From Escherichia coli (GTDB lineage: Bacteria > Pseudomonadota > Gammaproteobacteria > Enterobacterales > Enterobacteriaceae): a stretch of DNA of 11,988 nucleotides. This document shows, piece by piece, positions 1 through 11,988 of the stretch. How positions within the stretch are numbered: position 1 is the first letter of the stretch; every line of letters starts with the position of its first letter. Under the pieces are notes generated by a model, which worked only from the letters and a program-made list of their open reading frames with translations, was not told where the DNA came from and did no database searches. The position numbers and the translations under genes were made by a program. Location of the stretch: assembly GCF_041248615.1 (NCBI RefSeq), contig NZ_CP158424.1. The stretch is one strand, 5' to 3'.

Positions 1-422
1 TACGCACTCAATTCCGGAGGGGGAGTGTAGGGAAGTGCCTGATTTATTTTATGTACGCGCAAAAATGAGATAGCTTTTATTAGATATCATCAGCCCTGTC
101 TGCATCAGTCAGCTCCTTACAGCGTCAGGAGTACTGATGAAGGGGGGAACGTTCCTGCGTTTTTGCAAAGGCAATCCGGCTAGAGGCTTTACTACGCAGA
201 AACATTCCGGACAACTTTTTACCCCAGTGTAACCTGTAGATCAACCAGATTTTGTTGCAGTAAAAATACAGTGGTTTCGCATTTGTAATATTTGTCACAA
301 AAATAACATCAATATGTTGGTTTTCTGTTGATAAATGGTTTGGTCGCTGATTATGATTTCCTTGTACTCCACAGGAGTACAGTCATGTGCATACTAAAAT
401 CCGTGTTTTCGATAAAATTAAG

Positions 423-449
423 GCCGTGATACAGAATCACGGCTTTTTT
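423..449 (+). terminator. Putative rho-independent terminator
   Basis: Hairpin GCCGTGAT (423-430) / loop acaga / ATCACGGC (436-443) followed by T6 (444-449). Read directly from sequence. Confidence 0.5.
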
Positions 450-617
450 CTTGCCTGAAAGGATCATTTACGCTAGAAGAGTTATGAGCGCGTCTCTGGT
501 GTTTGTTGCAGGGATAATATCTAATATGGGGCACCGGAAACGCGCTCTCCCTTCGTATACAGAATGCCCATTAATTTCTTCTTCCTGATTTTCCAGACAT
601 ATATTCTTGTGTAAATT

Positions 618-702
618 AAAAAACAGAGCGTGTTTCTGGTGTGAATTTGTTGGCTACAATGTGCATTGTTGTTCTGTGTTCCAGAAACACGCTTCTTTTT
701 TG
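618..702. repeat. Long inverted repeat with about 41-bp spacer, A-run upstream and T-run downstream
   Basis: Left arm aaaaaaCAGAGCGTGTTTCTGG (618-639) pairs with right arm CCAGAAACACGCTTCttttttg (681-702); 13-bp perfect core AGCGTGTTTCTGG. Could be a large-loop terminator, sRNA structure or protein-binding site. Confidence 0.45.
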
Positions 703-826
703 AGATGCACATCAGTCTGATACAAAGAGGGATGGTTGTATCTGTGTCAGAGTTTTGTTATTTTTTTGTATGCTCAGTTATTGATGGTTAATAATATCAA
801 GAAAATCAGCAAGTTCCTTACGCTAC

Positions 827-851
827 CCCTCTTCAGTAGAGGGTTTTTTTT
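827..851 (+). terminator. Rho-independent terminator
   Basis: Stem CCCTCT (827-832) / loop tcagt / AGAGGG (838-843) followed by T8 (844-851). Confidence 0.6.
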
Positions 852-995
852 ATCTGGTACGCCGTAAAACCCGGTCCTTCAGGGCGTAGAGGATGTCAAA
901 AATTTCTTCGAAAGGTAATACCCGATATCCCGAAGGAATAACAACGAAGAGGATACAGATAAAGACATAATACGGATAAGTCATCAGGAGGAAGT

Positions 996-1133
996 ATGTC
1001 TTGGGTGAAACTGACGGAAGCAGAACGTAAGTGTAGTTGCGATGATTATGCTGCACAGGTTGCACAGTTAAAGTTGTCCGGCAGAGATAAATTGCCACGG
1101 GAAGTTAGAGAAAAGTGCGGGAAAATGTCTTAA
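996..1133 (+). CDS. Candidate small protein (45 aa), unknown function
   Basis: ATG 996 preceded by AGGAGG (986-991); translates MSWVKLTEAERKCSCDDYAAQVAQLKLSGRDKLPREVREKCGKMS, stop TAA 1131-1133. Below the ORF-track length cutoff. A 34-codon ORF (1136-1240) follows 2 nt later in another frame. No homolog recognised. Confidence 0.3.
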   Translation: MSWVKLTEAERKCSCDDYAAQVAQLKLSGRDKLPREVREKCGKMS

Positions 1134-1394
1134 GAATGATTCTGGAAGAACGAAAAGTAAGAAGCGCAAAGGCTATGAGGGCAAAAGAGTATCGTGCCGC
1201 AGCGAATACTTTTACCTGGCAGCCTGTACGGCGCAGGTGAATAGACATTCCCCTGACTCATCCTGCTCCCCTTGGCGGCGAAGGGGATTAATCCCTATCC
1301 TGTAACTTCTATTTTGTGGAATCGAAAACAGCCGAAAATTGTGAAAAAAAACCGTTTCAGTCGTCTCAGTAAGGAAATTCGCTTGTGATTCACC

Positions 1395-1545
1395 TGGATG
1401 CATAGGTATGCATAAGGTTAAAATTTATCAGGCGCGATCGCGGTAGTTTTTCGGGGGGGTTGTTGCCATTTTTACCTGTCTGCTGCCGTGATTGCGCTGA
1501 ATGCATTTCAGCGGTGCGTATAATTAAGGGATTATGGTAAATCCA
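1395..1545 (+). other. cer-like XerCD site-specific recombination site (plasmid multimer resolution) with upstream accessory region
   Basis: Core 1513-1542 GGTGCGTATAA-TTAAGGGA-TTATGGTAAAT matches the ColE1 cer XerC-arm/central-region/XerD-arm organisation as I recall it (one mismatch in the XerC arm). The about 120 bp upstream resembles cer accessory sequence (PepA/ArgR region). Accessory boundary is approximate. Confidence 0.75.
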
Positions 1546-1546
1546 C

Positions 1547-1966
1547 TTACTGTCTTCCCTCGTAGCCATCGAGATAAACCGCAGAAATCGTCTCAGCCAG
1601 CAGCCTGGATTTTTTCGGGGTAAGGTCTTTGCTGCGGTAATCAGTACCCGCAAATTGAGTTGTGCCCCGGAGTGAGTTTAAAAATTCCTGGCTGTGAAAC
1701 TGCTGAATGCGTTGCTGCACATCACTCCGTGATTTTCCTGTCGCTTTATCCTTTGCTCCCATATCCCAGAACTGCCGGAAAAAAGGCACCATCATTCGTG
1801 TTGTGTCGGCCTTCTGGGTGGAAAAGTTAGGATCAAAACCATCGTCTGATGCATAAACGTAATGCCGGGTATGTTGTTCCACACTGCCCTTTGGCGTGCA
1901 GGCTGTCAGGACCGTTGCCGCTGTCAGCAGGGCGATAAGATACAGTGTGCCGCCGGAACGTCTCAT
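1547..1966 (-). CDS. Putative lipoprotein (139 aa), function unknown
   Basis: ATG at 1966 with AAGGAG 7 nt upstream (complement of 1974-1979). N-terminus MRRSGGTLYLIALLTAATVLTAC is a signal peptide with lipobox LTAC. Hydrophilic mature part. Lies immediately downstream of the HTH gene on the same strand. Confidence 0.75.
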   Translation of the reverse strand: MRRSGGTLYLIALLTAATVLTACTPKGSVEQHTRHYVYASDDGFDPNFSTQKADTTRMMVPFFRQFWDMGAKDKATGKSRSDVQQRIQQFHSQEFLNSLRGTTQFAGTDYRSKDLTPKKSRLLAETISAVYLDGYEGRQ

Positions 1967-2049
1967 GAGTGTCTCCTTACCTTTAAATCTTTGTACTCAG
2001 TGACTTATATTTAACCGCTGACTATCTTATCATCACTTGCAGCCGGTGC

Positions 2050-2487
2050 TCACCGGCTGAACAGTCTGGCCCAGAATCCCCGTTTTTTTTCCTGCTCCAG
2101 TGCCTGCCTGAGCTGCTCTATCTCTTTATGTAGCTGTTCCCGTTCGGCTTCTTGGCGCCGGCGTTCCGTATCCTGTGCCTGTTTGTCCTCAAGCATCAGT
2201 GTCAGGCATTGTTTCAGCTCATTCAGCTCCCGGAGAATGCGTTCTGTCTGCTGATCATGTGGATTTTCTGCCTGTCCCACAGTGTGCCTTTCTTGTGTCT
2301 CATTTTGCTTTAATTCGCCGTATGCCCGGATCAGTTCACTGGTTTCAAACTCCCTTCGTCCGTCCTGGCTGGTACGGTAACTGACAAGACCTGAGCGCAT
2401 ATCACGGTAAAACTGTGAACGCGATCTTCCAGTCATTTTCAGTGCGTCCTGGAGTGTGTGCCATGCCATAAAGTTACAGTGTCCCAT
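2050..2487 (-). CDS. Putative DNA-binding protein: AlpA/Xis-like HTH N-terminus with C-terminal coiled coil
   Basis: Segment TLQDALKMTGRSRSQFYRDMRSG has a helix-turn-helix pattern (xTGxSRSxxYR) seen in AlpA/excisionase-type HTH proteins; C-terminal 60 aa is charged heptad-like (EAEREQLHKEIEQLRQALEQEKK). Start uncertain: ATG 2487 or ATG 2469, neither with a strong SD. Divergent from the colicin promoter. Confidence 0.65.
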   Translation of the reverse strand: MGHCNFMAWHTLQDALKMTGRSRSQFYRDMRSGLVSYRTSQDGRREFETSELIRAYGELKQNETQERHTVGQAENPHDQQTERILRELNELKQCLTLMLEDKQAQDTERRRQEAEREQLHKEIEQLRQALEQEKKRGFWARLFSR

Positions 2488-2635
2488 AGGTGTCTCATCT
2501 CATGGTTTCAGTAAAACATAATGAGGTCTGAGAACGGTAATGTTTGCGCCGGTTTTTGTGGTATCCGGCGGGAATAGCGCGTGGTGTGAGAGACTGTTTT
2601 TTTGATCGTTTTCACAAAAATGGAAGTCCACAGTC

Positions 2636-2664
2636 TTGACAGGGAAAATGCAGCGGCGTAGCTT
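2636..2664 (+). promoter_or_regulatory. Colicin operon sigma70 promoter
   Basis: TTGACA (2636-2641), 17-bp spacer, TAGCTT (2659-2664). Arrangement and surrounding sequence closely resemble the colicin E1 promoter region as recalled. Confidence 0.75.
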
Positions 2665-2669
2665 TTATA

Positions 2670-2700
2670 CTGTACATAAAACCAGTGGTTATGTGTACAG
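2670..2700 (+). promoter_or_regulatory. Dual overlapping LexA (SOS) operators
   Basis: Box 1 CTGTACATAAAACCAG (2670-2685) fits CTG-N10-CAG; box 2 GTGGTTATGTGTACAG (2685-2700) overlaps by 1 nt. This tandem arrangement immediately downstream of the -10 is typical of colicin promoters. Confidence 0.85.
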
Positions 2701-2745
2701 TATTTGTTTTTAATGGTTTGTTTTAAAAGTCAAAGAGGAATGAAT

Positions 2746-4602
2746 ATGCCGGGGTTTAATTACGGTGGGTATGGTGACGGTACTGGCTGGAGTTCTGAAA
2801 GTGGTGGTCCAGCTCCAGGCGGTGGTATGCATGGAAATAGTGGAGGCCAGCGCGGAGATAACGCAAACAGTAGCAATTCTGTGAGTCAGCAGATTTCTGC
2901 CATTCAGAATGATCAGAAACTTAAACAGAAAGTGGTGAATATGCTGATTGCTGCGAGAAAAATGAATCCTGAAGCAAAAATGATTCTGGGAAGTATTGCT
3001 CCTTCTGGTGTTATGCAGGTCACCATTGAGGGGGTAACCTCCACTCAGGCCAGGCAGCTTGGTTTGGGAGGGCTGGTCATGGGATATAACGCTTCTGGTG
3101 TTATTGGGGCTGTGGGCGAAATAGACACCGGTCACCGCCTTAATGCATCAGGAGCAAGTACTCCCGGAAGCGAAACTTCTGTGGAGAGTTTTGTGAACGG
3201 ACAGAAACCAGCCGGAGAATGGCATGCTGTGGCGAAGGACAGCTGGACAGGGGCTGGTCCAGTGAATGTAGGGCTGGTTAATAACGCCATCAAAAGTGTC
3301 CGGATTATCAAAAAAGGCTATGTGACGGGCGTTCTCACGCCAGAAGAGGTGATGAATAAAGCAGAGTACAAAGCAATGCGGCAGGCTTTCGATTCCCTTC
3401 CACTGGCAAAACAGGGAGAGGCTGTCAGACAGATTGTTGCTGCTTGGAGTCTGGCATATCAGGATTTTCCGGTAAATCTGAAAAAAGAGATGGGGCGTGT
3501 CACTGAACGGATTGTTGATGCTATTAACCTGGCGCTCATTCTTAATCAGACAGAGTCCCGTTTGTCGGAATCACAAAAGAATGTTGATGTAGCGAACCAG
3601 ATTATCAGTGATACAGTAAAAGCTATTAATGATGTAAATAAGAAAATAGCAGAAAAACGAAATCAGCAGGTATCACTGACTGATTTGATGAATAAAAAAC
3701 AAAAAGAGGTCGAAGATCTTAAAAAGATATTCAAAAATCACTCTTATCACCGTATTCGTGATGCCCAGAGGGAATATGATGATGCCCGAAATAAATATGC
3801 TTTACTGGCCAGTGATATTAATGCGCTGCAGGCACAGGTTTCCGGACTGACGGCAAGGAAACAGCAGGCAGAACAGAACAAGGCAGCAGCAGAAAAAGCA
3901 AAGGCAGATGCAGCGGCGAAAGCTGCAGCAGAAAAAGCGGCTGCTGAAGCGAAAGCAAAGGCTGAAGCTGAAAAAGCCAGAAAGGAAGCAGAGGAAAAAG
4001 CAAATGACGAGAAGGCTGTTCTGACAAAAGCCAGTGAAATTATCATCAGTGTTGGTGATAAGGCTGGGGAGTATCTGGGTGATAAATATAAAGTTCTTTC
4101 TCGTGAGATAGCAGATAATATCAAAAACTTTCAGGGCAAAACGATTCGTAGTTATGATGAGGCGATGGCTTCTGTCAATAAACTGATGGCTAATCCTGAT
4201 CTTAAAATTAATGCCGCCGACAGGGATGCAATTGTGAATGCTTGGAAAGCATTTGATGCAGAGGATATGGGGAATAAGTTTGCCGCGCTGGGTAAGACGT
4301 TTAAAGCCGCAGATTATATGATGAAGGCAAACAACGTCCGGGAGAAGAGTATCGAGGGGTATCAGACCGGAAACTGGGGGCCGCTGATGCTGGAGATTGA
4401 GTCCTGGGTATTGAGTGGTATTGCTTCTGCTGTGGCGCTATCATTTTTCTCAGTCGCTGTTGGTTCATTATTTATTACAGCGGGCGTGTCTGTAACGGCT
4501 GTGGGACTTATGGGCATTATTTTTGCTGGCTTTATCGGTGCGCTGATTGATGATGATTTTGTTGATAAGTTAAATAACGAAATTATTCGCCCTGCGTATT
4601 AA
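2746..4602 (+). CDS. Pore-forming colicin, colicin A/U/Y family (618 aa)
   Basis: Track ORF 2704-4602 begins at a TTG; best start is ATG 2746 (GAGG 2735-2738, 7-nt spacer). N-terminus MPGFNYGGYGDGTGWSSE plus Gly-rich segment matches the colicin A translocation-domain start as I recall it. Ala/Lys/Glu-rich helical linker. C-terminal about 200 aa (NFQGKTIRSYDEAMAS ... NWGPLMLEIESWVLSGIAS ... hydrophobic helical hairpin ... NNEIIRPAY) matches the colicin A-subgroup pore-forming domain. Length is close to colicin U/Y. Confidence 0.93.
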   Translation: MPGFNYGGYGDGTGWSSESGGPAPGGGMHGNSGGQRGDNANSSNSVSQQISAIQNDQKLKQKVVNMLIAARKMNPEAKMILGSIAPSGVMQVTIEGVTSTQARQLGLGGLVMGYNASGVIGAVGEIDTGHRLNASGASTPGSETSVESFVNGQKPAGEWHAVAKDSWTGAGPVNVGLVNNAIKSVRIIKKGYVTGVLTPEEVMNKAEYKAMRQAFDSLPLAKQGEAVRQIVAAWSLAYQDFPVNLKKEMGRVTERIVDAINLALILNQTESRLSESQKNVDVANQIISDTVKAINDVNKKIAEKRNQQVSLTDLMNKKQKEVEDLKKIFKNHSYHRIRDAQREYDDARNKYALLASDINALQAQVSGLTARKQQAEQNKAAAEKAKADAAAKAAAEKAAAEAKAKAEAEKARKEAEEKANDEKAVLTKASEIIISVGDKAGEYLGDKYKVLSREIADNIKNFQGKTIRSYDEAMASVNKLMANPDLKINAADRDAIVNAWKAFDAEDMGNKFAALGKTFKAADYMMKANNVREKSIEGYQTGNWGPLMLEIESWVLSGIASAVALSFFSVAVGSLFITAGVSVTAVGLMGIIFAGFIGALIDDDFVDKLNNEIIRPAY

Positions 4603-4611
4603 TTGAGAGTC

Positions 4612-4641
4612 GAAAGGTAGTCAGGAGGACTACCTTTCTTT
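4612..4641. terminator. Bidirectional hairpin terminator between convergent colicin and immunity genes
   Basis: Perfect 11-bp stem GAAAGGTAGTC (4612-4622) / loop AGGAG / GACTACCTTTC (4628-4638) followed by TTT. The immunity stop codon (4630-4632) lies inside the stem. Confidence 0.7.
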
Positions 4642-5154
4642 CCAGAGTTTATATGCTATTACTGGTTGGAGGCAGAGGGCGTAAGTTATGAAAAAAGAGC
4701 AATAATACAGGCAGATATAAAAGATAAGCAAAGTAAGATCGTTCTCAGACATCAATCGAACAGGTCTTCCCGATGTTGTTAACTCGAAGTTATGCCACAA
4801 GAAAAAATAAGCATAAAAAATACACAAAAAGGGGGACAGTATACAAGCTGTTATGATTTTTTTTCTGTCTGTTATTTTGGTGGTTCTTGTGTGTTTGAAT
4901 AGCATGATGAAAGCTATAAATGCTAATAATGGTGCGCTCTTACCGTAGATATCCATCACCTTTGTCATCACAGGGTTATATGAAGAAATTACTGAAGGTA
5001 TATTTTGAGTATTATCGAAAATGATGCGGATTAAATAGAAGTTGGGGTTTGATGTATAAGTTATAAAAATAATAATTAATGGGATTATACCCGCGAAAGT
5101 AATCAAAAAAAGCATCCTGTTTAAATCTTTGTTGTAAGTGTACTCTTTTTGCAT
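4630..5154 (-). CDS. Colicin immunity protein, A-type (four-TM inner-membrane protein, 174 aa)
   Basis: Antisense to the colicin gene, as in pore-forming colicin operons. Several hydrophobic segments. Motifs SSYNPVMTKVMDIY and NFELTTSGRPVRLM match the colicin A immunity protein (Cai) as recalled. GGGAG 10 nt upstream of ATG 5154. Confidence 0.9.
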   Translation of the reverse strand: MQKEYTYNKDLNRMLFLITFAGIIPLIIIFITYTSNPNFYLIRIIFDNTQNIPSVISSYNPVMTKVMDIYGKSAPLLAFIAFIMLFKHTRTTKITDRKKIITACILSPFLCIFYAYFFLWHNFELTTSGRPVRLMSENDLTLLIFYICLYYCSFFITYALCLQPVIAYKLWKER

Positions 5155-5273
5155 TGGTATAATACTCCCGGTTTTTCATTGTTATTAATTTAGTTGTTGA
5201 TATGTATAAGCATATCATGCTGTGCGAGTAATGGTCACCCTAATATTAGGGGTATGAGTTAATGAGGGGATAT

Positions 5274-5414
5274 ATGAAAATGATATTATCAGGAGGGATG
5301 CTTGTCTTGATGGCTTTGCTATCAGGCTGCCAGGCTAATTATATTCGCGATGTTCAGGGAGGGACCGTCGCACCATCCTCCTCTTCTGAACTGACGGGAA
5401 TCGCGGTTCAGTAG
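5274..5414 (+). CDS. Colicin lysis (bacteriocin release) lipoprotein, 46 aa
   Basis: Not in the ORF track (below length cutoff). ATG 5274 with GAGGGG 3 nt upstream. [46 protein letters not shown]: signal peptide, lipobox LSGC, and mature start [14 protein letters not shown] nearly identical to the colicin A lysis protein as recalled. Confidence 0.88.
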
Positions 5415-5422
5415 AAAAGATC

Positions 5423-5449
5423 AAAGGATCTTCTTGAGATCCTTTTTTT
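5423..5449 (+). terminator. Rho-independent terminator after the lysis gene
   Basis: AAAGGATCT (5423-5431) / loop tcttg / AGATCCTTT (5437-5445) with T-run 5443-5449. Same element is found upstream of the RNA II promoter in pMB1-type replicons. Confidence 0.7.
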
Positions 5450-5462
5450 CTGCGCGTAATCT
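5434..5462 (+). promoter_or_regulatory. RNA II (replication primer) promoter
   Basis: TTGAGA (5434-5439), 17-bp spacer, TAATCT (5457-5462); same sequence as the pMB1/ColE1 RNA II promoter. Confidence 0.75.
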
Positions 5463-5469
5463 GCTGCTT

Positions 5470-5579
5470 GCAAACAAAAAAACCACCGCTACCAACGGTG
5501 GTTTGTTTGCCGGATCAAGAGCTACCAACTCTTTTTCCGAAGGTAACTGGCTTGGAGGAGCACAGTCACCAAAACCTGT
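5470..5579 (-). ncRNA. RNAI: RNA I, antisense copy-number and incompatibility regulator
   Basis: Complement of the first about 110 nt of RNA II. Stem-loop 1 (AACCACCGCTACCAACGGTGGTT) is conserved with pMB1; distal stem-loop sequence (5553-5579) diverges. Ends are approximate. Confidence 0.8.
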
Positions 5580-5585
5580 CTTTTC

Positions 5586-5615
5586 AGTTTAGCCTTAACC
5601 GGCTCATAACTTCAA
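5586..5615 (-). promoter_or_regulatory. Putative RNA I promoter
   Basis: On the minus strand: TTGAAG (complement of 5610-5615), 18-bp spacer, TAAACT (complement of 5586-5591), placing the start near 5579. Same layout as the pMB1 RNA I promoter. Confidence 0.5.
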
Positions 5616-5989
5616 GACCAACTCCTCTAAATCAGTTACCAGTGGCTGCTGCCAGTGGCGCTTTGTCGTGTCTTACCGGGTTGGACTCAAGACGATAGTT
5701 ACCGGATAAGGCGCAGCGGTCGGGCTGAACGGGGGGTTCGTGCACACAGCCCAGCTTGGAGCGAACGACCTACACCGAACTGAGATACCAACAGCGTGAG
5801 CTATGAGAAAGCGCCACGCTTCCCGAAGGGAGAAAGGCGGACAGGTATCCGGTAAACGGCAGGGTCGGAACAGGAGAGCGCACGAGGGAGCTTCCAGGGG
5901 GAAACGCCTGGTATCTTTATAGTCCTGTCGGGTTTCGCCACCTCTGACTTGAGCGTCAATTTTTGTGATGCTCGTCAGGGGGGCGGAGC

Positions 5990-6005
5990 CTATGGAAAAA
6001 CGCCA
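5990..6005 (+). other. ori: Origin of replication (RNA-to-DNA transition point), ColE1 type
   Basis: TATGGAAAAACGCCAGC corresponds to the pMB1 primer cleavage and DNA start site. Exact nucleotide not determinable by eye. Confidence 0.65.
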
Positions 6006-6224
6006 GCGGCGCGGCCTTTCGTTGCCCTTTGCCTTTTTGCTCACATGTTCTTTCCGGCCTTATCCCCTGATTCTGTGGATAACCGTATTACTGCCTTTGA
6101 GTGAGCTGGCACCGCTCGCCGCAGCCGAACGACCGAGCGTAGCGAGTCAGTGAGCGAGGAAGCGGAAGAGCGTCGGAAGTTGCATTTTCTCCTTACGCAT
6201 CTGTGCGGCATTTCACATCGGCTA

Positions 6225-6330
6225 TGGTGCACTTTTCATACAATCCGCACTGATGCCGCATGACTAAGCCAGTATACACTCCGCTATCGCTACGTGACTG
6301 GGTCATGGCTGCGCCCCGACACCCGCTAAC
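6225..6330. other. oriT: bom / oriT region (origin of transfer for mobilisation)
   Basis: Near-identity to the pBR322 bom region as recalled (...TAAGCCAGTATACACTCCGCTATCGCTACGTGACTGGGTCATGGCTGCGCCCCGACACC...). Located between ori and rop as in ColE1. Nick site not assigned. Confidence 0.6.
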
Positions 6331-6414
6331 ACCCGCTGAAGCGCCCTGATGGGCTTGTCTGCTCCCGGCATCTGCTCACTGACAAACTGTGACCGTCTCC
6401 GGGAGCTGCATGTG

Positions 6415-6606
6415 TCAGAGGTTTTCACCGTCATCCCCGAAACGTGCGAGGCAACTGCGGTAAAGCTCATCGGCGTGGTCGTGAAGCGATTCACAGATGT
6501 CTGCCTGTTCATCCGCGTCCAGTTCGTTGAGCTTCTCCAGCAGCGTTAATGTCTGGCTTCTGATAAAGCGGGCCATGTTAAGGGCAGTTTTTTCCTGTTT
6601 AGTCAC
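6415..6606 (-). CDS. rop: Rop/Rom, RNA I-RNA II pairing modulator (63 aa)
   Basis: GTG start at 6606 with GGAGG upstream; VTKQEKTALNMARFIRSQTLTLLEKLNELDADEQADICESLHDHADELYRSCLARFGDDGENL is the ColE1/pBR322 Rop sequence as recalled. The track ORF extends further upstream without an initiator. Confidence 0.93.
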   Translation of the reverse strand: MTKQEKTALNMARFIRSQTLTLLEKLNELDADEQADICESLHDHADELYRSCLARFGDDGENL

Positions 6607-6637
6607 TGATGCCTCCGTGTAAGGGGGATTTCTGTTC

Positions 6638-6994
6638 ATGGGGGTAATGATACCGATGAAACGCGAGAGGATGCTCACGATACGGGTTACTGATGATGAA
6701 CATGCCCGGTTACTGGAACGCTGTGAGGGTAAACAACTGGCGGTATGGATGCGGCGGGTCTGCCTGGGTGAGCCGGTTGCCCGTTCCGGGAAGCTGCCGA
6801 CACTGGCACCGCCGTTACTGCGTCAGCTGGCCGCCATCGGGAATAACCTGAATCAGACAGCGAGGAAGGTGAACAGCGGGCAGTGGTCTTCCGGTGACCG
6901 GGTTCAGGTAGTGGCCGCACTGATGGCCATCGGGGAGGAGCTGCGCCGGCTGCGTCTGGCCGTCAGGGAACAGGGGGCGCGGGATGATAGTTAA
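6638..6994 (+). CDS. mbeC: Mobilisation protein MbeC/MobC (relaxosome accessory protein)
   Basis: MLTIRVTDDEHARLLERCEGKQLAVWMRR... matches the MobC N-terminal remnant retained in pBR322 and the ColE1 MbeC family. Divergent from rop. Start could be ATG 6638, 6656 or 6671; 6638 has the best SD spacing. Confidence 0.85.
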   Translation: MGVMIPMKRERMLTIRVTDDEHARLLERCEGKQLAVWMRRVCLGEPVARSGKLPTLAPPLLRQLAAIGNNLNQTARKVNSGQWSSGDRVQVVAALMAIGEELRRLRLAVREQGARDDS

Positions 6995-8549
6995 GTTTCA
7001 TGCCAGGGGAAAAGGTGGTGGCAGTGGTCCGGTTGATTACCTGCTGGGAAGGGAGCGTAACCGGGAAGGGGCAACGGTGCTTCAGGGTAATCCGGAAGAA
7101 GTCCGGGAACTCATCGATGCCACGCCATTTGCGAAGAAATACACGTCAGGTGTTCTGTCGTTCGCGGAGAAGGAGCTGCCGCCGGGAGGACGTGAAAAAG
7201 TGATGGCGAGCTTTGAGCGTGTACTGATGCCCGGTCTCGAAAAAAATCAGTACAGCATCCTGTGGGTGGAGCACCAGGACAAGGGACGGCTTGAGCTGAA
7301 TTTTGTCATTCCGAACATGGAGCTACAGAGCGGAAAACGCCTCCAGCCGTACTACGACCGGGCAGACAGGCCGAGAATTGATGCCTGGCAGACGCTGGTT
7401 AATCACCATTACGGGCTGCATGACCCCAACGCCCCGGAGAACCGCCGGACGCTGACTCTCCCTGATAACCTGCCGGAAACGAAACAGGCGCTTGCTGAGA
7501 GCGTCACACGCGGGATAGACGCTCTTTATCATGTCGGGGAGATAAAAGGCCGTCAGGATGTGATTCAGGCGCTCACAGAGGCGGGGCTTGAAGTGGTCAG
7601 AGTGACGCGAAGCAGCATCAGTATTGCAGACCCGAACGGCGGGAAGAATATCAGGCTGAAAGGAGCATTCTATGAGCAATCTTTTACAGACGGGCGCGGA
7701 GTTCGAGAAAAAGCTGAAAGAGAGAGCCGCATCTACAGAGAAAATGCTGAACGACGAGTTCAGGAAGCTCGAAGAATCTGTAAACAGGGAACTGACCTCA
7801 AACGAATCTTTAATCAGGAACGCTATCAACGCCCATACAGCAGCCCTGAAAGAACTTCTGGAGAGGTATCAGAAAACGACCGTCAGCACGATGGACACAC
7901 ACTGGCAAACCGTGCTGAAAATGAGCGTGAAACGCTGGCTGTGGCTGATTATCGTCTCAGTGCTGATGTTTGCCACGACCGGGAGTCTGCTGTGGTACCA
8001 GGGCATGAAGATAAACGCAAACATGAATATTCTCCGCGAGCAGAAAGAGAGTCTGGAGAAGCTGAACGCGAAGACATGGGGCGTGCGTTATCACGAGGAC
8101 AGCAACGGACGTTTTCTGGTGTTGCCGAAGGGGATGAAAGCCGAAACGCACTGGACGGAGGACAACGGCAAACTGAACGCAGTGAGACTGGTACAGGAGT
8201 GACAGAGCATGACGGAGCTGGAAAAACATTTGCTGAACGCCTTAGAGCAACTGCAACAGGACTATATGCAGCGGCTGAACGAATGGGAGAGCGCCTTCGT
8301 GGAATTGCAGAAGATGTTTTCGCTTACGCAACGGGACAACGCGATGCTGAACGAGCGGGTCATGCAGTTGAGTCAGCAGGTGCAGCACTTGAGCGAGCGG
8401 ACAGAACGCTTGAGCCAGTTATACAGCGAGAACAGGAGATAAGGGACGAACGGCTGATACAGGAACGCGAACATGAGTTATCCCTGGAGCGTGAGCGCCA
8501 TCTGGAAATACAGGAACGGACACTGGATGGCCCGTCGCTGGGATGGTAA
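6984..8549 (+). CDS. mbeA: Relaxase MbeA/MobA (ColE1-type, 521 aa)
   Basis: N-terminus MIVKFHARGKGGGSGPVDYLLG... is characteristic of ColE1-family relaxases; start overlaps the mbeC stop; C-terminal half is Arg/Glu-rich as in MbeA. Confidence 0.92.
   Translation: MIVKFHARGKGGGSGPVDYLLGRERNREGATVLQGNPEEVRELIDATPFAKKYTSGVLSFAEKELPPGGREKVMASFERVLMPGLEKNQYSILWVEHQDKGRLELNFVIPNMELQSGKRLQPYYDRADRPRIDAWQTLVNHHYGLHDPNAPENRRTLTLPDNLPETKQALAESVTRGIDALYHVGEIKGRQDVIQALTEAGLEVVRVTRSSISIADPNGGKNIRLKGAFYEQSFTDGRGVREKAERESRIYRENAERRVQEARRICKQGTDLKRIFNQERYQRPYSSPERTSGEVSENDRQHDGHTLANRAENERETLAVADYRLSADVCHDRESAVVPGHEDKRKHEYSPRAERESGEAEREDMGRALSRGQQRTFSGVAEGDESRNALDGGQRQTERSETGTGVTEHDGAGKTFAERLRATATGLYAAAERMGERLRGIAEDVFAYATGQRDAERAGHAVESAGAALERADRTLEPVIQREQEIRDERLIQEREHELSLERERHLEIQERTLDGPSLGW
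7672..8202 (+). CDS. mbeB: MbeB/MobB mobilisation protein, nested in an alternative frame of mbeA
   Basis: ATG 7672 with AGGAG upstream; 176 aa with a predicted TM segment (WLWLIIVSVLMFATTGSLLW). Nested arrangement matches ColE1 mbeB. Confidence 0.75.
   Translation: MSNLLQTGAEFEKKLKERAASTEKMLNDEFRKLEESVNRELTSNESLIRNAINAHTAALKELLERYQKTTVSTMDTHWQTVLKMSVKRWLWLIIVSVLMFATTGSLLWYQGMKINANMNILREQKESLEKLNAKTWGVRYHEDSNGRFLVLPKGMKAETHWTEDNGKLNAVRLVQE
8209..8442 (+). CDS. mbeD: MbeD/MobD (77 aa coiled-coil protein), nested within mbeA
   Basis: ATG 8209 with AGGAG 9 nt upstream; helical, Gln/Leu-rich sequence; position directly after mbeB as in ColE1. Confidence 0.7.
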   Translation: MTELEKHLLNALEQLQQDYMQRLNEWESAFVELQKMFSLTQRDNAMLNERVMQLSQQVQHLSERTERLSQLYSENRR

Positions 8550-8769
8550 CCAAAGACAGGCTAAAATGTTGTCAGCGCGTTTCCGGTGCATTTTTTTGGA
8601 TAATGGTTGGTTCGGGGCACCAGGAACGAGCTTCAGTCAGGCCTTGCTGAAAACACAGGAACGCGTTAAAACGCATACGGACGCGTTTCTGGCGGTCAAA
8701 AACCACGGGGTTAGTGTGGGTAGTGTGTATAGCAACAGGAGCCTGGAACGCGTTCCGCTTCTTCTGTAA
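8473..8769 (+). CDS. Hypothetical ORF overlapping the mbeA 3' end (possibly mbeE-like)
   Basis: ATG 8473 with AGGA 7 nt upstream; 98 aa; extends 220 bp beyond the mbeA stop. No recognisable motifs. Confidence 0.3.
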   Translation: MSYPWSVSAIWKYRNGHWMARRWDGNQRQAKMLSARFRCIFLDNGWFGAPGTSFSQALLKTQERVKTHTDAFLAVKNHGVSVGSVYSNRSLERVPLLL

Positions 8770-9498
8770 TAGACGCCAGAATGCGTTTAATGCTTCTTCT
8801 GATGGTATCAGAGAGGAGCAGCTTGAGTTATTCCTGTTGGCCACAGAGCGTAATTATCTCCTTTTCAGATCCACACGGGGATACGTCAGAGTAGGAACTG
8901 AGCAAGGATTACTGAAAGATACTTTTTGCCAGAAAAAAATCCTCATACATGATGAGGATAAAGTCTTAAAGGTCCATTCTATGGAGTGTCGGATTGAAAA
9001 ATTTCTCCGGATGATATCCTTCACAGTTTAAATGTGATTTCAACCATAAGTTTTTTATGGATTTTGTTAAATAAAAAAGAATTGAGTCGTGTTTCTGATA
9101 TGTCTTAATATAATAAGTGAACAGTTATAAAATAATTGTGTTATATTTATTGTGAGTTTGATGTTATGTTCTGCATAAATAACTGTAGTTTAGAATATTA
9201 TTCTTTTATATTTATAGCTGTGAGATGATAAATTATAAGTGTTCTTTGTGCTATAAAGAACCCCCCGTATAAGGGGGGGAAAGATGGGTTTACTTCTTTT
9301 TAGTCCATGCCCTGGTGAGCTACATGAAGCTCGACACTACAGTAAAAATTTGGCAGTTTTTTTGAACTTTACGCAAGCAATTTATTTACATTGTAAAGAA
9401 AACCCCCTCAATTTGCGTATTACCGTGAAGGAGATCGGTGAGTAACATCGATGGAGATCGGTTCGTGTCACTTTCACAGAACCGTTTTTAAATTACCT

Positions 9499-10248
9499 TC
9501 ACTGATCTCCTTCGGTCAACGGAGATTGTATTTTCCGCATTGATTCTCCTTTAAGTTCGATCTTGATACTGCCATGAACCAGTCGATCTAGGATGGCATC
9601 CGCATGTGTGGAGTCTCCGATCATTTTGTACCAGTTTTCCACCGGCAACTGGCTCACTACGATGATTGAGCCTCGTTGGTACATCAGATCCACTATTTCC
9701 AGCAGGTCGCTACGCTGTTCTGATGAGAGAGGTTCCAGCCCCCAGTCATCCAGAAGCAGCAGATCGCTATTATTCAGCCTGGTCAAAAGTTTGCTGTATC
9801 TTCCATCAGCATGCCCCTGATAGCACTGTTCCATCAGCGCTTTAAGGCGATAATAGTAGACCTTGTATCCCTGTCGGCAGGCATTATGACCAAGTGCACA
9901 TGCCAGGAACGTTTTACCGCTGCCGGTGGCCCCGGTCAGTAAAATATTTTGTTTCAGGGTTAACCAGTTTCCCTGACTGAGTGAACGGATGAGGGCCCTG
10001 TCCAGCCCTCTATTGTTACGATAATCCAGCTTTGATAACTCAGCATTAAGTCTGAACCGTGCATGTTTGATCAGACGCTCTGCCTTCCTGTTTTCACGGC
10101 AGGTTAGTTCTTCTGCTGTCAGTAATGACAGGCGTTCTTCGAAGCCCAGCTCCTGGTATGTGCCCGGCTGAGCAAGTTGCTTTTTAAGCGCATCACGGAA
10201 GCCGGTGAGTTTAAGTGCGGTCAGTTGTTCGTAAAGATGATTCATCAT
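9499..10248 (-). CDS. istB: IstB-like ATPase helper of IS21-family transposition (249 aa)
   Basis: Walker A motif GATGSGKT and Walker B-like LLLLDDWG; size and position directly downstream of istA. Confidence 0.92.
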   Translation of the reverse strand: MMNHLYEQLTALKLTGFRDALKKQLAQPGTYQELGFEERLSLLTAEELTCRENRKAERLIKHARFRLNAELSKLDYRNNRGLDRALIRSLSQGNWLTLKQNILLTGATGSGKTFLACALGHNACRQGYKVYYYRLKALMEQCYQGHADGRYSKLLTRLNNSDLLLLDDWGLEPLSSEQRSDLLEIVDLMYQRGSIIVVSQLPVENWYKMIGDSTHADAILDRLVHGSIKIELKGESMRKIQSPLTEGDQ

Positions 10249-10259
10249 TGGATCCCGTA

Positions 10260-11801
10260 TCAGTGGTAATACTCACTGCCGCGTACGTTTTCGTGTTCCA
10301 TCGTGGATAACAGATCTGGTTTTGGATCCTGAACAGGTTGTTTATCCAGACCTTTTTCCAGGATCGATTTAATACCTGACAGACGCCATACCTTTGTTTT
10401 CAGAGCTCTTGCACATGCTGCATTAAGTCTGGCTTTACTGTATTTTTTATGAAGGTTCAGGAGTCCAAGGCAGAAGCGATAGCTTTGTTCCGGATGTGGA
10501 CGAGAGTTCAGTATATGAAGCACATAACTATGAGTTTCACTGCCTATGTGCCCCGCCCATTCCAGAAGACGCTCTGGCGTCCAGGTGGCATGCTGTCGAT
10601 GAGCTTCAGGCATGTGCTCGTTGCGGGTACTGTAGCCATAAGTACGCTTGCGCGGGTGCACAGCAACCTCCTGCCCCTGATTGAAGAGTCTTACCAGTTC
10701 TCCGGAGATCCATGCTTCCAGTTGCTGGCCTAACAGCGAACATGGAACCGAGTAGTAATGTTTGTCGATTTCCACGTGGTAATCGGCATGAACTCTGACT
10801 TTCTTCACCAGGGTGTAACTGTAACTGGCTTCAGGAAGAGGCTTCAGTGCGGGTTTATCAAGCTGGATGAAGAGTTCTGCACGTGAATAACCCAACTTCT
10901 GCATTATTTTGTTATTCAGTCTTTCCAGCAACTCCCGAATGCGCTGATTAAGCGATGCAAGGCTGTAGAAGATCTCATGCCTGATTCGGGCCATGATCCA
11001 GCGTTCAACAACCTGAACGCCAACTTCAGCTTTGGCTTTATCTTTCGGTTTACGTGGCCGCGCAGGCAAAACTGCGACATTATAATGCTCAAGCATCTGC
11101 TGGTAGGTAGGGTTAACGTCAGGATCATACTTACATGCCCTGGATGTGGCGCTTTTCAGATTGTCCGGAACAACAAGTTCAGGAACGCCACCCAACCACT
11201 GGAAGCAGCGAACATGACTCATCACCCAGTCTTCAAGCTGCTGAGACCAGGTGGCCTCTGCCCATGTGTAACTTGATGCCCCGAGAACAGCTACGATGAC
11301 CTGAGCAGTTCTTATTTCTCCGGTCTCAGGGTCGGTAACGCCAACGGTAGGTCCACAGTAATCAACGAAAAGTTTTTCGCCAGCTTTATGTACCTGACGC
11401 ATTGATGGTGAAGTGGTTTTGAGCCATTCACGGTACATCCGGCAGTAATGGTTATAGCTGTAAAAACCGCCTGGATTACGCTCACAGTATTCTTCCCAGA
11501 GTAGCTGCAGCGTCACGCATTTATTACGCAGTTCCCGGTGTACTGTAGCCCAGTCAGGCAGAGAGTGCTTCTTCATCTTAACCTGGGTCTGAAGGAACGC
11601 ATGTTTTAGTTTTGTATCATCCCATCCTGTAGGTAAGGGCCACTGCTTTATGCCAAGTTGAGCCGCCCGATTAGCATATCTGGATACAACGGAAGGGGAG
11701 ATTGCAAGACTACGACCAATTTGTCGATGGCTGAGTCCAACACCGTATTTAAGCCTAAGAATTTCTTTAAGTTTTCTCATAGAAATTGGAACTGTTGGCA
11801 T
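10260..11801 (-). CDS. istA: IstA transposase, IS21 family (513 aa)
   Basis: N-terminal HTH (LKEILRLKYGVGLSHRQIGRSLAISPSVVSRY) followed by a long catalytic region; AGGA 5 nt upstream of ATG 11801; 11-bp gap to istB. Confidence 0.92.
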   Translation of the reverse strand: MPTVPISMRKLKEILRLKYGVGLSHRQIGRSLAISPSVVSRYANRAAQLGIKQWPLPTGWDDTKLKHAFLQTQVKMKKHSLPDWATVHRELRNKCVTLQLLWEEYCERNPGGFYSYNHYCRMYREWLKTTSPSMRQVHKAGEKLFVDYCGPTVGVTDPETGEIRTAQVIVAVLGASSYTWAEATWSQQLEDWVMSHVRCFQWLGGVPELVVPDNLKSATSRACKYDPDVNPTYQQMLEHYNVAVLPARPRKPKDKAKAEVGVQVVERWIMARIRHEIFYSLASLNQRIRELLERLNNKIMQKLGYSRAELFIQLDKPALKPLPEASYSYTLVKKVRVHADYHVEIDKHYYSVPCSLLGQQLEAWISGELVRLFNQGQEVAVHPRKRTYGYSTRNEHMPEAHRQHATWTPERLLEWAGHIGSETHSYVLHILNSRPHPEQSYRFCLGLLNLHKKYSKARLNAACARALKTKVWRLSGIKSILEKGLDKQPVQDPKPDLLSTMEHENVRGSEYYH

Positions 11802-11988
11802 AGGTATCCTTTACCGGAATGGCAAAAGATACAGATCAACACACCTGTGAAGTTCCAATAACATTGATGGAGATCACTGAATAACAAAATGAGTCAAAAG
11901 TGATCTCCATCGATGTTATTCAGCGATCTGTTCAAATGTTATTACCCGATCTCGATGGAAGTTATTGAGTGATCTCCTTTCATGAAAA

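Follow-up and report, generated by a model that had tools for sequence, protein, structure and literature searches.

A mosaic ORF-poor segment of the colicin plasmid p14408_3 with a 45-nt IS200/IS605-type mini-element and candidate small-RNA units

The ORF-free segment between mbeA and cer in the Escherichia coli plasmid p14408_3 (ColE1-type, colicin R) is a mosaic that contains the end of an insertion sequence, a mini IS200/IS605 element, a frameshifted 81-codon gene, and the start of cer. The core of this mosaic (24-852 together with 8694-9413) may be a cluster of short, separately terminated units, which are candidate plasmid-borne small RNAs. Judging from sequence conservation and predicted terminators, we give this reading a probability somewhat below one half (about 0.45). 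Coordinates are those of the window, the whole stretch of 11,988 nt of p14408_3 that was analysed.

Layout of the segment and its borders

The segment is ~2.1 kb long (window 8694-9413 and 14-1390) and is split in two by an insertion of ISEc12; window 1-1390 is its right half. An IS-free twin plasmid, pLH10-b-1-D (L002), matches window 5407-9413 and 7-2151 at 100% identity, the two alignments overlapping by 7 bp. The borders of the right half are not natural ones. The left is the IS end and the right (~1342-1390) is cer-family sequence, both of which the preliminary description of this region had missed, as it had the mini-element at 855-899. The parts of the mosaic outside the core are as follows.

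9414-11988 and 1-6: ISEc12 (IS21-family) insertion, 2581 bp
1-6: last six bases of ISEc12, from the alignment with the IS-free twin
7-13, the same as 9407-9413: 7-bp target duplication of ISEc12, CTCAATT, from the twin comparison
850-899, plus strand: TTATC target (850-854) and 45-nt protein-less mini-element of the IS200/IS605 family, IS609/InsQ-type (855-899), from borders, empty site, and relatives
996-1240, plus strand: frameshifted copy of the gene for an 81-aa basic protein of unknown function, with the Shine-Dalgarno (SD) sequence AGGAGG at 986-991
1241-1341: lineage-specific spacer between homology limits, with a small hairpin CCCCTT-N7-AAGGGG (1268-1286)
1342-1545, plus strand: cer-family multimer-resolution site, with accessory sequence and XerC/XerD core

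ISEc12 is assigned to the IS21 family by its istA and istB genes (annotated at 9499-11801), its ends, and its short target duplication.

The region was first described as ORF-poor, and this is real. The longest ORF in 7-1390 encodes 82 aa, compared with 76.8 +/- 20.3 in 500 shuffled sequences, and the GC content is 41.8%, compared with 47.9% in the plasmid's coding part. In both p14408_3 and its IS-free twin the region is without an annotated gene in RefSeq and PLSDB, and no protein family matches 7-1390. The structured elements reported earlier are also present: two clean intrinsic terminators on the plus strand (420-446 and 827-843), a long inverted repeat (619-639/681-701, 86% complementary with 41 nt between the arms), and four small ORFs with SD-like sequences. 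These ORFs are located at 385-429 (14 aa, with an SD-like AGGAG within a hairpin), 484-588 (34 aa, with a weak SD-like GAAGAG), 996-1133 (45 aa, preceded by AGGAGG), and 1136-1240.

The last two ORFs are parts of one broken gene. A 1-nt deletion between 1106 and 1107 splits the 81-aa gene into the 45-aa ORF and a second ORF, 1115/1136-1240. The intact gene (WP_045148228.1) is found at the orthologous place in large plasmids and has seven intact relatives with 69-98% identity; elsewhere it adjoins rop. The same truncation occurs in an independent sequence (P0009). Thus 996-1240 is a decayed gene, the outcome that the preliminary description had named as evidence against its view, and it is the only such part. 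For 24-852 and 8694-9413, a six-frame Pfam scan for hidden decayed genes is empty; a six-frame query of a large protein collection is empty as well, a soft result with a query that was an X-joined artificial sequence. None of the ORFs in 24-852 shows coding constraint.

Homology to the large plasmids ends at 1240, and homology that is widespread among ColE1 plasmids begins at ~1342; 2516 plasmid records have matches that start at about 1342/1385 and extend to 1546. The XerC/XerD core (GGTGCGTATAA-TTAAGGGA-TTATGGTAAAT, 1513-1542) is the sole Xer-type core in the window. This canonical core and the accessory sequence, homologous to thousands of ColE1-like plasmids, liken the site to the XerCD/ArgR/PepA-dependent cer of ColE1, but it lies almost entirely outside 1-1390, which overlaps only its first ~50 bp (about 1342-1390). 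No Xer site (XerC arm, 6-8 bp spacer, XerD arm) is found inside 1-1390, and extra Xer sites or pdif-like modules are rejected with cer as the only core found in the window. A MOBP-type nick site was also considered for ATCCTG at 1259-1264, which is one hexamer, equal to the chance expectation.

A mini-element of the IS200/IS605 family at 855-899

By its end hairpin, its relatives, and its target and empty sites, the sequence at 855-899 is classified as a non-autonomous (PATE-like) element of the IS200/IS605 family. It consists of one hairpin, whose 5' half is a left end and whose 3' half is a right end (...AGGATGTCAA), and its borders are sharp in eight unrelated contexts. TTATC precedes nearly all of 45 variants of the element (from viral contigs, with a covarying stem), and there is no target duplication. 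The empty site is found in the large-plasmid lineage, which reads TTTTTTAT[A]AAAATTC without the 45 nt.

In 4867 of 5426 E. coli genomes, IS609/InsQ-type copies have a left end matched by the 5' 41 nt of the mini-element. The hairpin followed by AGGATGTCAA corresponds to the right end (...CCCCTTCCTTCAGGGAGGGGAGGACGTCAA) of full elements, which have the same hairpin and GTCAA. ORFs directly 3' of the same left end match Y1_Tnp (1e-14) and HTH_OrfB_IS605 (4e-20 to 5e-15), and the protein of these autonomous relatives is named 'RNA-guided endonuclease InsQ/TnpB' in RefSeq. At least 80% of the mini-element is present in 623 of the 5426 genomes, and one copy is found directly upstream of Shiga toxin 1 genes.

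PATEs have been described as protein-less, non-autonomous elements of the IS200/IS605 family (PMC10055086). The mini-element is like them in having a sub-terminal imperfect hairpin homologous to both ends of tnpA (Y1_Tnp)/tnpB elements, an insertion 3' of a fixed TTATC, a ...GTCAA end, an empty site, and many copies in phages, plasmids, and chromosomes. It differs in being extremely small, with a single hairpin serving for both ends. Because it has only 45 nt and this one hairpin, it cannot encode a full guide (omega) RNA.

Other identities were considered for this sequence. Copies between ccdB and an integrase gene, together with papers on IncI1 and IncR plasmids, suggested an rfsF/ResD site at 850-899. 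Part of it resembles the rfsF of F/R64 (TCCGGnGnnCCG(T)AAAACCCC); it occurs at module junctions, and in one copy it lies between ccdB and the gene of a ResD-like integrase. The core sequence differs, however: the F/R64 site (TCCGGAGATCCGAAAACCCCAAGTTACGGATC) has no match within three mismatches, and the IS200/IS605 ends account for the whole element, so this identity is rejected. Changes from G.U to A-U in the stem suggested a structured RNA, which is rejected as well with no match in Rfam; stem covariation would be equally expected of a DNA hairpin recognised by TnpA. A hok/sok-like locus is likewise rejected, neither an Rfam match nor a Hok-like ORF being found; the hok gene of another sequence (L007) is simply close to a further copy of the mini-element. 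A literature search by sequence string, done for the mini-element and for unit d of the core (see below), found no paper.

The conserved core and its terminators

The features of the core on both sides of ISEc12 are listed below.

8694-9413: left half of the ORF-free segment, with hairpin HpB, conserved blocks, and terminators T1 and T2, from the twin comparison, identity profile, and terminator scans
8678-8758: hairpin HpB, left half of the segment
8937-9016 and 9283-9352: conserved blocks left of the IS, from the identity profile against the second lineage
8959-8939, minus strand: terminator T1, from terminator scans
9280-9261, minus strand: terminator T2, from terminator scans
7-23, minus strand: 3' half of terminator T3, which reads CCCCCTCCGGAATTGAGGGGG + TTTTCTTT in the intact plasmid (L002 4017-3997)
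24-300, minus strand: unit c, conserved non-coding block running into T3, with 80-98% identity and a 5-nt indel, from profile and alignment
328-357, plus strand: sigma-70-like promoter TTGATA-18-TATGAT, the best of the region (10/12 consensus match)
~364-452, plus strand: unit d, candidate ~85-nt RNA, from fold, conservation, and terminator T4
453-588, plus strand: near-identical block (453-552) with hairpin HpC and 34-codon ORF, from identity profile and fold
484-588, plus strand: 34-codon ORF MSASLVFVAGIISNMGHRKRALPSYTECPLISSS, intact in both lineages including start and stop
615-588, minus strand: promoter-like site TTTACA-16-GAAAAT facing the 34-codon ORF, a consensus match only, present in both lineages (L005 6906-6933)
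619-701: HpD/T5, the long inverted repeat, with a 14-bp stem, a 41-nt loop, and A-run/T-run flanks
734-852, plus strand: unit f, a discrete module of ~120 bp with terminator T6 (827-843) at its end, from comparison and a stem change

The preliminary description had proposed a check of conservation and covariance against related plasmids. This check reveals a second lineage, an IS-flanked fragment in IncK2/Z plasmids that is ~82% identical to 24-852 and lies among fragments of IS1, IS2, IS3, IS66, and IS256. The identity is patchy: blocks of 95-100% (233-272, 353-432, 453-552, 730-799, 8937-9016, and 9283-9352) alternate with stretches of 45-60%. Every conserved block is located directly 5' of a terminator on one strand, and six terminator positions are common to both lineages. 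Nine terminator-like sites are found in the whole segment of the IS-free twin (2.4 +/- 1.9 expected) and six in the second lineage (1.2 +/- 1.1 expected). Within window 1-2100 alone the enrichment is not significant (3 vs 2.3 +/- 1.7), and promoter-like sites are not enriched (8 vs 5.8 +/- 2.0). At least two terminator stems have compensatory changes between the lineages. Only two lineages (three for unit f) emerge from distant BLAST searches of plasmids and all complete E. coli genomes, and a metagenome scan with a 20-mer of unit d found the same lineages and one chance match in a coding region; with so few lineages, covariation is limited to at most one pair per stem and comparative power is low. 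At the gathering score Rfam 15 finds nothing but RNAI at 5474-5577, and at E <= 5 only chance-level matches.

The same pattern could be expected if the segment were functionless filler made of mobile-DNA fragments, with patchy identity left by short tracts of recombination or gene conversion and with hairpins and terminators as leftovers of former genes. Patchy identity could indeed stem from recombination. Four parts are debris or hitch-hikers (the IS end, the mini-element, the pseudogene, and an IS remnant found in place of 932-1076 in 8.9-kb sister plasmids), and the long hairpin at 619-701 is not conserved. The IS insertion in mid-segment is tolerated: ISEc12 sits in the loop of T3, whose other arm is therefore now at 9403-9409, and p14408_3 persists nonetheless with T3 destroyed. 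The large-plasmid copy, found among IS fragments, probably came from another small plasmid by IS capture, and for this reason is perhaps not under selection there. On the other hand, recombination tracts would be expected to be longer than these blocks of 60-100 bp with 95-100% identity between stretches of 45-60%, and the blocks coincide six times with terminator-proximal positions. No decayed domain appears in the six-frame translation, and a third backbone, unrelated to the others, retains unit f too. Filler is a rather doubtful explanation of the core, and we prefer the terminated units.

In unit d, a 5' hairpin (GTACTCC/GGAGTAC) that sequesters AGGAG is followed by an A/U-rich single strand and then by T4 (420-446) and its U tail. 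Unit d folds with z = -4.3. Between the two lineages, 373-422 is 100% identical, and identity jumps from about 57% to >90% exactly at the -10 of the promoter at 328-357. The -10 hexamer is the same in both lineages, whereas the -35 differs (TTGCCG). T4 is kept in the second lineage; between the two, its loop is inverted and one stem pair changes in compensatory fashion (C-G to T-A). It scores as a terminator on both strands. No Rfam family matches unit d. Among the 13 translation-start regions of the plasmid, duplex energies with unit d are no better than those of shuffled RNA (best z about -2). Because the stop of the 14-codon ORF (385-429) falls in the terminator stem, unit d could instead be a leader or attenuator.

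Unit f reads GGTTGTATCT...AAATCAG..TTCCTTAC..CCCTC-loop-GAGGG-T8 and is found with a sharp left border in three plasmid backgrounds, the third of which is unrelated. One pair of its T6 stem is changed on both sides, and T6 is kept in the second lineage. The 3' ~80 bp and the end of unit c are inverted paralogues of each other; the similarity score of the two arms is 57, compared with 21 +/- 3.5 in shuffled sequences. A weak promoter-like sequence, TTGTAT-17-TATTTT, is recognized by eye. Unit c would yield a candidate minus-strand transcript of ~300 nt, for which no convincing promoter was found, and the 57-aa ORF at 125-298 within it is broken in the second lineage. Promoters other than that at 328-357 are generally weak or were not found.

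Units d and f are similar to Hfq-type small RNAs in size (about 85-120 nt), in the A/U-rich stretch before a GC hairpin and U tail, in conservation confined to the presumed transcript, and in compensated terminator stems. They differ in having no Rfam family, and for unit d the 14-codon ORF ending in the terminator fits a leader or attenuator better than a trans-acting RNA.

In the block 453-701, hairpin HpC (486-501/532-547) folds with z = -3.5 and HpD with z = -4.3 as RNA and -4.1 as DNA. With its stem flanked by an A-run and a T-run, HpD resembles a bidirectional terminator, but its long stem is lost in the second lineage, where only a short 3' hairpin and T-run remain. HpC and HpD belong to a family of hairpins (HpA, HpB, HpC at 486-547, and HpD at 619-701) whose stems carry CGYGTYTCYGG, and HpA is found just downstream of mbeA on many ColE1-type plasmids. 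These hairpins might act in cis as DNA structures, for example in priming on the single strand that enters the recipient or as a stability locus like pSC101 par. The 11-mer occurs six times in the IS-free twin against 0.01 expected, the four hairpins share the stem and part of the loop, and a compensated pair distinguishes HpC from HpD. In addition, similar hairpins are found in the non-coding region of MobQ-type Col8282 plasmids, and HpA belongs to a widely conserved backbone beside the relaxase gene. However, the hairpins resemble in sequence none of the described priming or partition sites that could be compared, the long stem of HpD is absent in the second lineage, and HpA and HpB fold only marginally above shuffled sequences (z = -1.7 and -2.2). 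A search for the HpD stem pair in 100,044 species genomes gave 22 scattered chance palindromes from unrelated phyla. A role as DNA would also leave units d and f and the terminators unexplained, and we consider it improbable.

The 34-codon ORF (484-588) raises another possibility, a small protein or type I toxin under the control of the 14-codon leader/attenuator together with an antisense RNA made from the site at 615-588. From its sequence, this site would give a candidate antisense RNA of ~170 nt ending at the minus-strand T4. The layout is like that of ibs/sib and ldr/rdl: a short ORF with a basic cluster (HRKR) after its hydrophobic N-terminus, intact in both lineages, opposed by a promoter-like site common to both, with a shared terminator (420-446) predicted to work on both strands. 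Unlike these systems, the ORF has no toxin homology, with no relative in Pfam, NCBIfam, or a collection of 5.8 billion protein clusters. Its hydrophobic run of ~14 residues is too short for a membrane helix, and its SD sequence is weak. The two synonymous and six non-synonymous codon changes between the lineages indicate no purifying selection on the C-terminal half, and the N-terminal half, which is conserved, falls on a hairpin stem. A small-protein or type I toxin-antitoxin locus is very unlikely. The earlier view that the region carries loci for small RNAs or small proteins, and not random spacer, is supported in its small-RNA part for the core 24-852, with patchy conservation, kept terminators, and compensatory changes. 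It is not supported in its small-protein part, in which two of the four ORFs are one frameshifted gene and the 34-codon ORF is without constraint.

Candidate small RNAs and what they would mean

In the reading as terminated units, the two best candidates for small RNAs are inferred at ~364-450 and ~734-850. The first would be an RNA of ~85 nt, transcribed from the promoter at 328-357 as far as the terminator at 420-446. The second would be a unit of ~85-120 nt at 734-850, which is found on unrelated small plasmids too. The block 453-701 may be read through from unit d, with 420-446 as an attenuator, and an antisense RNA with its start near 581 may oppose it. A function of these RNAs as base-pairing regulators is a guess. 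More speculatively, the core may represent an undescribed family of regulatory RNAs on ColE1- and Col8282-type mobilizable plasmids, controlling functions of the plasmid or host, for example mobilization, release of colicin, or stability. Units c and f would then be inverted paralogues sharing AAAUCAG..UUCCUUAC and the terminator, and unit d a leader/attenuator that feeds a sense-antisense pair at the 34-codon ORF. We regard this extended proposal as unlikely.

The gain so far is in annotation. Protein searches of this region are unwarranted, the two 'ORFs' at 996-1240 are one broken gene, and a repeat that recurs in hundreds of E. coli genomes is explained by the 45-nt mini-element. Although small colicin plasmids are regarded as completely mapped, about a fifth of p14408_3 is gene-less conserved DNA. 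Other small plasmids, from E. coli of poultry and humans, share its conserved units, and conjugative plasmids of the IncK2/Z type have probably captured a copy. Expression of the terminator-bounded units, if it occurs, would mean new plasmid-encoded small RNAs in a textbook plasmid family.

Composition of the ORF-poor region

The 11,988-bp window is a rotated copy (by 569 bases) of p14408_3 (NZ_LT599828.1), a plasmid of E. coli NRZ14408. It is mobilizable, of ColE1 type, and has exc2, exc1, the colicin R operon (cra, cri, crl), rop, and mobC/mbeA-D. An IS-free twin, pLH10-b-1-D (L002), is 100% identical to the window over 5407-9413 and 7-2151. Because these two parts overlap by 7 bp, ISEc12 is placed at 9414-11988 plus 1-6, and CTCAATT (7-13 = 9407-9413) is its target duplication. 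The ISEc12 end at 1-6 makes the left border of region 1-1390 artificial, and the ORF-free tract extends over ~2.1 kb (8694-9413 and 14-1390), from the mbeA stop to cer.

Features of the tract and its surroundings
9414-11988 plus 1-6: ISEc12, IS21-family, istA/istB (comparison with the IS-free twin)
24-300, minus strand: candidate unit c
364-452, plus strand: candidate unit d
486-547: hairpin HpC
619-701: hairpin HpD, the long inverted repeat
734-852, plus strand: candidate unit f
855-899: mini-element, after its TTATC target at 850-854
996-1240: broken gene
~1342-1545: cer, XerC/XerD core at 1513-1542
5474-5577: RNAI (Rfam match)
8573-8634 (L002 3167-3228): hairpin HpA, in the conserved backbone just after mbeA

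What the preliminary description observed in region 1-1390 is confirmed. No ORF in 7-1390 exceeds 82 aa, the length given by shuffles (76.8 +/- 20.3), intrinsic terminators are found at 420-446 and 827-843, the inverted repeat (619-639/681-701) folds with a z of about -4, and four small ORFs with SD-like sequences exist at 385-429, 484-588, 996-1133, and 1136-1240. GC content of 7-1390 is 41.8%, compared with 47.9% in the coding part of the plasmid. The region is a mosaic, and much of it is of known kinds: an IS end, a PATE-like mini-element (PATEs are protein-less, non-autonomous IS200/IS605-family elements), a pseudogene, and cer. The interpretation as small RNA or small-protein loci is partly supported. 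ORFs 996-1133 and 1136-1240 are not separate loci but halves of one frameshifted gene.

Terminator hairpin T3 (CCCCCTC-AATTCCG-GAGGGGG; 9403-9413 and 7-23) took the ISEc12 insertion in its loop. In RefSeq mbeA (6984-8549) appears as two pseudogene pieces, but the window has a continuous ORF of 521 aa there, identical to the twin's, and the split looks like an annotation artefact.

The mini-element, the broken gene, and cer

A stretch of ~51 bp, TTTATC...GATGTCAA, recurs in unrelated contexts, with razor-sharp borders each time. Copies are found on an IncI1 plasmid (upstream of a hok gene), an IncFII plasmid (between ccdB and an integrase gene), pCROD1, a P1-like plasmid (after pacB), Col8282-type plasmids (two, inverted), and in the O157:H7 Stx1 prophage (ending ~38 bp upstream of stxA1). 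The empty site is found in large plasmids carrying a related tract. Viral contigs, when scanned, yielded 65 copies; they comprise 45 variants, and the stem covaries. For many of these variants, a full element has the 5' half (TTATC, 9-10 nt, GTAAAA, hairpin) as its left end. Full elements with this left end encode TnpA (Y1_Tnp) and/or TnpB, and their right end is a near-identical hairpin followed by AGGAcGTCAA, implying that the mini-element is a single hairpin whose head matches a left end and whose tail matches a right end. It sits 3' of TTATC without target duplication. Insertion 3' of a fixed target without duplication is a hallmark of the IS200/IS605 family (IS608: TTAC...TCAA). Judged by its sequence, 855-899 is a 45-nt miniature IS200/IS605 element. 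Protein-less derivatives of this family, PATEs, have been described (PMC10055086). Of 5426 E. coli genomes, 4916 have the parent type (InsQ/TnpB, IS609-like) and 623 have at least 80% of the mini-element. An rfsF/ResD site, suspected at first for 850-899, was rejected, the F/R64 site being a different sequence.

In the E. coli O157:H7 TX 265-1 chromosome (L014, 3001-3055), the ...GGATGTCAA end of the Stx1-prophage copy abuts the stx1 promoter region, since the copy ends ~38 bp before the stxA1 start codon. By BLAST, chromosomal copies number in the hundreds, and most of them lie in EHEC-type genomes. On pMTY1886_Col8282 (5.6 kb) the two inverted copies, 4263-4288 (-) and 4524-4549 (+), lie ~235 bp apart; together with two more degenerate hairpins of this kind (3670-3735 and 4722-4750) they fall within a 1.7-kb non-coding stretch.

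At 996-1240, the orthologous stretch in the large plasmids is a single 81-aa ORF (WP_045148228.1). Loss of 1 nt between 1106 and 1107 leaves 45-aa and 34/41-aa ORFs, which had been counted separately. The deletion is not a sequencing error, since the independent database sequence P0009 has the identical truncation. In 8.9-kb sister plasmids a transposase remnant takes the place of the 5' part of the gene. This basic protein family has seven intact relatives (69-98% identity; length and C-terminal ENTFTWQPxRRR kept) and no Pfam or NCBIfam assignment. The gene adjoins rop in other ColE1-like plasmids (loci L016-L019), in one case directly downstream of it and on the same strand. The cer homology, starting at 1342-1400, is shared by ~2,500 plasmids, and its XerC/XerD core is the only one in the window.

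A conserved, terminator-rich core

By sequence comparison, the remaining ~830 bp (24-852) and the 720 bp beyond the IS (8694-9413) are a conserved, terminator-rich non-coding module. BLAST searches of 72,556 plasmids and of 5,426 complete E. coli genomes place the tract in two lineages only, and a metagenome scan gave no further one. The first consists of small colicin plasmids (8.9-9.4 kb, ~99% identity). The second, at ~82% identity, is a fragment carried by large conjugative plasmids (IncK2/Z), located between nikB-pemIK and trbC and running from ~130 bp past the mbeA-stop position to the stop of the 81-aa gene. It is split by IS2/IS3-type elements, with IS debris all around, and would most simply be part of another ColE1-like plasmid that was captured by IS elements. 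With the tract known in two lineages only, comparative power is low.

Identity between the lineages is strikingly uneven along the core: blocks at 95-100% (8937-9016, 9283-9352, 233-272, 353-432, 453-552, and 730-799) are separated by stretches at 45-60%. Debris with a recombination patchwork is a rather unlikely account of this pattern. Every block adjoins, on one strand, an intrinsic-terminator hairpin found in both lineages (T1-T3 on the minus strand, T4-T6 on the plus strand), and terminator-like sites over the whole tract number 9, compared with 2.4 +/- 1.9 expected. Because of this enrichment, the terminator-anchored conservation, and a few compensated pairs, the core may be a cluster of short transcription units (probability about 0.45). 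These would be candidate small RNAs, and one of them may be a leader/attenuator that has an antisense partner.

A small-protein or type I toxin locus is very improbable. Only four of the ORFs with 12 or more codons survive intact in both lineages, and each lies within the most conserved 260 bp. Six-frame translations of the core contain no Pfam domain, and a six-frame query of a large protein collection gave no match, a soft negative. The 34-codon ORF (484-588) has 2 synonymous and 6 non-synonymous codon changes between the lineages and no relative among 5.8 billion protein clusters. On these comparisons the core has no reading frame with signal.

Candidate transcription units and hairpins

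Unit d is the cleanest unit of the core. Its putative promoter (328-357, TTGATA-18-TATGAT) is the best match of the region, with the -10 identical in both lineages, and at this -10 identity leaps from ~57% to >90%. The unit (89 nt, fold z = -4.3) is predicted to fold into a hairpin at its 5' end, a single-stranded A/U-rich stretch, and terminator T4, whose stem has a C-G to T-A exchange between lineages. In the T4 loop (429-437), the 5-nt ACAGA is exactly inverted to TCTGT in the large-plasmid lineage (L005), as expected from a spacer flip between short inverted repeats. A 14-codon ORF has its SD buried in the 5' hairpin and its stop within the terminator stem, making a leader/attenuator with read-through into 453-701 as plausible as a free-standing sRNA. 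On the opposite strand, a promoter-like site kept in both lineages (615-588) would yield an antisense RNA spanning the 34-codon ORF. How the candidate RNAs would act is a guess; unit d pairs with the plasmid mRNAs (13 translation-start regions) no better than shuffled controls.

Unit f is a discrete module of ~120 bp, also found on MobQ-type Col8282 plasmids (~80-83% identity, left border sharp), with one terminator-stem pair changed on both sides. Over its last ~80 bp it is paralogous, in inverted orientation, to the end of unit c (alignment score 57 vs 21 +/- 3.5), and the motif A.TTCC.TAC.CT is invariant in 7/7 sequences.

The 11-mer CGYGTYTCYGG, with 6 occurrences in the IS-free twin (0.01 expected), makes the stems of four related hairpins, HpA, HpB, HpC, and HpD; similar-looking hairpins exist on Col8282 plasmids. 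One compensated pair distinguishes HpC from HpD. The long HpD stem is absent from the second lineage, and a stem-pair scan of 100,044 species genomes gave chance palindromes only. That the core hairpins are cis-acting DNA is unlikely, more so than the debris reading; HpA-HpD may act as RNA, as single-stranded DNA in mobilization, or not at all. HpA and ~145 bp downstream of mbeA are ~90-93% conserved in many small ColE1-like E. coli plasmids that have none of the remaining segment. Around the mbeA stop, the motif ACAGGAACG is present in three copies (L002 3045, 3096, and 3241).

If expressed as short transcription units, the core module would join the class of plasmid small RNAs.

What the first reader, a model, noticed from the sequence alone, without database searches (positions are those of the whole stretch)
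365..449. SD sequestered in a perfect palindrome, 14-codon ORF, then an intrinsic terminator
GTACTCC-aca-GGAGTAC (365-381) is a perfect 7-bp palindrome containing the SD for ATG 385 (MCILKSVFSIKLRP). The ORF stop overlaps the terminator hairpin at 423-449. This layout resembles a leader-peptide or attenuator element, or a small RNA with a translated mini-ORF.
Basis: seen in the sequence. Interest (0 to 1): 0.35.

Follow-up and report, generated by a model that had tools for sequence, protein, structure and literature searches.

The report
Unannotated small-RNA gene candidate on colicin plasmid
The hairpin, 14-codon reading frame and terminator are real and sit right behind a good promoter on a ColE1-type colicin R plasmid, but they look like a short non-coding RNA gene of unknown target, not a leader peptide or attenuator.

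Summary
The window is the whole 11,988-bp E. coli plasmid p14408_3 (colicin R, ColE1-like). The features are as described, with the hairpin one base to the left: hairpin 364-380 holding GGAG, ATG 385, 14 codons, stop 427-429, terminator stem 420-446 and T-run 444-449. A sigma-70-like promoter (TTGATA-18-TATGAT, 328-357) puts the start at about 364, the first base of the hairpin. This predicts an RNA of about 87 nt with a 5' stem-loop, an A/U-rich single strand and an intrinsic terminator (fold z -4.3).

The unit occurs only on plasmids, in three lineages, inside a 1.13-kb non-coding, hairpin-rich module downstream of the mob genes. Between the two intact lineages the module is about 77% identical. 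Its longest identical run (51 nt, 373-423) is exactly the RNA body, with no synonymous changes. Variation falls in the loops or is compensated in the terminator stem.

- The one amino-acid change (P14S) comes from a compensated stem change.
- In the third, degenerate lineage the ORF is ATG-TAA.
- No regulatory codons, no above-chance antiterminator and no downstream gene were found.

Best reading: an unannotated plasmid small RNA with an incidental mini-ORF. Expression, target and function are untested. No Rfam or literature match.

The parts
328..357 (+). Sigma-70-like promoter: -35 TTGATA (328-333), 18-nt spacer, -10 TATGAT (352-357). Predicted +1 at about 364.
   Evidence: 10 of 12 matches. 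In lineage B the -10 is identical and the -35 is TTGCCG, while the spacer and upstream DNA diverge. In lineage C the -10 is lost. A consensus match only; no transcript data.
364..380 (+). 5' stem-loop GTACTCC-ACA-GGAGTAC (7 bp, 3-nt loop; 363/381 could add an eighth pair). GGAG 374-377 is the SD-like sequence of the mini-ORF.
   Evidence: -8.1 kcal/mol; pair probability at least 0.98. In lineage B the loop is TGA and the stem is unchanged.
381..419 (+). A/U-rich, mostly single-stranded body (AGUCAUGUGCAUACUAAAAUCCGUGUUUUCGAUAAAAUUA); candidate seed or protein-binding region.
   Evidence: 100% identical between lineages A and B. It lies within the longest identical run of the 1.13-kb module alignment (51 nt, 373-423). 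The core CGTGTTTTCGATAA..TTAAGG is kept in lineage C. Mostly unpaired in the ensemble.
385..429 (+). 14-codon mini-ORF MCILKSVFSIKLRP plus TGA; probably incidental.
   Evidence: P14S in lineage B; ATG-TAA in lineage C. Not amphipathic beyond chance. Not in the protein collection.
420..449 (+). Intrinsic terminator: stem 420-430/436-446, loop ACAGA, T-run 444-449.
   Evidence: -14.8 kcal/mol. Compensatory C424:G442 to U:A in lineage B. Two G:C to A:U double changes in lineage C, with one broken pair each in B' and C. On the minus strand it is only a weak terminator.
364..450 (+). Predicted RNA of about 87 nt (the unit as a whole).
   Evidence: Inferred from the promoter and terminator. Fold z = -4.3 here, -5.3 and -3.0 in lineages B and B'. 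No Rfam family.
588..615 (-). Convergent promoter-like site (TTTACA-16-GAAAAT). A minus-strand RNA from about 581 would run into the same hairpin and overlap the 3' end of the plus-strand RNA.
   Evidence: 9 of 12, a weak match. Hexamers kept in lineage B (sequence). Fold of 581-412 on the minus strand z = -4.2. Inference only.
485..546 (.). Long inverted repeat GAGCGCGTCTCTGGTG / CACCGGAAACGCGCTC, inside the most conserved block just after the terminator (451-553).
   Evidence: 97% identity between A and B. It overlaps the 34-codon ORF 484-588, which shows 2 synonymous and 6 non-synonymous codon differences.
619..701 (.). Second long inverted repeat with related arms; has the look of a bidirectional terminator (A-run before, T-run after).
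   Evidence: I1, D3; copies of the motif GCGYGTTTCYGG.
827..851 (+). Third plus-strand terminator, at the right end of the shared module.
7..822 (.). Right part of the 1.13-kb non-coding module shared with the other plasmid lineages. The left part is 9105-9414. In this window the two parts are separated by ISEc12.
   Evidence: Alignment. IS ends TGCGTA...TACGCA with a 7-bp duplication CTCAATT at 9408-9414 and 7-13.

Best explanation
The unit is a small, stand-alone RNA gene on a ColE1-type plasmid. A sigma-70 promoter (328-357) starts transcription at about G364. The first 17 nt fold at once into a stem-loop, a form that stabilises many bacterial small RNAs. About 40 nt of A/U-rich single strand follow. 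The GC-rich hairpin and U-tract at 420-449 then release an RNA of about 87 nt. The invariant single-stranded body would be the working part, pairing with another RNA or binding a protein such as Hfq or ProQ. The 14-codon frame is a by-product: its SD is the 3' arm of the hairpin and is not available to ribosomes.

Shown here: the sequence anatomy, the predicted fold, and the pattern of conservation and compensation.

Inferred: transcription from this promoter, termination at 449, non-translation, and any regulatory role. The target is unknown.
For: - Promoter 10/12, with +1 on the first base of the hairpin.
- Stable fold: z -4.3, with -5.3 and -3.0 in the lineage B variants. Both hairpins are near-certain in the ensemble and the body is mostly unpaired.
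- The longest identical run in the whole 1.13-kb A/B module alignment (about 77% identity overall) is 51 nt at 373-423, which is the RNA body. None of the 13 third-codon positions has changed.
- Differences between lineages fall in both loops (ACA to TGA; ACAGA to TCTGT) or are compensated in the terminator stem: C:G to U:A in B, and two G:C to A:U in C.
- The promoter hexamers are kept while the spacer and upstream DNA diverge.
- The U-tract and the A/U-rich stretch next to the terminator match the usual build of enterobacterial terminator-ended small RNAs (established knowledge).
- No protein-level signal: the small ORFs looked up are absent from a 15-billion-protein collection, and none has a Pfam hit above the curated cut-off.
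- The mini-ORF collapses to ATG-TAA in lineage C.
Against: - No expression data of any kind.
- Only three lineages exist, so covariation rests on three double changes, and there is one broken pair each in B' and C.
- Lineage C looks decayed: the -10 is lost, the terminator is weak and the fold z is -1.0. Part of the 'conservation' may therefore be shared ancestry.
- Lineage B has only four U after the stem.
- High conservation continues past the terminator (451-553, 97%), which an 87-nt RNA alone does not explain.
- No target was found on the plasmid above chance.
- No Rfam family.
- The core resembles a motif repeated in the module (GCGYGTTTCYGG), so a DNA-level role cannot be excluded.
Confidence: 0.5

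Rival explanations
1. Leader or attenuator, possibly part of a type I toxin-antitoxin-like pair. The terminator at 420-449 is a conditional stop in the 5' leader of a longer plus-strand transcript. That transcript carries the very conserved block 451-553 and the 34-codon ORF 484-588 (MSASLVFVAGIISNMGHRKRALPSYTECPLISSS). A convergent minus-strand RNA from the promoter-like site at 615-588 is antisense to that ORF and shares the hairpin as its terminator. A ribosome on the mini-ORF, whose stop lies inside the 5' arm, would block the hairpin and allow read-through.
For: - The stop codon 427-429 lies in the terminator's 5' arm, so a terminating ribosome would cover it (sequence).
- The block 451-553 is the most conserved 87-nt window of the module.
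- The minus-strand promoter-like site is kept in lineage B.
- The minus-strand RNA 581-412 folds with z -4.2.
- The 34-codon ORF has the same length in lineages A and B, and its start is buried in a long hairpin.
- Convergent RNAs sharing a terminator, with a 5' hairpin hiding the SD, are known from par of pAD1 and from the Bacillus bsrG/SR4 pair (my own knowledge).
Against: - The 34-codon ORF shows 2 synonymous against 6 non-synonymous codon differences, has a poor SD, and has only about 13 hydrophobic residues.
- It has no Pfam match above the curated cut-off and is not in the protein collection.
- The mini-ORF's SD is locked in the hairpin.
- The candidate antiterminator is no better than chance.
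- Lineage C has neither ORF.
- The minus-strand promoter is weak (9/12, -10 GAAAAT), and the hairpin is a poor terminator on that strand.
Confidence: 0.17
2. No dedicated RNA function. The region is a stack of terminators and hairpins between the mob operon and cer/exc that insulates neighbouring functions from read-through, or it is a decaying remnant. The promoter match and the ORF are fortuitous. The terminator simply ends longer transcripts coming from upstream.
For: - Terminator-like sites on both strands are strongly enriched in the module: 9 against 1.5 expected.
- Single 7-bp palindromes and 10/12 promoter matches occur by chance. Promoter-like sites in 1-1500 number 2 found against 2.4 expected.
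- Lineage C is degenerate.
- The element is rare: 36 of 5,426 complete E. coli genomes.
- An upstream promoter-like site could feed a transcript of about 690 nt that ends at the same terminator.
Against: - An insulator needs only the hairpin and the U-tract. It does not explain a 51-nt invariant single-stranded stretch that is the longest identical run in the module.
- It does not explain the retention of the -10 and the TTG of the -35 amid diverged flanks.
- It does not explain a 5' hairpin that begins exactly at the predicted +1.
Confidence: 0.25
3. The product is the 14-residue peptide MCILKSVFSIKLRP, or the RNA is dual-function. The hairpin keeps translation low, and the peptide acts on the membrane or on a protein.
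For: - GGAG lies 7 nt before the ATG.
- The frame is intact, at 14 codons, in lineages A, B and B'.
- The peptide is cationic and partly hydrophobic.
Against: - There are no synonymous changes in a module that is otherwise 23% diverged, which points to nucleotide-level constraint.
- The only residue change tracks a stem compensation.
- The hydrophobic moment is no higher than in 48% of shuffles.
- ATG-TAA in lineage C.
- The SD is paired with probability above 0.98.
Confidence: 0.06

Closest known systems
Terminator-ended trans-acting small RNAs of enterobacteria (Hfq- or ProQ-associated class)
   Same: Own promoter, length of about 87 nt, 5' stem-loop at +1, A/U-rich single strand next to a GC-rich intrinsic terminator with a U-tail, and an invariant single-stranded stretch that could act as a seed.
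   Different: No target, chaperone binding or expression has been shown. It is carried only on a few plasmid lineages, has no chromosomal homologue and matches no Rfam family.
Plasmid antisense control RNAs (RNAI of ColE1, present in this window at 5474-5577; Sok; CopA; FinP)
   Same: Short, untranslated, plasmid-borne, constitutive-type promoter, stem-loops and a terminator.
   Different: Those RNAs lie opposite the 5' region of the gene they control. Here the opposite strand has no conserved ORF or known transcript. The unit is 5 kb from the replication origin and has no sequence or model similarity to RNAI.
Rcd RNA of the ColE1 cer site
   Same: A short non-coding RNA on a ColE1-type plasmid that is not part of copy-number control.
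   Different: Rcd is transcribed from inside cer. The cer crossover core of this plasmid is at 1513-1542, about 1.1 kb from the unit, and the sequences are unrelated.
Leader-peptide attenuators (trpL, pheL, hisL; pyrBI leader)
   Same: A very short ORF (trpL is also 14 codons) followed by an intrinsic terminator. As in pyrBI, the end of the ORF overlaps the terminator.
   Different: The SD is sequestered. There is no run of regulatory codons, no antiterminator above chance and no downstream operon. The ORF is not conserved in lineage C.
Convergent type I toxin-antitoxin loci (par of pAD1 RNA I/RNA II; bsrG/SR4)
   Same: A possible pair of convergent RNAs sharing one hairpin terminator, and a 5' hairpin that hides the SD of a tiny ORF.
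   Different: 14 residues is shorter than any known type I toxin, and the peptide has no transmembrane stretch. The minus-strand partner is only a weak prediction. No toxicity data exist.

Membership tests
Terminator-ended regulatory small RNA (Hfq/ProQ class) | Independent transcription unit: own promoter and intrinsic terminator giving a discrete RNA of 50-300 nt | tested here: inconclusive
   Promoter match 10/12 with +1 at 364 and a strong terminator, kept in lineage B. These are predictions only; there is no transcript evidence.
Terminator-ended regulatory small RNA (Hfq/ProQ class) | Structure and single-stranded seed conserved at the nucleotide level, with compensatory changes in stems | tested here: met
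   A 51-nt identical run at 373-423, the longest in the module. Loop-only changes in the 5' hairpin. Three compensated pairs in the terminator across lineages, and two broken pairs. The sample is small: three lineages.
Terminator-ended regulatory small RNA (Hfq/ProQ class) | Identified target RNA or protein partner | tested here: not met
   No complementarity above chance anywhere on the plasmid. The host chromosome and helper plasmids could not be scanned.
Terminator-ended regulatory small RNA (Hfq/ProQ class) | Binding to Hfq or ProQ | not testable with these tools
   Only the sequence context fits (a U-tail of 6 in lineage A and 4 in lineage B, with an A/U-rich stretch before the terminator).
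Leader-peptide transcription attenuator (trp/phe/his type) | Translatable leader ORF with an accessible ribosome-binding site | tested here: not met
   GGAG 374-377 is the 3' arm of a hairpin with pair probability at least 0.98.
Leader-peptide transcription attenuator (trp/phe/his type) | Run of codons for the sensed amino acid | tested here: not met
   MCILKSVFSIKLRP has no tandem or enriched codon run.
Leader-peptide transcription attenuator (trp/phe/his type) | Mutually exclusive antiterminator and terminator helices | tested here: inconclusive
   The helix 382-390:423-430 (-9.4 kcal/mol) forms before the 3' arm is made. However, 26% of shuffled spacers give an equal or better alternative fold, and lineage B' breaks it.
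Leader-peptide transcription attenuator (trp/phe/his type) | Regulated structural genes directly downstream | tested here: not met
   Only a 34-codon ORF without a signature of purifying selection, followed by two more terminators. The next annotated genes are on the other strand.
Type I toxin-antitoxin (convergent, par/Fst-like) | Small hydrophobic membrane toxin (typically 19-60 residues with a transmembrane helix) | tested here: not met
   The mini-ORF has 14 residues and no amphipathic signal. The 34-residue ORF has only about 13 hydrophobic residues and 6 non-synonymous against 2 synonymous differences.
Type I toxin-antitoxin (convergent, par/Fst-like) | Antisense RNA partner overlapping the toxin mRNA | tested here: inconclusive
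   The minus-strand promoter-like site at 615-588 (9/12) and the shared hairpin would give a 3' overlap of about 30-40 nt. No transcript evidence.
Rcd / cer | Transcribed from within the cer Xer recombination site | tested here: not met
   The cer core GGTGCGTATAATTAAGGGATTATGGTAAAT is at 1513-1542, about 1.1 kb away. The query pattern was the ColE1 cer core recalled from memory.
ColE1 RNAI (RF00106) and other Rfam families | Match to the curated covariance model | tested here: not met
   RNAI is found only at 5474-5577. Within 1-1000 the best hit over the unit is suhB/mmgR at 19.6 bits against a threshold of 41, which is a terminator-only resemblance.

The most novel reading that the evidence does not exclude
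The unit is one half of a new plasmid RNA module. The 87-nt plus-strand RNA and a convergent minus-strand RNA share the 420-446 hairpin and pair through their complementary loops and 3' ends. Together they would control the very conserved 451-553 block and its 34-codon ORF as a new toxin-antitoxin-like or stability system. Alternatively, the invariant 40-nt body acts in trans on the host or on the IncK/IncI helper plasmids that often reside with these small plasmids. At least 7 carrier strains hold both the small-plasmid copy and the large-plasmid copy.
Probability: 0.12. Interest if true: 0.55.

Novelty: new member of a known kind. Interest (0 to 1): 0.25.

Why it matters
If it is transcribed, this would be an undescribed small RNA. 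It is carried by a family of mobilizable colicin plasmids common in poultry-associated E. coli, and it has been copied into large IncK2/Z plasmids. Plasmid small RNAs that act beyond copy-number control are few, so a target in the host or in a helper plasmid would be of some interest for plasmid-host cross-talk. As it stands it is a tidy but ordinary candidate. Its main practical value is to correct the reading: it is not a leader peptide or attenuator. It also flags a 1.1-kb unannotated, hairpin-dense module next to the mob genes.

Tried and rejected
- **Rfam.** Gathering and permissive thresholds gave only RNAI at 5474-5577 and nothing credible over the unit.
- **Homologue searches.**
  - Searched by BLAST: E. 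coli complete genomes, PLSDB plasmids and phage records.
  - Searched by exact pattern: GTDB species genomes, JGI metagenomes and IMG/VR.
  - These returned only plasmid copies of three lineages. The metagenome hits were the same variants, the one genome hit (Alteromonadaceae) is a chance match inside coding DNA, and the phage hits are terminator-only at E 0.5.
- **"Two places per record" in IncK plasmids.** I traced this to the inverted loop, which makes the hairpin match on both strands; I did not inspect the second places directly. It is not a second copy.
- **Rcd/cer identity.** Rejected: cer is at 1513-1542.
- **hok/sok or pnd identity.** Rejected: the module has no Hok-like ORF. The only link is a 50-bp motif at 848-903 that lies upstream of a hok gene on one IncI1 plasmid.
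- **Protein-coding or pseudogene reading of the module.** The opposite-strand ORFs are not conserved: the ATG at 467 is lost in lineage B, and the 57-residue and 128-residue ORFs differ by a frameshift. There are no Pfam hits above the curated cut-off and no entries in the protein collection.
- **Antiterminator.** Present, but at chance level.
- **Amphipathic toxic peptide.** Not supported.
- **Plasmid-internal targets.** The best duplex (-26.4 kcal/mol) falls within the range of shuffled controls. Two perfect 10-mers (5012-5021, 1321-1330) are about what chance gives.
- **LexA box near 250-270.** Checked by eye; the spacing is wrong.
- **Literature.** Nothing on this element.

Full report
**What the window is.** Megablast and the RefSeq record show that the window is the complete 11,988-bp plasmid p14408_3 of E. 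coli NRZ14408 (NZ_LT599828.1), rotated by 569 bases. It is a ColE1-type plasmid carrying:
- colicin R, immunity and lysis genes;
- RNAI at 5474-5577;
- rop, mobC and mbeA;
- exc1 and exc2;
- a cer site whose core is at 1513-1542;
- an ISEc12 (IS21 family) insertion.

The finding lies in unannotated DNA between the end of the mob region and cer.

**Checking the observation.**
- The sequence reads GTACTCC-ACA-GGAGTAC at 364-380.
- GGAG is at 374-377 and ATG at 385.
- There are 14 codons (MCILKSVFSIKLRP) and a TGA at 427-429.
- The hairpin AAGGCCGTGAT-ACAGA-ATCACGGCTTT is at 420-446, with six T at 444-449.
- The predicted energies are -8.1 kcal/mol for the 5' hairpin and -14.8 for the terminator.
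- The 364-452 RNA folds at -26.8 kcal/mol, with z -4.3 against dinucleotide shuffles.
- Both helices are essentially certain in the ensemble, and the stretch between them is largely unpaired.

A perfect 7-bp palindrome is not special in itself: there are 19 hits in the window against 4.5 in shuffles. The context is what matters. The best promoter match in the first 1.5 kb (TTGATA-18-TATGAT, 328-357, 10 of 12) ends 7 nt before G364, so the predicted transcript begins with the hairpin. Terminator-like sites are also several-fold enriched in this region (9 against 1.5 expected).

**Relatives.** The unit is found only on plasmids, in 36 of 5,426 complete E. coli genomes. Three lineages exist:
- **Lineage A** is identical in about 20 small ColE1-like plasmids. 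These include pSMS35_8, 8.9-9.4-kb colicin plasmids and a 5.7-kb plasmid without a colicin. One copy has a single change, in the promoter spacer.
- **Lineage B/B'** sits in large IncK2/Z plasmids as part of a fragment of a ColE1-like plasmid bracketed by IS elements.
- **Lineage C** is a much more diverged copy in 5.3-5.6-kb MOBQ plasmids.

Exact-pattern scans of species genomes, metagenomes and viral contigs added no further variants.

In lineages A and B the unit is part of a module of about 1.13 kb (window 9105-9414 plus 7-822). In this window ISEc12 splits the module inside a hairpin, with a 7-bp duplication CTCAATT.

**What the comparison says.**
- The A/B module alignment is about 77% identical overall. 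Its longest identical run is 51 nt at 373-423, which is the 3' arm of the 5' hairpin plus the whole single-stranded body.
- Within the unit, the differences are the 5' hairpin loop (ACA to TGA), the terminator loop (ACAGA to TCTGT, an exact inversion), and one stem pair changed on both sides (C424:G442 to U:A).
- The -10 hexamer and the TTG of the -35 are kept, while the spacer and upstream DNA diverge.
- In lineage C the core ACTAAATTCGTGTTTTCGATAATTTTAAGGCC survives. The terminator stem carries two more double changes (G:C to A:U) and one mismatch.
- Lineage C has also lost the -10, replaced the 5' hairpin with a different and weaker one, and no longer folds better than shuffles (z -1.0). 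C therefore looks like a decaying copy.

**The mini-ORF.**
- None of the 13 third-codon positions between 385 and 423 differs between A and B, although the module is 23% diverged. This points to constraint on the nucleotides and not on the amino acids.
- The only residue change, P14S, is the left half of the compensated stem pair. Its partner lies outside the ORF.
- In lineage C the frame is ATG-TAA.
- The SD is paired with probability above 0.98.
- The peptide is not amphipathic beyond chance.
- Extended to its upstream TTG start, the frame has never been called as a protein in a 15-billion-sequence collection, and it has no Pfam match.

I conclude that the ORF is most likely incidental.

**The attenuator idea.** A helix between 382-390 and 423-430 (-9.4 kcal/mol) can also form before the 3' arm is transcribed. 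But 26% of shuffled spacers give an equal or better alternative fold. There is no run of regulatory codons. Nothing downstream looks like a regulated gene. The 34-codon ORF at 484-588 has 2 synonymous against 6 non-synonymous differences and a poor SD, and it is followed by two further plus-strand terminators at about 700 and 843.

**What remains unexplained.**
- Conservation does not stop at the terminator. The block 451-553, which contains a long inverted repeat at 485-546, is 97% identical and is the most conserved 87-nt window of the module.
- A weak promoter-like site on the minus strand (615-588), conserved in lineage B, would send an RNA into the same hairpin. It would overlap the 3' end of the plus-strand RNA, and the two hairpin loops would be complementary.
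- This convergent layout recalls some type I toxin-antitoxin loci, but no candidate peptide passes the tests for a toxin. I keep it as the main rival and as the most novel reading.
- The conserved core also resembles a motif, GCGYGTTTCYGG, that occurs six times in the window against 0.17 expected. A DNA-level role is therefore not excluded.

**Targets.** Duplex scans of the single-stranded body against both strands of the plasmid gave nothing beyond what shuffled queries give. The two perfect 10-mers found are at chance level. The host chromosome and the helper plasmids could not be scanned.

**Verdict.** The best-supported explanation (about 0.5) is an unannotated, plasmid-borne small RNA gene of about 87 nt whose mini-ORF is incidental.

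| Reading | Probability |
|---|---|
| Stand-alone small RNA gene | about 0.5 |
| Insulator terminators or a relic | about 0.25 |
| Leader or convergent-RNA module | about 0.17 |
| Functional 14-residue peptide | about 0.06 |

There is no Rfam family and no literature on the element. It is a new member of a known kind and of modest interest until expression and a target are shown.

Noticed in passing
window 848-903: The sequence GGTACGCCGTAAAACCCGGTCCTTCAGGGCGTAGAGGATGTCAAA matches about 100 otherwise unrelated plasmids (IncI1, IncFII, IncX-size and P1-like, from Salmonella, Pantoea, Citrobacter and Xylella). In an IncFII plasmid it lies between ccdB and a site-specific integrase gene, where F carries rfsF (my own knowledge). 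In an IncI1 plasmid it lies about 190 bp upstream of a hok gene. In the 5.6-kb plasmid L014, two inverted copies (1025-1066 and 1296-1340) flank 230 bp. It is probably a ResD/rfsF-type recombination site. Its identity is not verified.
   Followed up: partly
window 488-499, 534-545, 628-639, 681-692, 8575-8586, 8681-8692: The motif GCGYGTTTCYGG occurs six times (0.17 expected). Four copies form the arms of two related long inverted repeats (485-546 and 619-701). Similar arms occur in L014 (582-593 and 637-648). The conserved core of the small-RNA candidate (CCGTGTTTTCGA) resembles the motif. Its function is unknown.
   Followed up: partly
window 9415-11988 plus 1-6: ISEc12 (IS21 family: istA 10260-11801, istB 9499-10248) has ends TGCGTA...TACGCA and a 7-bp target duplication CTCAATT (9408-9414 and 7-13). 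It is inserted inside the hairpin CCCCCTC-aattccg-GAGGGGG, which is a minus-strand terminator in IS-free relatives.
   Followed up: yes
window 9262-9414 (IS-free form: L005 1353-1517): There is a second unit of similar build. A G/C hairpin CCCCCC-gtataa-GGGGGG lies just before an ATG, followed by a conserved 26-codon frame (MGLLLFSPCPGELHEARHYSKDLQFF, 92% nucleotide identity between lineages) and then a second hairpin. Both hairpins have their T-runs on the minus strand, so they may bound a minus-strand RNA of about 145 nt. In this window a frameshift and the IS disturb it.
   Followed up: partly
window 431-435 compared with L002 4092-4096: The terminator loop is exactly inverted between lineages (ACAGA against TCTGT) while the stem is kept. 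This is the signature of a hairpin-templated inversion. It also makes BLAST report the locus twice, once on each strand.
   Followed up: yes
window 1513-1542: The cer-type XerC/XerD crossover core GGTGCGTATAATTAAGGGATTATGGTAAAT has one mismatch to the ColE1 core as I recalled it. An ArgR-box-like ATGCATAGGTATGCATAA lies near 1398-1415.
   Followed up: partly
window 6984-8549: RefSeq annotates mbeA as two pseudogene pieces around mbeB, but the window has one uninterrupted 521-codon ORF. This is probably an annotation artefact of the nested mbeB frame.
   Followed up: no
window 996-1239: A 45-codon ORF (MSWVKLTEAERKC...) has a strong SD (AGGAGG) and is seen on 413 contigs in the protein collection as 'hypothetical protein'. 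A possible 34-codon ORF follows it directly. Both are unannotated in RefSeq.
   Followed up: partly
records listed: At least seven strains carry both the small-plasmid copy (lineage A) and the IncK2/Z copy (lineage B): LH10-b-1, GF60, GF43, 135, PKF4, PKF11 and EF5-18-41. Some strains also carry lineage C (LH10-b-1, TUM1886, Ch1). This is far more often than independent assortment of two rare elements would give. It may only reflect poultry-associated clones or mobilization by the large plasmid.
   Followed up: no
L006 3349-3480 (NZ_CP029742.1): Next to the captured module in the IncK2/Z plasmid there is a partial 'tolA family protein' pseudogene beside nikB, among IS3, IS66 and IS1 elements. 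It may be another remnant of a colicin plasmid.
   Followed up: no

What the first reader, a model, noticed from the sequence alone, without database searches (positions are those of the whole stretch)
996..1240. Two adjacent small ORFs (45 aa and 34 aa) behind a strong SD
AGGAGG precedes ATG 996 (45 aa, Cys-containing, charged). A second ORF (ATG 1136, MILEERKVRSAKAMRAKEYRAAANTFTWQPVRRR) starts 2 nt after its stop in a different frame. This could be a translationally coupled pair or one gene split by a frameshift. The overlapping minus-strand track ORF (850-1098) has no SD and implausible composition.
Basis: seen in the sequence. Interest (0 to 1): 0.4.

Follow-up and report, generated by a model that had tools for sequence, protein, structure and literature searches.

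The report
Frameshift-split small plasmid gene (pseudogene)
The two adjacent small ORFs are the two halves of one conserved 81-codon plasmid gene of unknown function, cut in two by a single-base deletion, so this is most likely an ordinary decaying pseudogene and not a coupled gene pair.

Summary
AGGAGG (986-991) precedes ATG 996. ORF1 (996-1133, 45 aa) is followed two bases later by ORF2 (1136-1240, 34 aa) in another frame.

The window is the whole colicin R ColE1-type plasmid p14408_3. Homologues on about 490 enterobacterial plasmids, including CloDF13, pColD157-type plasmids and pAlvB, are single uninterrupted ORFs of 78-87 aa, here mostly 81. Relative to them the window lacks one A at 1107/1108 (TTAAG to TTAG). 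This stops the first frame after 45 codons and creates a TAG just upstream of the ORF2 frame.

Intact homologues are under purifying selection (dN/dS 0.07-0.3). The deletion appears in five sequence-checked assemblies and, by ungapped BLAST matches, in about 20 more, so it is not a sequencing error. Most carriers have also lost the Shine-Dalgarno site and the first 27 codons to an IS3-family remnant plus deletion, and carry R79Q in the invariant C-terminal RRR. That is gene decay.

The family has no Pfam, NCBIfam, PHROG, PADLOC or PDB match. It is predicted to be a basic helical hairpin with an invariant W...RRR tail, and its function is unknown. Two options remain untested: leaky -1 slippage at A_AAG (1112-1115), or reinitiation at ATG 1136. 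Interest is low.

The parts
996..1240 (+). Whole disrupted gene: a frameshifted copy of a conserved 81-aa plasmid ORF. With one A restored it reads MSWVKLTEAERKCSCDDYAAQVAQLKLSGRDKLPREVKRKVRENVLRMILEERKVRSAKAMRAKEYRAAANTFTWQPVRRR.
   Evidence: DNA and protein alignments to intact homologues. Homology with E. coli relatives ends exactly at the stop codon at 1240.
986..991 (+). Shine-Dalgarno sequence AGGAGG, 4 nt before ATG 996.
   Evidence: Read from the sequence. An SD-like purine block sits at the same place in homologues: AGGAGG, GGGGG, AGGAGA, GGAGG.
996..1133 (+). ORF1, the N-terminal fragment. Codons 1-37 are ancestral; codons 38-45 (REKCGKMS) are out of frame and end at TAA 1131-1133.
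   Evidence: It is 75.6% identical over residues 1-41 to the intact E. coli homologues.
1106..1108 (+). Site of the 1-nt deletion. Ancestral GTTAAGAG became GTTAGAG, with one A lost at 1107/1108. The deletion itself creates TAG 1106-1108 in the downstream (ORF2) frame.
   Evidence: Alignments; sequence indexing. The same deletion is present in L002, L020 (downstream part), L021 and L022.
1109..1240 (+). C-terminal fragment in the -1 frame, corresponding to ancestral codons 39-81. It ends with the family's invariant TFTWQP-x-RRR tail and stop TGA 1238-1240.
1112..1115 (+). A_AAG tetranucleotide in the ORF1 frame (GAA AAG). It is the only -1 shift-prone motif between the frameshift and the ORF1 stop. 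A slip here would give an 80-aa near-ancestral product (...REVREKVRENVLRMIL...).
   Evidence: Sequence. A_AAG is described as -1 shift-prone in E. coli in PMC5009743. There is no stimulatory structure downstream (z = -0.04).
827..850 (+). Terminator-like hairpin plus T-run, ending an upstream unit. It marks the start of the gene's own 5' region.
   Evidence: Conserved in pLH10-b-1-A.
931..1076 (.). Segment holding the gene's 5' region, SD and codons 1-27. In the 8.9-kb relatives it is replaced by a 222-bp IS3-family left-end remnant on the minus strand.
   Evidence: alignment. The remnant translates to an HTH_Tnp_1 / IS3 transposase N-terminus.

Best explanation
Window 996-1240 is a frameshift-inactivated copy of a small, conserved but uncharacterised plasmid gene.

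The ancestral gene has an AGGAGG ribosome-binding site and encodes an ~81-aa, strongly basic protein (pI about 10.6-11.6). The predicted structure is a helical hairpin (helix 8-24, loop, long helix 35-72) followed by an invariant C-terminal tail [T/M][F/Y]xW-x(2-6)-RRR. The gene belongs to the accessory backbone of ColE1/ColRNAI-type mobilisable plasmids.

In the lineage of this colicin R plasmid, one A was lost at 1107/1108. Ribosomes starting at ATG 996 therefore read 37 correct codons and 8 wrong ones, then stop at 1131. The remaining 40-odd codons, including the conserved tail, are left in the -1 frame and appear as 'ORF2'.

Shown here: the homology, the position of the deletion, that the split is the derived state, that it is inherited across independent assemblies, and that relatives have decayed further.

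Inferred: that the allele is non-functional. Also inferred, from charge, fold and genomic neighbours only, is that the intact protein is a nucleic-acid-binding or transfer-associated accessory factor.
For: 1. The window is plasmid NZ_LT599828.1 (colicin R, rom, mob, cer, IS21 insertion). Nothing is annotated at 996-1240.

2. tblastn with ORF1 finds homologues that continue as one 81-aa CDS: E. coli IncK2/Z plasmid pLH10-b-1-A (WP_045148228.1), a Klebsiella 10-kb plasmid (WP_159210150.1), and the small plasmids NZ_CP049203 and NZ_CP145653.

3. The DNA alignment shows a single 1-nt gap in the window at GTTA-GAG. Both halves align in register on either side of it.

4. The family is a real coding gene. 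Pairwise dN/dS among intact copies is 0.07-0.3 in both halves. 492 PLSDB plasmids carry it, 480 with at least 80% of the query in one frame, including CloDF13, pColD157-type plasmids and Hafnia pAlvB. More distant members of 78-87 aa keep the same architecture and the W...RRR end.

5. The deletion is real and inherited. It is seen directly in the aligned sequences of AP026459, QOGB01000100 and two ENA metagenome contigs that have a different, pLH10-like upstream region, and in the 100%-identical NZ_CP100534. About 20 further RefSeq records match the region at 99.5% identity without a gap.

6. There are signs of relaxed constraint. The window copy is the only one of 14 aligned members to deviate at A17 (to D) and at E70 (to A), and it carries R13C where the other six members of the 7-sequence alignment have R. 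The ratio on the window branch is 0.40 against 0.13-0.26 on the other branches, from small counts. All other sequence-checked carriers of the deletion have R79Q in the invariant RRR, and the same single mismatch fits the BLAST-only records. In PLSDB, 15 of 17 carriers lost the SD and codons 1-27 to an IS3-family remnant plus deletion. One contig lost still more (L020).
Against: The window-branch dN/dS of 0.40 is not 1, and the counts are small (13 non-synonymous, 10 synonymous). Much of the divergence therefore predates the frameshift, or some constraint persists.

Both fragments are still open, and ORF1 keeps a perfect SD. ATG 1136 lies 2 nt after the ORF1 stop, so reinitiation is possible. 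An A_AAG -1 shift-prone site sits in the 22-nt window where a slip would restore the frame, so some full-length-like product may be made.

No expression data were available. The function of the intact family is unknown, so loss of function cannot be tested by phenotype here.
Confidence: 0.85

Rival explanations
1. The split allele is still expressed as a near-full-length protein. A fraction of ribosomes slip -1 at A_AAG (1112-1115), re-enter the ancestral frame and make an 80-aa product (...LPREVREKVRENVLRMIL...RRR). The frameshift would then be leaky, or tolerated or even used, rather than inactivating.
For: Any frame-restoring slip has to happen between the TAG at 1106-1108 and the ORF1 stop at 1131, and A_AAG lies within that stretch. 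The review PMC5009743 describes A_AAG as the minimal -1 shift-prone site in E. coli and cites a case where such a site compensated a nearby -1 frameshift mutation. The frameshifted allele persists in several genetic contexts with both parts open.
Against: There is only a tetranucleotide, not an X_XXY_YYZ heptamer. The downstream RNA has no structure (z = -0.04). No homologue uses a frameshift; all are single-frame. Most carriers of the allele have deleted the SD, start codon and first 27 codons, which would not be expected if the product mattered. R79Q hits the invariant tail. The efficiency expected without stimulators is low (from general knowledge, not measured here).
Confidence: 0.07
2. 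The locus works as a translationally coupled two-gene unit, or split protein. ORF1 (helix 1 plus loop) is translated from its SD. Terminating ribosomes reinitiate at ATG 1136 (or GTG 1115) to make the helix-2 and tail peptide, and the two pieces act separately or reassemble.
For: Stop TAA 1131-1133 and ATG 1136 are 2 nt apart. The split falls near the loop-helix 2 boundary of the predicted hairpin. ORF2 retains the conserved tail.
Against: The arrangement is derived from a 1-nt deletion in one near-identical clade. ORF2 from ATG 1136 lacks the invariant K38, R42 and L46. There is no SD before 1136. Most relatives have lost ORF1, and so the coupling, entirely. The conserved tail is mutated (R79Q) in the other sequence-checked carriers.
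Confidence: 0.06
3. The frameshift is a sequencing or assembly error, and the plasmid really carries an intact 81-aa gene.
For: Indels are a common assembly artefact, and the site is purine-rich.
Against: The missing base lies in a run of only two A's. The identical deletion is seen in the aligned sequences of five assemblies from different laboratories, hosts and countries, including two metagenome contigs, and about 20 further records match the region without a gap.
Confidence: 0.01

Closest known systems
Uncharacterised 81-aa 'hypothetical protein' family of ColE1/ColRNAI-type plasmids (WP_045148228.1 on E. coli IncK2/Z plasmids; WP_159210150.1 on Klebsiella 10-kb bacteriocin plasmids; WP_021515249.1 at CloDF13 3446-3691; WP_000820629.1 on pColD157-type plasmids; WP_004846640.1 on pAlvB)
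   Same: Homologous over the full length once one base is restored: 78% aa identity to the pLH10 copy and, for that pLH10 copy, 56% to the Klebsiella copy. Same SD-ATG start, same stop position, same TFTWQP-x-RRR end, same type of host plasmid.
   Different: The reading frame is broken by a 1-nt deletion. The window copy deviates at A17 and E70, where the other 13 aligned members agree, and at R13 (C in the window, R in the other six members of the alignment). RefSeq annotates nothing here.
Rop/Rom (Pfam PF01815), the 63-aa helical-hairpin RNA-binding protein of ColE1 plasmids
   Same: A small plasmid-backbone protein predicted to be a helical hairpin. In one contig the family gene directly follows rop and overlaps it by 4 nt (L019). 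In two small plasmids it lies next to rop.
   Different: No detectable sequence relationship (hhalign probability 1.2%). The family is strongly basic, has a much longer second helix and a conserved unstructured tail. The window has its own separate rop.
Frameshift sites of dnaX and IS3-family transposases (A_AAA_AAG, G_CGA_AAG): -1 ribosomal frameshifting on lysine AAG codons
   Same: An A_AAG motif lies in the zero frame where a -1 shift would join the two ORFs (PMC5009743).
   Different: No heptameric tandem-slip site, no downstream stem-loop, and no conservation of a two-frame layout in homologues. The layout arose from a recent deletion.

Membership tests
81-aa ColE1-type plasmid hypothetical protein family (WP_045148228 / WP_159210150 / CloDF13 WP_021515249) | Sequence homology over the whole ~81-residue length | tested here: met
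   With one A restored the window protein is 78% identical to the pLH10 copy and aligns end to end with 13 other members.
81-aa ColE1-type plasmid hypothetical protein family (WP_045148228 / WP_159210150 / CloDF13 WP_021515249) | Single uninterrupted ORF of 78-87 codons | tested here: not met
   A 1-nt deletion at 1107/1108 splits it into 45-aa and 34/41-aa ORFs. It is therefore a disrupted copy (pseudogene) of the family, not an intact member.
81-aa ColE1-type plasmid hypothetical protein family (WP_045148228 / WP_159210150 / CloDF13 WP_021515249) | Invariant and near-invariant residues: E10, P34, R42, L46, W75, C-terminal RRR; also A17, K38, I49, R53, E70, F73 | tested here: inconclusive
   E10, P34, W75 and RRR are kept (R42 and L46 only in the repaired frame). 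A17 is D and E70 is A in the window, the only exceptions among 14 sequences. Close relatives of the window allele have QRR instead of RRR.
81-aa ColE1-type plasmid hypothetical protein family (WP_045148228 / WP_159210150 / CloDF13 WP_021515249) | Location on ColE1/ColRNAI-type or mobilisable enterobacterial plasmids near mob, rop, the bacteriocin promoter or a Xer site | tested here: met
   The window is a ColE1-like plasmid, with RNAI at 5474-5577 and rop and mob annotated. The gene lies 273 bp upstream of the cer XerC/D core at 1513-1541.
Programmed -1 ribosomal frameshift genes (dnaX / IS3-type) | Slippery heptamer X_XXY_YYZ in the zero frame within the overlap | tested here: not met
   Only the tetranucleotide A_AAG (1112-1115) is present. 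The preceding codon GAA cannot re-pair in the -1 frame (sequence).
Programmed -1 ribosomal frameshift genes (dnaX / IS3-type) | Stimulatory RNA structure downstream of the shift site | tested here: not met
   Folding 1116-1200 gives -14.1 kcal/mol against a shuffle mean of -14.0; z = -0.04.
Programmed -1 ribosomal frameshift genes (dnaX / IS3-type) | Two-frame organisation conserved among homologues | tested here: not met
   All homologues outside the near-identical clade are single-frame ORFs.
   No Pfam, NCBIfam, PHROG or PADLOC hits. The products are hydrophilic and basic: pI 8.96 and 11.6, with 10 K+R each.
Rop family (PF01815) | Sequence or profile similarity to Rop | tested here: not met
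   hhalign probability 1.2%; no Pfam hit.

The most novel reading that the evidence does not exclude
The split allele is not dead. Ribosomal -1 slippage at A_AAG (1112-1115), or termination-reinitiation at ATG 1136, would still deliver the conserved basic helix and W...RRR tail. This would be a natural example of a frameshift mutation buffered by recoding, in a still-uncharacterised ColE1-plasmid accessory protein. The positions of intact family members, directly after the relaxase gene or rop, and their Arg-rich C-terminus would fit a nucleic-acid-binding factor or one transferred by conjugation.
Probability: 0.1. Interest if true: 0.4.

Novelty: new member of a known kind. Interest (0 to 1): 0.2.

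Why it matters
For this window it matters little. It explains an unannotated stretch of a colicin R plasmid as a decaying gene, and it corrects the reading of 'two small coupled ORFs'.

The by-product is of modest interest. A small, clearly selected protein family sits on about 490 ColE1-type plasmids, including the classical CloDF13 and the very common 10-12-kb Klebsiella bacteriocin plasmids. It has no Pfam or NCBIfam model, no structural relative and no known function. Its loss in the pColR lineage shows it is dispensable for plasmid maintenance in the sampled hosts.

Tried and rejected
- **Family and structure searches.** Pfam, NCBIfam, PHROGs and PADLOC scans of the repaired protein, of homologues and of the two fragments gave nothing significant. 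A profile search of PDB sequences gave only E about 0.5 to ISY1. Foldseek of the AF2 model against PDB gave nothing with E below 2. The afdb50 library was unavailable.
- **Rop.** An hhalign comparison was rejected at 1.2% probability.
- **Structured RNA instead of a coding region.** Rejected: Rfam gave no hit, and folding of 940-1260 gave z = -0.47.
- **Minus-strand ORF 850-1098.** Rejected: no family match, and it is not conserved in homologues.
- **ColE1 MbeE or another mob gene.** ColE1 itself has no homologue between mbeA and cer. The 80-aa ORF after mbeD in relatives is unrelated.
- **Phage origin.** No tblastn hit in 50,697 phage records.
- **Literature.** No paper holds the accession numbers or the tail motif. 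A CloDF13 search turned up nothing about this ORF.
- **Functional link to Xer sites.** A Xer-like core, up to 3 mismatches to the search pattern, follows the stop codon by 7-12 nt in three lineages. It is absent at that position in the E. coli subgroup and in the window. I treat it as module-boundary synteny, not as evidence of function.
- **Naming the IS remnant.** The search returned only the same plasmids in the top rows. I therefore call it IS3 family only; its resemblance to IS629/IS1203/IS3411 OrfA is from memory.

Full report
**Context.** The window is the complete 11,988-bp plasmid p14408_3 of E. coli NRZ14408 (NZ_LT599828.1), rotated by 569 bases. It is a ColE1-type replicon:
- RNAI at 5474-5577, plus rop
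- a MobC/MbeA/MbeB/MbeD mobilisation region
- the colicin R operon cra/cri/crl
- exc1 and exc2
- a cer-type XerC/XerD core at 1513-1541
- an IS21-family (ISEc12) insertion, with istA/istB at 9499-11801

RefSeq annotates nothing between the IS and exc2, which is where the finding lies.

**The observation.**
- AGGAGG at 986-991
- ATG 996
- a 45-codon ORF ending at TAA 1131-1133
- ATG 1136 two bases later, in the -1 frame, opening a 34-codon ORF that ends at 1240

The same frame is open from 1109 and has a GTG at 1115. The minus-strand ORF 850-1098 exists but matches no family and is not conserved.

**What it is.** tblastn with ORF1 found homologues on other plasmids, at 75.6% identity in E. coli IncK2/Z-type plasmids, about 60% in small E. 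coli plasmids and 39% in Klebsiella. In all of them the annotated or readable ORF is 246 nt, or 81 codons. It covers both of the window's ORFs:
- pLH10-b-1-A: MSWMKLTEAERKRINDAYAAQAAQLKLSGRDELPREVKRKVRVKVLRMIRAERKARTAKAQRTKAYRAAENTFTWQPARRR
- window ORF1: MSWVKLTEAERKCSCDDYAAQVAQLKLSGRDKLPREV...
- window ORF2 frame: ...VRENVLRMILEERKVRSAKAMRAKEYRAAANTFTWQPVRRR

In the nucleotide alignment the only length difference inside the gene is one missing base in the window. Homologues read GTTAAG(A/C)GAAAAGTG; the window reads GTTAGAGAAAAGTG. Indexing places the loss at A1107/G1108. It also creates TAG 1106-1108 in the downstream frame. Restoring one A gives an 81-aa protein that is 78% identical to the pLH10 copy.

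**The family is a real gene.** Pairwise Nei-Gojobori dN/dS among intact copies is 0.07-0.3 in both halves. A tblastn with the Klebsiella protein finds 492 PLSDB plasmids, and 480 of them cover at least 80% of the query in one frame. Hosts are 407 Klebsiella, 63 Escherichia, plus Enterobacter, Citrobacter, Serratia, Salmonella and Hafnia. The set includes CloDF13 (3446-3691), pColD157-type 6.7-kb plasmids and Hafnia pAlvB. An exhaustive profile search of 1.84 billion representatives returned only 27 clusters, so the family is narrow. Its full-length members (78-87 aa) share E10, P34, R42, L46, W75 and a terminal RRR. There are no hits in phages.

**The split is derived, real and followed by further decay.**
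- All distant members are single ORFs, so the one-ORF state is ancestral.
- The deletion is seen directly in the aligned sequences of AP026459, QOGB01000100 and two ENA metagenome contigs whose upstream region is pLH10-like, which makes them recombinants. It is also in the 100%-identical NZ_CP100534.
- About 20 further RefSeq plasmids match the region at 99.5% identity without a gap. A sequencing error is therefore excluded.
- In PLSDB, 15 of the 17 carriers have window 931-1076 (5' region, SD, codons 1-27) replaced by a 222-bp remnant of the left end of an IS3-family element on the opposite strand: MTKNTRFSPEVRQRAVRMV..., HTH_Tnp_1, E = 1.5e-7.
- On the right, the replaced segment ends where window homology resumes at 1077. 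I recognise the sequence there as an IS3-family terminal repeat, but only from memory.
- On the left, the junction lies in a short patch that is similar in both sequences (CCCG[A/G]TATCCCG). This fits insertion into the gene followed by a deletion.
- Contig QOGB01000100 has lost still more, up to about window 1119.
- Every sequence-checked carrier except the window and NZ_CP100534 has CGG changed to CAG (R79Q) in the otherwise invariant RRR.
- The window copy is the only one of 14 aligned members that deviates at A17 (D) and E70 (A), and it carries R13C where the other six members of the alignment have R.
- Its branch-specific dN/dS is 0.40, against 0.13-0.26 for the other three E. coli branches. 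The counts are small, so this is suggestive only.
- Strain LH10-b-1 carries all three states on three plasmids: intact, frameshifted, and frameshifted plus IS-truncated.

**What the intact protein might do (inference).**
- No Pfam, NCBIfam, PHROG or PADLOC model matches. There is no relative in PDB sequences.
- AlphaFold2 on a shallow alignment gives a confident helical hairpin: mean pLDDT 82, helices 8-24 and 35-72, and a low-confidence tail. Foldseek finds no significant fold match in the PDB.
- The protein is very basic: pI 10.6-11.6, with 19-24 K+R in 81 residues.
- Its neighbours vary but are always backbone functions of small mobilisable plasmids:
  - 17 nt after the relaxase gene in four metagenomic plasmids
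  - after the mob operon in pAlvB
  - overlapping the stop of rop by 4 nt in HG780066
  - divergent from the bacteriocin SOS promoter in CloDF13 and Klebsiella plasmids and in a pore-former colicin contig
- In three lineages a Xer-like core (XerD-arm side first, up to 3 mismatches to the search pattern) begins 7-12 nt after the stop codon.

My best guess is a nucleic-acid-binding accessory factor of the plasmid backbone. Its Arg-rich C-terminus could alternatively be a conjugative-transfer signal. Neither idea was testable here. The gene's loss in the pColR clade shows it is dispensable for maintenance.

**Residual alternatives.** A -1 slip anywhere between 1109 and 1130 would restore the frame. 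The only shift-prone motif there is A_AAG (1112-1115), which the Atkins et al. review describes as the minimal -1 site in E. coli and as having compensated a nearby frameshift mutation in one case (PMC5009743). Against a programmed event:
- there is no heptamer
- there is no downstream structure (z = -0.04)
- no homologue has a two-frame layout

Reinitiation at ATG 1136 is mechanically possible. It would give a peptide lacking the invariant K38, R42 and L46. I put the combined probability that the split allele retains biological function at about 0.1-0.15.

**Verdict.** This is a frameshifted, decaying copy of a database-recorded but uncharacterised small plasmid protein. It is ordinary as a finding. 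The orphan family behind it holds some minor interest.

Noticed in passing
window 362-452 (+), with promoter-like site 328-357: Candidate small RNA or short transcription unit. The promoter-like site is TTGATA-18-TATGAT, 10 of 12 matches. It is followed by a 5' hairpin (363-381) and a strong terminator hairpin plus T-run (420-452). The fold has z = -4.4, and 0 of 200 shuffles fold as well. The homologous segment of pLH10-b-1-A keeps both hairpins, with a compensatory C-G to U-A change in the terminator stem, but its -35 differs. Rfam gives only a sub-threshold suhB/mmgR hit (E = 0.39).
   Followed up: partly
window 848-900: A ~50-bp element (TTTATCTGGTACGCCGTAAAACCCGGTCCTTCAGGGCGTAGAGGATGTCAAA) with an internal inverted repeat ACGCC..GGCGT. 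It is absent from the otherwise homologous upstream region in pLH10-b-1-A. It is present, in intergenic positions in the records inspected, in more than 200 plasmids: Salmonella pESI-type megaplasmids, a plasmid with phage-type genes (CP057763), and pCh104, where copies lie in both orientations about 250 bp apart. It may be a miniature mobile element or a recombination site. I could not identify it.
   Followed up: partly
window 486-547 and 619-701: Two long hairpins with near-identical stem sequences (GAGCG[C/T]GT[C/T]TCTGGTG...), 140 bp apart. Both are conserved in the IncK2/Z-type plasmid segment. They lie in a ~1.2-kb module (window 7-1240) that is 83% identical between pColR-type and large E. 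coli plasmids and appears non-coding up to 995. A 5-nt indel breaks the only annotated ORF there.
   Followed up: partly
window 1-25 and 9499-11801: The IS21-family ISEc12 insertion ends at window 6/7. It splits a terminator-like hairpin (CCCCCTCAATTCCGGAGGGGG) that is intact in the 8.9-kb relatives and in pLH10-b-1-A.
   Followed up: partly
window 6984-8549: RefSeq annotates mbeA as two pseudogene fragments, 'partial in the middle of a contig'. The window nevertheless has one continuous 521-codon ORF across the whole span. The middle part probably differs from the reference MbeA (a recombinant segment) rather than being broken.
   Followed up: no
L002 2868-3092 (AP026459) and L020 (QOGB01000100), corresponding to window 931-1119: The 8.9-kb relatives carry a 222-bp IS3-family left-end remnant (HTH_Tnp_1 OrfA N-terminus) replacing the 5' part of the gene. 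The left junction lies in a short patch of imperfect sequence similarity. One contig has a further deletion that fuses a reading frame across the remnant to the ORF2 frame; it is called as the 89-aa protein P0013.
   Followed up: yes
L006 3253-3279; L007 1722-1748; L027 1390-1417: In Klebsiella 10-kb plasmids, in a pore-former colicin contig and in pColD157-type plasmids, a XerC/XerD-like core (XerD arm first, up to 3 mismatches to the search pattern) starts 7-12 nt after the stop codon of the intact 81-aa gene. In the E. coli subgroup, homology between plasmids ends exactly at the stop codon. This suggests the gene sits at a recombination module boundary.
   Followed up: partly
protein clusters P0011, P0016-P0021, P0024-P0027, P0030-P0032: Many database representatives of the family are themselves frameshifted or truncated. 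Their breaks cluster around codons 37-58, in the purine-rich stretch encoding the basic helix. I did not determine whether these are sequencing errors in short-read or metagenome assemblies or a real mutational hotspot.
   Followed up: no

What the first reader, a model, noticed from the sequence alone, without database searches (positions are those of the whole stretch)
1395..1620. cer-like multimer-resolution site with a variant XerC arm; possible Rcd-like transcript
The core is GGTGCGTATAA-TTAAGGGA-TTATGGTAAAT, with one difference from the ColE1 cer core as I recall it (GGTGCGTACAA). The putative accessory region lies on the XerC side as expected. In ColE1, cer also encodes the Rcd checkpoint RNA; a weak hairpin plus T-run at about 1597-1616 could terminate such a transcript, which would run antisense to the 3' end of the lipoprotein gene.
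Basis: partly seen in the sequence, partly recalled or inferred. Interest (0 to 1): 0.3.

Follow-up and report, generated by a model that had tools for sequence, protein, structure and literature searches.

The report
ColE1-type cer site with SNP

Summary
The window is the complete E. coli plasmid p14408_3 (NZ_LT599828.1), a ColE1-type colicin R plasmid.

- **Site:** a cer-family Xer site lies at about 1330-1542 (+). It has about 180 bp of accessory sequence with an ARG box (1397-1414) and a 30-bp core (1513-1542).
- **Core:** the core differs from the ColE1 core at one base, 1521 (C to T).
- **SNP:** the nearest relative, pSMS35_8, has C at 1521. The exact variant occurs in 3 of 72,556 plasmid records, against 640 with the canonical core.
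- **Tolerance:** T at this arm position occurs in 6 of 23 other natural cer-like sites, so loss of function is not expected.
- **Rcd:** an Rcd-like RNA is encoded, but upstream of the core. The -10 TAAAAT (1419-1424) sits 15 bp after ATGCAT, and a long hairpin spans 1431-1498 (-38.8 kcal/mol, z -4.4).
- **Covariation:** 11 of 24 pairs show compensatory changes across 24 plasmids, and pairing is far better on the + strand.
- **Proposed terminator:** It folds no better than shuffled sequence, and the family loses similarity after 1542.

Verdict: a known kind of element and of low interest. One untested point is that the SNP creates a perfect TATAAT inside the XerC arm.

The parts
1330..1512 (+). 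cer accessory sequence (expected PepA/ArgR binding region) on the XerC side of the core
   Evidence: Family conservation profile: identity to the window rises at about 1330 and is 0.7-0.95 from 1390 to 1519. Alignments with ColE1 and 22 other cer-like sites. The review PMC5357621 gives the expected length as about 180 bp.
1397..1414 (+). ARG box (expected ArgR binding site), GATGCATAGGTATGCATA
   Evidence: Aligns with the ColE1 box GTTGCATAGGTATTCATA. G at 1410 is the majority form, present in 19 of 24 sites. The box ends 98 bp before the XerC arm, the usual family spacing (ColE1 is 1 bp shorter). Identification as an ARG box rests on homology and on the consensus as I recall it.
1398..1424 (+). 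Pcer-like promoter: -35 ATGCAT (1398-1403), 15-bp spacer, -10 TAAAAT (1419-1424)
   Evidence: TAAAAT is invariant or nearly invariant in 24 sites. ColE1 has TTGCAT-15-TAAAAT at the aligned position. The 15-bp spacer is stated in PMC5935869. The assignment is inferred, because the primary mapping papers were not available.
1431..1498 (+). Rcd-like RNA hairpin: outer helix 1431-1447 with 1482-1498, inner helices 1453-1456 with 1474-1477 and 1457-1459 with 1465-1467
   Evidence: RNAalifold consensus with 11 of 24 pairs compensatory. 94.9% of cells paired against 34-64% for slid controls, with 0 of 500 shuffles reaching the observed value. Window fold -38.8 kcal/mol, z -4.43. The minus strand folds at only -18.6 kcal/mol, z -1.88. 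Pairing is 94.9% on the + strand and 75.9% on the - strand.
1452..1467 (+). Most conserved block in the hairpin's apical part, here CGGGGGGGTTGTTGCC (family consensus CGGGTGGTTTGTTGCC)
   Evidence: Near-invariant columns. The window lineage has two T-to-G changes that produce a G7 run, also seen in Klebsiella plasmid L017. The E7-1N7 plasmid has G8.
1513..1523 (+). XerC-binding arm GGTGCGTATAA, with the C-to-T variant at 1521
   Evidence: The exact variant core occurs in only 3 records, against 640 records with the canonical core.
1524..1531 (+). 8-bp central (crossover) region TTAAGGGA
   Evidence: Identical to ColE1. The 8-bp cer central region is described in PMC5357621.
1532..1542 (+). XerD-binding arm TTATGGTAAAT
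   Evidence: Identical to ColE1 and to 17 of the other 23 sampled sites.

Best explanation
Window 1330-1542 (+) is a genuine ColE1-type cer site, the plasmid's Xer-dependent multimer-resolution locus.

Inferred mechanism, by homology to ColE1 cer:
- ArgR binds the ARG box at 1397-1414, and PepA binds the flanking accessory DNA. In a plasmid dimer they interwrap two directly repeated sites.
- XerC (arm 1513-1523) and XerD (arm 1532-1542) then exchange strands across the 8-bp central region, converting dimers to monomers.

Nested in the accessory sequence is the Pcer/Rcd module:
- A promoter with a 15-bp spacer (ATGCAT 1398-1403, TAAAAT 1419-1424) should start a + strand RNA near 1431.
- Its body is a long hairpin (1431-1498), giving a product of about 70 nt that ends before the XerC arm.
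- By analogy with ColE1, this RNA would be made from dimers and delay cell division.

The 'variant XerC arm' is a recent single-base change (C to T at 1521). It makes the inner arm end ...ATAA, which mirrors the TTAT of the XerD arm and, as I recall, matches the dif XerC arm. It is most likely neutral or mildly favourable for XerC binding.

Shown here: sequence homology, synteny, orientation, rarity of the SNP, and RNA-structure covariation with strand bias. Inferred: protein binding, recombination, promoter activity, transcript ends and Rcd function.
For: - **Core:** one mismatch to ColE1, unique in the window, 0 expected by chance.
- **Homology and synteny:** 90.5% identity to ColE1 from 1394 through exc2 and exc1, with the same position 4 nt from the exc2 stop codon.
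- **Family:** 2,569 PLSDB records carry a related site. The conserved block is 1330-1542, with a sharp drop after the core.
- **ARG box and -10:** the ARG box, the TAAAAT and the conserved T runs that follow it align across 24 sites.
- **Orientation:** RNAI is at 5474-5577 (-), so RNAII is on the + strand, the same direction as accessory-to-core. This is the rule stated in PMC2831885.
- **Hairpin:** 17-bp outer stem, with 10 of its 17 pairs changed on both sides. Overall 94.9% paired, 0 of 500 shuffles as good, slid controls 34-64%.
- **Strand bias:** 107 G-U cells make the + strand pair far better than the - strand. Folding energies are -38.8 against -18.6 kcal/mol.
- **Published description:** PMC5935869 describes Rcd as 70 nt, a single stem-loop, with a 15-bp promoter spacer, inside a 166-bp mrs. 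It counts pRK2 as a close Rcd homologue, and pRK2's sequence after the core is unrelated to ColE1's.
- **SNP:** pSMS35_8 differs from the window at only 4 positions in 1132-1960, one of them 1521. T occupies that arm position in 6 of 23 other natural sites.
Against: - No experiment was possible: recombination, protein binding and transcription are all untested.
- The exact ColE1 positions of Pcer and of the Rcd ends could not be read, because the primary papers are not held. The promoter assignment therefore rests on the 15-bp spacer, conservation, direction and my recollection.
- The -35 hexamer begins with A here (T in ColE1, C in most relatives) and matches TTGACA at only 2 of 6 positions.
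- The window lineage has two substitutions in the most conserved apical block, so Rcd activity could be altered.
- No canonical intrinsic terminator follows the hairpin. The 7-bp second hairpin at 1495-1513 has no convincing family support.
Confidence: 0.88

Rival explanations
1. One reading: the Rcd-like transcript runs through or starts at the core, continues antisense into the 3' end of exc2, and terminates at the hairpin plus T-run at 1597-1616.
For: - CCAG/CTGG followed by T6 does exist at 1597-1615.
- No strong terminator follows the 1431-1498 hairpin, so some read-through cannot be excluded.
- One secondary source gives Rcd as 90 nt (PMC2254391).
Against: - The terminator scan finds nothing in 1200-2100.
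- Folds of 1531-1620 and 1585-1620 have z +0.17 and +0.11, and the T-run is predicted to sit inside a loop.
- The stretch encodes PKKSRLLAE of Exc2.
- In the E7-1N7 plasmid the stem is lost while the T-run remains.
- Downstream of the core, most family members carry unrelated genes such as EcoRI, ospG or hypothetical proteins. A conserved Rcd therefore cannot extend there.
- From a start at 1431 the RNA would be about 185 nt, not 70.
Confidence: 0.05
2. The C-to-T change at 1521 creates or strengthens an outward-facing promoter inside the XerC arm: CTGAAT 1497-1502, 16 bp, TATAAT 1519-1524. It would start a + strand RNA near 1531 that crosses the XerD arm and runs antisense to the exc2 3' end, and XerC/XerD occupancy would occlude it.
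For: - The SNP turns TACAAT into the perfect -10 consensus, with 3 of 6 matches in a -35 hexamer at 16-bp spacing.
- An outward promoter embedded in a cer core is known elsewhere: the EcoRI PR promoter on pMB1-type plasmids uses TTAAGG of the central region as its -35 (PMC7315355).
- The variant persists in three plasmids with different flanks.
Against: - The -35 is poor and there is no extended -10.
- The site did not pass the standard promoter scan, which needs at least 4 of 6 in each hexamer.
- The site should normally be occupied by XerCD.
- The product has no predicted structure or terminator.
- The variant is very rare, 3 records against 640, which fits a neutral SNP.
Confidence: 0.1
3. 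The SNP weakens XerC binding, so the site is a decaying or less efficient cer.
For: - The variant is very rare compared with the canonical core.
- XerC binding to cer is already weak and cooperative with XerD (established knowledge, not tested here).
Against: - T occurs at this arm position in 6 of 23 other natural cer-like sites: GGTGCGCGTAA, GGTGTGCGTAA and GGTGCGGGTAA.
- As I recall, the chromosomal dif XerC arm is GGTGCGCATAA, also with T at this position.
- The change increases dyad symmetry with the XerD arm.
- The rest of the site is intact, and the variant is found in three plasmids.
Confidence: 0.07
4. The 1431-1498 inverted repeat serves mainly as a minus-strand terminator for the exc1-exc2 transcript, or as a DNA-level feature of the accessory region, and not as an Rcd RNA.
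For: - The repeat lies about 50 nt beyond the exc2 stop codon on the minus strand.
- On that strand it is followed by an A/U-rich stretch (UGAUAAAUUUUAACC).
Against: - Pairing is 94.9% on the + strand but 75.9% on the - strand, because 107 cells are G-U.
- The minus-strand fold is -18.6 kcal/mol, z -1.88, against -38.8 kcal/mol, z -4.43.
- The hairpin is conserved in plasmids that have no exc2 next to cer.
Confidence: 0.08

Closest known systems
ColE1 cer, including Pcer/Rcd (NC_001371 about 3725-3938)
   Same: - The 30-bp core is identical except at one base.
- The 8-bp central region TTAAGGGA and the XerD arm are the same.
- The ARG box, the TAAAAT -10 with a 15-bp spacer, and the long Rcd hairpin are all present.
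- The position 4 nt from the exc2 stop and the orientation relative to RNAII are the same.
   Different: - C to T at arm position 9 (window 1521).
- The ARG-box right half is ATGCA rather than ATTCA, which is the family majority form.
- The -35 is ATGCAT rather than TTGCAT.
- There is a 1-nt insertion in the 5' arm of the hairpin, and two G-U wobbles replace G-C pairs.
- The apical block reads GGGGGGGTTG rather than GGGTGGTTTG.
- The left 60 bp of the accessory sequence (1330-1394) is only weakly similar to ColE1, but resembles other family members.
cer of pSMS35_8 (NC_010485) and the other roughly 8.9-kb E. coli plasmids listed
   Same: 99.3% identical over 1250-1700, with the same Exc2 protein (WP_001254598.1). 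Only 4 differences in 1132-1960.
   Different: - These plasmids have the canonical C at 1521, and G at 1467 where the window keeps the family consensus C.
- They carry an E1-type colicin module instead of colicin R.
- They lack the IS21-family insertion.
Other cer-family sites with 6- or 7-bp central regions, sampled here (for example pRK2, pPCP1 and Klebsiella ColRNAI plasmids)
   Same: They share the ARG box, the TAAAAT, the conserved T runs, a covarying hairpin, a GGTG... XerC arm and a TTATGGTAAAT XerD arm.
   Different: Central regions and XerC arm positions 7-9 differ, and the sequence downstream of the core is unrelated.
Chromosomal dif
   Same: It has an XerC arm, a central region and an XerD arm. 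As I recall, the dif XerC arm ends ...CATAA, so the window's T at arm position 9 matches dif.
   Different: dif has a 6-bp central region, no ArgR/PepA accessory sequence, and depends on FtsK (PMC5357621). The window site has the cer architecture.
EcoRI PR promoter embedded in the pMB1-type cer core (PMC7315355)
   Same: It is an outward-reading promoter that overlaps the XerCD binding sites of a cer site, and so a precedent for the speculative TATAAT reading.
   Different: Its -35 is TTAAGG in the central region and its -10 lies in EcoRI-specific DNA. The window has exc2, not ecoRIR, downstream, and the candidate -10 lies in the XerC arm.

Membership tests
cer-family (ColE1-type) Xer multimer-resolution site | 30-bp core: 11-bp XerC arm, 8-bp central region, 11-bp XerD arm | tested here: met
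   1513-1542 matches the ColE1 core at 29 of 30 positions, is unique in the window, and has 0 expected by chance. The architecture is described in PMC5357621.
cer-family (ColE1-type) Xer multimer-resolution site | About 180 bp of accessory sequence on the XerC side, homologous to known cer sites | tested here: met
   Alignments A1 and A2. The conservation profile covers 1330-1512.
cer-family (ColE1-type) Xer multimer-resolution site | ARG box about 100 bp upstream of the core | tested here: met
   1397-1414 aligns with the ColE1 box and ends 98 bp before the XerC arm. ArgR binding itself was not tested.
cer-family (ColE1-type) Xer multimer-resolution site | Fixed orientation relative to oriV: RNAII read-through enters from the ArgR side | tested here: met
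   RNAI lies at 5474-5577 on the - strand, so RNAII is on the + strand, and cer runs accessory-to-core on the + strand. The rule is stated in PMC2831885.
cer-family (ColE1-type) Xer multimer-resolution site | Dimer resolution dependent on XerC, XerD, ArgR and PepA | not testable with these tools
   Needs an in vivo or in vitro recombination assay.
Pcer/Rcd module | Promoter inside cer with a 15-bp spacer, reading in the same direction as RNAII | tested here: inconclusive
   ATGCAT-15-TAAAAT at 1398-1424, with a conserved -10. The -35 is weak. The ColE1 assignment is inferred from PMC5935869 and PMC2831885, because the primary mapping papers are not held.
Pcer/Rcd module | RNA of about 70 nt folding into a single long stem-loop, conserved among related plasmids | tested here: met
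   The 1431-1498 hairpin folds at -38.8 kcal/mol, z -4.43. Covariation is present at 11 of 24 pairs, and pairing is biased to the + strand.
Pcer/Rcd module | Highly conserved 15-nt sequence within Rcd | tested here: inconclusive
   The most conserved block is 1452-1467, and the window has two T-to-G changes in it. The published 15-mer could not be read, so its identity with this block is assumed.
Pcer/Rcd module | Expression from multimers, tryptophanase binding, indole-mediated growth arrest | not testable with these tools
   Needs northern blot or RACE in monomer and dimer backgrounds, plus indole assays.
   0 terminator-like sites in 1200-2100. The stem is only 4 bp. Fold z-scores are +0.11 and +0.17. 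The stretch is coding sequence, and the stem is not kept in E7-1N7.

The most novel reading that the evidence does not exclude
The rare C-to-T change does more than alter XerC binding. By creating a consensus TATAAT inside the XerC arm, it makes a promoter that fires only when XerC/XerD are absent from the core. This promoter sends an RNA across the XerD arm and antisense into the exc2 3' end. A second transcript, sensitive to Xer occupancy, would thus be added to a cer site beside Rcd.
Probability: 0.08. Interest if true: 0.4.

Novelty: new member of a known kind. Interest (0 to 1): 0.1.

Why it matters
It matters little beyond annotation. The plasmid's cer site and Rcd-like gene do not appear in the gene table available here (that table omits RNA and miscellaneous features) and can now be placed precisely.

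Two by-products have modest value:
- The 24-plasmid alignment gives clear covariation and strand-bias support for the Rcd hairpin. Rfam has no family for it, so a covariance model could be built to annotate Rcd across thousands of ColE1-like plasmids.
- The natural T variant of the XerC arm, next to near-isogenic C-form relatives, offers a ready pair for testing how arm position 9 affects XerC binding, resolution selectivity and stray promoter activity.

Tried and rejected
- **Primary papers:** I looked for the ColE1 coordinates of Pcer and the Rcd ends. Summers & Sherratt 1988 (PMC454402) and Rowe & Summers 1999 (PMC91400) are not held. The reviews and plasmid papers that are held give only length, spacer, direction and shape.
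- **Rfam:** there is no Rcd family. At a permissive E-value only chance hits appear, including a miRNA-precursor model on 1431-1498 that merely reflects a hairpin.
- **Second 15-bp-spacer candidate:** ColE1 also has TGAACG-15-TACAAT in the XerC arm. I rejected it as Pcer because that -10 is absent from most family cores and nothing downstream of the core is conserved.
- **Second hairpin:** CGCTGAA/TTCAGCG at 1495-1513 is perfect in the window. Its family support is weak, with 75% paired and shuffles often as good, so I make no claim for it as a terminator.
- **Standard scan:** the promoter and terminator scan found nothing relevant. Its 16-18 bp spacer rule cannot detect a promoter with a 15-bp spacer.
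- **Colicin R literature:** the search was unproductive because of word-start matching.

Full report
**What the window is.** The 11,988-bp window is the complete plasmid p14408_3 of E. coli NRZ14408 (NZ_LT599828.1), matched at 100%. It is a ColE1-type mobilisable plasmid.
- RNAI lies at 5474-5577 (-).
- A MobC-family gene and a relaxase gene lie at 6638-8549.
- The colicin R gene cra (2704-4602) and its immunity gene cri (4630-5154) are present.
- exc1 (2050-2487, -) and the Exc2 lipoprotein gene (1547-1966, -) follow.
- An IS21-family element is also present.

**The observation.** The string GGTGCGTATAA-TTAAGGGA-TTATGGTAAAT is at 1513-1542 on the + strand. It is the only match in the window to the ColE1 core within 3 mismatches, with none expected by chance. 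The ColE1 record (NC_001371) has the exact canonical core at 3909-3938, 4 nt from the stop of its Exc2 gene. The window has the same arrangement, with the core ending at 1542 and the exc2 stop at 1547-1549. The single difference is T for C at 1521. BLAST homology with ColE1 begins at 1394 and runs through exc2 and exc1 at 90.5% identity (alignment). The core, the single mismatch and the side on which the accessory DNA lies are therefore all confirmed.

**Extent of the site.** A distant search found a related site in 2,569 PLSDB records. I fetched 23 diverse examples, including ColE1, pRK2, pPCP1, EcoRI plasmids, Shigella IncF plasmids and Klebsiella and Citrobacter ColRNAI plasmids. Their cores have 6-, 7- or 8-bp central regions and variable XerC arm positions 7-9.

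A position-by-position profile shows how far family similarity to the window extends:
- It starts at about 1330 and exceeds 0.7 from 1390.
- It stays at 0.73-0.95 up to the core.
- It collapses to 0.3-0.45 right after 1542.

This is expected of a recombination crossover. Downstream of the core, the relatives carry Exc2, EcoRI, OspG or unrelated hypothetical genes. The element is therefore 1330-1542, about 183 bp of accessory sequence plus a 30-bp core. This matches the published architecture of a 30-bp core with about 180 bp of accessory sequence (PMC5357621). The stretch 1543-1620 in the finding is not part of the site.

**Anatomy of the accessory region.**
- The ARG box is GATGCATAGGTATGCATA at 1397-1414, against GTTGCATAGGTATTCATA in ColE1.
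- The G at 1410 is the majority form, present in 19 of 24 sites, so it is not a defect.
- TAAAAT at 1419-1424 is almost invariant across the family. The T runs that follow it are also conserved.
- Spacing from the ARG box to the core is the family norm. ColE1 is the outlier, one base shorter.
- Accessory-to-core runs in the same direction as RNAII, as PMC2831885 reports for all ColE1-like plasmids.

**Where the Rcd-like RNA is.** The published descriptions available to me say four things:
- Rcd is transcribed in the same direction as RNAII, with the ArgR side upstream (PMC2831885).
- It is about 70 nt long (PMC5357621, PMC5935869).
- It folds as a single stem-loop and lies inside a 166-bp mrs.
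- Its promoter has a 15-bp spacer (PMC5935869).

On the + strand of ColE1, the aligned candidate is TTGCAT-15-TAAAAT, which overlaps the ARG box. The window has ATGCAT (1398-1403), 15 bp, then TAAAAT (1419-1424).

A long hairpin follows immediately:
- RNAalifold on 24 sequences gives a 17-bp outer helix (window 1431-1447 with 1482-1498) plus inner helices. Compensatory changes occur at 11 of 24 pairs.
- Counting on that structure gives 94.9% of cells paired, against 34-64% when partners are slid by 1-3 columns. No shuffle out of 500 reaches the observed pairing, and 10 of the 17 outer pairs change on both sides.
- Three sequence groups use different arm sequences: GATCGCGG/CCGTGATC, GTTTCCGG/CCGGAAAC and GAACGGGG/CCCCGTTC.
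- The structure is strand-specific. 107 cells are G-U, so pairing falls to 75.9% on the minus strand.
- The window's + strand folds at -38.8 kcal/mol (z -4.43). Its minus strand folds at -18.6 (z -1.88), and ColE1 folds at -39.6 (z -5.04).

A start near 1431 plus 70 nt ends near 1500, before the XerC arm. One further argument supports this placement. PMC5935869 treats pRK2 as a close Rcd homologue of ColE1, yet pRK2's sequence after the core is unrelated to ColE1's. Rcd must therefore lie upstream of the core.

I could not read the primary mapping papers. The promoter assignment and the exact ends therefore remain inference.

**Peculiarities of this lineage's Rcd region.**
- The -35 begins with A.
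- Two G-C pairs are G-U wobbles (1444 with 1485, and 1436 with 1493).
- The most conserved apical block reads CGGGGGGGTTGTTGCC instead of CGGGTGGTTTGTTGCC. The resulting G7 run is G8 in one relative.
- A perfect 7-bp hairpin at 1495-1513 abuts the XerC arm, but it lacks convincing family support.

- The sequence CCAGCAGCCTGGATTTTTT exists, but the stem is only 4 bp.
- The terminator scan reports nothing in 1200-2100.
- Folding 1585-1620 or 1531-1620 gives z-scores of +0.11 and +0.17, and the T-run is predicted to sit inside a loop.
- On the minus strand the stretch encodes ...PKKSRLLAE... of Exc2.
- The stem is lost in a plasmid with a divergent exc2.

A conserved cer-encoded RNA cannot depend on sequence that most cer sites lack.

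**The variant XerC arm.**
- pSMS35_8, representative of about 14 near-identical 8.9-kb plasmids (99.3% over 1250-1700), differs from the window at only four positions in 1132-1960. One of them is 1521.
- The exact variant core occurs in 3 of 72,556 PLSDB records and in 3 of 5,426 complete E. coli genomes, and these are the same three plasmids.
- The canonical ColE1-type core is present at 99% identity or more in 640 records.
- One carrier is a 117-kb IncF plasmid. The identical cer segment (about 1385-1592) sits there between diverged flanks, so the segment has moved by recombination.
- T at arm position 9 is found in 6 of 23 other natural sites. As I recall, it is also found in dif.
- The change makes the inner arm end ATAA, the mirror of TTAT in the XerD arm.

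I therefore regard it as a neutral or mildly favourable SNP, not a functional novelty.

The one curiosity is that the SNP creates TATAAT (1519-1524) with CTGAAT 16 bp upstream. An outward promoter embedded in a cer core has a precedent in the EcoRI PR promoter (PMC7315355). However, the -35 is poor, the site should be occupied by XerCD, and nothing downstream looks like an RNA gene. I give this reading about 8-10%.

**Verdict.** This is a well-known kind of element, a ColE1-family cer site with its embedded Pcer/Rcd module. It is present here as an unremarkable new member carrying a rare SNP. Interest is low.

Noticed in passing
window 9414-11988 continuing to 1-6: An IS21-family element of 2,581 bp (istA 10260-11801 and istB 9499-10248, both on the - strand). 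It has terminal inverted repeats starting TGCGTATT and a 7-bp target-site duplication CTCAATT (9407-9413 and 7-13). It is absent from pSMS35_8. [quoted passage not shown]
   Followed up: partly
window 2739-5331: The plasmid is a mosaic. The cer-exc region and the ori-mob region are 91-99% identical to pSMS35_8. The colicin R and immunity module replaces the E1-type colicin and immunity genes of that plasmid, with similarity breaking at about 2739 and 5331.
   Followed up: partly
window 1519-1524 (with 1497-1502): The C-to-T SNP at 1521 makes a perfect -10 consensus TATAAT inside the XerC arm, with CTGAAT 16 bp upstream. ColE1 has TACAAT at the same place.
   Followed up: partly
window 1453-1459: A G7 homopolymer lies in the most conserved apical block of the Rcd hairpin, where the family consensus is GGGTGGT. 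It is G8 in plasmid E7-1N7 and is shared with Klebsiella plasmid L017. This is a possible slippage-prone tract in a small RNA gene.
   Followed up: no
window 2050-2487 (-): The protein annotated as 'entry exclusion protein 1' gives a sub-threshold match to a plasmid replication DNA-binding protein family (NF038291, E 9e-11, 42 bits against a cut-off of 85), and a fainter one to the N-terminus of IS607 transposases. PMC2831885 notes that the function of ExcI is in fact unknown. It may be a DNA-binding protein and not an exclusion factor.
   Followed up: no
L021 (pSE11-5) 290-372: This cer-like site is a hybrid. The 5' arm of its Rcd hairpin is of the ColE1 type and the 3' arm is of the Klebsiella/Citrobacter type, so the long stem is disrupted. 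This looks like a recombinant with a broken Rcd.
   Followed up: no
window 1268-1287: An inverted repeat CCCCTT-GGCGGC-GAAGGGG lies just upstream of the accessory region and has no following T-run. It is possibly the end of the upstream mob-side transcript. I only read it by eye.
   Followed up: no
NZ_CP100534.1 and NZ_CP100535.1: By their adjacent accession numbers and identical source description, these two plasmids appear to come from the same chicken isolate. One (9.4 kb) has the T variant and is 100% identical to the window over 1250-1700. The other (8.9 kb) is 99.3% identical over that stretch and has one mismatch in 1490-1560, presumably the C at 1521.
   Followed up: no

Follow-up and report, generated by a model that had tools for sequence, protein, structure and literature searches.

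A small ColE1-type plasmid of Escherichia coli with a complete colicin R operon (cra-cri-crl)

Which colicin is encoded at positions 2636-5449 of the window (the whole stretch of E. coli DNA analyzed here, 11,988 nt) is the question raised by a first-pass annotation of this locus, which described a complete, apparently intact, LexA-box-bearing pore-forming operon of the colicin A/U/Y family and suggested that it might be colicin U/Y or a new mosaic. Every element listed in that description was found (Table 1), and the entire segment proved identical at 2,814 of 2,814 nt, in one piece and with full coverage, to plasmid pColR (KF137578, E. coli ROAR029). LT599828 was likewise 100% identical over 2,814 nt, and both records are annotated cra/cri/crl; the whole window is an exact rotation of plasmid p14408_3 (LT599828; E. 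coli NRZ14408), which is already counted among colicin R plasmids in the literature. Exact-sequence look-up identified Cri as UniProt T2D3L3 ("Colicin R immunity protein") and Crl as UniProt T2D2Z6, and the exact Cra protein (P0001) is present on 154 contigs. The best explanation of the evidence as a whole, and one we hold to be almost certainly correct, is that a small ColE1-type plasmid here carries cra-cri-crl, the operon of colicin R. The operon is real, complete, and intact, but it is already known, and it is not new because it is identical to the published pColR sequence. Colicin R is said to have been first described by Rendueles et al. in 2014 in ISME J 8:1275, with pColR as the type colicin R plasmid.

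The proposal of novelty thus fell to full-length identity (100%) with a known colicin. Y-like, U-like, and private segments are demonstrably combined in the operon, as a new and undescribed mosaic colicin would require, but the published pColR operon is the same mosaic base for base and the exact operon proteins recur across hundreds of public contigs, where they are named colicin R, so that an undescribed colicin is vanishingly improbable. What stands of the original proposal is that the operon is a mosaic of the U/Y type; it is neither colicin U nor colicin Y, and this mosaic has already been published as colicin R.

Table 1. Features of the colicin R operon and its flanks, with positions in the window.
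Feature	Position	Strand	Basis and remarks
-35 hexamer of the cra promoter, TTGACA (perfect)	2636..2641	+	Direct reading; invariant in colicin R, U, Y, and MP1-ColY plasmids
Candidate -10 hexamer, TAGCTT	2659..2664	+	17-nt spacer; 3/6 consensus match; placed by spacing to the -35
LexA box 1, CTGTACATAAAACCAG	2670..2685	+	Exact CTG-N10-CAG; conserved in colicin U and Y plasmids
LexA box 2, GTGGTTATGTGTACAG	2685..2700	+	Direct reading; GTG-N10-CAG, one mismatch in left half-site
Shine-Dalgarno of cra, AAAGAGGA	2732..2739	+	GAGG ends 7 nt before ATG 2746; invariant in four-plasmid alignment
cra, colicin R structural gene, 618 aa + stop	2746..4602	+	ORF from ATG 2746 to stop 4602; 100% DNA identity to pColR
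Gly-rich N-terminal translocation segment, residues 1-50, colicin A-type TolB box	2746..2895	+	PDB 3iax_B
Ala/Lys/Glu-rich linker, residues 376-420, between receptor-binding and pore domains	3871..4005	+	Composition
Direct repeat copy 1, 14 nt, GCAGCAGAAAAAGC	3886..3899	+	Exact copy
Direct repeat copy 2, GCAGCAGAAAAAGC	3925..3938	+	39 nt (13 codons) downstream of copy 1
Pore-forming domain, residues 415-611	3988..4578	+	Pfam Colicin PF01024
Hydrophobic helical hairpin, residues 566-605, colicin R-specific	4441..4560	+	Hydropathy peaks at residues 568 and 592
11-bp stem-loop between convergent cra and cri, overlapping the cri stop codon	4612..4638		Fold energies on both strands
cri, colicin R immunity gene, 174 aa	4630..5154	-	Pfam Colicin_im PF03857, E 6.5e-42; antisense between cra and crl
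Promoter-like site directly upstream of cri, TTAATA-18-TATTAT	5159..5188	-	Consensus match only
crl, lysis (release) lipoprotein, 46 aa, lipobox LSGC	5274..5414	+	Pfam Lysis_col PF02402, E 1.4e-23
Intrinsic terminator at operon end, 10-bp stem + T7	5423..5452	+	-18.2 kcal/mol, z -3.9

Between pColR and the window plasmid the operon is the same and the backbone alone differs: pColR is 5.9 kb in size, whereas the 12-kb window plasmid has a mob region and carries an ISEc12 insertion, and the exc region upstream of the operon (1491-2181) is only 87% identical to that of pColR. An operon that is present but non-functional, for example through silencing or decay following the ISEc12 insertion and the changes in the mob region, might be suspected on a plasmid that, like p14408_3, carries an IS21-family element and has an mbeA fragmented in the RefSeq annotation. 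However, the IS lies at 9499-11801, more than 4 kb from the operon, and the 2,814 nt of the operon, promoter and terminator included, are without difference from the type sequence, with all three ORFs intact; we therefore consider a silenced or decayed operon highly improbable. Nothing in the sequence counts against reading this segment as the colicin R operon, and its functions (killing, SOS induction, receptor, and immunity) are predicted from the sequence.

The promoter and dual LexA boxes of the earlier description were both located (Table 1). A scan for sigma-70 consensus promoters missed the cra promoter, the best -10 (3/6) being below threshold, and a 20-mer LexA consensus search allowing up to 3 mismatches gave no match, so the LexA boxes were identified by reading the sequence directly and by searching for the CTG-N10-CAG core. 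The two boxes lie downstream of the promoter and share one base, and box 2 shows no variation in either half-site among the R, U, and Y plasmids. Only 2 positions from the -35 to the ATG differ between the window and the MP1 colicin Y promoter, which has two overlapping SOS boxes, and active MP1 colicin increased ∼1000-fold after UV (PMC7284606). As in established colicin biology, LexA would repress cra-crl until its cleavage was triggered by DNA damage. RefSeq starts the cra product at 2713 and gives it 629 aa, but that start is not conserved: the colicin U plasmid has ACG in place of the RefSeq ATG, and a 1-nt indel separates it from the MPGF frame. In this comparison the RefSeq start is probably 11 codons too long.

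The cra ORF contains no frameshift and no internal stop, and the earlier description of a 618-aa colicin with a colicin A-like N-terminus and a pore-forming C-terminus agrees with the domain matches. At the N-terminus, residues 1-45 align with residues 1-47 of colicin A in the TolB-box chain 3iax_B (E 3e-12), and the C-terminus, in addition to its PF01024 match, aligns with the structures of colicins B, A, S4, and N (1rh1, 1col, 3few, 1a87) with E values of 1e-66 to 1e-99. By homology, Cra is a three-part toxin whose C-terminal part is predicted to be an A-type ten-helix pore domain. The A-type group (colicins A, B, N, S4, U, Y, and R) is recognizable here in the PF01024 pore domain with its hairpin and in the antisense Colicin_im gene, and the organization of an SOS-regulated group A operon in the two overlapping LexA boxes and the lipobox-bearing lysis gene co-oriented downstream of cra.

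Colicin A (Citrobacter freundii pColA; PDB 1col, 3iax) has in common with Cra the TolB-box N-terminus and a pore domain alignable over its full length (E 1e-84), as well as the Pfam Colicin_im immunity family to which Cri belongs, but, compared via its PDB chains, it has no match to the central receptor-binding domain of Cra. Colicin B (PDB 1rh1) has the closest solved pore domain (E 7.5e-99), with homology that begins directly after the Ala/Lys/Glu linker, and shows no homology to Cra upstream of residue 399. Colicin B is a TonB-dependent group B colicin, the N-terminal and FepA-binding domains of which are unrelated. Some plasmids that share the pore-domain DNA are annotated with a "tRNase domain" colicin; a nuclease/pore chimera was considered and rejected, as this colicin resembles colicin B, has a pore domain of the A type, and is accompanied by an immunity gene of the Cui type, and its name is an annotation artefact.

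The central receptor-binding part, left unassigned in the first-pass annotation, can now be assigned to colicin U, as residues 251-416 are 100% identical to those of O24681. Colicin U (Shigella boydii, UniProt O24681; cua-cui-cul) has the same architecture as colicin R, and its toxin is 93.7% identical overall and 99.3% identical over residues 417-565. Colicin Y (pCol-Let, NC_002487; cya-cyi-cyl) also has the same architecture, with a toxin that is 89.3% identical; across the upstream region, the promoter, and the first 50 residues the two are either identical or 97-100% identical at the DNA level, whereas central residues 251-380 of colicin Y are only 79% identical to colicin R. Over residues 1-50, Cra is 100% identical to colicin Y and 78% identical to colicin U. 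Because residues 51-416 are 98-100% identical to colicin U, the colicin U uptake route is expected for colicin R. Colicin A uses BtuB, whereas colicin U uses OmpA as its receptor, together with OmpF and TolABQR (PMC9558359). Extrapolating from colicin U, Cra would bind OmpA/LPS and cross via OmpF and TolABQR, after which its hairpin would insert into the inner membrane and form a voltage-gated depolarising pore.

With a toxin this close to both relatives, a centre identical to U, an N-terminus identical to Y, and a lysis protein one residue from that of Y, the operon might be taken for colicin U or Y itself, in a trivial allele of the same immunity group. Strict identity fails in both cases, with 39 differences from colicin U in 619 aligned positions, 23 of them within the hairpin, and 66 differences from colicin Y in 618 residues. 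The hairpin is only 42.5% identical to that of colicin U and 50% to that of colicin Y, with a flank that is 99% identical, and the immunity protein Cri matches Cui at 118/174 positions (68%) and Cyi at 129/174 (74%; 65/75 in the N-terminal 75 residues and 64/99 in residues 76-174). A-type immunity proteins recognise the hydrophobic hairpin of the toxin. The lysis protein has 45 aa in colicin U and 46 aa in colicin R; the colicin Y lysis gene is 96% identical to crl. As the operon, moreover, has 100% identity to that of colicin R, a colicin with a name of its own, we regard a mere U or Y allele as very unlikely.

Informative sites place the colicin R operon in a series of runs: Y-like at 2355-3438, U-like at 3468-4452 (>120 sites), private from 4454 to ∼4950, Y-like again at 4959-5414 (through the lysis gene), and U-like at 5420-5749, with R/U/Y breakpoints at 3438-3468, ∼4452, ∼4950, and 5414-5420. 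The private block encodes the toxin's hydrophobic hairpin together with the C-terminal portion of Cri; against U and Y its dS is 1.1-2.6 with dN/dS <1, compared to a dS of 0.04-0.05 against U in the flanks. On the pattern of these sites, the operon reads as a recombinant in which a private cassette of ∼500 bp, of ancient divergence, is flanked by segments of Y-like and U-like type. The convergent cra and cri genes abut at their 3' ends, and the cassette extends across both of these ends, so that the toxin hairpin would be co-inherited with immunity specificity. The saturated dS with dN/dS <1 suggests that R specificity did not arise from recent positive selection on a U/Y background. We give an even chance to a scenario in which the cassette was acquired in one recombination import, as an old hairpin-plus-immunity module from an unsampled lineage, and repeat-mediated deletions gave rise to the linker-length variants.

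The 45-residue linker that joins the receptor-binding domain to the pore domain (21 Ala, 10 Lys, and 9 Glu) had been proposed as a recombination junction between domains on account of its direct repeats. These repeats are real: GCAGCAGAAAAAGC occurs in exactly 2 copies in the window, against 0.01 expected by chance. Tandem Repeats Finder detected no real tandem array in the linker, and in an NCBIfam scan of the three proteins the Cra linker gave only sub-threshold coiled-coil-type matches (SMC, TolA), with none for Cri or Crl. Among 14 family members the linker is the sole internal site of in-frame length variation, and one colicin R variant (P0065) is without exactly the 13 codons between the repeats. 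The proposed junction is thus weakly supported, in that the repeats coincide with in-frame deletion variants but the R/U/Y breakpoints lie elsewhere. As the junction of the R/U/Y mosaic itself the Ala/Lys/Glu repeat was rejected, colicin R being U-like on both sides of the linker.

Downstream of cra, the antisense four-TM immunity gene predicted earlier bears up in the PF03857 match of Cri and in its four hydrophobic peaks, with centres near residues 23, 78, 108, and 150. Promoter-like sites in the region are no more numerous than in shuffled sequences, which makes the site upstream of cri weak evidence for a promoter. Expressed from its own promoter, Cri, an inner-membrane protein, would recognise the cognate hairpin inside the membrane and so protect the producer. 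The stem-loop between cra and cri folds at -18.4 kcal/mol on the + strand (z -3.3) and -17.2 on the - strand (z -4.2) and is likely a partial or bidirectional terminator. Because the + strand lacks a strong T-run after it, read-through to crl may be allowed, and such read-through would express the lysis lipoprotein, leading to release of colicin from a fraction of producers. The 46-aa lysis lipoprotein gene, missed by the ORF track and noticed on first reading, is borne out by its PF02402 match and LSGC lipobox. The terminator that closes the operon adjoins a ColE1-type replication region, with RNAI at 5474-5577 on the - strand.

Beyond correct annotation, the importance of this locus is small: it duplicates a published operon exactly, and its organization is the textbook one for a group A pore-forming colicin. 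Colicin R is of some applied interest, as it is reported to be made in biofilms and to have higher activity on biofilm bacteria (PMC4845594). The operon also illustrates how new immunity groups are assembled, with a co-inherited hairpin/immunity cassette set amid exchangeable translocation, receptor, and lysis segments.

The colicin operon at 2636-5449 is real and complete, but it is not new: every base matches the known colicin R operon. Megablast searches of plasmid and E. coli collections returned two records that match the full 2,814 bases at 100%, pColR from E. coli ROAR029 (NZ_KF137578; source impala, Gabon) and p14408_3 from E. coli NRZ14408 (NZ_LT599828). Each carries annotations for cra (as the pore-forming bacteriocin colicin R), for cri, and for crl. 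The first-pass annotation had proposed colicin U/Y or a new mosaic, while holding that near-identity to one known colicin would make it a known colicin; because the operon is identical to annotated colicin R records, it is the latter instead. Rotated so that record position 11420 becomes position 1, LT599828 reproduces the entire window exactly, the window being complete plasmid p14408_3. Cri has the exact sequence of UniProt T2D3L3 ("Colicin R immunity protein"), and Crl that of T2D2Z6. The exact 618-aa colicin is present on 154 public contigs and the 629-aa RefSeq form on a further 87, with a Salmonella Enteritidis record among the names. Colicin R was reportedly first described by Rendueles et al. 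in 2014 (ISME J 8:1275). Secondary literature gives ROAR029 as its producer and describes activity preferentially against sessile cells (PMC4845594).

Every operon part recognized in the first pass was located, from the promoter -35 and dual LexA boxes through the three ORFs, and a terminator closes the unit (see table). The predicted colicin A-like N-terminus is borne out by a match of residues 1-45 to the TolB-box peptide of colicin A (3iax, E 3e-12), and the pore-forming C-terminus by Pfam (residues 415-611, Colicin PF01024) and by solved structures, the last 200 residues aligning over their whole length with the pore domains of colicins B, A, S4, and N (E 1e-66 to 1e-99). Hydropathy peaks at residues 568 and 592 mark the two helices of the hydrophobic hairpin. 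The antisense gene encodes a Colicin_im protein (PF03857, E 6.5e-42) with the four hydrophobic segments expected of it, and the small lipoprotein is a Lysis_col member (PF02402, E 1.4e-23).

Features of the colicin R operon and its plasmid surroundings (window coordinates)
Feature	Position	Strand	Remarks
Exc2-family lipoprotein gene (exc2)	1547-1966	-	
Entry exclusion protein 1 gene (exc1)	2050-2487	-	
-35 hexamer TTGACA	2636-2641	+	perfect; raw sequence
LexA box 1, CTGTACATAAAACCAG	2670-2685	+	raw sequence and motif match
LexA box 2, GTGGTTATGTGTACAG	2685-2700	+	one base common to both boxes
Shine-Dalgarno of cra, AAAGAGGA	2732-2739	+	
cra ORF	ATG 2746 to stop 4602	+	618 aa, unbroken
Stem-loop	4612-4638	both	11 bp; both strands fold
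cri ORF	4630-5154	antisense	174 aa
crl ORF	5274-5414	+	46 aa, LSGC lipobox
Terminal stem-loop	5423-5452		T7 run; operon end
RNAI of ColE1-type replicon	5474-5577	-	Rfam RF00106, 66.9 bits; downstream of operon terminator
ISEc12	9499-11801	-	istA 513 aa, istB 249 aa; multiple terminal inverted repeats

RefSeq (PGAP) makes cra 629 aa long by starting it at ATG 2713, a codon that reads ACG in the colicin U plasmid. ATG 2740 is likewise replaced in that plasmid, and a 1-nt indel parts both positions from the MPGF frame. Only ATG 2746, with its Shine-Dalgarno AAAGAGGA, is conserved in all four plasmids compared, and for this reason the 618-aa product of the first-pass annotation is the more likely model. 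Colicins A and U likewise begin MPGFNYGG. The RefSeq start is thus probably misannotated.

Overall, colicin R shares 93.7% identity with colicin U (P0078, UniProt O24681) and 89.3% with colicin Y of pCol-Let. In the domain-wise comparison that the first pass had recommended, the differences from both were strongly clustered along the protein. Identity to U and Y, respectively, was 78% and 100% in the Gly-rich N-terminus (residues 1-50), 98% and 98% in residues 51-250, 100% and 79-92% in the central domain and linker (251-416), 99.3% and 93.3% in the pore domain ahead of the hairpin (417-565), and 42.5% and 50% in the hydrophobic hairpin (566-605). By this alignment the central part, which the first pass could not place, is that of colicin U. 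Since the receptor of colicin U is OmpA and its import goes via OmpF and TolABQR (PMC9558359), the same route would be the natural expectation for colicin R. Cri shares 68% identity with Cui and 74% with Cyi, the immunity proteins of colicins U and Y, its N-terminal 75 residues being Y-like (65/75), and Crl differs from the colicin Y lysis protein at one residue.

The window was aligned to the colicin U plasmid pBS512_7 and to pCol-Let, and sites differing between U and Y were scored. Colicin R DNA is Y-like at 2355-3438, U-like at 3468-4452 (three exceptions among >120 informative sites), unlike either from 4454 to about 4950, Y-like again at 4959-5414, and U-like in the replication region (5420-5749). 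Because the private block takes in the hairpin-encoding 3' end of cra together with codons 76-174 of convergent cri, its 3' two-thirds, both partners in toxin-immunity recognition lie on one contiguous cassette. Its synonymous divergence from U and Y is saturated: Nei-Gojobori dS between R and U reaches 1.1 for the hairpin and 1.4 for cri codons 76-174 (2.6 for those codons between R and Y), as compared to 0.04-0.05 in flanking cra (R vs U), with dN/dS below 1 throughout. Among these three sequences, such a pattern would be better explained by recombination bringing in an old divergent specificity module than by positive selection acting recently on a U-like gene.

The Ala/Lys/Glu-rich linker had been suggested as a recombination junction. 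Its repeats are real, as the 14-mer GCAGCAGAAAAAGC has exactly two copies in the window (3886 and 3925, vs 0.01 expected by chance), spaced 39 nt or 13 codons apart within a degenerate periodic repeat (15/24/39 nt). In the alignment with the U and Y plasmids, however, no R/U/Y mosaic junction falls in the linker; to either side of it colicins R and U are identical, and a junction of this colicin there is unsupported. The linker (3871-4005) is instead the sole internal length-variable site among 14 U/Y/R family members (variants P0065, P0072, P0097, P0102, P0116, and P0093), with in-frame deletions of 7-19 residues and an insertion of 2 residues; in P0065 (605 aa), a variant of colicin R, precisely the 13 codons that separate the two repeat copies are missing. 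Together with the start of colicin B-type homology directly past the linker and a 17-residue linker deletion in the E. albertii relative, these indels mark it, at the sequence level, as a domain boundary and repeat-mediated indel hotspot.

P0077 (615 aa, ENA contig), a U/R-like colicin, is near-identical to R to about residue 470 and colicin B-like from there through the hairpin and C-terminus (ending ...KFVDELNHKIIK), a chimera joined within the pore domain. Plasmid pE600029_8 (NZ_JBREQN010000005, 1469-3574) encodes a 514-aa colicin B-like protein whose A-type pore domain shares 70% identity with that of R, and also has an immunity gene of the Cui type; the PGAP name of the protein, "colicin-like bacteriocin tRNase domain-containing protein," is probably due to N-terminal domains common to colicins B and D. 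The E. albertii colicin (609 aa; pESA134_2, a 176-kb large conjugative IncF/IncI plasmid, 2393-4222) is of U/Y/R type in its N-terminal and central region (DNA about 84% identical) but diverges more in its pore domain, and the PLSDB table shows no immunity or lysis gene beside it.

The cra promoter was not picked up by a consensus scan; with a 17-nt spacer, its best -10 candidate (TAGCTT) agrees with consensus at only 3/6 positions. The R, U, and Y plasmids all conserve the -35, the two LexA boxes, and the Shine-Dalgarno, and from -35 to ATG only 2 positions differ from the MP1 colicin Y promoter, which has two overlapping SOS boxes (PMC7284606). UV-exposed MP1 lysate gave clear killing zones up to 10^3 dilution, and unexposed lysate was active undiluted only (PMC7284606). 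The predicted SOS control of this operon is thus well supported by homology.

As in pCol-Let and pBS512_7, exc2 and exc1 lie directly upstream of the colicin promoter. The operon terminator is followed by a ColE1-type replicon (RNAI and rop), the mob region, and ISEc12 (IS21-family), which has repeats beside it at 9428-9480 and 11902-11979 and is absent from pColR. That plasmid (5.9 kb) is 99.2% identical to 2182-6652 and 87% identical to 1491-2181, and lacks the remainder. The mbeA relaxase ORF (6984-8549, +) is unbroken at 521 aa; RefSeq splits it into pseudogene fragments at 6984-7827 and 8187-8549, placing mbeB between the two in another frame, probably an annotation artefact from a divergent middle part. 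A 114-nt "replication initiation protein" CDS (5632-5745, -), inside the ColE1-type RNAII/origin and adjoining RNAI, is likely a spurious protein call.

Beyond a known operon, the analysis yields a probable start-codon error, a breakpoint map, a cassette of saturated divergence, and a linker indel hotspot, by-products that are only mildly informative.

Follow-up and report, generated by a model that had tools for sequence, protein, structure and literature searches.

To which replicon, and to which incompatibility specificity, should an origin be assigned that follows ColE1 and pMB1 closely on both sides of a short central stretch and departs substantially from both within it? This question is raised by the origin region (5404-6010) of the 11,988-bp stretch of Escherichia coli DNA analysed here (the window, i.e., the whole stretch at its full length). 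The window is a rotated copy of plasmid p14408_3 of E. coli NRZ14408 (NZ_LT599828.1), to which it is 100% identical over the full length (window coordinate = p14408_3 record coordinate + 569). Besides a ColE1-type origin with rop, the plasmid has the colicin R operon (cra, cri, crl), exclusion genes, the mbe mobilisation genes, and ISEc12. This IS21-like element occupies 9414-11988 and continues at 1-6, with istB (9499-10248) and istA (10260-11801) on the minus strand; the colicin R plasmid NZ_CP100534.1 (9400 bp), which is without ISEc12, covers only window 7-9413 and is 100% identical otherwise. No literature specific to the colicin R plasmid replicon was found; one colicin R plasmid is listed by Branger et al., in the MOB-RNA type 1 family.

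Three elements that characterise a ColE1-type replicon were found, i.e., a three-hairpin RNA I of about 108 nt, an RNA II homologous up to the ori/RNase H site, and Rop. The rop (rom) gene lies on the minus strand at 6415-6606 and is annotated as WP_000165985.1, an accession shared with the Rop of ColE1; its product binds the RNA I/RNA II kissing complex. Rop/Rom occurs in ColE1 and pMB1 and is optional across the ColE1-type family. No plausible Rep gene was found on the plasmid. RefSeq does annotate a 37-aa "replication initiation protein" (WP_071699851.1) at 5632-5745 on the minus strand, inside the RNA II transcript, and equivalent tiny ORFs are also annotated in ColE1 and many relatives; since ColE1-type replicons depend on the RNA polymerase, RNase H, and DNA polymerase I of the host and need no Rep protein, this ORF is probably a propagated annotation artefact.

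Promoters and transcript ends were placed by homology to the mapped elements of ColE1. The promoter of RNA II, the pre-primer, lies on the plus strand at 5434-5462 (-35 TTGAGA, 5434-5439; -10 TAATCT, 5457-5462) and is identical to that of ColE1 and pMB1; its assignment follows the mapped ColE1 promoter. By alignment to ColE1 604-1190, RNA II would start on the plus strand at about 5470 and run as far as the RNA/DNA switch in GGAAAAACGCC (A-run 5996-6000), which makes it about 530 nt long and, with both ends placed by homology, roughly 25 nt shorter than that of ColE1. Its origin-proximal part together with ori (5665-6010, plus strand) is of the ColE1/pMB1 type, and the ori motif CCTATGGAAAAACGCCAGC is found at 5989-6007. 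The colicin lysis gene crl ends at 5414, and a terminator-like hairpin that follows it (5423-5445) overlaps the -35 hexamer of the RNA II promoter, so that read-through from the SOS-induced colicin operon could enter the promoter of the replication primer.

RNA I, the antisense repressor, is placed on the minus strand at 5472-5579 (108 nt), its 5' end being the A of ACAGGUUUU at 5579. The Rfam RNAI family (RF00106) matches 5474-5577 on that strand with 66.9 bits (gathering score 47), and the transcript is predicted to fold into three hairpins behind a 9-nt tail, at -47 kcal/mol (z = -5.8 against shuffled sequences). Stem-loop III (5480-5504), with loop GUUGGUAGC, is identical to that of ColE1 and one base different from that of pMB1, and forms the RNA I terminator together with a U-run, in agreement with a terminator-like site called at 5504-5480. 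Stem-loop II (5511-5539, loop UUGGUAG) agrees in stem and loop with both ColE1 and pMB1, and in its loop alone with p15A. Stem-loop I (5542-5570), with loop CCUCCA and 5' arm GGUGACUG, is of the p15A type, whereas ColE1 has the loop CUGCUGA and the arm GGUAUCUG. The single-stranded 5' tail (5571-5579) reads ACAGGUUUU, compared with ACAAGUUUU in p15A and ACAGUAUUU in ColE1. The RNA I promoter is assigned by homology to 5587-5615 on the minus strand (-35 TTGAAG, 5615-5610; -10 CTAAAC, 5592-5587; 17-nt spacer); its -10 hexamer is of the p15A type, ColE1 having CTACAC, and p15A shares this C-to-A variant of the -10 (PMC5935869). A generic sigma-70 scan of 5380-5720 called no promoter; the homology-based placement was kept since the -10 hexamers of the known ColE1 promoters are weak.

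Replication control would, on this anatomy, follow the scheme described for ColE1 (PMC4485353, PMC8683028, PMC9458437), in which kissing, nucleation, and duplex formation succeed one another. RNA II, transcribed from about 5470, would prime leading-strand synthesis near 5996-6000, as in a ColE1-family theta replicon. RNA I, running from 5579 to 5472 on the opposite strand, would kiss RNA II through its three hairpin loops. Stable pairing would then nucleate at the 5' tail of RNA I, which is where the passages of PMC4485353 that summarise Tomizawa (1984-1990) let it start, and the full duplex would zip up with the aid of Rop, whereupon RNA II would misfold and no primer would form. The predicted RNA I is a hybrid, with loops II and III of ColE1 and loop I and tail of p15A. 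RNA I acting in trans is the incompatibility determinant (PMC3478263). Considered as a whole, anatomy and mechanism make it very probable that this is a working ColE1-family, antisense-controlled theta replicon with a mosaic origin.

The mosaic becomes apparent when the origin is aligned to ColE1 (NC_001371) and CloDF13 (NC_002119), both taken from PLSDB, and to the p15A and pMB1 origins, whose sequences were verified in the same database: those used for p15A (240/240) and pMB1 (285/285) are identical in PLSDB records, engineered and shuttle plasmids among these. The names p15A (after pACYC184) and pMB1 for these database-verified sequences are our own attribution. Three blocks can be distinguished. 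Block A (5404-5553), with the RNA II promoter, the RNA II start, stem-loops III and II, and the 3' arm of stem-loop I, matches ColE1 at 149/150 and pMB1 at 119/120 positions, and p15A at 98/148. Block B (5554-5664) comprises the loop of stem-loop I with its 5' arm, both the tail and the promoter of RNA I, and about 50 bp that are part of RNA II only; it matches p15A at 103/111 positions without a gap, and ColE1 at 80/111 with a 25-nt gap and pMB1 at 79/111 with a 23-nt gap. Block C (5665-6010) returns to ColE1 (338/346) and pMB1 (341/346), compared with 277/329 and 17 gap positions for p15A. In terms of identity, block B stands at 72% to ColE1, 93% to p15A, and 95.9% to many 4-kb plasmids, and block C at about 98% to ColE1/pMB1; mismatches to ColE1 are strongly enriched in block B relative to its flanks (Fisher p = 2e-17).

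A preliminary description of this DNA, made from its letters, had already called the replicon ColE1-type, and the Rfam RNAI match, the three-hairpin fold, and the 98-99% identity to ColE1 outside 5554-5664 bear this out. It had placed a divergent stretch at about 5553-5660, which is right to a few bases, and the alignment confirms that this stretch takes in part of RNA I together with its promoter. The part is, however, smaller than supposed: the divergent block reaches not several RNA I stem-loops but one, stem-loop I, besides the 5' tail; it holds only 26 of the 108 nt of RNA I and extends for 85 bp outside it. The near-identity to pMB1 claimed for the remainder holds in the counts given above, but the conserved part is nearest to ColE1, with which it shares an A in loop III at 5495.

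How did the p15A-type block come to lie between ColE1-type flanks? The left crossover would fall within AAGGTAACTGGCTT (5541-5553) and the right one at or just after CCAGTGGCTGCTGCCAGTGG (5639-5658), both conserved across the family, and crossovers in such short conserved sequences are the expected product of homologous exchange between co-resident relatives. Plasmids pEA24_5 and J-8 p1, which have the same RNA I type, have a right-hand boundary at which the ColE1 type resumes a few bases sooner, which points to repeated exchange at this spot. Divergence in place, by accumulated point mutations or by diversifying selection on RNA I and without any recombination, might be considered since loop I does vary (CUGCUGA, CCACCA, CAUUCAA, CCUCCA) among plasmids with ColE1-type stem-loops II and III. 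However, the whole 111-bp block, including its indel pattern, is that of p15A-type plasmids (93-96%) and its flanks are those of ColE1 (98-99%); these block identities effectively refute point-mutation divergence, and we regard any such origin in place as very improbable. It is even less credible that errors of assembly or sequencing produced the mosaic as a chimera of two co-resident plasmids. Beyond the general possibility and the "linear" flag of the PLSDB record nothing speaks for such an artefact, and it is refuted by the recurrence of the identical junction-spanning 201 bp in at least 10 further plasmids, which were sequenced independently and come from various hosts and countries. The origin is therefore, with a high degree of confidence that concerns anatomy and mechanism together and not compatibility, a natural recombinant, in which a p15A-type middle of 111 bp is set between a ColE1-type left part and a ColE1/pMB1-type remainder. 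The exchange may have run in either direction, with either plasmid type as the donor of a given block.

The recombinant allele is not confined to this plasmid. Its exact 201 bp (5465-5665) occur in about 11 PLSDB plasmids, among them colicin R plasmids, a 7.4-kb plasmid of Shigella boydii, and a 5.9-kb plasmid of an impala E. coli, and near-identical versions (97-98.5%) occur in about 14 more, which belong to E. coli, E. albertii, Klebsiella, and Salmonella; this makes about 25 in total. The hosts of the exact and near-identical alleles in PLSDB are E. coli, E. albertii, Shigella boydii, Klebsiella, Salmonella, and Enterobacter. In 5,426 complete E. coli genomes the allele is present in 6-8 records. 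Block B by itself is very common (hundreds of plasmids at ≥95%, e.g., a 4018-bp family), and so is the ColE1/pMB1-type left part. Other combinations of stem-loops were also encountered. In the colicin Y plasmid NZ_OZ040965.1 (8554 bp), stem-loops III and II resemble those of CloDF13, and stem-loop I and the region downstream are of the ColE1 type; a co-resident 7323-bp plasmid combines ColE1-type stem-loops II and III with the loop I CAUUCAA; the loop I CCACCA is combined with ColE1-type stem-loops II and III in J-8 p0 and pU90-3. As several combinations exist in the family, such shuffling is routine, and the window is one of its ordinary results. Judged by sequence, the allele is an established natural variant of a well-known family, a p15A-type module in a ColE1 backbone, and not a novel sequence.

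Some of these co-resident plasmids show features of their own. J-8 p0 (NZ_CP047007.1) has a tRNA-Lys(CUU)-like gene at 413-501, just upstream of its RNA II promoter (ARAGORN; Rfam, 46.2 bits; RefSeq). J-8 p2 (NZ_CP047009.1, 3373 bp) carries rop and mbe genes, gave no Rfam RNAI match and none of the four conserved ColE1-origin motifs searched for, and may be truncated or misassembled. pU90-2 (NZ_CP068037.1) is an 18.7-kb, head-to-tail dimer-like colicin E1::IS66 plasmid with RNA I at 8995-9098 and 18353-18457. Its two origins have different RNA I alleles, one that of classical ColE1 and one with the loop I CCACCA, which is the allele of the co-resident 5.6-kb pU90-3; this sharing suggests recombination between co-resident ColE1-type plasmids.

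Compared with the classical replicons, the plasmid shares with ColE1 the RNA II promoter, stem-loops II and III, the RNA I terminator, the 340 bp proximal to the origin (98%), Rop, the mbe genes, and the MOB-suite cluster. It differs from ColE1 in stem-loop I (loop and 5' arm), in the tail of RNA I and the -10 of its promoter, and by the 25-nt gap in RNA II. The same features are shared with pMB1 (pBR322/pUC), which is slightly closer than ColE1 in 5665-6010 and differs in the same divergent block and, in addition, in one base of loop III (G in pMB1). With p15A (pACYC) and p15A-like small plasmids (e.g., the 4018-bp plasmids of Salmonella, E. coli, and Klebsiella) it has in common the loop I CCUCCA, a near-identical tail, the RNA I promoter, the lack of the extra ColE1 segment, and the loop II UUGGUAG; it is unlike p15A in the stem of stem-loop II, stem-loop III, the RNA II promoter region, and 5777-5870, all of which are ColE1-type in the window. 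CloDF13 shares the general ColE1-type architecture and an Rfam RNAI match, but all three of its loops are different and the RNA I identity is only 78/114.

At the level of loops, II and III are thus shared with ColE1/pMB1, and I and II with p15A. The preliminary description reasoned that loops identical to those of a known replicon, once aligned and folded, would refute a distinct specificity. Such identity was found loop by loop but not for the set of three: each single loop is already known, and only the combination is unmatched among the replicons compared, i.e., ColE1, pMB1, p15A, and CloDF13. A member of the ColE1/pMB1 group would have all three loops and the 5' tail the same, whereas here loop I and the tail differ; a member of the p15A group would likewise agree in all three loops and the tail, whereas stem-loop III and the stem of stem-loop II differ and the tail is 1 nt off. 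The divergence from ColE1 RNA I amounts to 8 substitutions and 1 indel, all in the first 27 nt (103/112 or 92% identity, with a perfect run of 84 nt), while in classical pairs that are mutually compatible RNA I has 78-84 of about 114 positions in common and perfect runs of 12-16 nt.

The ColE1/pMB1 and p15A groups are mutually compatible. With two loops common to ColE1/pMB1 and a different two to p15A, the allele could, therefore, be either orthogonal to both groups or a "bridge" that interferes with both. When the RNA I of the window is paired with the RNA II of ColE1, loops II and III are predicted to kiss perfectly; the mismatches are loop I, two central positions of the tail, and one position in the stem of stem-loop I. 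With one loop and the nucleating tail mismatched, cross-inhibition of ColE1/pMB1 would probably be weaker, but is unlikely to be zero. The computed energy of the duplex with the target is -192 kcal/mol for ColE1 and -222 kcal/mol for the cognate partner, and since the heterologous energy stays high, substantial cross-talk with ColE1 is possible.

It is against this background that the compatibility of the plasmid has to be weighed. The reading proposed in the preliminary description, that the specificity is distinct, would in its full form mean that the changes in stem-loop I, in the tail, and in the RNA I promoter allow stable co-existence with ColE1 and pMB1, and also with p15A; we consider the chances for and against it to be balanced. 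Single-base loop changes can create new incompatibility groups, according to PMC9458437 and to that part of PMC4485353 which relates Tomizawa and Itoh (1981), and here loop I differs from that of ColE1 at most positions, the tail has two central mismatches, and the duplex of the 5' 38 nt is weakened from -78 kcal/mol to -48 kcal/mol with the ColE1 partner (computed). Moreover, E. coli J-8 holds both p1, which is of the window allele type, and p0, which agrees with p1 in loops II and III but not in stem-loop I and the tail. Co-residence in an assembly is, however, weak evidence, as in U90 pU90-3 and one of the origins of pU90-2 share an identical RNA I, and J-8 is the only informative case found among the examined accessions that neighbour allele-bearing plasmids. 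These neighbours were mostly large IncF, IncX, and IncK plasmids, which are uninformative, as is E. albertii BIA_24, in which all loops differ between the plasmids. In a directed-evolution study, furthermore, compatibility could not be predicted from loop divergence alone (PMC9458437), and the plasmid retains loops II and III of ColE1, the stems of these loops, and the ColE1 Rop.

These same retained features would underlie the reverse reading, that the plasmid functionally belongs to the ColE1/pMB1 incompatibility group because Rop-stabilised kissing of loops II and III suffices. The 84-nt perfect match to ColE1 RNA I includes two loops, Rop is identical, and MOB-suite places the plasmid in rep_cluster_2350, as it does ColE1; pMB1 and ColE1 themselves differ by a base in loop III and yet count as a single group (PMC9458437). 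On the other hand, the stable duplex begins at the 5' tail and stem-loop I, both mismatched here, according to the literature summarised in PMC4485353, and the co-residence in J-8 also argues against a shared group. We hold membership to be rather doubtful, while conceding it real weight. On balance we lean slightly towards practical compatibility with ColE1/pMB1, a property that is not readable from sequence. The more general notion, that RNA I stem-loops are exchangeable modules and that recombination at the short conserved sequences between them generates incompatibility specificities in a combinatorial manner, can be put forward only tentatively and seems to us unlikely.

Sequence typing groups this plasmid with ColE1, yet its control RNA is a hybrid of two groups that are compatible by the textbook. 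Whether the allele proves to be orthogonal to both or a bridge between them, the result would reveal the number of matching loops that cross-inhibition requires in vivo, and whether it also requires the 5' tail. Should specificity not be set by stem-loop I and the tail, the plasmid would represent one more allele in a highly reticulate, well-understood family. If, however, they suffice to set it by themselves, typing schemes would under-split the ColE1-like plasmids, colicin and resistance plasmids would be carried together more easily than these schemes predict, and the allele would offer a natural template for designing additional compatible vector origins.

Follow-up and report, generated by a model that had tools for sequence, protein, structure and literature searches.

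Positions 6225 to 8549 of the Escherichia coli plasmid p14408_3 (NZ_LT599828.1) very probably form a complete ColE1-type (MOBP5/HEN) mobilization module on a colicin R plasmid, with no further gene in positions 8553 to 8790. The window, which is the whole stretch of 11,988 nucleotides that we analyzed, is this entire plasmid rotated by 569 bp. p14408_3 is a ColE1-type colicin R plasmid: its replicon is that of ColE1 (RNAI, 66.9 bits, the sole RNA family at gathering score in an RNA-family scan), and its parts follow the order known from ColE1, namely, oriT/bom, rop on the minus strand, mbeC, and mbeA, with mbeB and mbeD nested in the +1 frame of mbeA. The module itself is already known as the classic ColE1 mob region. 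A preliminary description of this DNA had proposed that all of these mobilization parts are present, and this is borne out by a Pfam or NCBIfam match for each gene and by the alignment of oriT with that of ColE1. Gene content, motifs, and homology were observed directly, and the features are as follows.

6225 to 6330 (approximately), minus strand: oriT (bom), ColE1 type, from alignment with ColE1 (L003) and two relatives
6415 to 6606, minus strand: rop (rom), 63 aa, GTG start, Shine-Dalgarno GGAGG; Pfam PF01815 Rop, 7.6e-38
6607 to 6670, no strand: rop-mbeC divergent control region, near-invariant in 4 plasmids
6647 to 6994, plus strand: mbeC, MobC-family ribbon-helix-helix relaxosome accessory; Pfam MobC, 1.9e-12; NikA-like, 3e-10
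6984 to 8549, plus strand: mbeA, MOBP5/HEN relaxase, 521 aa; NCBIfam NF047848 relax_MbeA_E1, Pfam Relaxase
7672 to 8202, plus strand: mbeB, 176 aa, inside mbeA in the +1 frame; Pfam PF04837 MbeB_N, positions 1 to 52 of 52, 2.7e-18
8209 to 8442, plus strand: mbeD, 77 aa, mobilization/entry-exclusion protein, inside mbeA in the +1 frame; Pfam PF04899 MbeD_MobD, 4e-35
8473 to 8769, plus strand: chance open reading frame (ORF) of 98 codons, not a gene; not conserved, no family match
8573 to 8632, plus strand: cer-like inverted-repeat unit 1, 16-bp stem and loop of ~27 nt, decayed copy; from its fold and an alignment with cer inverted repeats
8682 to 8754, plus strand: cer-like inverted-repeat unit 2, where an acquired module joins; from arm pairing and a pattern match

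The relaxase gene requires comment, because RefSeq records mbeA as two “incomplete” pseudogene pieces (window positions 6984 to 7827 and 8187 to 8549), lists no mbeD, and annotates the sister plasmid in the same way. Taken at face value, these records would mean that the module is defective and that the plasmid is moved only with a relaxase supplied in trans, or never. We consider this very improbable. The mbeA frame is open for 521 codons, and its product scores 893.8 bits against NF047848 (cutoff, 500), covering profile positions 1 to 496 of 497, and 29.4 bits against Pfam PF03432 (Relaxase; cutoff, 24.6). It carries the catalytic Tyr19 (context GPVDYLLGRE) and the H97-x6-E104-x-N106 motif (HQDKGRLELN, residues 97 to 106). 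In MOBP5/HEN relaxases, HEN motif III (HQD-x4-ELNF) replaces the three-histidine motif (PMC9282650). The alignment with ColE1 MbeA (77% identity) is free of frame breaks and has a single difference in the first 60 residues (N36 versus I36), and only 7 of 522 positions differ from the MbeA of pEC332_05 (515 identical), which RefSeq accepts as intact. The gap between the two RefSeq pieces is exactly the fast-evolving middle of the gene that is overlapped by mbeB. Since the NCBI MbeA model is matched over its full length and both Tyr19 and His97/Glu104/Asn106 are retained, the split is an annotation artifact. The same artifact probably hides MbeA in many plasmid records, since most of the >2000 that contain the module list no relaxase; 1896 of these >2000 records are typed as mobilizable.

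Both nested genes lie in another frame of mbeA and match the MbeB_N and MbeD families. MbeB is 53% identical to ColE1 MbeB from residue 1 onward, and RefSeq starts the gene 14 codons later than position 7672. MbeD scores 118.8 bits against NCBIfam NF033829 (plas_excl_MbeD; cutoff, 60) and is unannotated in the current RefSeq record; its start codon is ATG, whereas ColE1 uses GTG.

ColE1 (NC_001371) has the same gene order, orientation, and overlaps as p14408_3, and its DNA is 88% identical over window positions 5325 to 8552. The N- and C-terminal thirds of the two MbeA proteins are ~95% identical, with the same Y19, HEN motif, and oriT core, but the middle third is only ~25% identical; this, together with the 53% identity of MbeB, indicates that p14408_3 carries a different mbeB allele. 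Downstream, the two plasmids diverge: the mbeA stop of ColE1 leads almost directly into cer and exc2, whereas in p14408_3 a 140-bp remnant resembling cer lies in between, along with a 2-kb module and an insertion sequence (IS). In pMB1/pBR322, rop, bom, and the opening codons of an mbeC homologue, located upstream of rop, match window positions 6225 to 6700 in sequence and arrangement; pBR322 lacks the mob genes. The plasmids pSNC3-Kan and pEC34B have the same mobC-mobA/BD operon type and the same ColE-type oriT, and there too homology ends right after the mobA stop; their cargo differs (Tn602), and the annotated mobC start corresponds to the ATG at 6647 (PMC9282650).

The backbone of p14408_3, together with the gene-free 2-kb module that separates mbeA from cer, recurs in pSMS35_8 (NC_010485), in a family of 8.9-kb plasmids from poultry E. 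coli, and in pLH10-b-1-D. pLH10-b-1-D (NZ_CP100534) is p14408_3 without the IS, at 99.99 to 100% identity. pSMS35_8 lacks ISEc12 and has a colicin E1-like operon, and its mbeA, an allele of the ColE1 type, is intact according to RefSeq. IncK2/Z plasmids are often coresident with the small module-bearing plasmids in poultry E. coli strains.

Rop (RefSeq WP_000165985.1) is identical to ColE1 Rop. The preliminary description placed the divergent starts of rop and mbeC only about 31 bp apart; the tight arrangement is real and of the standard ColE1 type, but the distance was understated. The ATG at 6638, judged from the alignment, is unlikely to be the mbeC start. It is out of frame in ColE1, where a G run is 1 nt shorter, and the conserved in-frame starts (6647, 6656, and 6671) lie further on, so that the gap is 40 to 64 bp (63 bp in the RefSeq annotation of ColE1). 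MbeC would accordingly comprise 115 aa (ATG 6647), 112 aa (6656), or 107 aa (6671, the RefSeq choice), and the equivalent of the 115-aa form was used for pSNC3-Kan (PMC9282650). Within the 118-aa ORF, a NikA-like domain (PF21983, residues 8 to 77) and a MobC domain (PF05713, residues 61 to 105) provide the ribbon-helix-helix region and the MobC motif, and the gene lies directly upstream of mbeA, the start of which overlaps its end by 11 nt. The profile searches suggested earlier for a MOB-P5/HEN relaxase and MobC thus both found their targets, in the NF047848 MbeA model and Pfam MobC.

The rop-mbeC control region contains a single small conserved hairpin (CCTCC-GTGTAA-GGGGG, 6612 to 6627), which is terminator-like. 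A scan of positions 6150 to 7100 returned no sigma-70 consensus promoter at its threshold. It is reasonable to infer that the rop and mbeC promoters overlap coding sequence, as had been proposed, and rop would be transcribed divergently from the 40- to 64-bp gap, exactly the arrangement of ColE1.

The oriT lies between the replication origin (RNAI) and the 3′ end of rop. In the alignment with ColE1 and two relatives, its columns average 95% identity, and the nic core has invariant flanks. The nic-core octamer, TAAGCCAG at 6265 to 6272, reads CTGGCTTA on the minus strand, and the three bases just 3′ of the core are unlike those of ColE1 (CTTAGTC here versus CTTAACC). By the precedent of ColE1/pBR322, the nick would fall within CTGG/CTTA on the minus strand. 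The nicked strand is described as the complement of the rop-sense orientation, which supports a minus-strand nick (PMC9282650).

By homology with ColE1, the ribbon-helix-helix protein MbeC would bind oriT and assist MbeA, which would nick the minus strand at the CTGG/CTTA core (6265 to 6272) by means of Tyr19 and the His-Glu-Asn metal site. MbeA would then pilot the nicked strand into the recipient, a coresident conjugative plasmid supplying the type IV secretion system; the origin and colicin side would enter first and the mob genes last. MbeB and MbeD, translated from the +1 frame within mbeA, would act as relaxosome and entry-exclusion accessories. The earlier suggestion that a conjugative helper should mobilize the plasmid holds at the sequence level, given the full gene set, the catalytic residues, and the ColE1-like oriT. 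The sister plasmid is typed as mobilizable/MOBP by MOB-suite, ColE1 is mobilized by IncF, IncP, IncI, and IncW plasmids (PMC9282650), and in experiments IncP and F transfer genes have mobilized closely related mobC-mobA/BD plasmids (PMC9282650). We infer that p14408_3 would likewise be mobilized in a helper-dependent manner.

The preliminary description also drew attention to a further ORF of 98 codons overlapping the end of mbeA. The ORF exists (8473 to 8769), but its reading as a possible gene finds no support, and the conservation check that had been suggested came out negative: direct comparison shows that the ORF is not conserved. In ColE1 its counterpart meets a TAG after 4 codons, and in the relatives L006 and L007 it is frameshifted to 65 aa. 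Its database homologues, 27 in number, are all confined to Escherichia, Shigella, and Salmonella; they range from 61 to 122 aa, change frame internally, and stop at differing places. Among 260 plasmid copies searched by tblastn, most required 2 to 3 pieces and none of these carried an annotation. Two homology breakpoints (8552 and 8692) fall within the ORF, the final third of which is in DNA with another origin, and it matched no protein family in Pfam or NCBIfam. An alternative hypothesis is that it is a real fifth mobilization gene, comparable to the “mobE” mentioned downstream of mobA in pEC34B (PMC9282650); it shares its frame with mbeB and mbeD, and older RefSeq versions annotated it as the hypothetical protein WP_136710329.1, which the current version has dropped. 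Set against the stops, frame changes, and fragmented copies described above, this hypothesis has very little probability, and a literature search on “mbeE” found only unrelated papers. We instead read the sequence as a chance ORF over leftover cer-like repeats; the ORF is probably a by-product of a 1-nt deletion plus the junction with the acquired module.

An imperfect inverted repeat had been proposed between 8681 to 8696 and 8774 to 8790. That pairing failed our test (13-mer arms, 2 mismatches), but the left arm does pair, in that 8681 to 8693 matches 8741 to 8753 as part of unit 2. Three inverted-repeat pairs were found in 8550 to 8900, versus 0.31 expected, a number reached in 5 of 200 shuffles; folded as a whole, 8660 to 8800 was no better than shuffles (z = −1.6). 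Unit 1 can be aligned with the inverted repeats of genuine cer sites, and the segment in which it lies (8553 to 8692) is common to one subgroup of ColE1-like plasmids. Unit 2 sits at the junction between homology to L006 to L009, which stops at 8692, and homology to IncK2/Z plasmids, which begins at ~8680. The cer likeness of the units comes from a 53%-identity alignment and a pattern derived after viewing the sequences, and both units (8573 to 8632 and 8682 to 8754) resemble the inverted-repeat part of cer only. A search for a XerCD core (≤3 mismatches) had its sole window match at 1513 to 1542, the core of the true cer site; 8553 to 8790 thus lacks the XerC-spacer-XerD core that stands beside the accessory inverted repeat in cer-type sites, and we rejected a cer site in 8553 to 8800.

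Could these units nonetheless be functional, either as a 3′ stem-loop that ends or stabilizes the mbe mRNA or as auxiliary recombination sites of the Xer/ArgR/PepA type? In relatives, the unit adjacent to mbeA is well preserved and folds very stably (−35.5 kcal/mol, z = −5.95, in the intact L006 copy), differences between copies are mostly G-U compatible on the plus strand, which is the mbe mRNA strand (a pair-by-pair comparison of two copies' stems), and 8553 to 8692 recurs directly after mbeA in a subgroup of the 821 matching plasmids. The copy in p14408_3, however, is decayed (−23.2 kcal/mol, z = −2.1), unit 1 is not followed by a U tract, ColE1 lacks the segment, and no XerCD core accompanies the units. 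On balance, we regard a function for these units as conceivable but rather unlikely. Our preferred reading is that 8553 to 8790 holds degenerate cer-like units without a XerCD core, probably recombination leftovers near the multimer-resolution site, and that these units mark the place at which the 2-kb accessory module was exchanged into the plasmid. It has been proposed that ColE1 plasmids recombine at oriT and cer (PMC8683028). Among 100,044 species genomes, the hairpin unit was found in only two short contigs of rhizobial assemblies, which we suspect of being contamination by an E. coli plasmid or a vector.

The gene-free module of ~2 kb between mbeA and cer occupies window positions 8693 to 9413 and 7 to 1336 and is interrupted by ISEc12. 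It is common to IncK2/Z conjugative plasmids (~79% identity, in mosaic blocks). No protein family was found for the ORFs at 8572 to 8844 (minus strand), 8714 to 9031, and 850 to 1098 (minus strand) or for an 81-aa small protein, and in a comparison with the IncK2/Z copy no ORF was preserved and none had an excess of third-position changes. The module contains several cer-like hairpins and a candidate small RNA (sRNA) of ~90 nt (362 to 453) with an invariant single-stranded core and a terminator stem with a compensatory change. A search elsewhere in E. coli found no homologues of this candidate outside the same 46 plasmids, and in the module a sensitive RNA-family scan yielded just two matches, both at chance level. 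It is improbable, in our estimate, that the module is a functional noncoding cassette rather than debris, possibly linking small mobilizable plasmids to their helper; such a link might operate, for example, via sRNA cross talk or via cointegrate formation and resolution.

Two other candidates were considered but not adopted. A phage origin of the module would rest on a single 55-nt match beside stx1 in Stx phages, which is probably IS related. A second oriT at 1267 to 1302 (an inverted repeat plus CCTATCCTG) has spacing unlike that of R64/RP4-type sites and is unconserved outside the plasmid family; for these reasons, we keep it as a weak oriT lead only.

In itself, the module is of small significance, and the neighboring gene-free module is the only part that might merit further work. 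In annotations, the ORF that follows mbeA ought not to be propagated as a gene, and the RefSeq “pseudogene” label on the relaxase should not be read as loss of function. On its gene set and ColE1-like oriT, p14408_3 should be counted among the mobilizable colicin R plasmids.

The plasmid is of the ColE1 type. Its sequence is identical to NZ_LT599828.1 (p14408_3 of E. coli NRZ14408; 11,988 bp), a 100% full-length megablast match to the region under study; the start point is shifted by 569 bp relative to that record. The sister plasmid pLH10-b-1-D (9,400 bp) is 99.99 to 100% identical to it, and the insertion sequence (IS) is absent there. RefSeq annotates a colicin R operon (cra, cri, crl), exc1 and exc2, and an IS21-family element. 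From 5325 to 8552, the DNA is 88% identical to that of ColE1, in which the gene order is the same: rop on the minus strand, followed by mbeC and by mbeA with mbeB and mbeD inside it.

Features from RNAI to mbeD, with strand and profile matches.
5474-5577 (-): RNAI; Rfam, 66.9 bits
6415-6606 (-): rop, GTG start; Pfam Rop, 7.6e-38
ending at 6994 (+): mbeC ORF; Pfam MobC and NikA-like matches
6984-8549 (+): mbeA, 521-aa ORF; Pfam Relaxase match
7672-8202 (+): mbeB; Pfam MbeB_N match, from profile position 1
8209-8442 (+): mbeD; Pfam MbeD_MobD, 4e-35

All of the parts listed in the preliminary description (oriT, rop, mbeC, mbeA, and the nested mbeB and mbeD) were found using Pfam and NCBI models, a frame check, and an oriT alignment, and the relaxase and MobC families were both matched by ORFs of the plasmid. 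The NCBI MbeA model scored 893.8 bits (cutoff, 500) over profile positions 1 to 496 of 497, and the MbeD model scored 118.8 bits (cutoff, 60). Relative to mbeA, both mbeB and mbeD are in frame +1. When aligned with ColE1 and two relatives, the oriT region had a mean column identity of 95%; the nic-core octamer TAAGCCAG (complement of CTGGCTTA) is located at 6265-6272.

RefSeq presents a different picture of the relaxase. On NZ_LT599828.1, positions 6415-7980 (6984-8549 here) are annotated as two “incomplete” pseudogene pieces of mbeA, mbeD is unannotated, and mbeB begins 14 codons late. The mbeA frame is nevertheless open for 521 codons. Its product is 77% identical to ColE1 MbeA (517 aa) with a single 4-residue gap, retains Tyr19 and the His97-x6-Glu104-x-Asn106 motif, and differs at only 7 of 522 aligned positions from MbeA of plasmid pEC332_05, which RefSeq accepts as intact. 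Because of these four features, we regard the pseudogene split as an annotation artifact. The middle of MbeA (about residues 270 to 405), where identity to ColE1 is about one-quarter, falls between the two RefSeq pieces. This divergent stretch is overlapped by mbeB, the product of which is 53% identical to ColE1 MbeB; a different mbeB allele is therefore present here, and the relaxase linker changed along with it. The artifact may be widespread in other records: among the megablast matches listed, 29 of 30 had MbeB, MobC, MbeD, and Rop listed for the matching stretch, with the relaxase absent.

The starts of rop and mbeC are close and divergent, as first described, but the proposed distance of 31 bp does not hold. 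That value rests on an mbeC start at ATG 6638; in ColE1, the G run after this ATG is one base shorter, which places it out of frame with mbeC, whereas the in-frame ATGs at 6647, 6656, and 6671 are kept in all four plasmids compared. A gap of 40 to 64 bp follows from these starts. RefSeq chose 6671 (107 aa), and the authors of pSNC3-Kan chose the equivalent of 6647 (115 aa) (PMC9282650); the NikA-like Pfam match starts at residue 8 of the long mbeC ORF. Both strands of 6150-7100 were negative for sigma-70-like sites in a consensus scan. Since the gap is too short for two separate promoters, it is a fair inference that the rop and mbeC promoters overlap the neighboring gene or each other. This tight layout is not peculiar to the plasmid but is the normal ColE1 arrangement, with an annotated gap of 63 bp in ColE1 itself.

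The further 98-aa ORF described earlier, at 8473-8769, does exist, but it failed the conservation check. In ColE1, its frame meets a TAG after four codons, and in two close relatives (L006 and L007) the frame is changed by one additional G, which leaves an ORF of 65 aa whose tail is different. In a search of 5.8 billion proteins, just 27 clusters were recovered; their members (61 to 122 aa) came exclusively from Escherichia, Shigella, or Salmonella, without domains and with names that were all “hypothetical” or plainly wrong; when aligned, these homologues show internal frame switches and differing end points. By tblastn, the region was found in 260 plasmids, mostly in two or three pieces, with nothing annotated. 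The ORF spans two homology breakpoints, at 8552 and 8692: about 800 plasmids are homologous up to 8552, just beyond the mbeA stop, and a subgroup continues to 8692, while at least 80% of an 8400-8900 query was covered in only 16 records. The former RefSeq hypothetical protein for this ORF, WP_136710329.1, has since been removed. These comparisons indicate that the ORF is spurious and not a gene.

The inverted repeats reported at 8681-8696 and 8774-8790 are real, although they were mispaired: the left arm is part of a second unit, in which its best partner is 8741-8753. Similar units occur nearby and beyond.

Inverted-repeat units and the cer core.
8573-8632: long hairpin (first unit), inside segment 8553-8692
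489-546: further unit, z = -4.2
about 619-701: further unit, z = -4.6
1513-1542: cer XerC/XerD core GGTGCGTATAATTAAGGGATTATGGTAAAT, one mismatch versus ColE1, next to the exc2 3' end

When aligned, the units are similar to the inverted repeat that immediately precedes the XerCD core of authentic cer sites. A pattern built from them matches both the orphan units and the true cer repeats of L007 and ColE1 (L003; 3830-3903, core at 3909). Because the pattern is post hoc, its chance expectation of zero calls for caution. No XerCD core lies beside the orphan units, the sole core in the window being that adjoining exc2, and pEC332_05 (5,714 bp, comprising ori, rop, mob, and the segment described below) has no recognizable cer core. 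The first hairpin is very stable in relatives (-35.5 kcal/mol, z = -5.95 in L006); three changes have degraded the copy here (-23.2 kcal/mol, z = -2.1). The best explanation of the repeats is that they are cer-like remnants, which would have been left by recombination at or near cer. This reading agrees with the literature, in which recombination of ColE1 plasmids has been proposed to take place at oriT and cer, the sites on either side of the rop-relaxase block (PMC8683028). The first unit may still be functional, in the form of a 3' structural element in the mbe mRNA. Among species-representative genomes, the hairpin pattern occurred only in a Bradyrhizobium and a Rhizobium assembly (L019 and L020), on contigs of 620 and 2,096 bp that may represent contamination with vector or E. 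coli plasmid sequence.

From 8692 to the true cer extend about 2.05 kb that are absent in ColE1 and most relatives and hold no annotated gene in any record. The segment, which occupies 8693-9413 and 7-1336, is interrupted by an IS.

IS and candidate RNA within the segment.
9414-11988 plus 1-6: ISEc12, IS21 family (istA, istB), 2,581 bp, TGCGTATT ends
362-453 (+): candidate small RNA (sRNA), about 90 nt (7611-7702 in L002)

ISEc12 inserted into the loop of a GC-rich hairpin, CCCCCTCAATTCCGGAGGGGG, duplicating 7 bp of the target (CTCAATT, at 9407-9413 and at 7-13). About 1.5 kb of the segment is 79% identical to IncK2/Z conjugative plasmid DNA between trbC and pemIK/nikB, with debris of IS3 and IS256 on both sides of it there. 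Conservation is mosaic, with near-identical blocks of 70 to 100 bp alternating with unalignable stretches; neither an ORF preserved between the two lineages nor a coding substitution pattern was found in it, and terminator-like hairpins are overrepresented (9 versus 2.0 ± 1.3 expected). The segment is confined to plasmids; of 5,426 complete E. coli genomes, 36 have it, and most of these are from poultry. Small-plasmid and IncK2/Z copies coexist in at least six strains (LH10-b-1, 135, GF60, GF43, PKF11, and PKF4), far above independent assortment (each version in about 23 of 5,426 genomes), with shared ancestry and niche uncontrolled. The candidate sRNA (fold z = -3.96) combines a promoter-like site, TTGATA-18-TATGAT, with a 5' hairpin and a single-stranded core that does not differ between the lineages, and its intrinsic terminator shows a compensatory C-G to U-A change in a comparison of only two sequence lineages. 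Rfam gave no match, and homologues were confined to the same 46 plasmids. We offer the segment, including this putative sRNA, only as a lead.

Three smaller observations concern the same DNA. A small gene at 996-1240 (+) has a strong ribosome-binding site but is split here by a frameshift into 45 aa followed by a 41-aa ORF; its intact version, the 81-aa basic protein WP_045148228.1, is found in IncK2/Z and some small ColE1-like plasmids and has no family match. The stretch 1267-1302 (+) combines a 10-nt inverted repeat (TCCCCTTGGC / GCGAAGGGGA) with CCTATCCTG, the nic core of the RP4 type, 15 nt after the repeat. It differs in spacing from R64/RP4 sites and is limited to this plasmid family; as a second, orphan oriT, it is only a weak candidate. 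A 55-nt stretch (849-903) is 89% identical to a sequence that lies immediately 5' of stx1A in Stx1-converting phages; the stretch coincides with a transposase fragment marked by RefSeq in pSMS35_8 and is probably IS derived.

MOBP5/HEN relaxases are generally associated with ColE1-like plasmids (PMC8683028), and MOB-suite typing of the sister plasmid, via PLSDB, gave mobilizable/MOBP. Related mobC-mobA/BD plasmids were mobilized by IncP and F transfer genes (PMC9282650), and ColE1 is mobilizable by IncF, IncP, IncI, and IncW plasmids, as cited in the same study. The mobilization module is a known and ordinary one of the ColE1 type and appears to be intact, and we infer that the plasmid would be mobilizable.

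Follow-up and report, generated by a model that had tools for sequence, protein, structure and literature searches.

The insertion sequence found in the 11,988-nt stretch of DNA analysed here (the window) is, with a probability that we put at about 96%, a single intact copy of ISEc12, a 2581-bp element of the IS21 family that transposed into the 9.4-kb backbone of a ColE1-type colicin R plasmid. It is a known element with known behaviour, and it shows every defining IS21-family feature that was open to testing. On the minus strand, bases 7 to 2581 of the element (in its own orientation) occupy positions 9414 to 11988 of the window, and its outermost six bases (TACGCA), which belong to the istA-proximal end (IRL), lie at positions 1 to 6, split off from the rest only by the arbitrary point at which the window starts. 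Over its full 2581 bp it matches, at 100% identity, many copies labelled "IS21-like element ISEc12 family" in RefSeq. Its IstA and IstB proteins (WP_001298859.1 and WP_001016257.1, both assigned to the ISEc12 family in RefSeq) are common to other copies, and it is this RefSeq/NCBI labelling of identical proteins, together with published work, and not the ISfinder reference, that supports the name ISEc12.

The window corresponds exactly, after rotation by 569 bp, to NZ_LT599828.1, the 11,988-bp plasmid p14408_3 of Escherichia coli NRZ14408, as determined by megablast (a 100% match over the whole length) and a script. Window base 1 directly follows base 11988 in that record, which is thus contiguous across 11988|1. 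The plasmid is a ColE1-type mobilizable replicon carrying the colicin R operon cra/cri/crl, together with rop, a MobC-family gene, mbeA/B/D, exc1 and exc2. RNAI, on the minus strand at 5474-5577, was the sole Rfam family that reached the gathering score, and a cer-like XerCD core was located at 1513-1542 using the ColE1 cer core as query. A search of the literature on strain NRZ14408 found nothing about p14408_3. The insertion site is in non-coding DNA, with the mob genes on one side and the cer/exc region on the other, and hence none of the annotated plasmid genes is interrupted. The left flank (9032-9413) is plasmid backbone outside the insertion sequence; it is AT-rich (29.8% GC) and devoid of annotated genes. 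The initial annotation had correctly placed the insertion in an AT-rich, non-coding stretch downstream of the mob genes, but the coordinate 9032, which it gave as the start of the element, is where the AT-rich flank begins and not where ISEc12 does.

Evidence for a simple insertion comes from a plasmid that lacks the element. The empty site that we reconstructed (903 bp) matched NZ_CP100534.1 at 100%. This record is pLH10-b-1-D, a circular plasmid of 9400 bp from a Swiss poultry isolate, and its length is exactly that of the window less the element and seven bases (11988 − 2581 − 7). Once the insertion sequence and one CTCAATT are taken out of the window, the two sequences agree at every base except one, a G/T polymorphism at window position 4555, inside cra; the left flank from 9032 to 9413 is colinear and identical in the two. 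On either side of the element in p14408_3 stands CTCAATT (9407-9413 and 7-13), a perfect 7-bp duplication, whereas the twin has CTCAATT only once, and the breakpoints relative to the twin fall at 9413|9414 and 6|7. Target-site duplications in the IS21 family measure 4-8 bp, so a duplication of this size is of the short kind expected. Because the two plasmids differ only by the insertion sequence, one copy of the duplication and one single-nucleotide polymorphism, we interpret the event as a clean simple insertion with a 7-bp duplication, and the comparison is as near to proof of this as sequence alone allows. The target-site duplication could not be confirmed in the initial annotation, where the flanks did not match; it became visible because the ends were corrected and the window was read as a circle. 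Reading past position 11988 in search of the direct repeat, which the initial annotation had proposed, did yield the second copy at 7-13.

The ends of the element were fixed by comparison with 16 other copies from plasmids and chromosomes, all of which are 2581 bp long, share the same termini and have 0-2 mismatches relative to the p14408_3 copy. The element begins with TGCGTATT at 9414 and finishes with AATACGCA at window position 6; read further inward, the left end is TGCGTATTACCGTGAAGGAGATC from 9414 and the right end is GATCTCCTTTCATGAAAATACGCA up to window base 6. The first 8 bp are identical at the two ends, and the element starts with 5′-TG and ends with CA-3′, as is characteristic of IS21-family termini. 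The ends implied earlier, after the flank taccg (9425) and before the flank tgaaa (11982), miss 11 bp of the element on the left and 12 bp on the right. If an element spanning 9425-11982 without a duplication were nevertheless the correct one, the insertion would have to be old, rearranged or composite. The TG at 9425 and the CA at 11981-11982 superficially fit IS21-family termini, and the flanks taccg and tgaaa do differ from one another; however, in all of the other copies the shared sequence extends 11 bases further on the left and 12 further on the right, BLAST identity to other copies continued beyond 9425 on the left and as far as position 11988 on the right, and the breakpoints relative to the twin lie elsewhere. 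These boundaries are thereby refuted. We give this reading virtually no chance. The ISEc12 copy is neither truncated nor composite, as had been allowed for, and the corrected boundaries make the insertion into this backbone clearer rather than removing it.

Both ends consist of repeated 23-bp units. The istB-proximal end (IRR, 9414 to 9459) contains two direct units, each ending in GGAGATC, with the outer unit starting with TG. The istA-proximal end (IRL, 11903 to 11988 plus 1-6) contains four direct units in a strict 23-bp register, the outermost of which ends in CA. A fifth unit, inverted and 95% complementary, was found inside IRL, upstream of istA (11857 to 11879), and an inverted partial copy of the end unit lies over the istB stop codon. 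The core GGAGATC occurs seven times in the window, as compared with 1.25 occurrences expected by chance, and six of the seven are in the ends of the element. In a cryo-EM study of the IS5376 transposase, IS21-family ends are described as having multiple direct repeats separated by 23 bp and a reactive terminal CA, and two complete repeats are reported to be required for integration (PMC10122671). The direct repeats about 23 bp apart at both ends of ISEc12 agree with this description and bear out the multi-repeat terminal inverted repeats noted originally.

The two genes of the element are intact, lie on the minus strand and are separated by 11 bp, which is the two-gene organization of the IS21 family. 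The istA gene (10260 to 11801) encodes a DDE transposase of 513 aa in which an rve core is combined with a C-terminal domain resembling that of Mu transposase (Pfam rve and Mu-transpos_C_2), and its product scored 310.5 bits against the NCBIfam model NF033546, "IS21 family transposase", for which the cut-off is 160. The istB gene (9499 to 10248) encodes an AAA+ helper ATPase of 249 aa when read from the first ATG, the start in RefSeq being at 10245; the match to Pfam IstB_IS21 had an E value of 2.2e-67, the score against NF038214 (IS21 helper ATPase) was 270 bits with a cut-off of 200, and a Walker A motif, GATGSGKT, is present at residue 106. The intact genes, with scores above the curated cut-offs, and the full length of 2581 bp uphold the original assignment to a complete istA/istB element of the IS21 family. 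What the sequence shows directly is intact genes, canonical ends, a duplication and, in the twin, the empty site.

ISEc12 is widespread in E. coli. Matches to it were found in 1908 of 5426 complete genomes (about a third), at a median of three places in each genome that has any and about 5500 places altogether, and in 959 plasmid records. Matches covering at least 80% of the element were present in 1770 E. coli records, and the full-length rows that we sampled all align from 1 to 2581. The junction in p14408_3 was found nowhere else: when 72,556 plasmids and 5,426 complete E. coli genomes were searched with a 300-bp query across the left junction, the p14408_3 record alone covered it. The junction being unique among the records searched, the event is isolate-specific and probably recent.

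One could envision two other origins for such an arrangement. One is that ISEc12 from elsewhere in NRZ14408 was misjoined into the contig of the small plasmid during assembly. NZ_LT599828.1 is labelled linear, and a multi-copy repeat such as ISEc12 is of the kind that confuses assemblers. A misjoin, however, would not be expected to duplicate exactly 7 bp that the empty site has only once, and the remainder of the record is colinear and identical with the 9400-bp circular twin; for both of these reasons an artefact is very unlikely. The other scenario is replicon fusion, in which a replicon bearing ISEc12 formed a cointegrate with the Col plasmid and was then resolved by homologous recombination between the IS copies, leaving one copy and the duplication behind. 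IS21 itself is known for cointegrate formation (the subject of the IS21/R68.45 literature), potential ISEc12 donors are abundant on chromosomes and large plasmids, and the end product of this route would be indistinguishable from that of a simple insertion. Nothing in the sequence requires it, however; the backbone is that of the IS-free twin apart from one single-nucleotide polymorphism, with no extra DNA carried over, and the first 50 kb of p14408_2, a plasmid of the same strain, have no annotated ISEc12. Passage through a cointegrate is thus an unlikely alternative, and we retain direct insertion as the preferred reading.

The sequence at the empty site is AAAGAAAA-CCCCCTC-AATTCCG-GAGGGGG-AGTG. 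Taken on the minus strand of the twin, it can form a hairpin with a 7-bp stem (six G-C pairs) and a 7-nt loop, followed by the tail TTTTCTTTAC, an arrangement that has the sequence features of an intrinsic terminator, and it is the top terminator-like match on the minus strand in that part of the twin plasmid. ISEc12 entered the loop and left arm, duplicating three stem bases and four loop bases, so that the left arm (CCCCCTC, 9403 to 9409) and the right arm (GAGGGGG, 18 to 24) are now 2.6 kb apart. Segments about 80% identical to this region in large IncK2/Z plasmids keep the stem, with AATTTTA in place of AATTCCG in the loop and a longer adjacent A-run. The minimum free energy of the hairpin is −14.2 kcal/mol, which is not exceptional when compared with dinucleotide shuffles (z = −0.43), and no promoter-like site was found upstream of it on the minus strand within 400 bp. 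We therefore regard the role of the split hairpin as a minus-strand intrinsic terminator as only plausible, and we hold it with moderate confidence. The comparison with an IS-free relative, suggested in the initial annotation as a way of seeing what was interrupted, thus reveals a split terminator-like hairpin and no annotated gene that was hit. The accompanying remark, that elements inserted in this way may abolish promoters or generate new ones, holds in part, in that a terminator-like hairpin was split, but no promoter-like site spans either junction.

Several other candidates for what the insertion might have affected were rejected. An ORF of 48 codons spans the empty site of the twin, but relatives carry 1-bp and 5-bp indels near the site, and the ORF was therefore treated as non-coding; profile searches with the neighbouring ORFs gave no family match. 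The element did not insert into cer, the XerCD core being about 1.5 kb from the site. Beyond RNAI, Rfam returned only two weak matches at chance level (E = 0.6-1), so there is no sign of a known RNA family at the site.

We also considered whether the site reflects a general target preference of ISEc12. Across 14 sites for which the empty site was reconstructed, including that of p14408_3, only two fold unusually well (p14408_3, z = −2.6, and the site designated L014, z = −6.8), the others being ordinary, and a general preference for hairpins or terminators was discarded. A preference for AT-rich targets fared no better: over 44-nt neighbourhoods, the mean GC content of the 14 sites is about 50%, and p14408_3 has 52%. 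The AT-rich location is best read as survivorship, the element having landed in dispensable DNA without genes on a compact plasmid. Of the same 14 sites, nine carry a duplication of 5 bp, two one of 6 bp and three one of 7 bp, these last being CTCAATT, TCTCAAC and CGCAATG, which all contain CAA. Three further ISEc12 copies had no recognisable duplication and have probably been rearranged. A 7-bp duplication is hence a minority but recurrent outcome of ISEc12 transposition, and at p14408_3 the empty-site twin leaves no ambiguity about its length.

By analogy with IS21-family systems (PMC10122671, PMC11208146), the insertion could have proceeded as follows. IstA tetramers would bind the 23-bp units, bring both ends into a synapse and cleave at the terminal CA. 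The IstB ATPase would present the target DNA, to which the 3′ ends would then be joined at staggered positions, and repair of a 7-nt stagger would give rise to the CTCAATT duplication. Expected consequences would be the loss of the putative terminator and a plasmid about 27% larger than before.

The closest known counterparts are other copies of ISEc12, for example the one that interrupts tssM in ST131 clade C; the p14408_3 copy differs only in location and in the length of the duplication, which is 7 bp in p14408_3 and 5 bp in tssM (PMC10711316). IS5376 of Geobacillus stearothermophilus (PDB 8b4h, 8q4d, 8q3w and 5bq5) is the structurally characterised model for the family, and ISEc12 resembles it in the istA/istB layout, the DDE transposase, the AAA+ helper, the direct repeats 23 bp apart and the terminal CA. 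The IS5376 proteins are the closest solved relatives, yet only distant ones (IstA, 8b4h/8q4d, E = 3e-13; IstB, E = 2e-27), and the IstA of ISEc12 is about 100 residues longer. At its istA-proximal end, ISEc12 has four direct units and one inverted unit, as opposed to the two described for prototypical members. IS5376 generated uniform 5-bp duplications in vitro (PMC10122671). ISEc12 also resembles the element after which the family is named, with which it has in common the order of the genes, ends that start with TG and finish with CA, several repeats at the termini and a short duplication. That prototype, IS21 (from R68/R68.45 of Pseudomonas aeruginosa), is about 2.1 kb long and usually makes 4-5-bp duplications.

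One could speculate further that the split terminator has a regulatory effect on the element itself. ISEc12 and the putative terminator are co-directional, and an unannotated minus-strand transcript arising from a conserved non-coding block (window positions about 24-300) might continue into the istA-proximal end and increase istAB expression, which could turn the small mobilizable Col plasmid into an unusually active ISEc12 donor or cointegrate former. We found no promoter-like site on the minus strand between IRL and istA. Separately, the mixture of 5-, 6- and 7-bp duplications might reflect a flexible stagger in the IstA-IstB-target complex, unlike the uniform 5 bp of IS5376. We offer both proposals as long shots.

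ISEc12 is among the commonest insertion sequences of E. coli and the copy in p14408_3 hits no annotated gene, so that the event has little import beyond bookkeeping. It is nevertheless a clean and datable case of a small colicin R plasmid gaining an insertion sequence, one that can be set against an exact IS-free twin, and it shows that ISEc12 is able to make 7-bp as well as 5-bp duplications. It also illustrates a point of practice: windows cut from circular replicons should be read across their ends before a duplication is called missing. ISEc12 also provides the mobilizable p14408_3 with sequence homologous to that on large resistance and virulence plasmids, of which there are hundreds. This homology may lead to replicon fusion, and, being portable and combined with transposition activity, it could fuse p14408_3 with the many other replicons that carry ISEc12.

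The record NZ_LT599828.1 (plasmid p14408_3) is labelled linear, yet its sequence corresponds to a circular permutation of the circular 9400-bp plasmid pLH10-b-1-D, its IS-free twin, plus the insertion of ISEc12, an IS21-family element. The start point of the window sits 6 bp within the IS end, and because of this cut the initial annotation, which could not confirm a target-site duplication, missed the one that is present. The only backbone difference between the window and the twin is at position 4555, where the window has G and the twin has T. This substitution lies within the colicin R gene cra and is consistent with the differing colicin R protein accessions in the two records.

In both of these plasmids RefSeq splits mbeA into two "incomplete" pseudogene pieces. 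The mbeA reading frame at 6984-8549 (plus strand) of the window is intact, encoding 521 aa that include a relaxase domain, and the split looks like an artefact due to the nested mbeB/mbeD frames. Just downstream of exc2, at 1513-1542 on the plus strand, is a cer-like XerC/XerD crossover core, GGTGCGTATAATTAAGGGATTATGGTAAAT, which has one mismatch to the ColE1 cer core.

The element interrupts an AT-rich block of about 0.9 kb without annotated genes (8950-9413 and 14-460). Relatives of this block, at approximately 80% identity, reside within IS-rich regions of large conjugative plasmids, which were IncK2/Z in the two examined and many of which come from poultry isolates. A second G/C hairpin, CCCCCC-GTATAA-GGGGGG, is found at 9261-9280 on the minus strand, 130 bp from the hairpin split by the IS; it is of the same build and is likewise terminator-like on the minus strand.

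The interval 328-452 (plus strand), located 355 bp from ISEc12 and left untouched by it, is a candidate locus for a small structured RNA or a micro-ORF. Two hairpins and then a strong predicted terminator, which has an MFE of −27.7 kcal/mol (z = −4.4), lie 3′ of a plus-strand promoter-like site that matches at 10 of 12 positions (TTGATA-18-TATGAT). When the candidate was compared with the plasmid segments of approximately 80% identity, its centre was 100% conserved, both loops were altered, and the terminator stem showed one two-sided compensatory change, from C-G to T-A. The same interval includes a 14-codon ORF, MCILKSVFSIKLRP, preceded by an AGGAG motif, and a search of the candidate against Rfam gave no family match.

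The 8.9-kb relatives have an annotated transposase pseudogene fragment equivalent to ~845-1021 of the window on the minus strand, as placed by coordinate transfer from pSMS35_8 (7621-7797), and their alignment to the window, at 89% coverage, is broken into two segments. These two observations suggest that an older IS remnant, or an indel, is present in the backbone. The minus-strand ORF at 850-1098 matched no NCBIfam family.

Identical copies of ISEc12 at the comparison loci (L004-L021) are flanked by target-site duplications of 5, 6 or 7 bp, and CAA is present in all three of the 7-bp ISEc12 duplications (CTCAATT, TCTCAAC and CGCAATG). No duplication flanks three copies in this set (L006, L013 and L020), which suggests that ISEc12 copies later recombined with one another.
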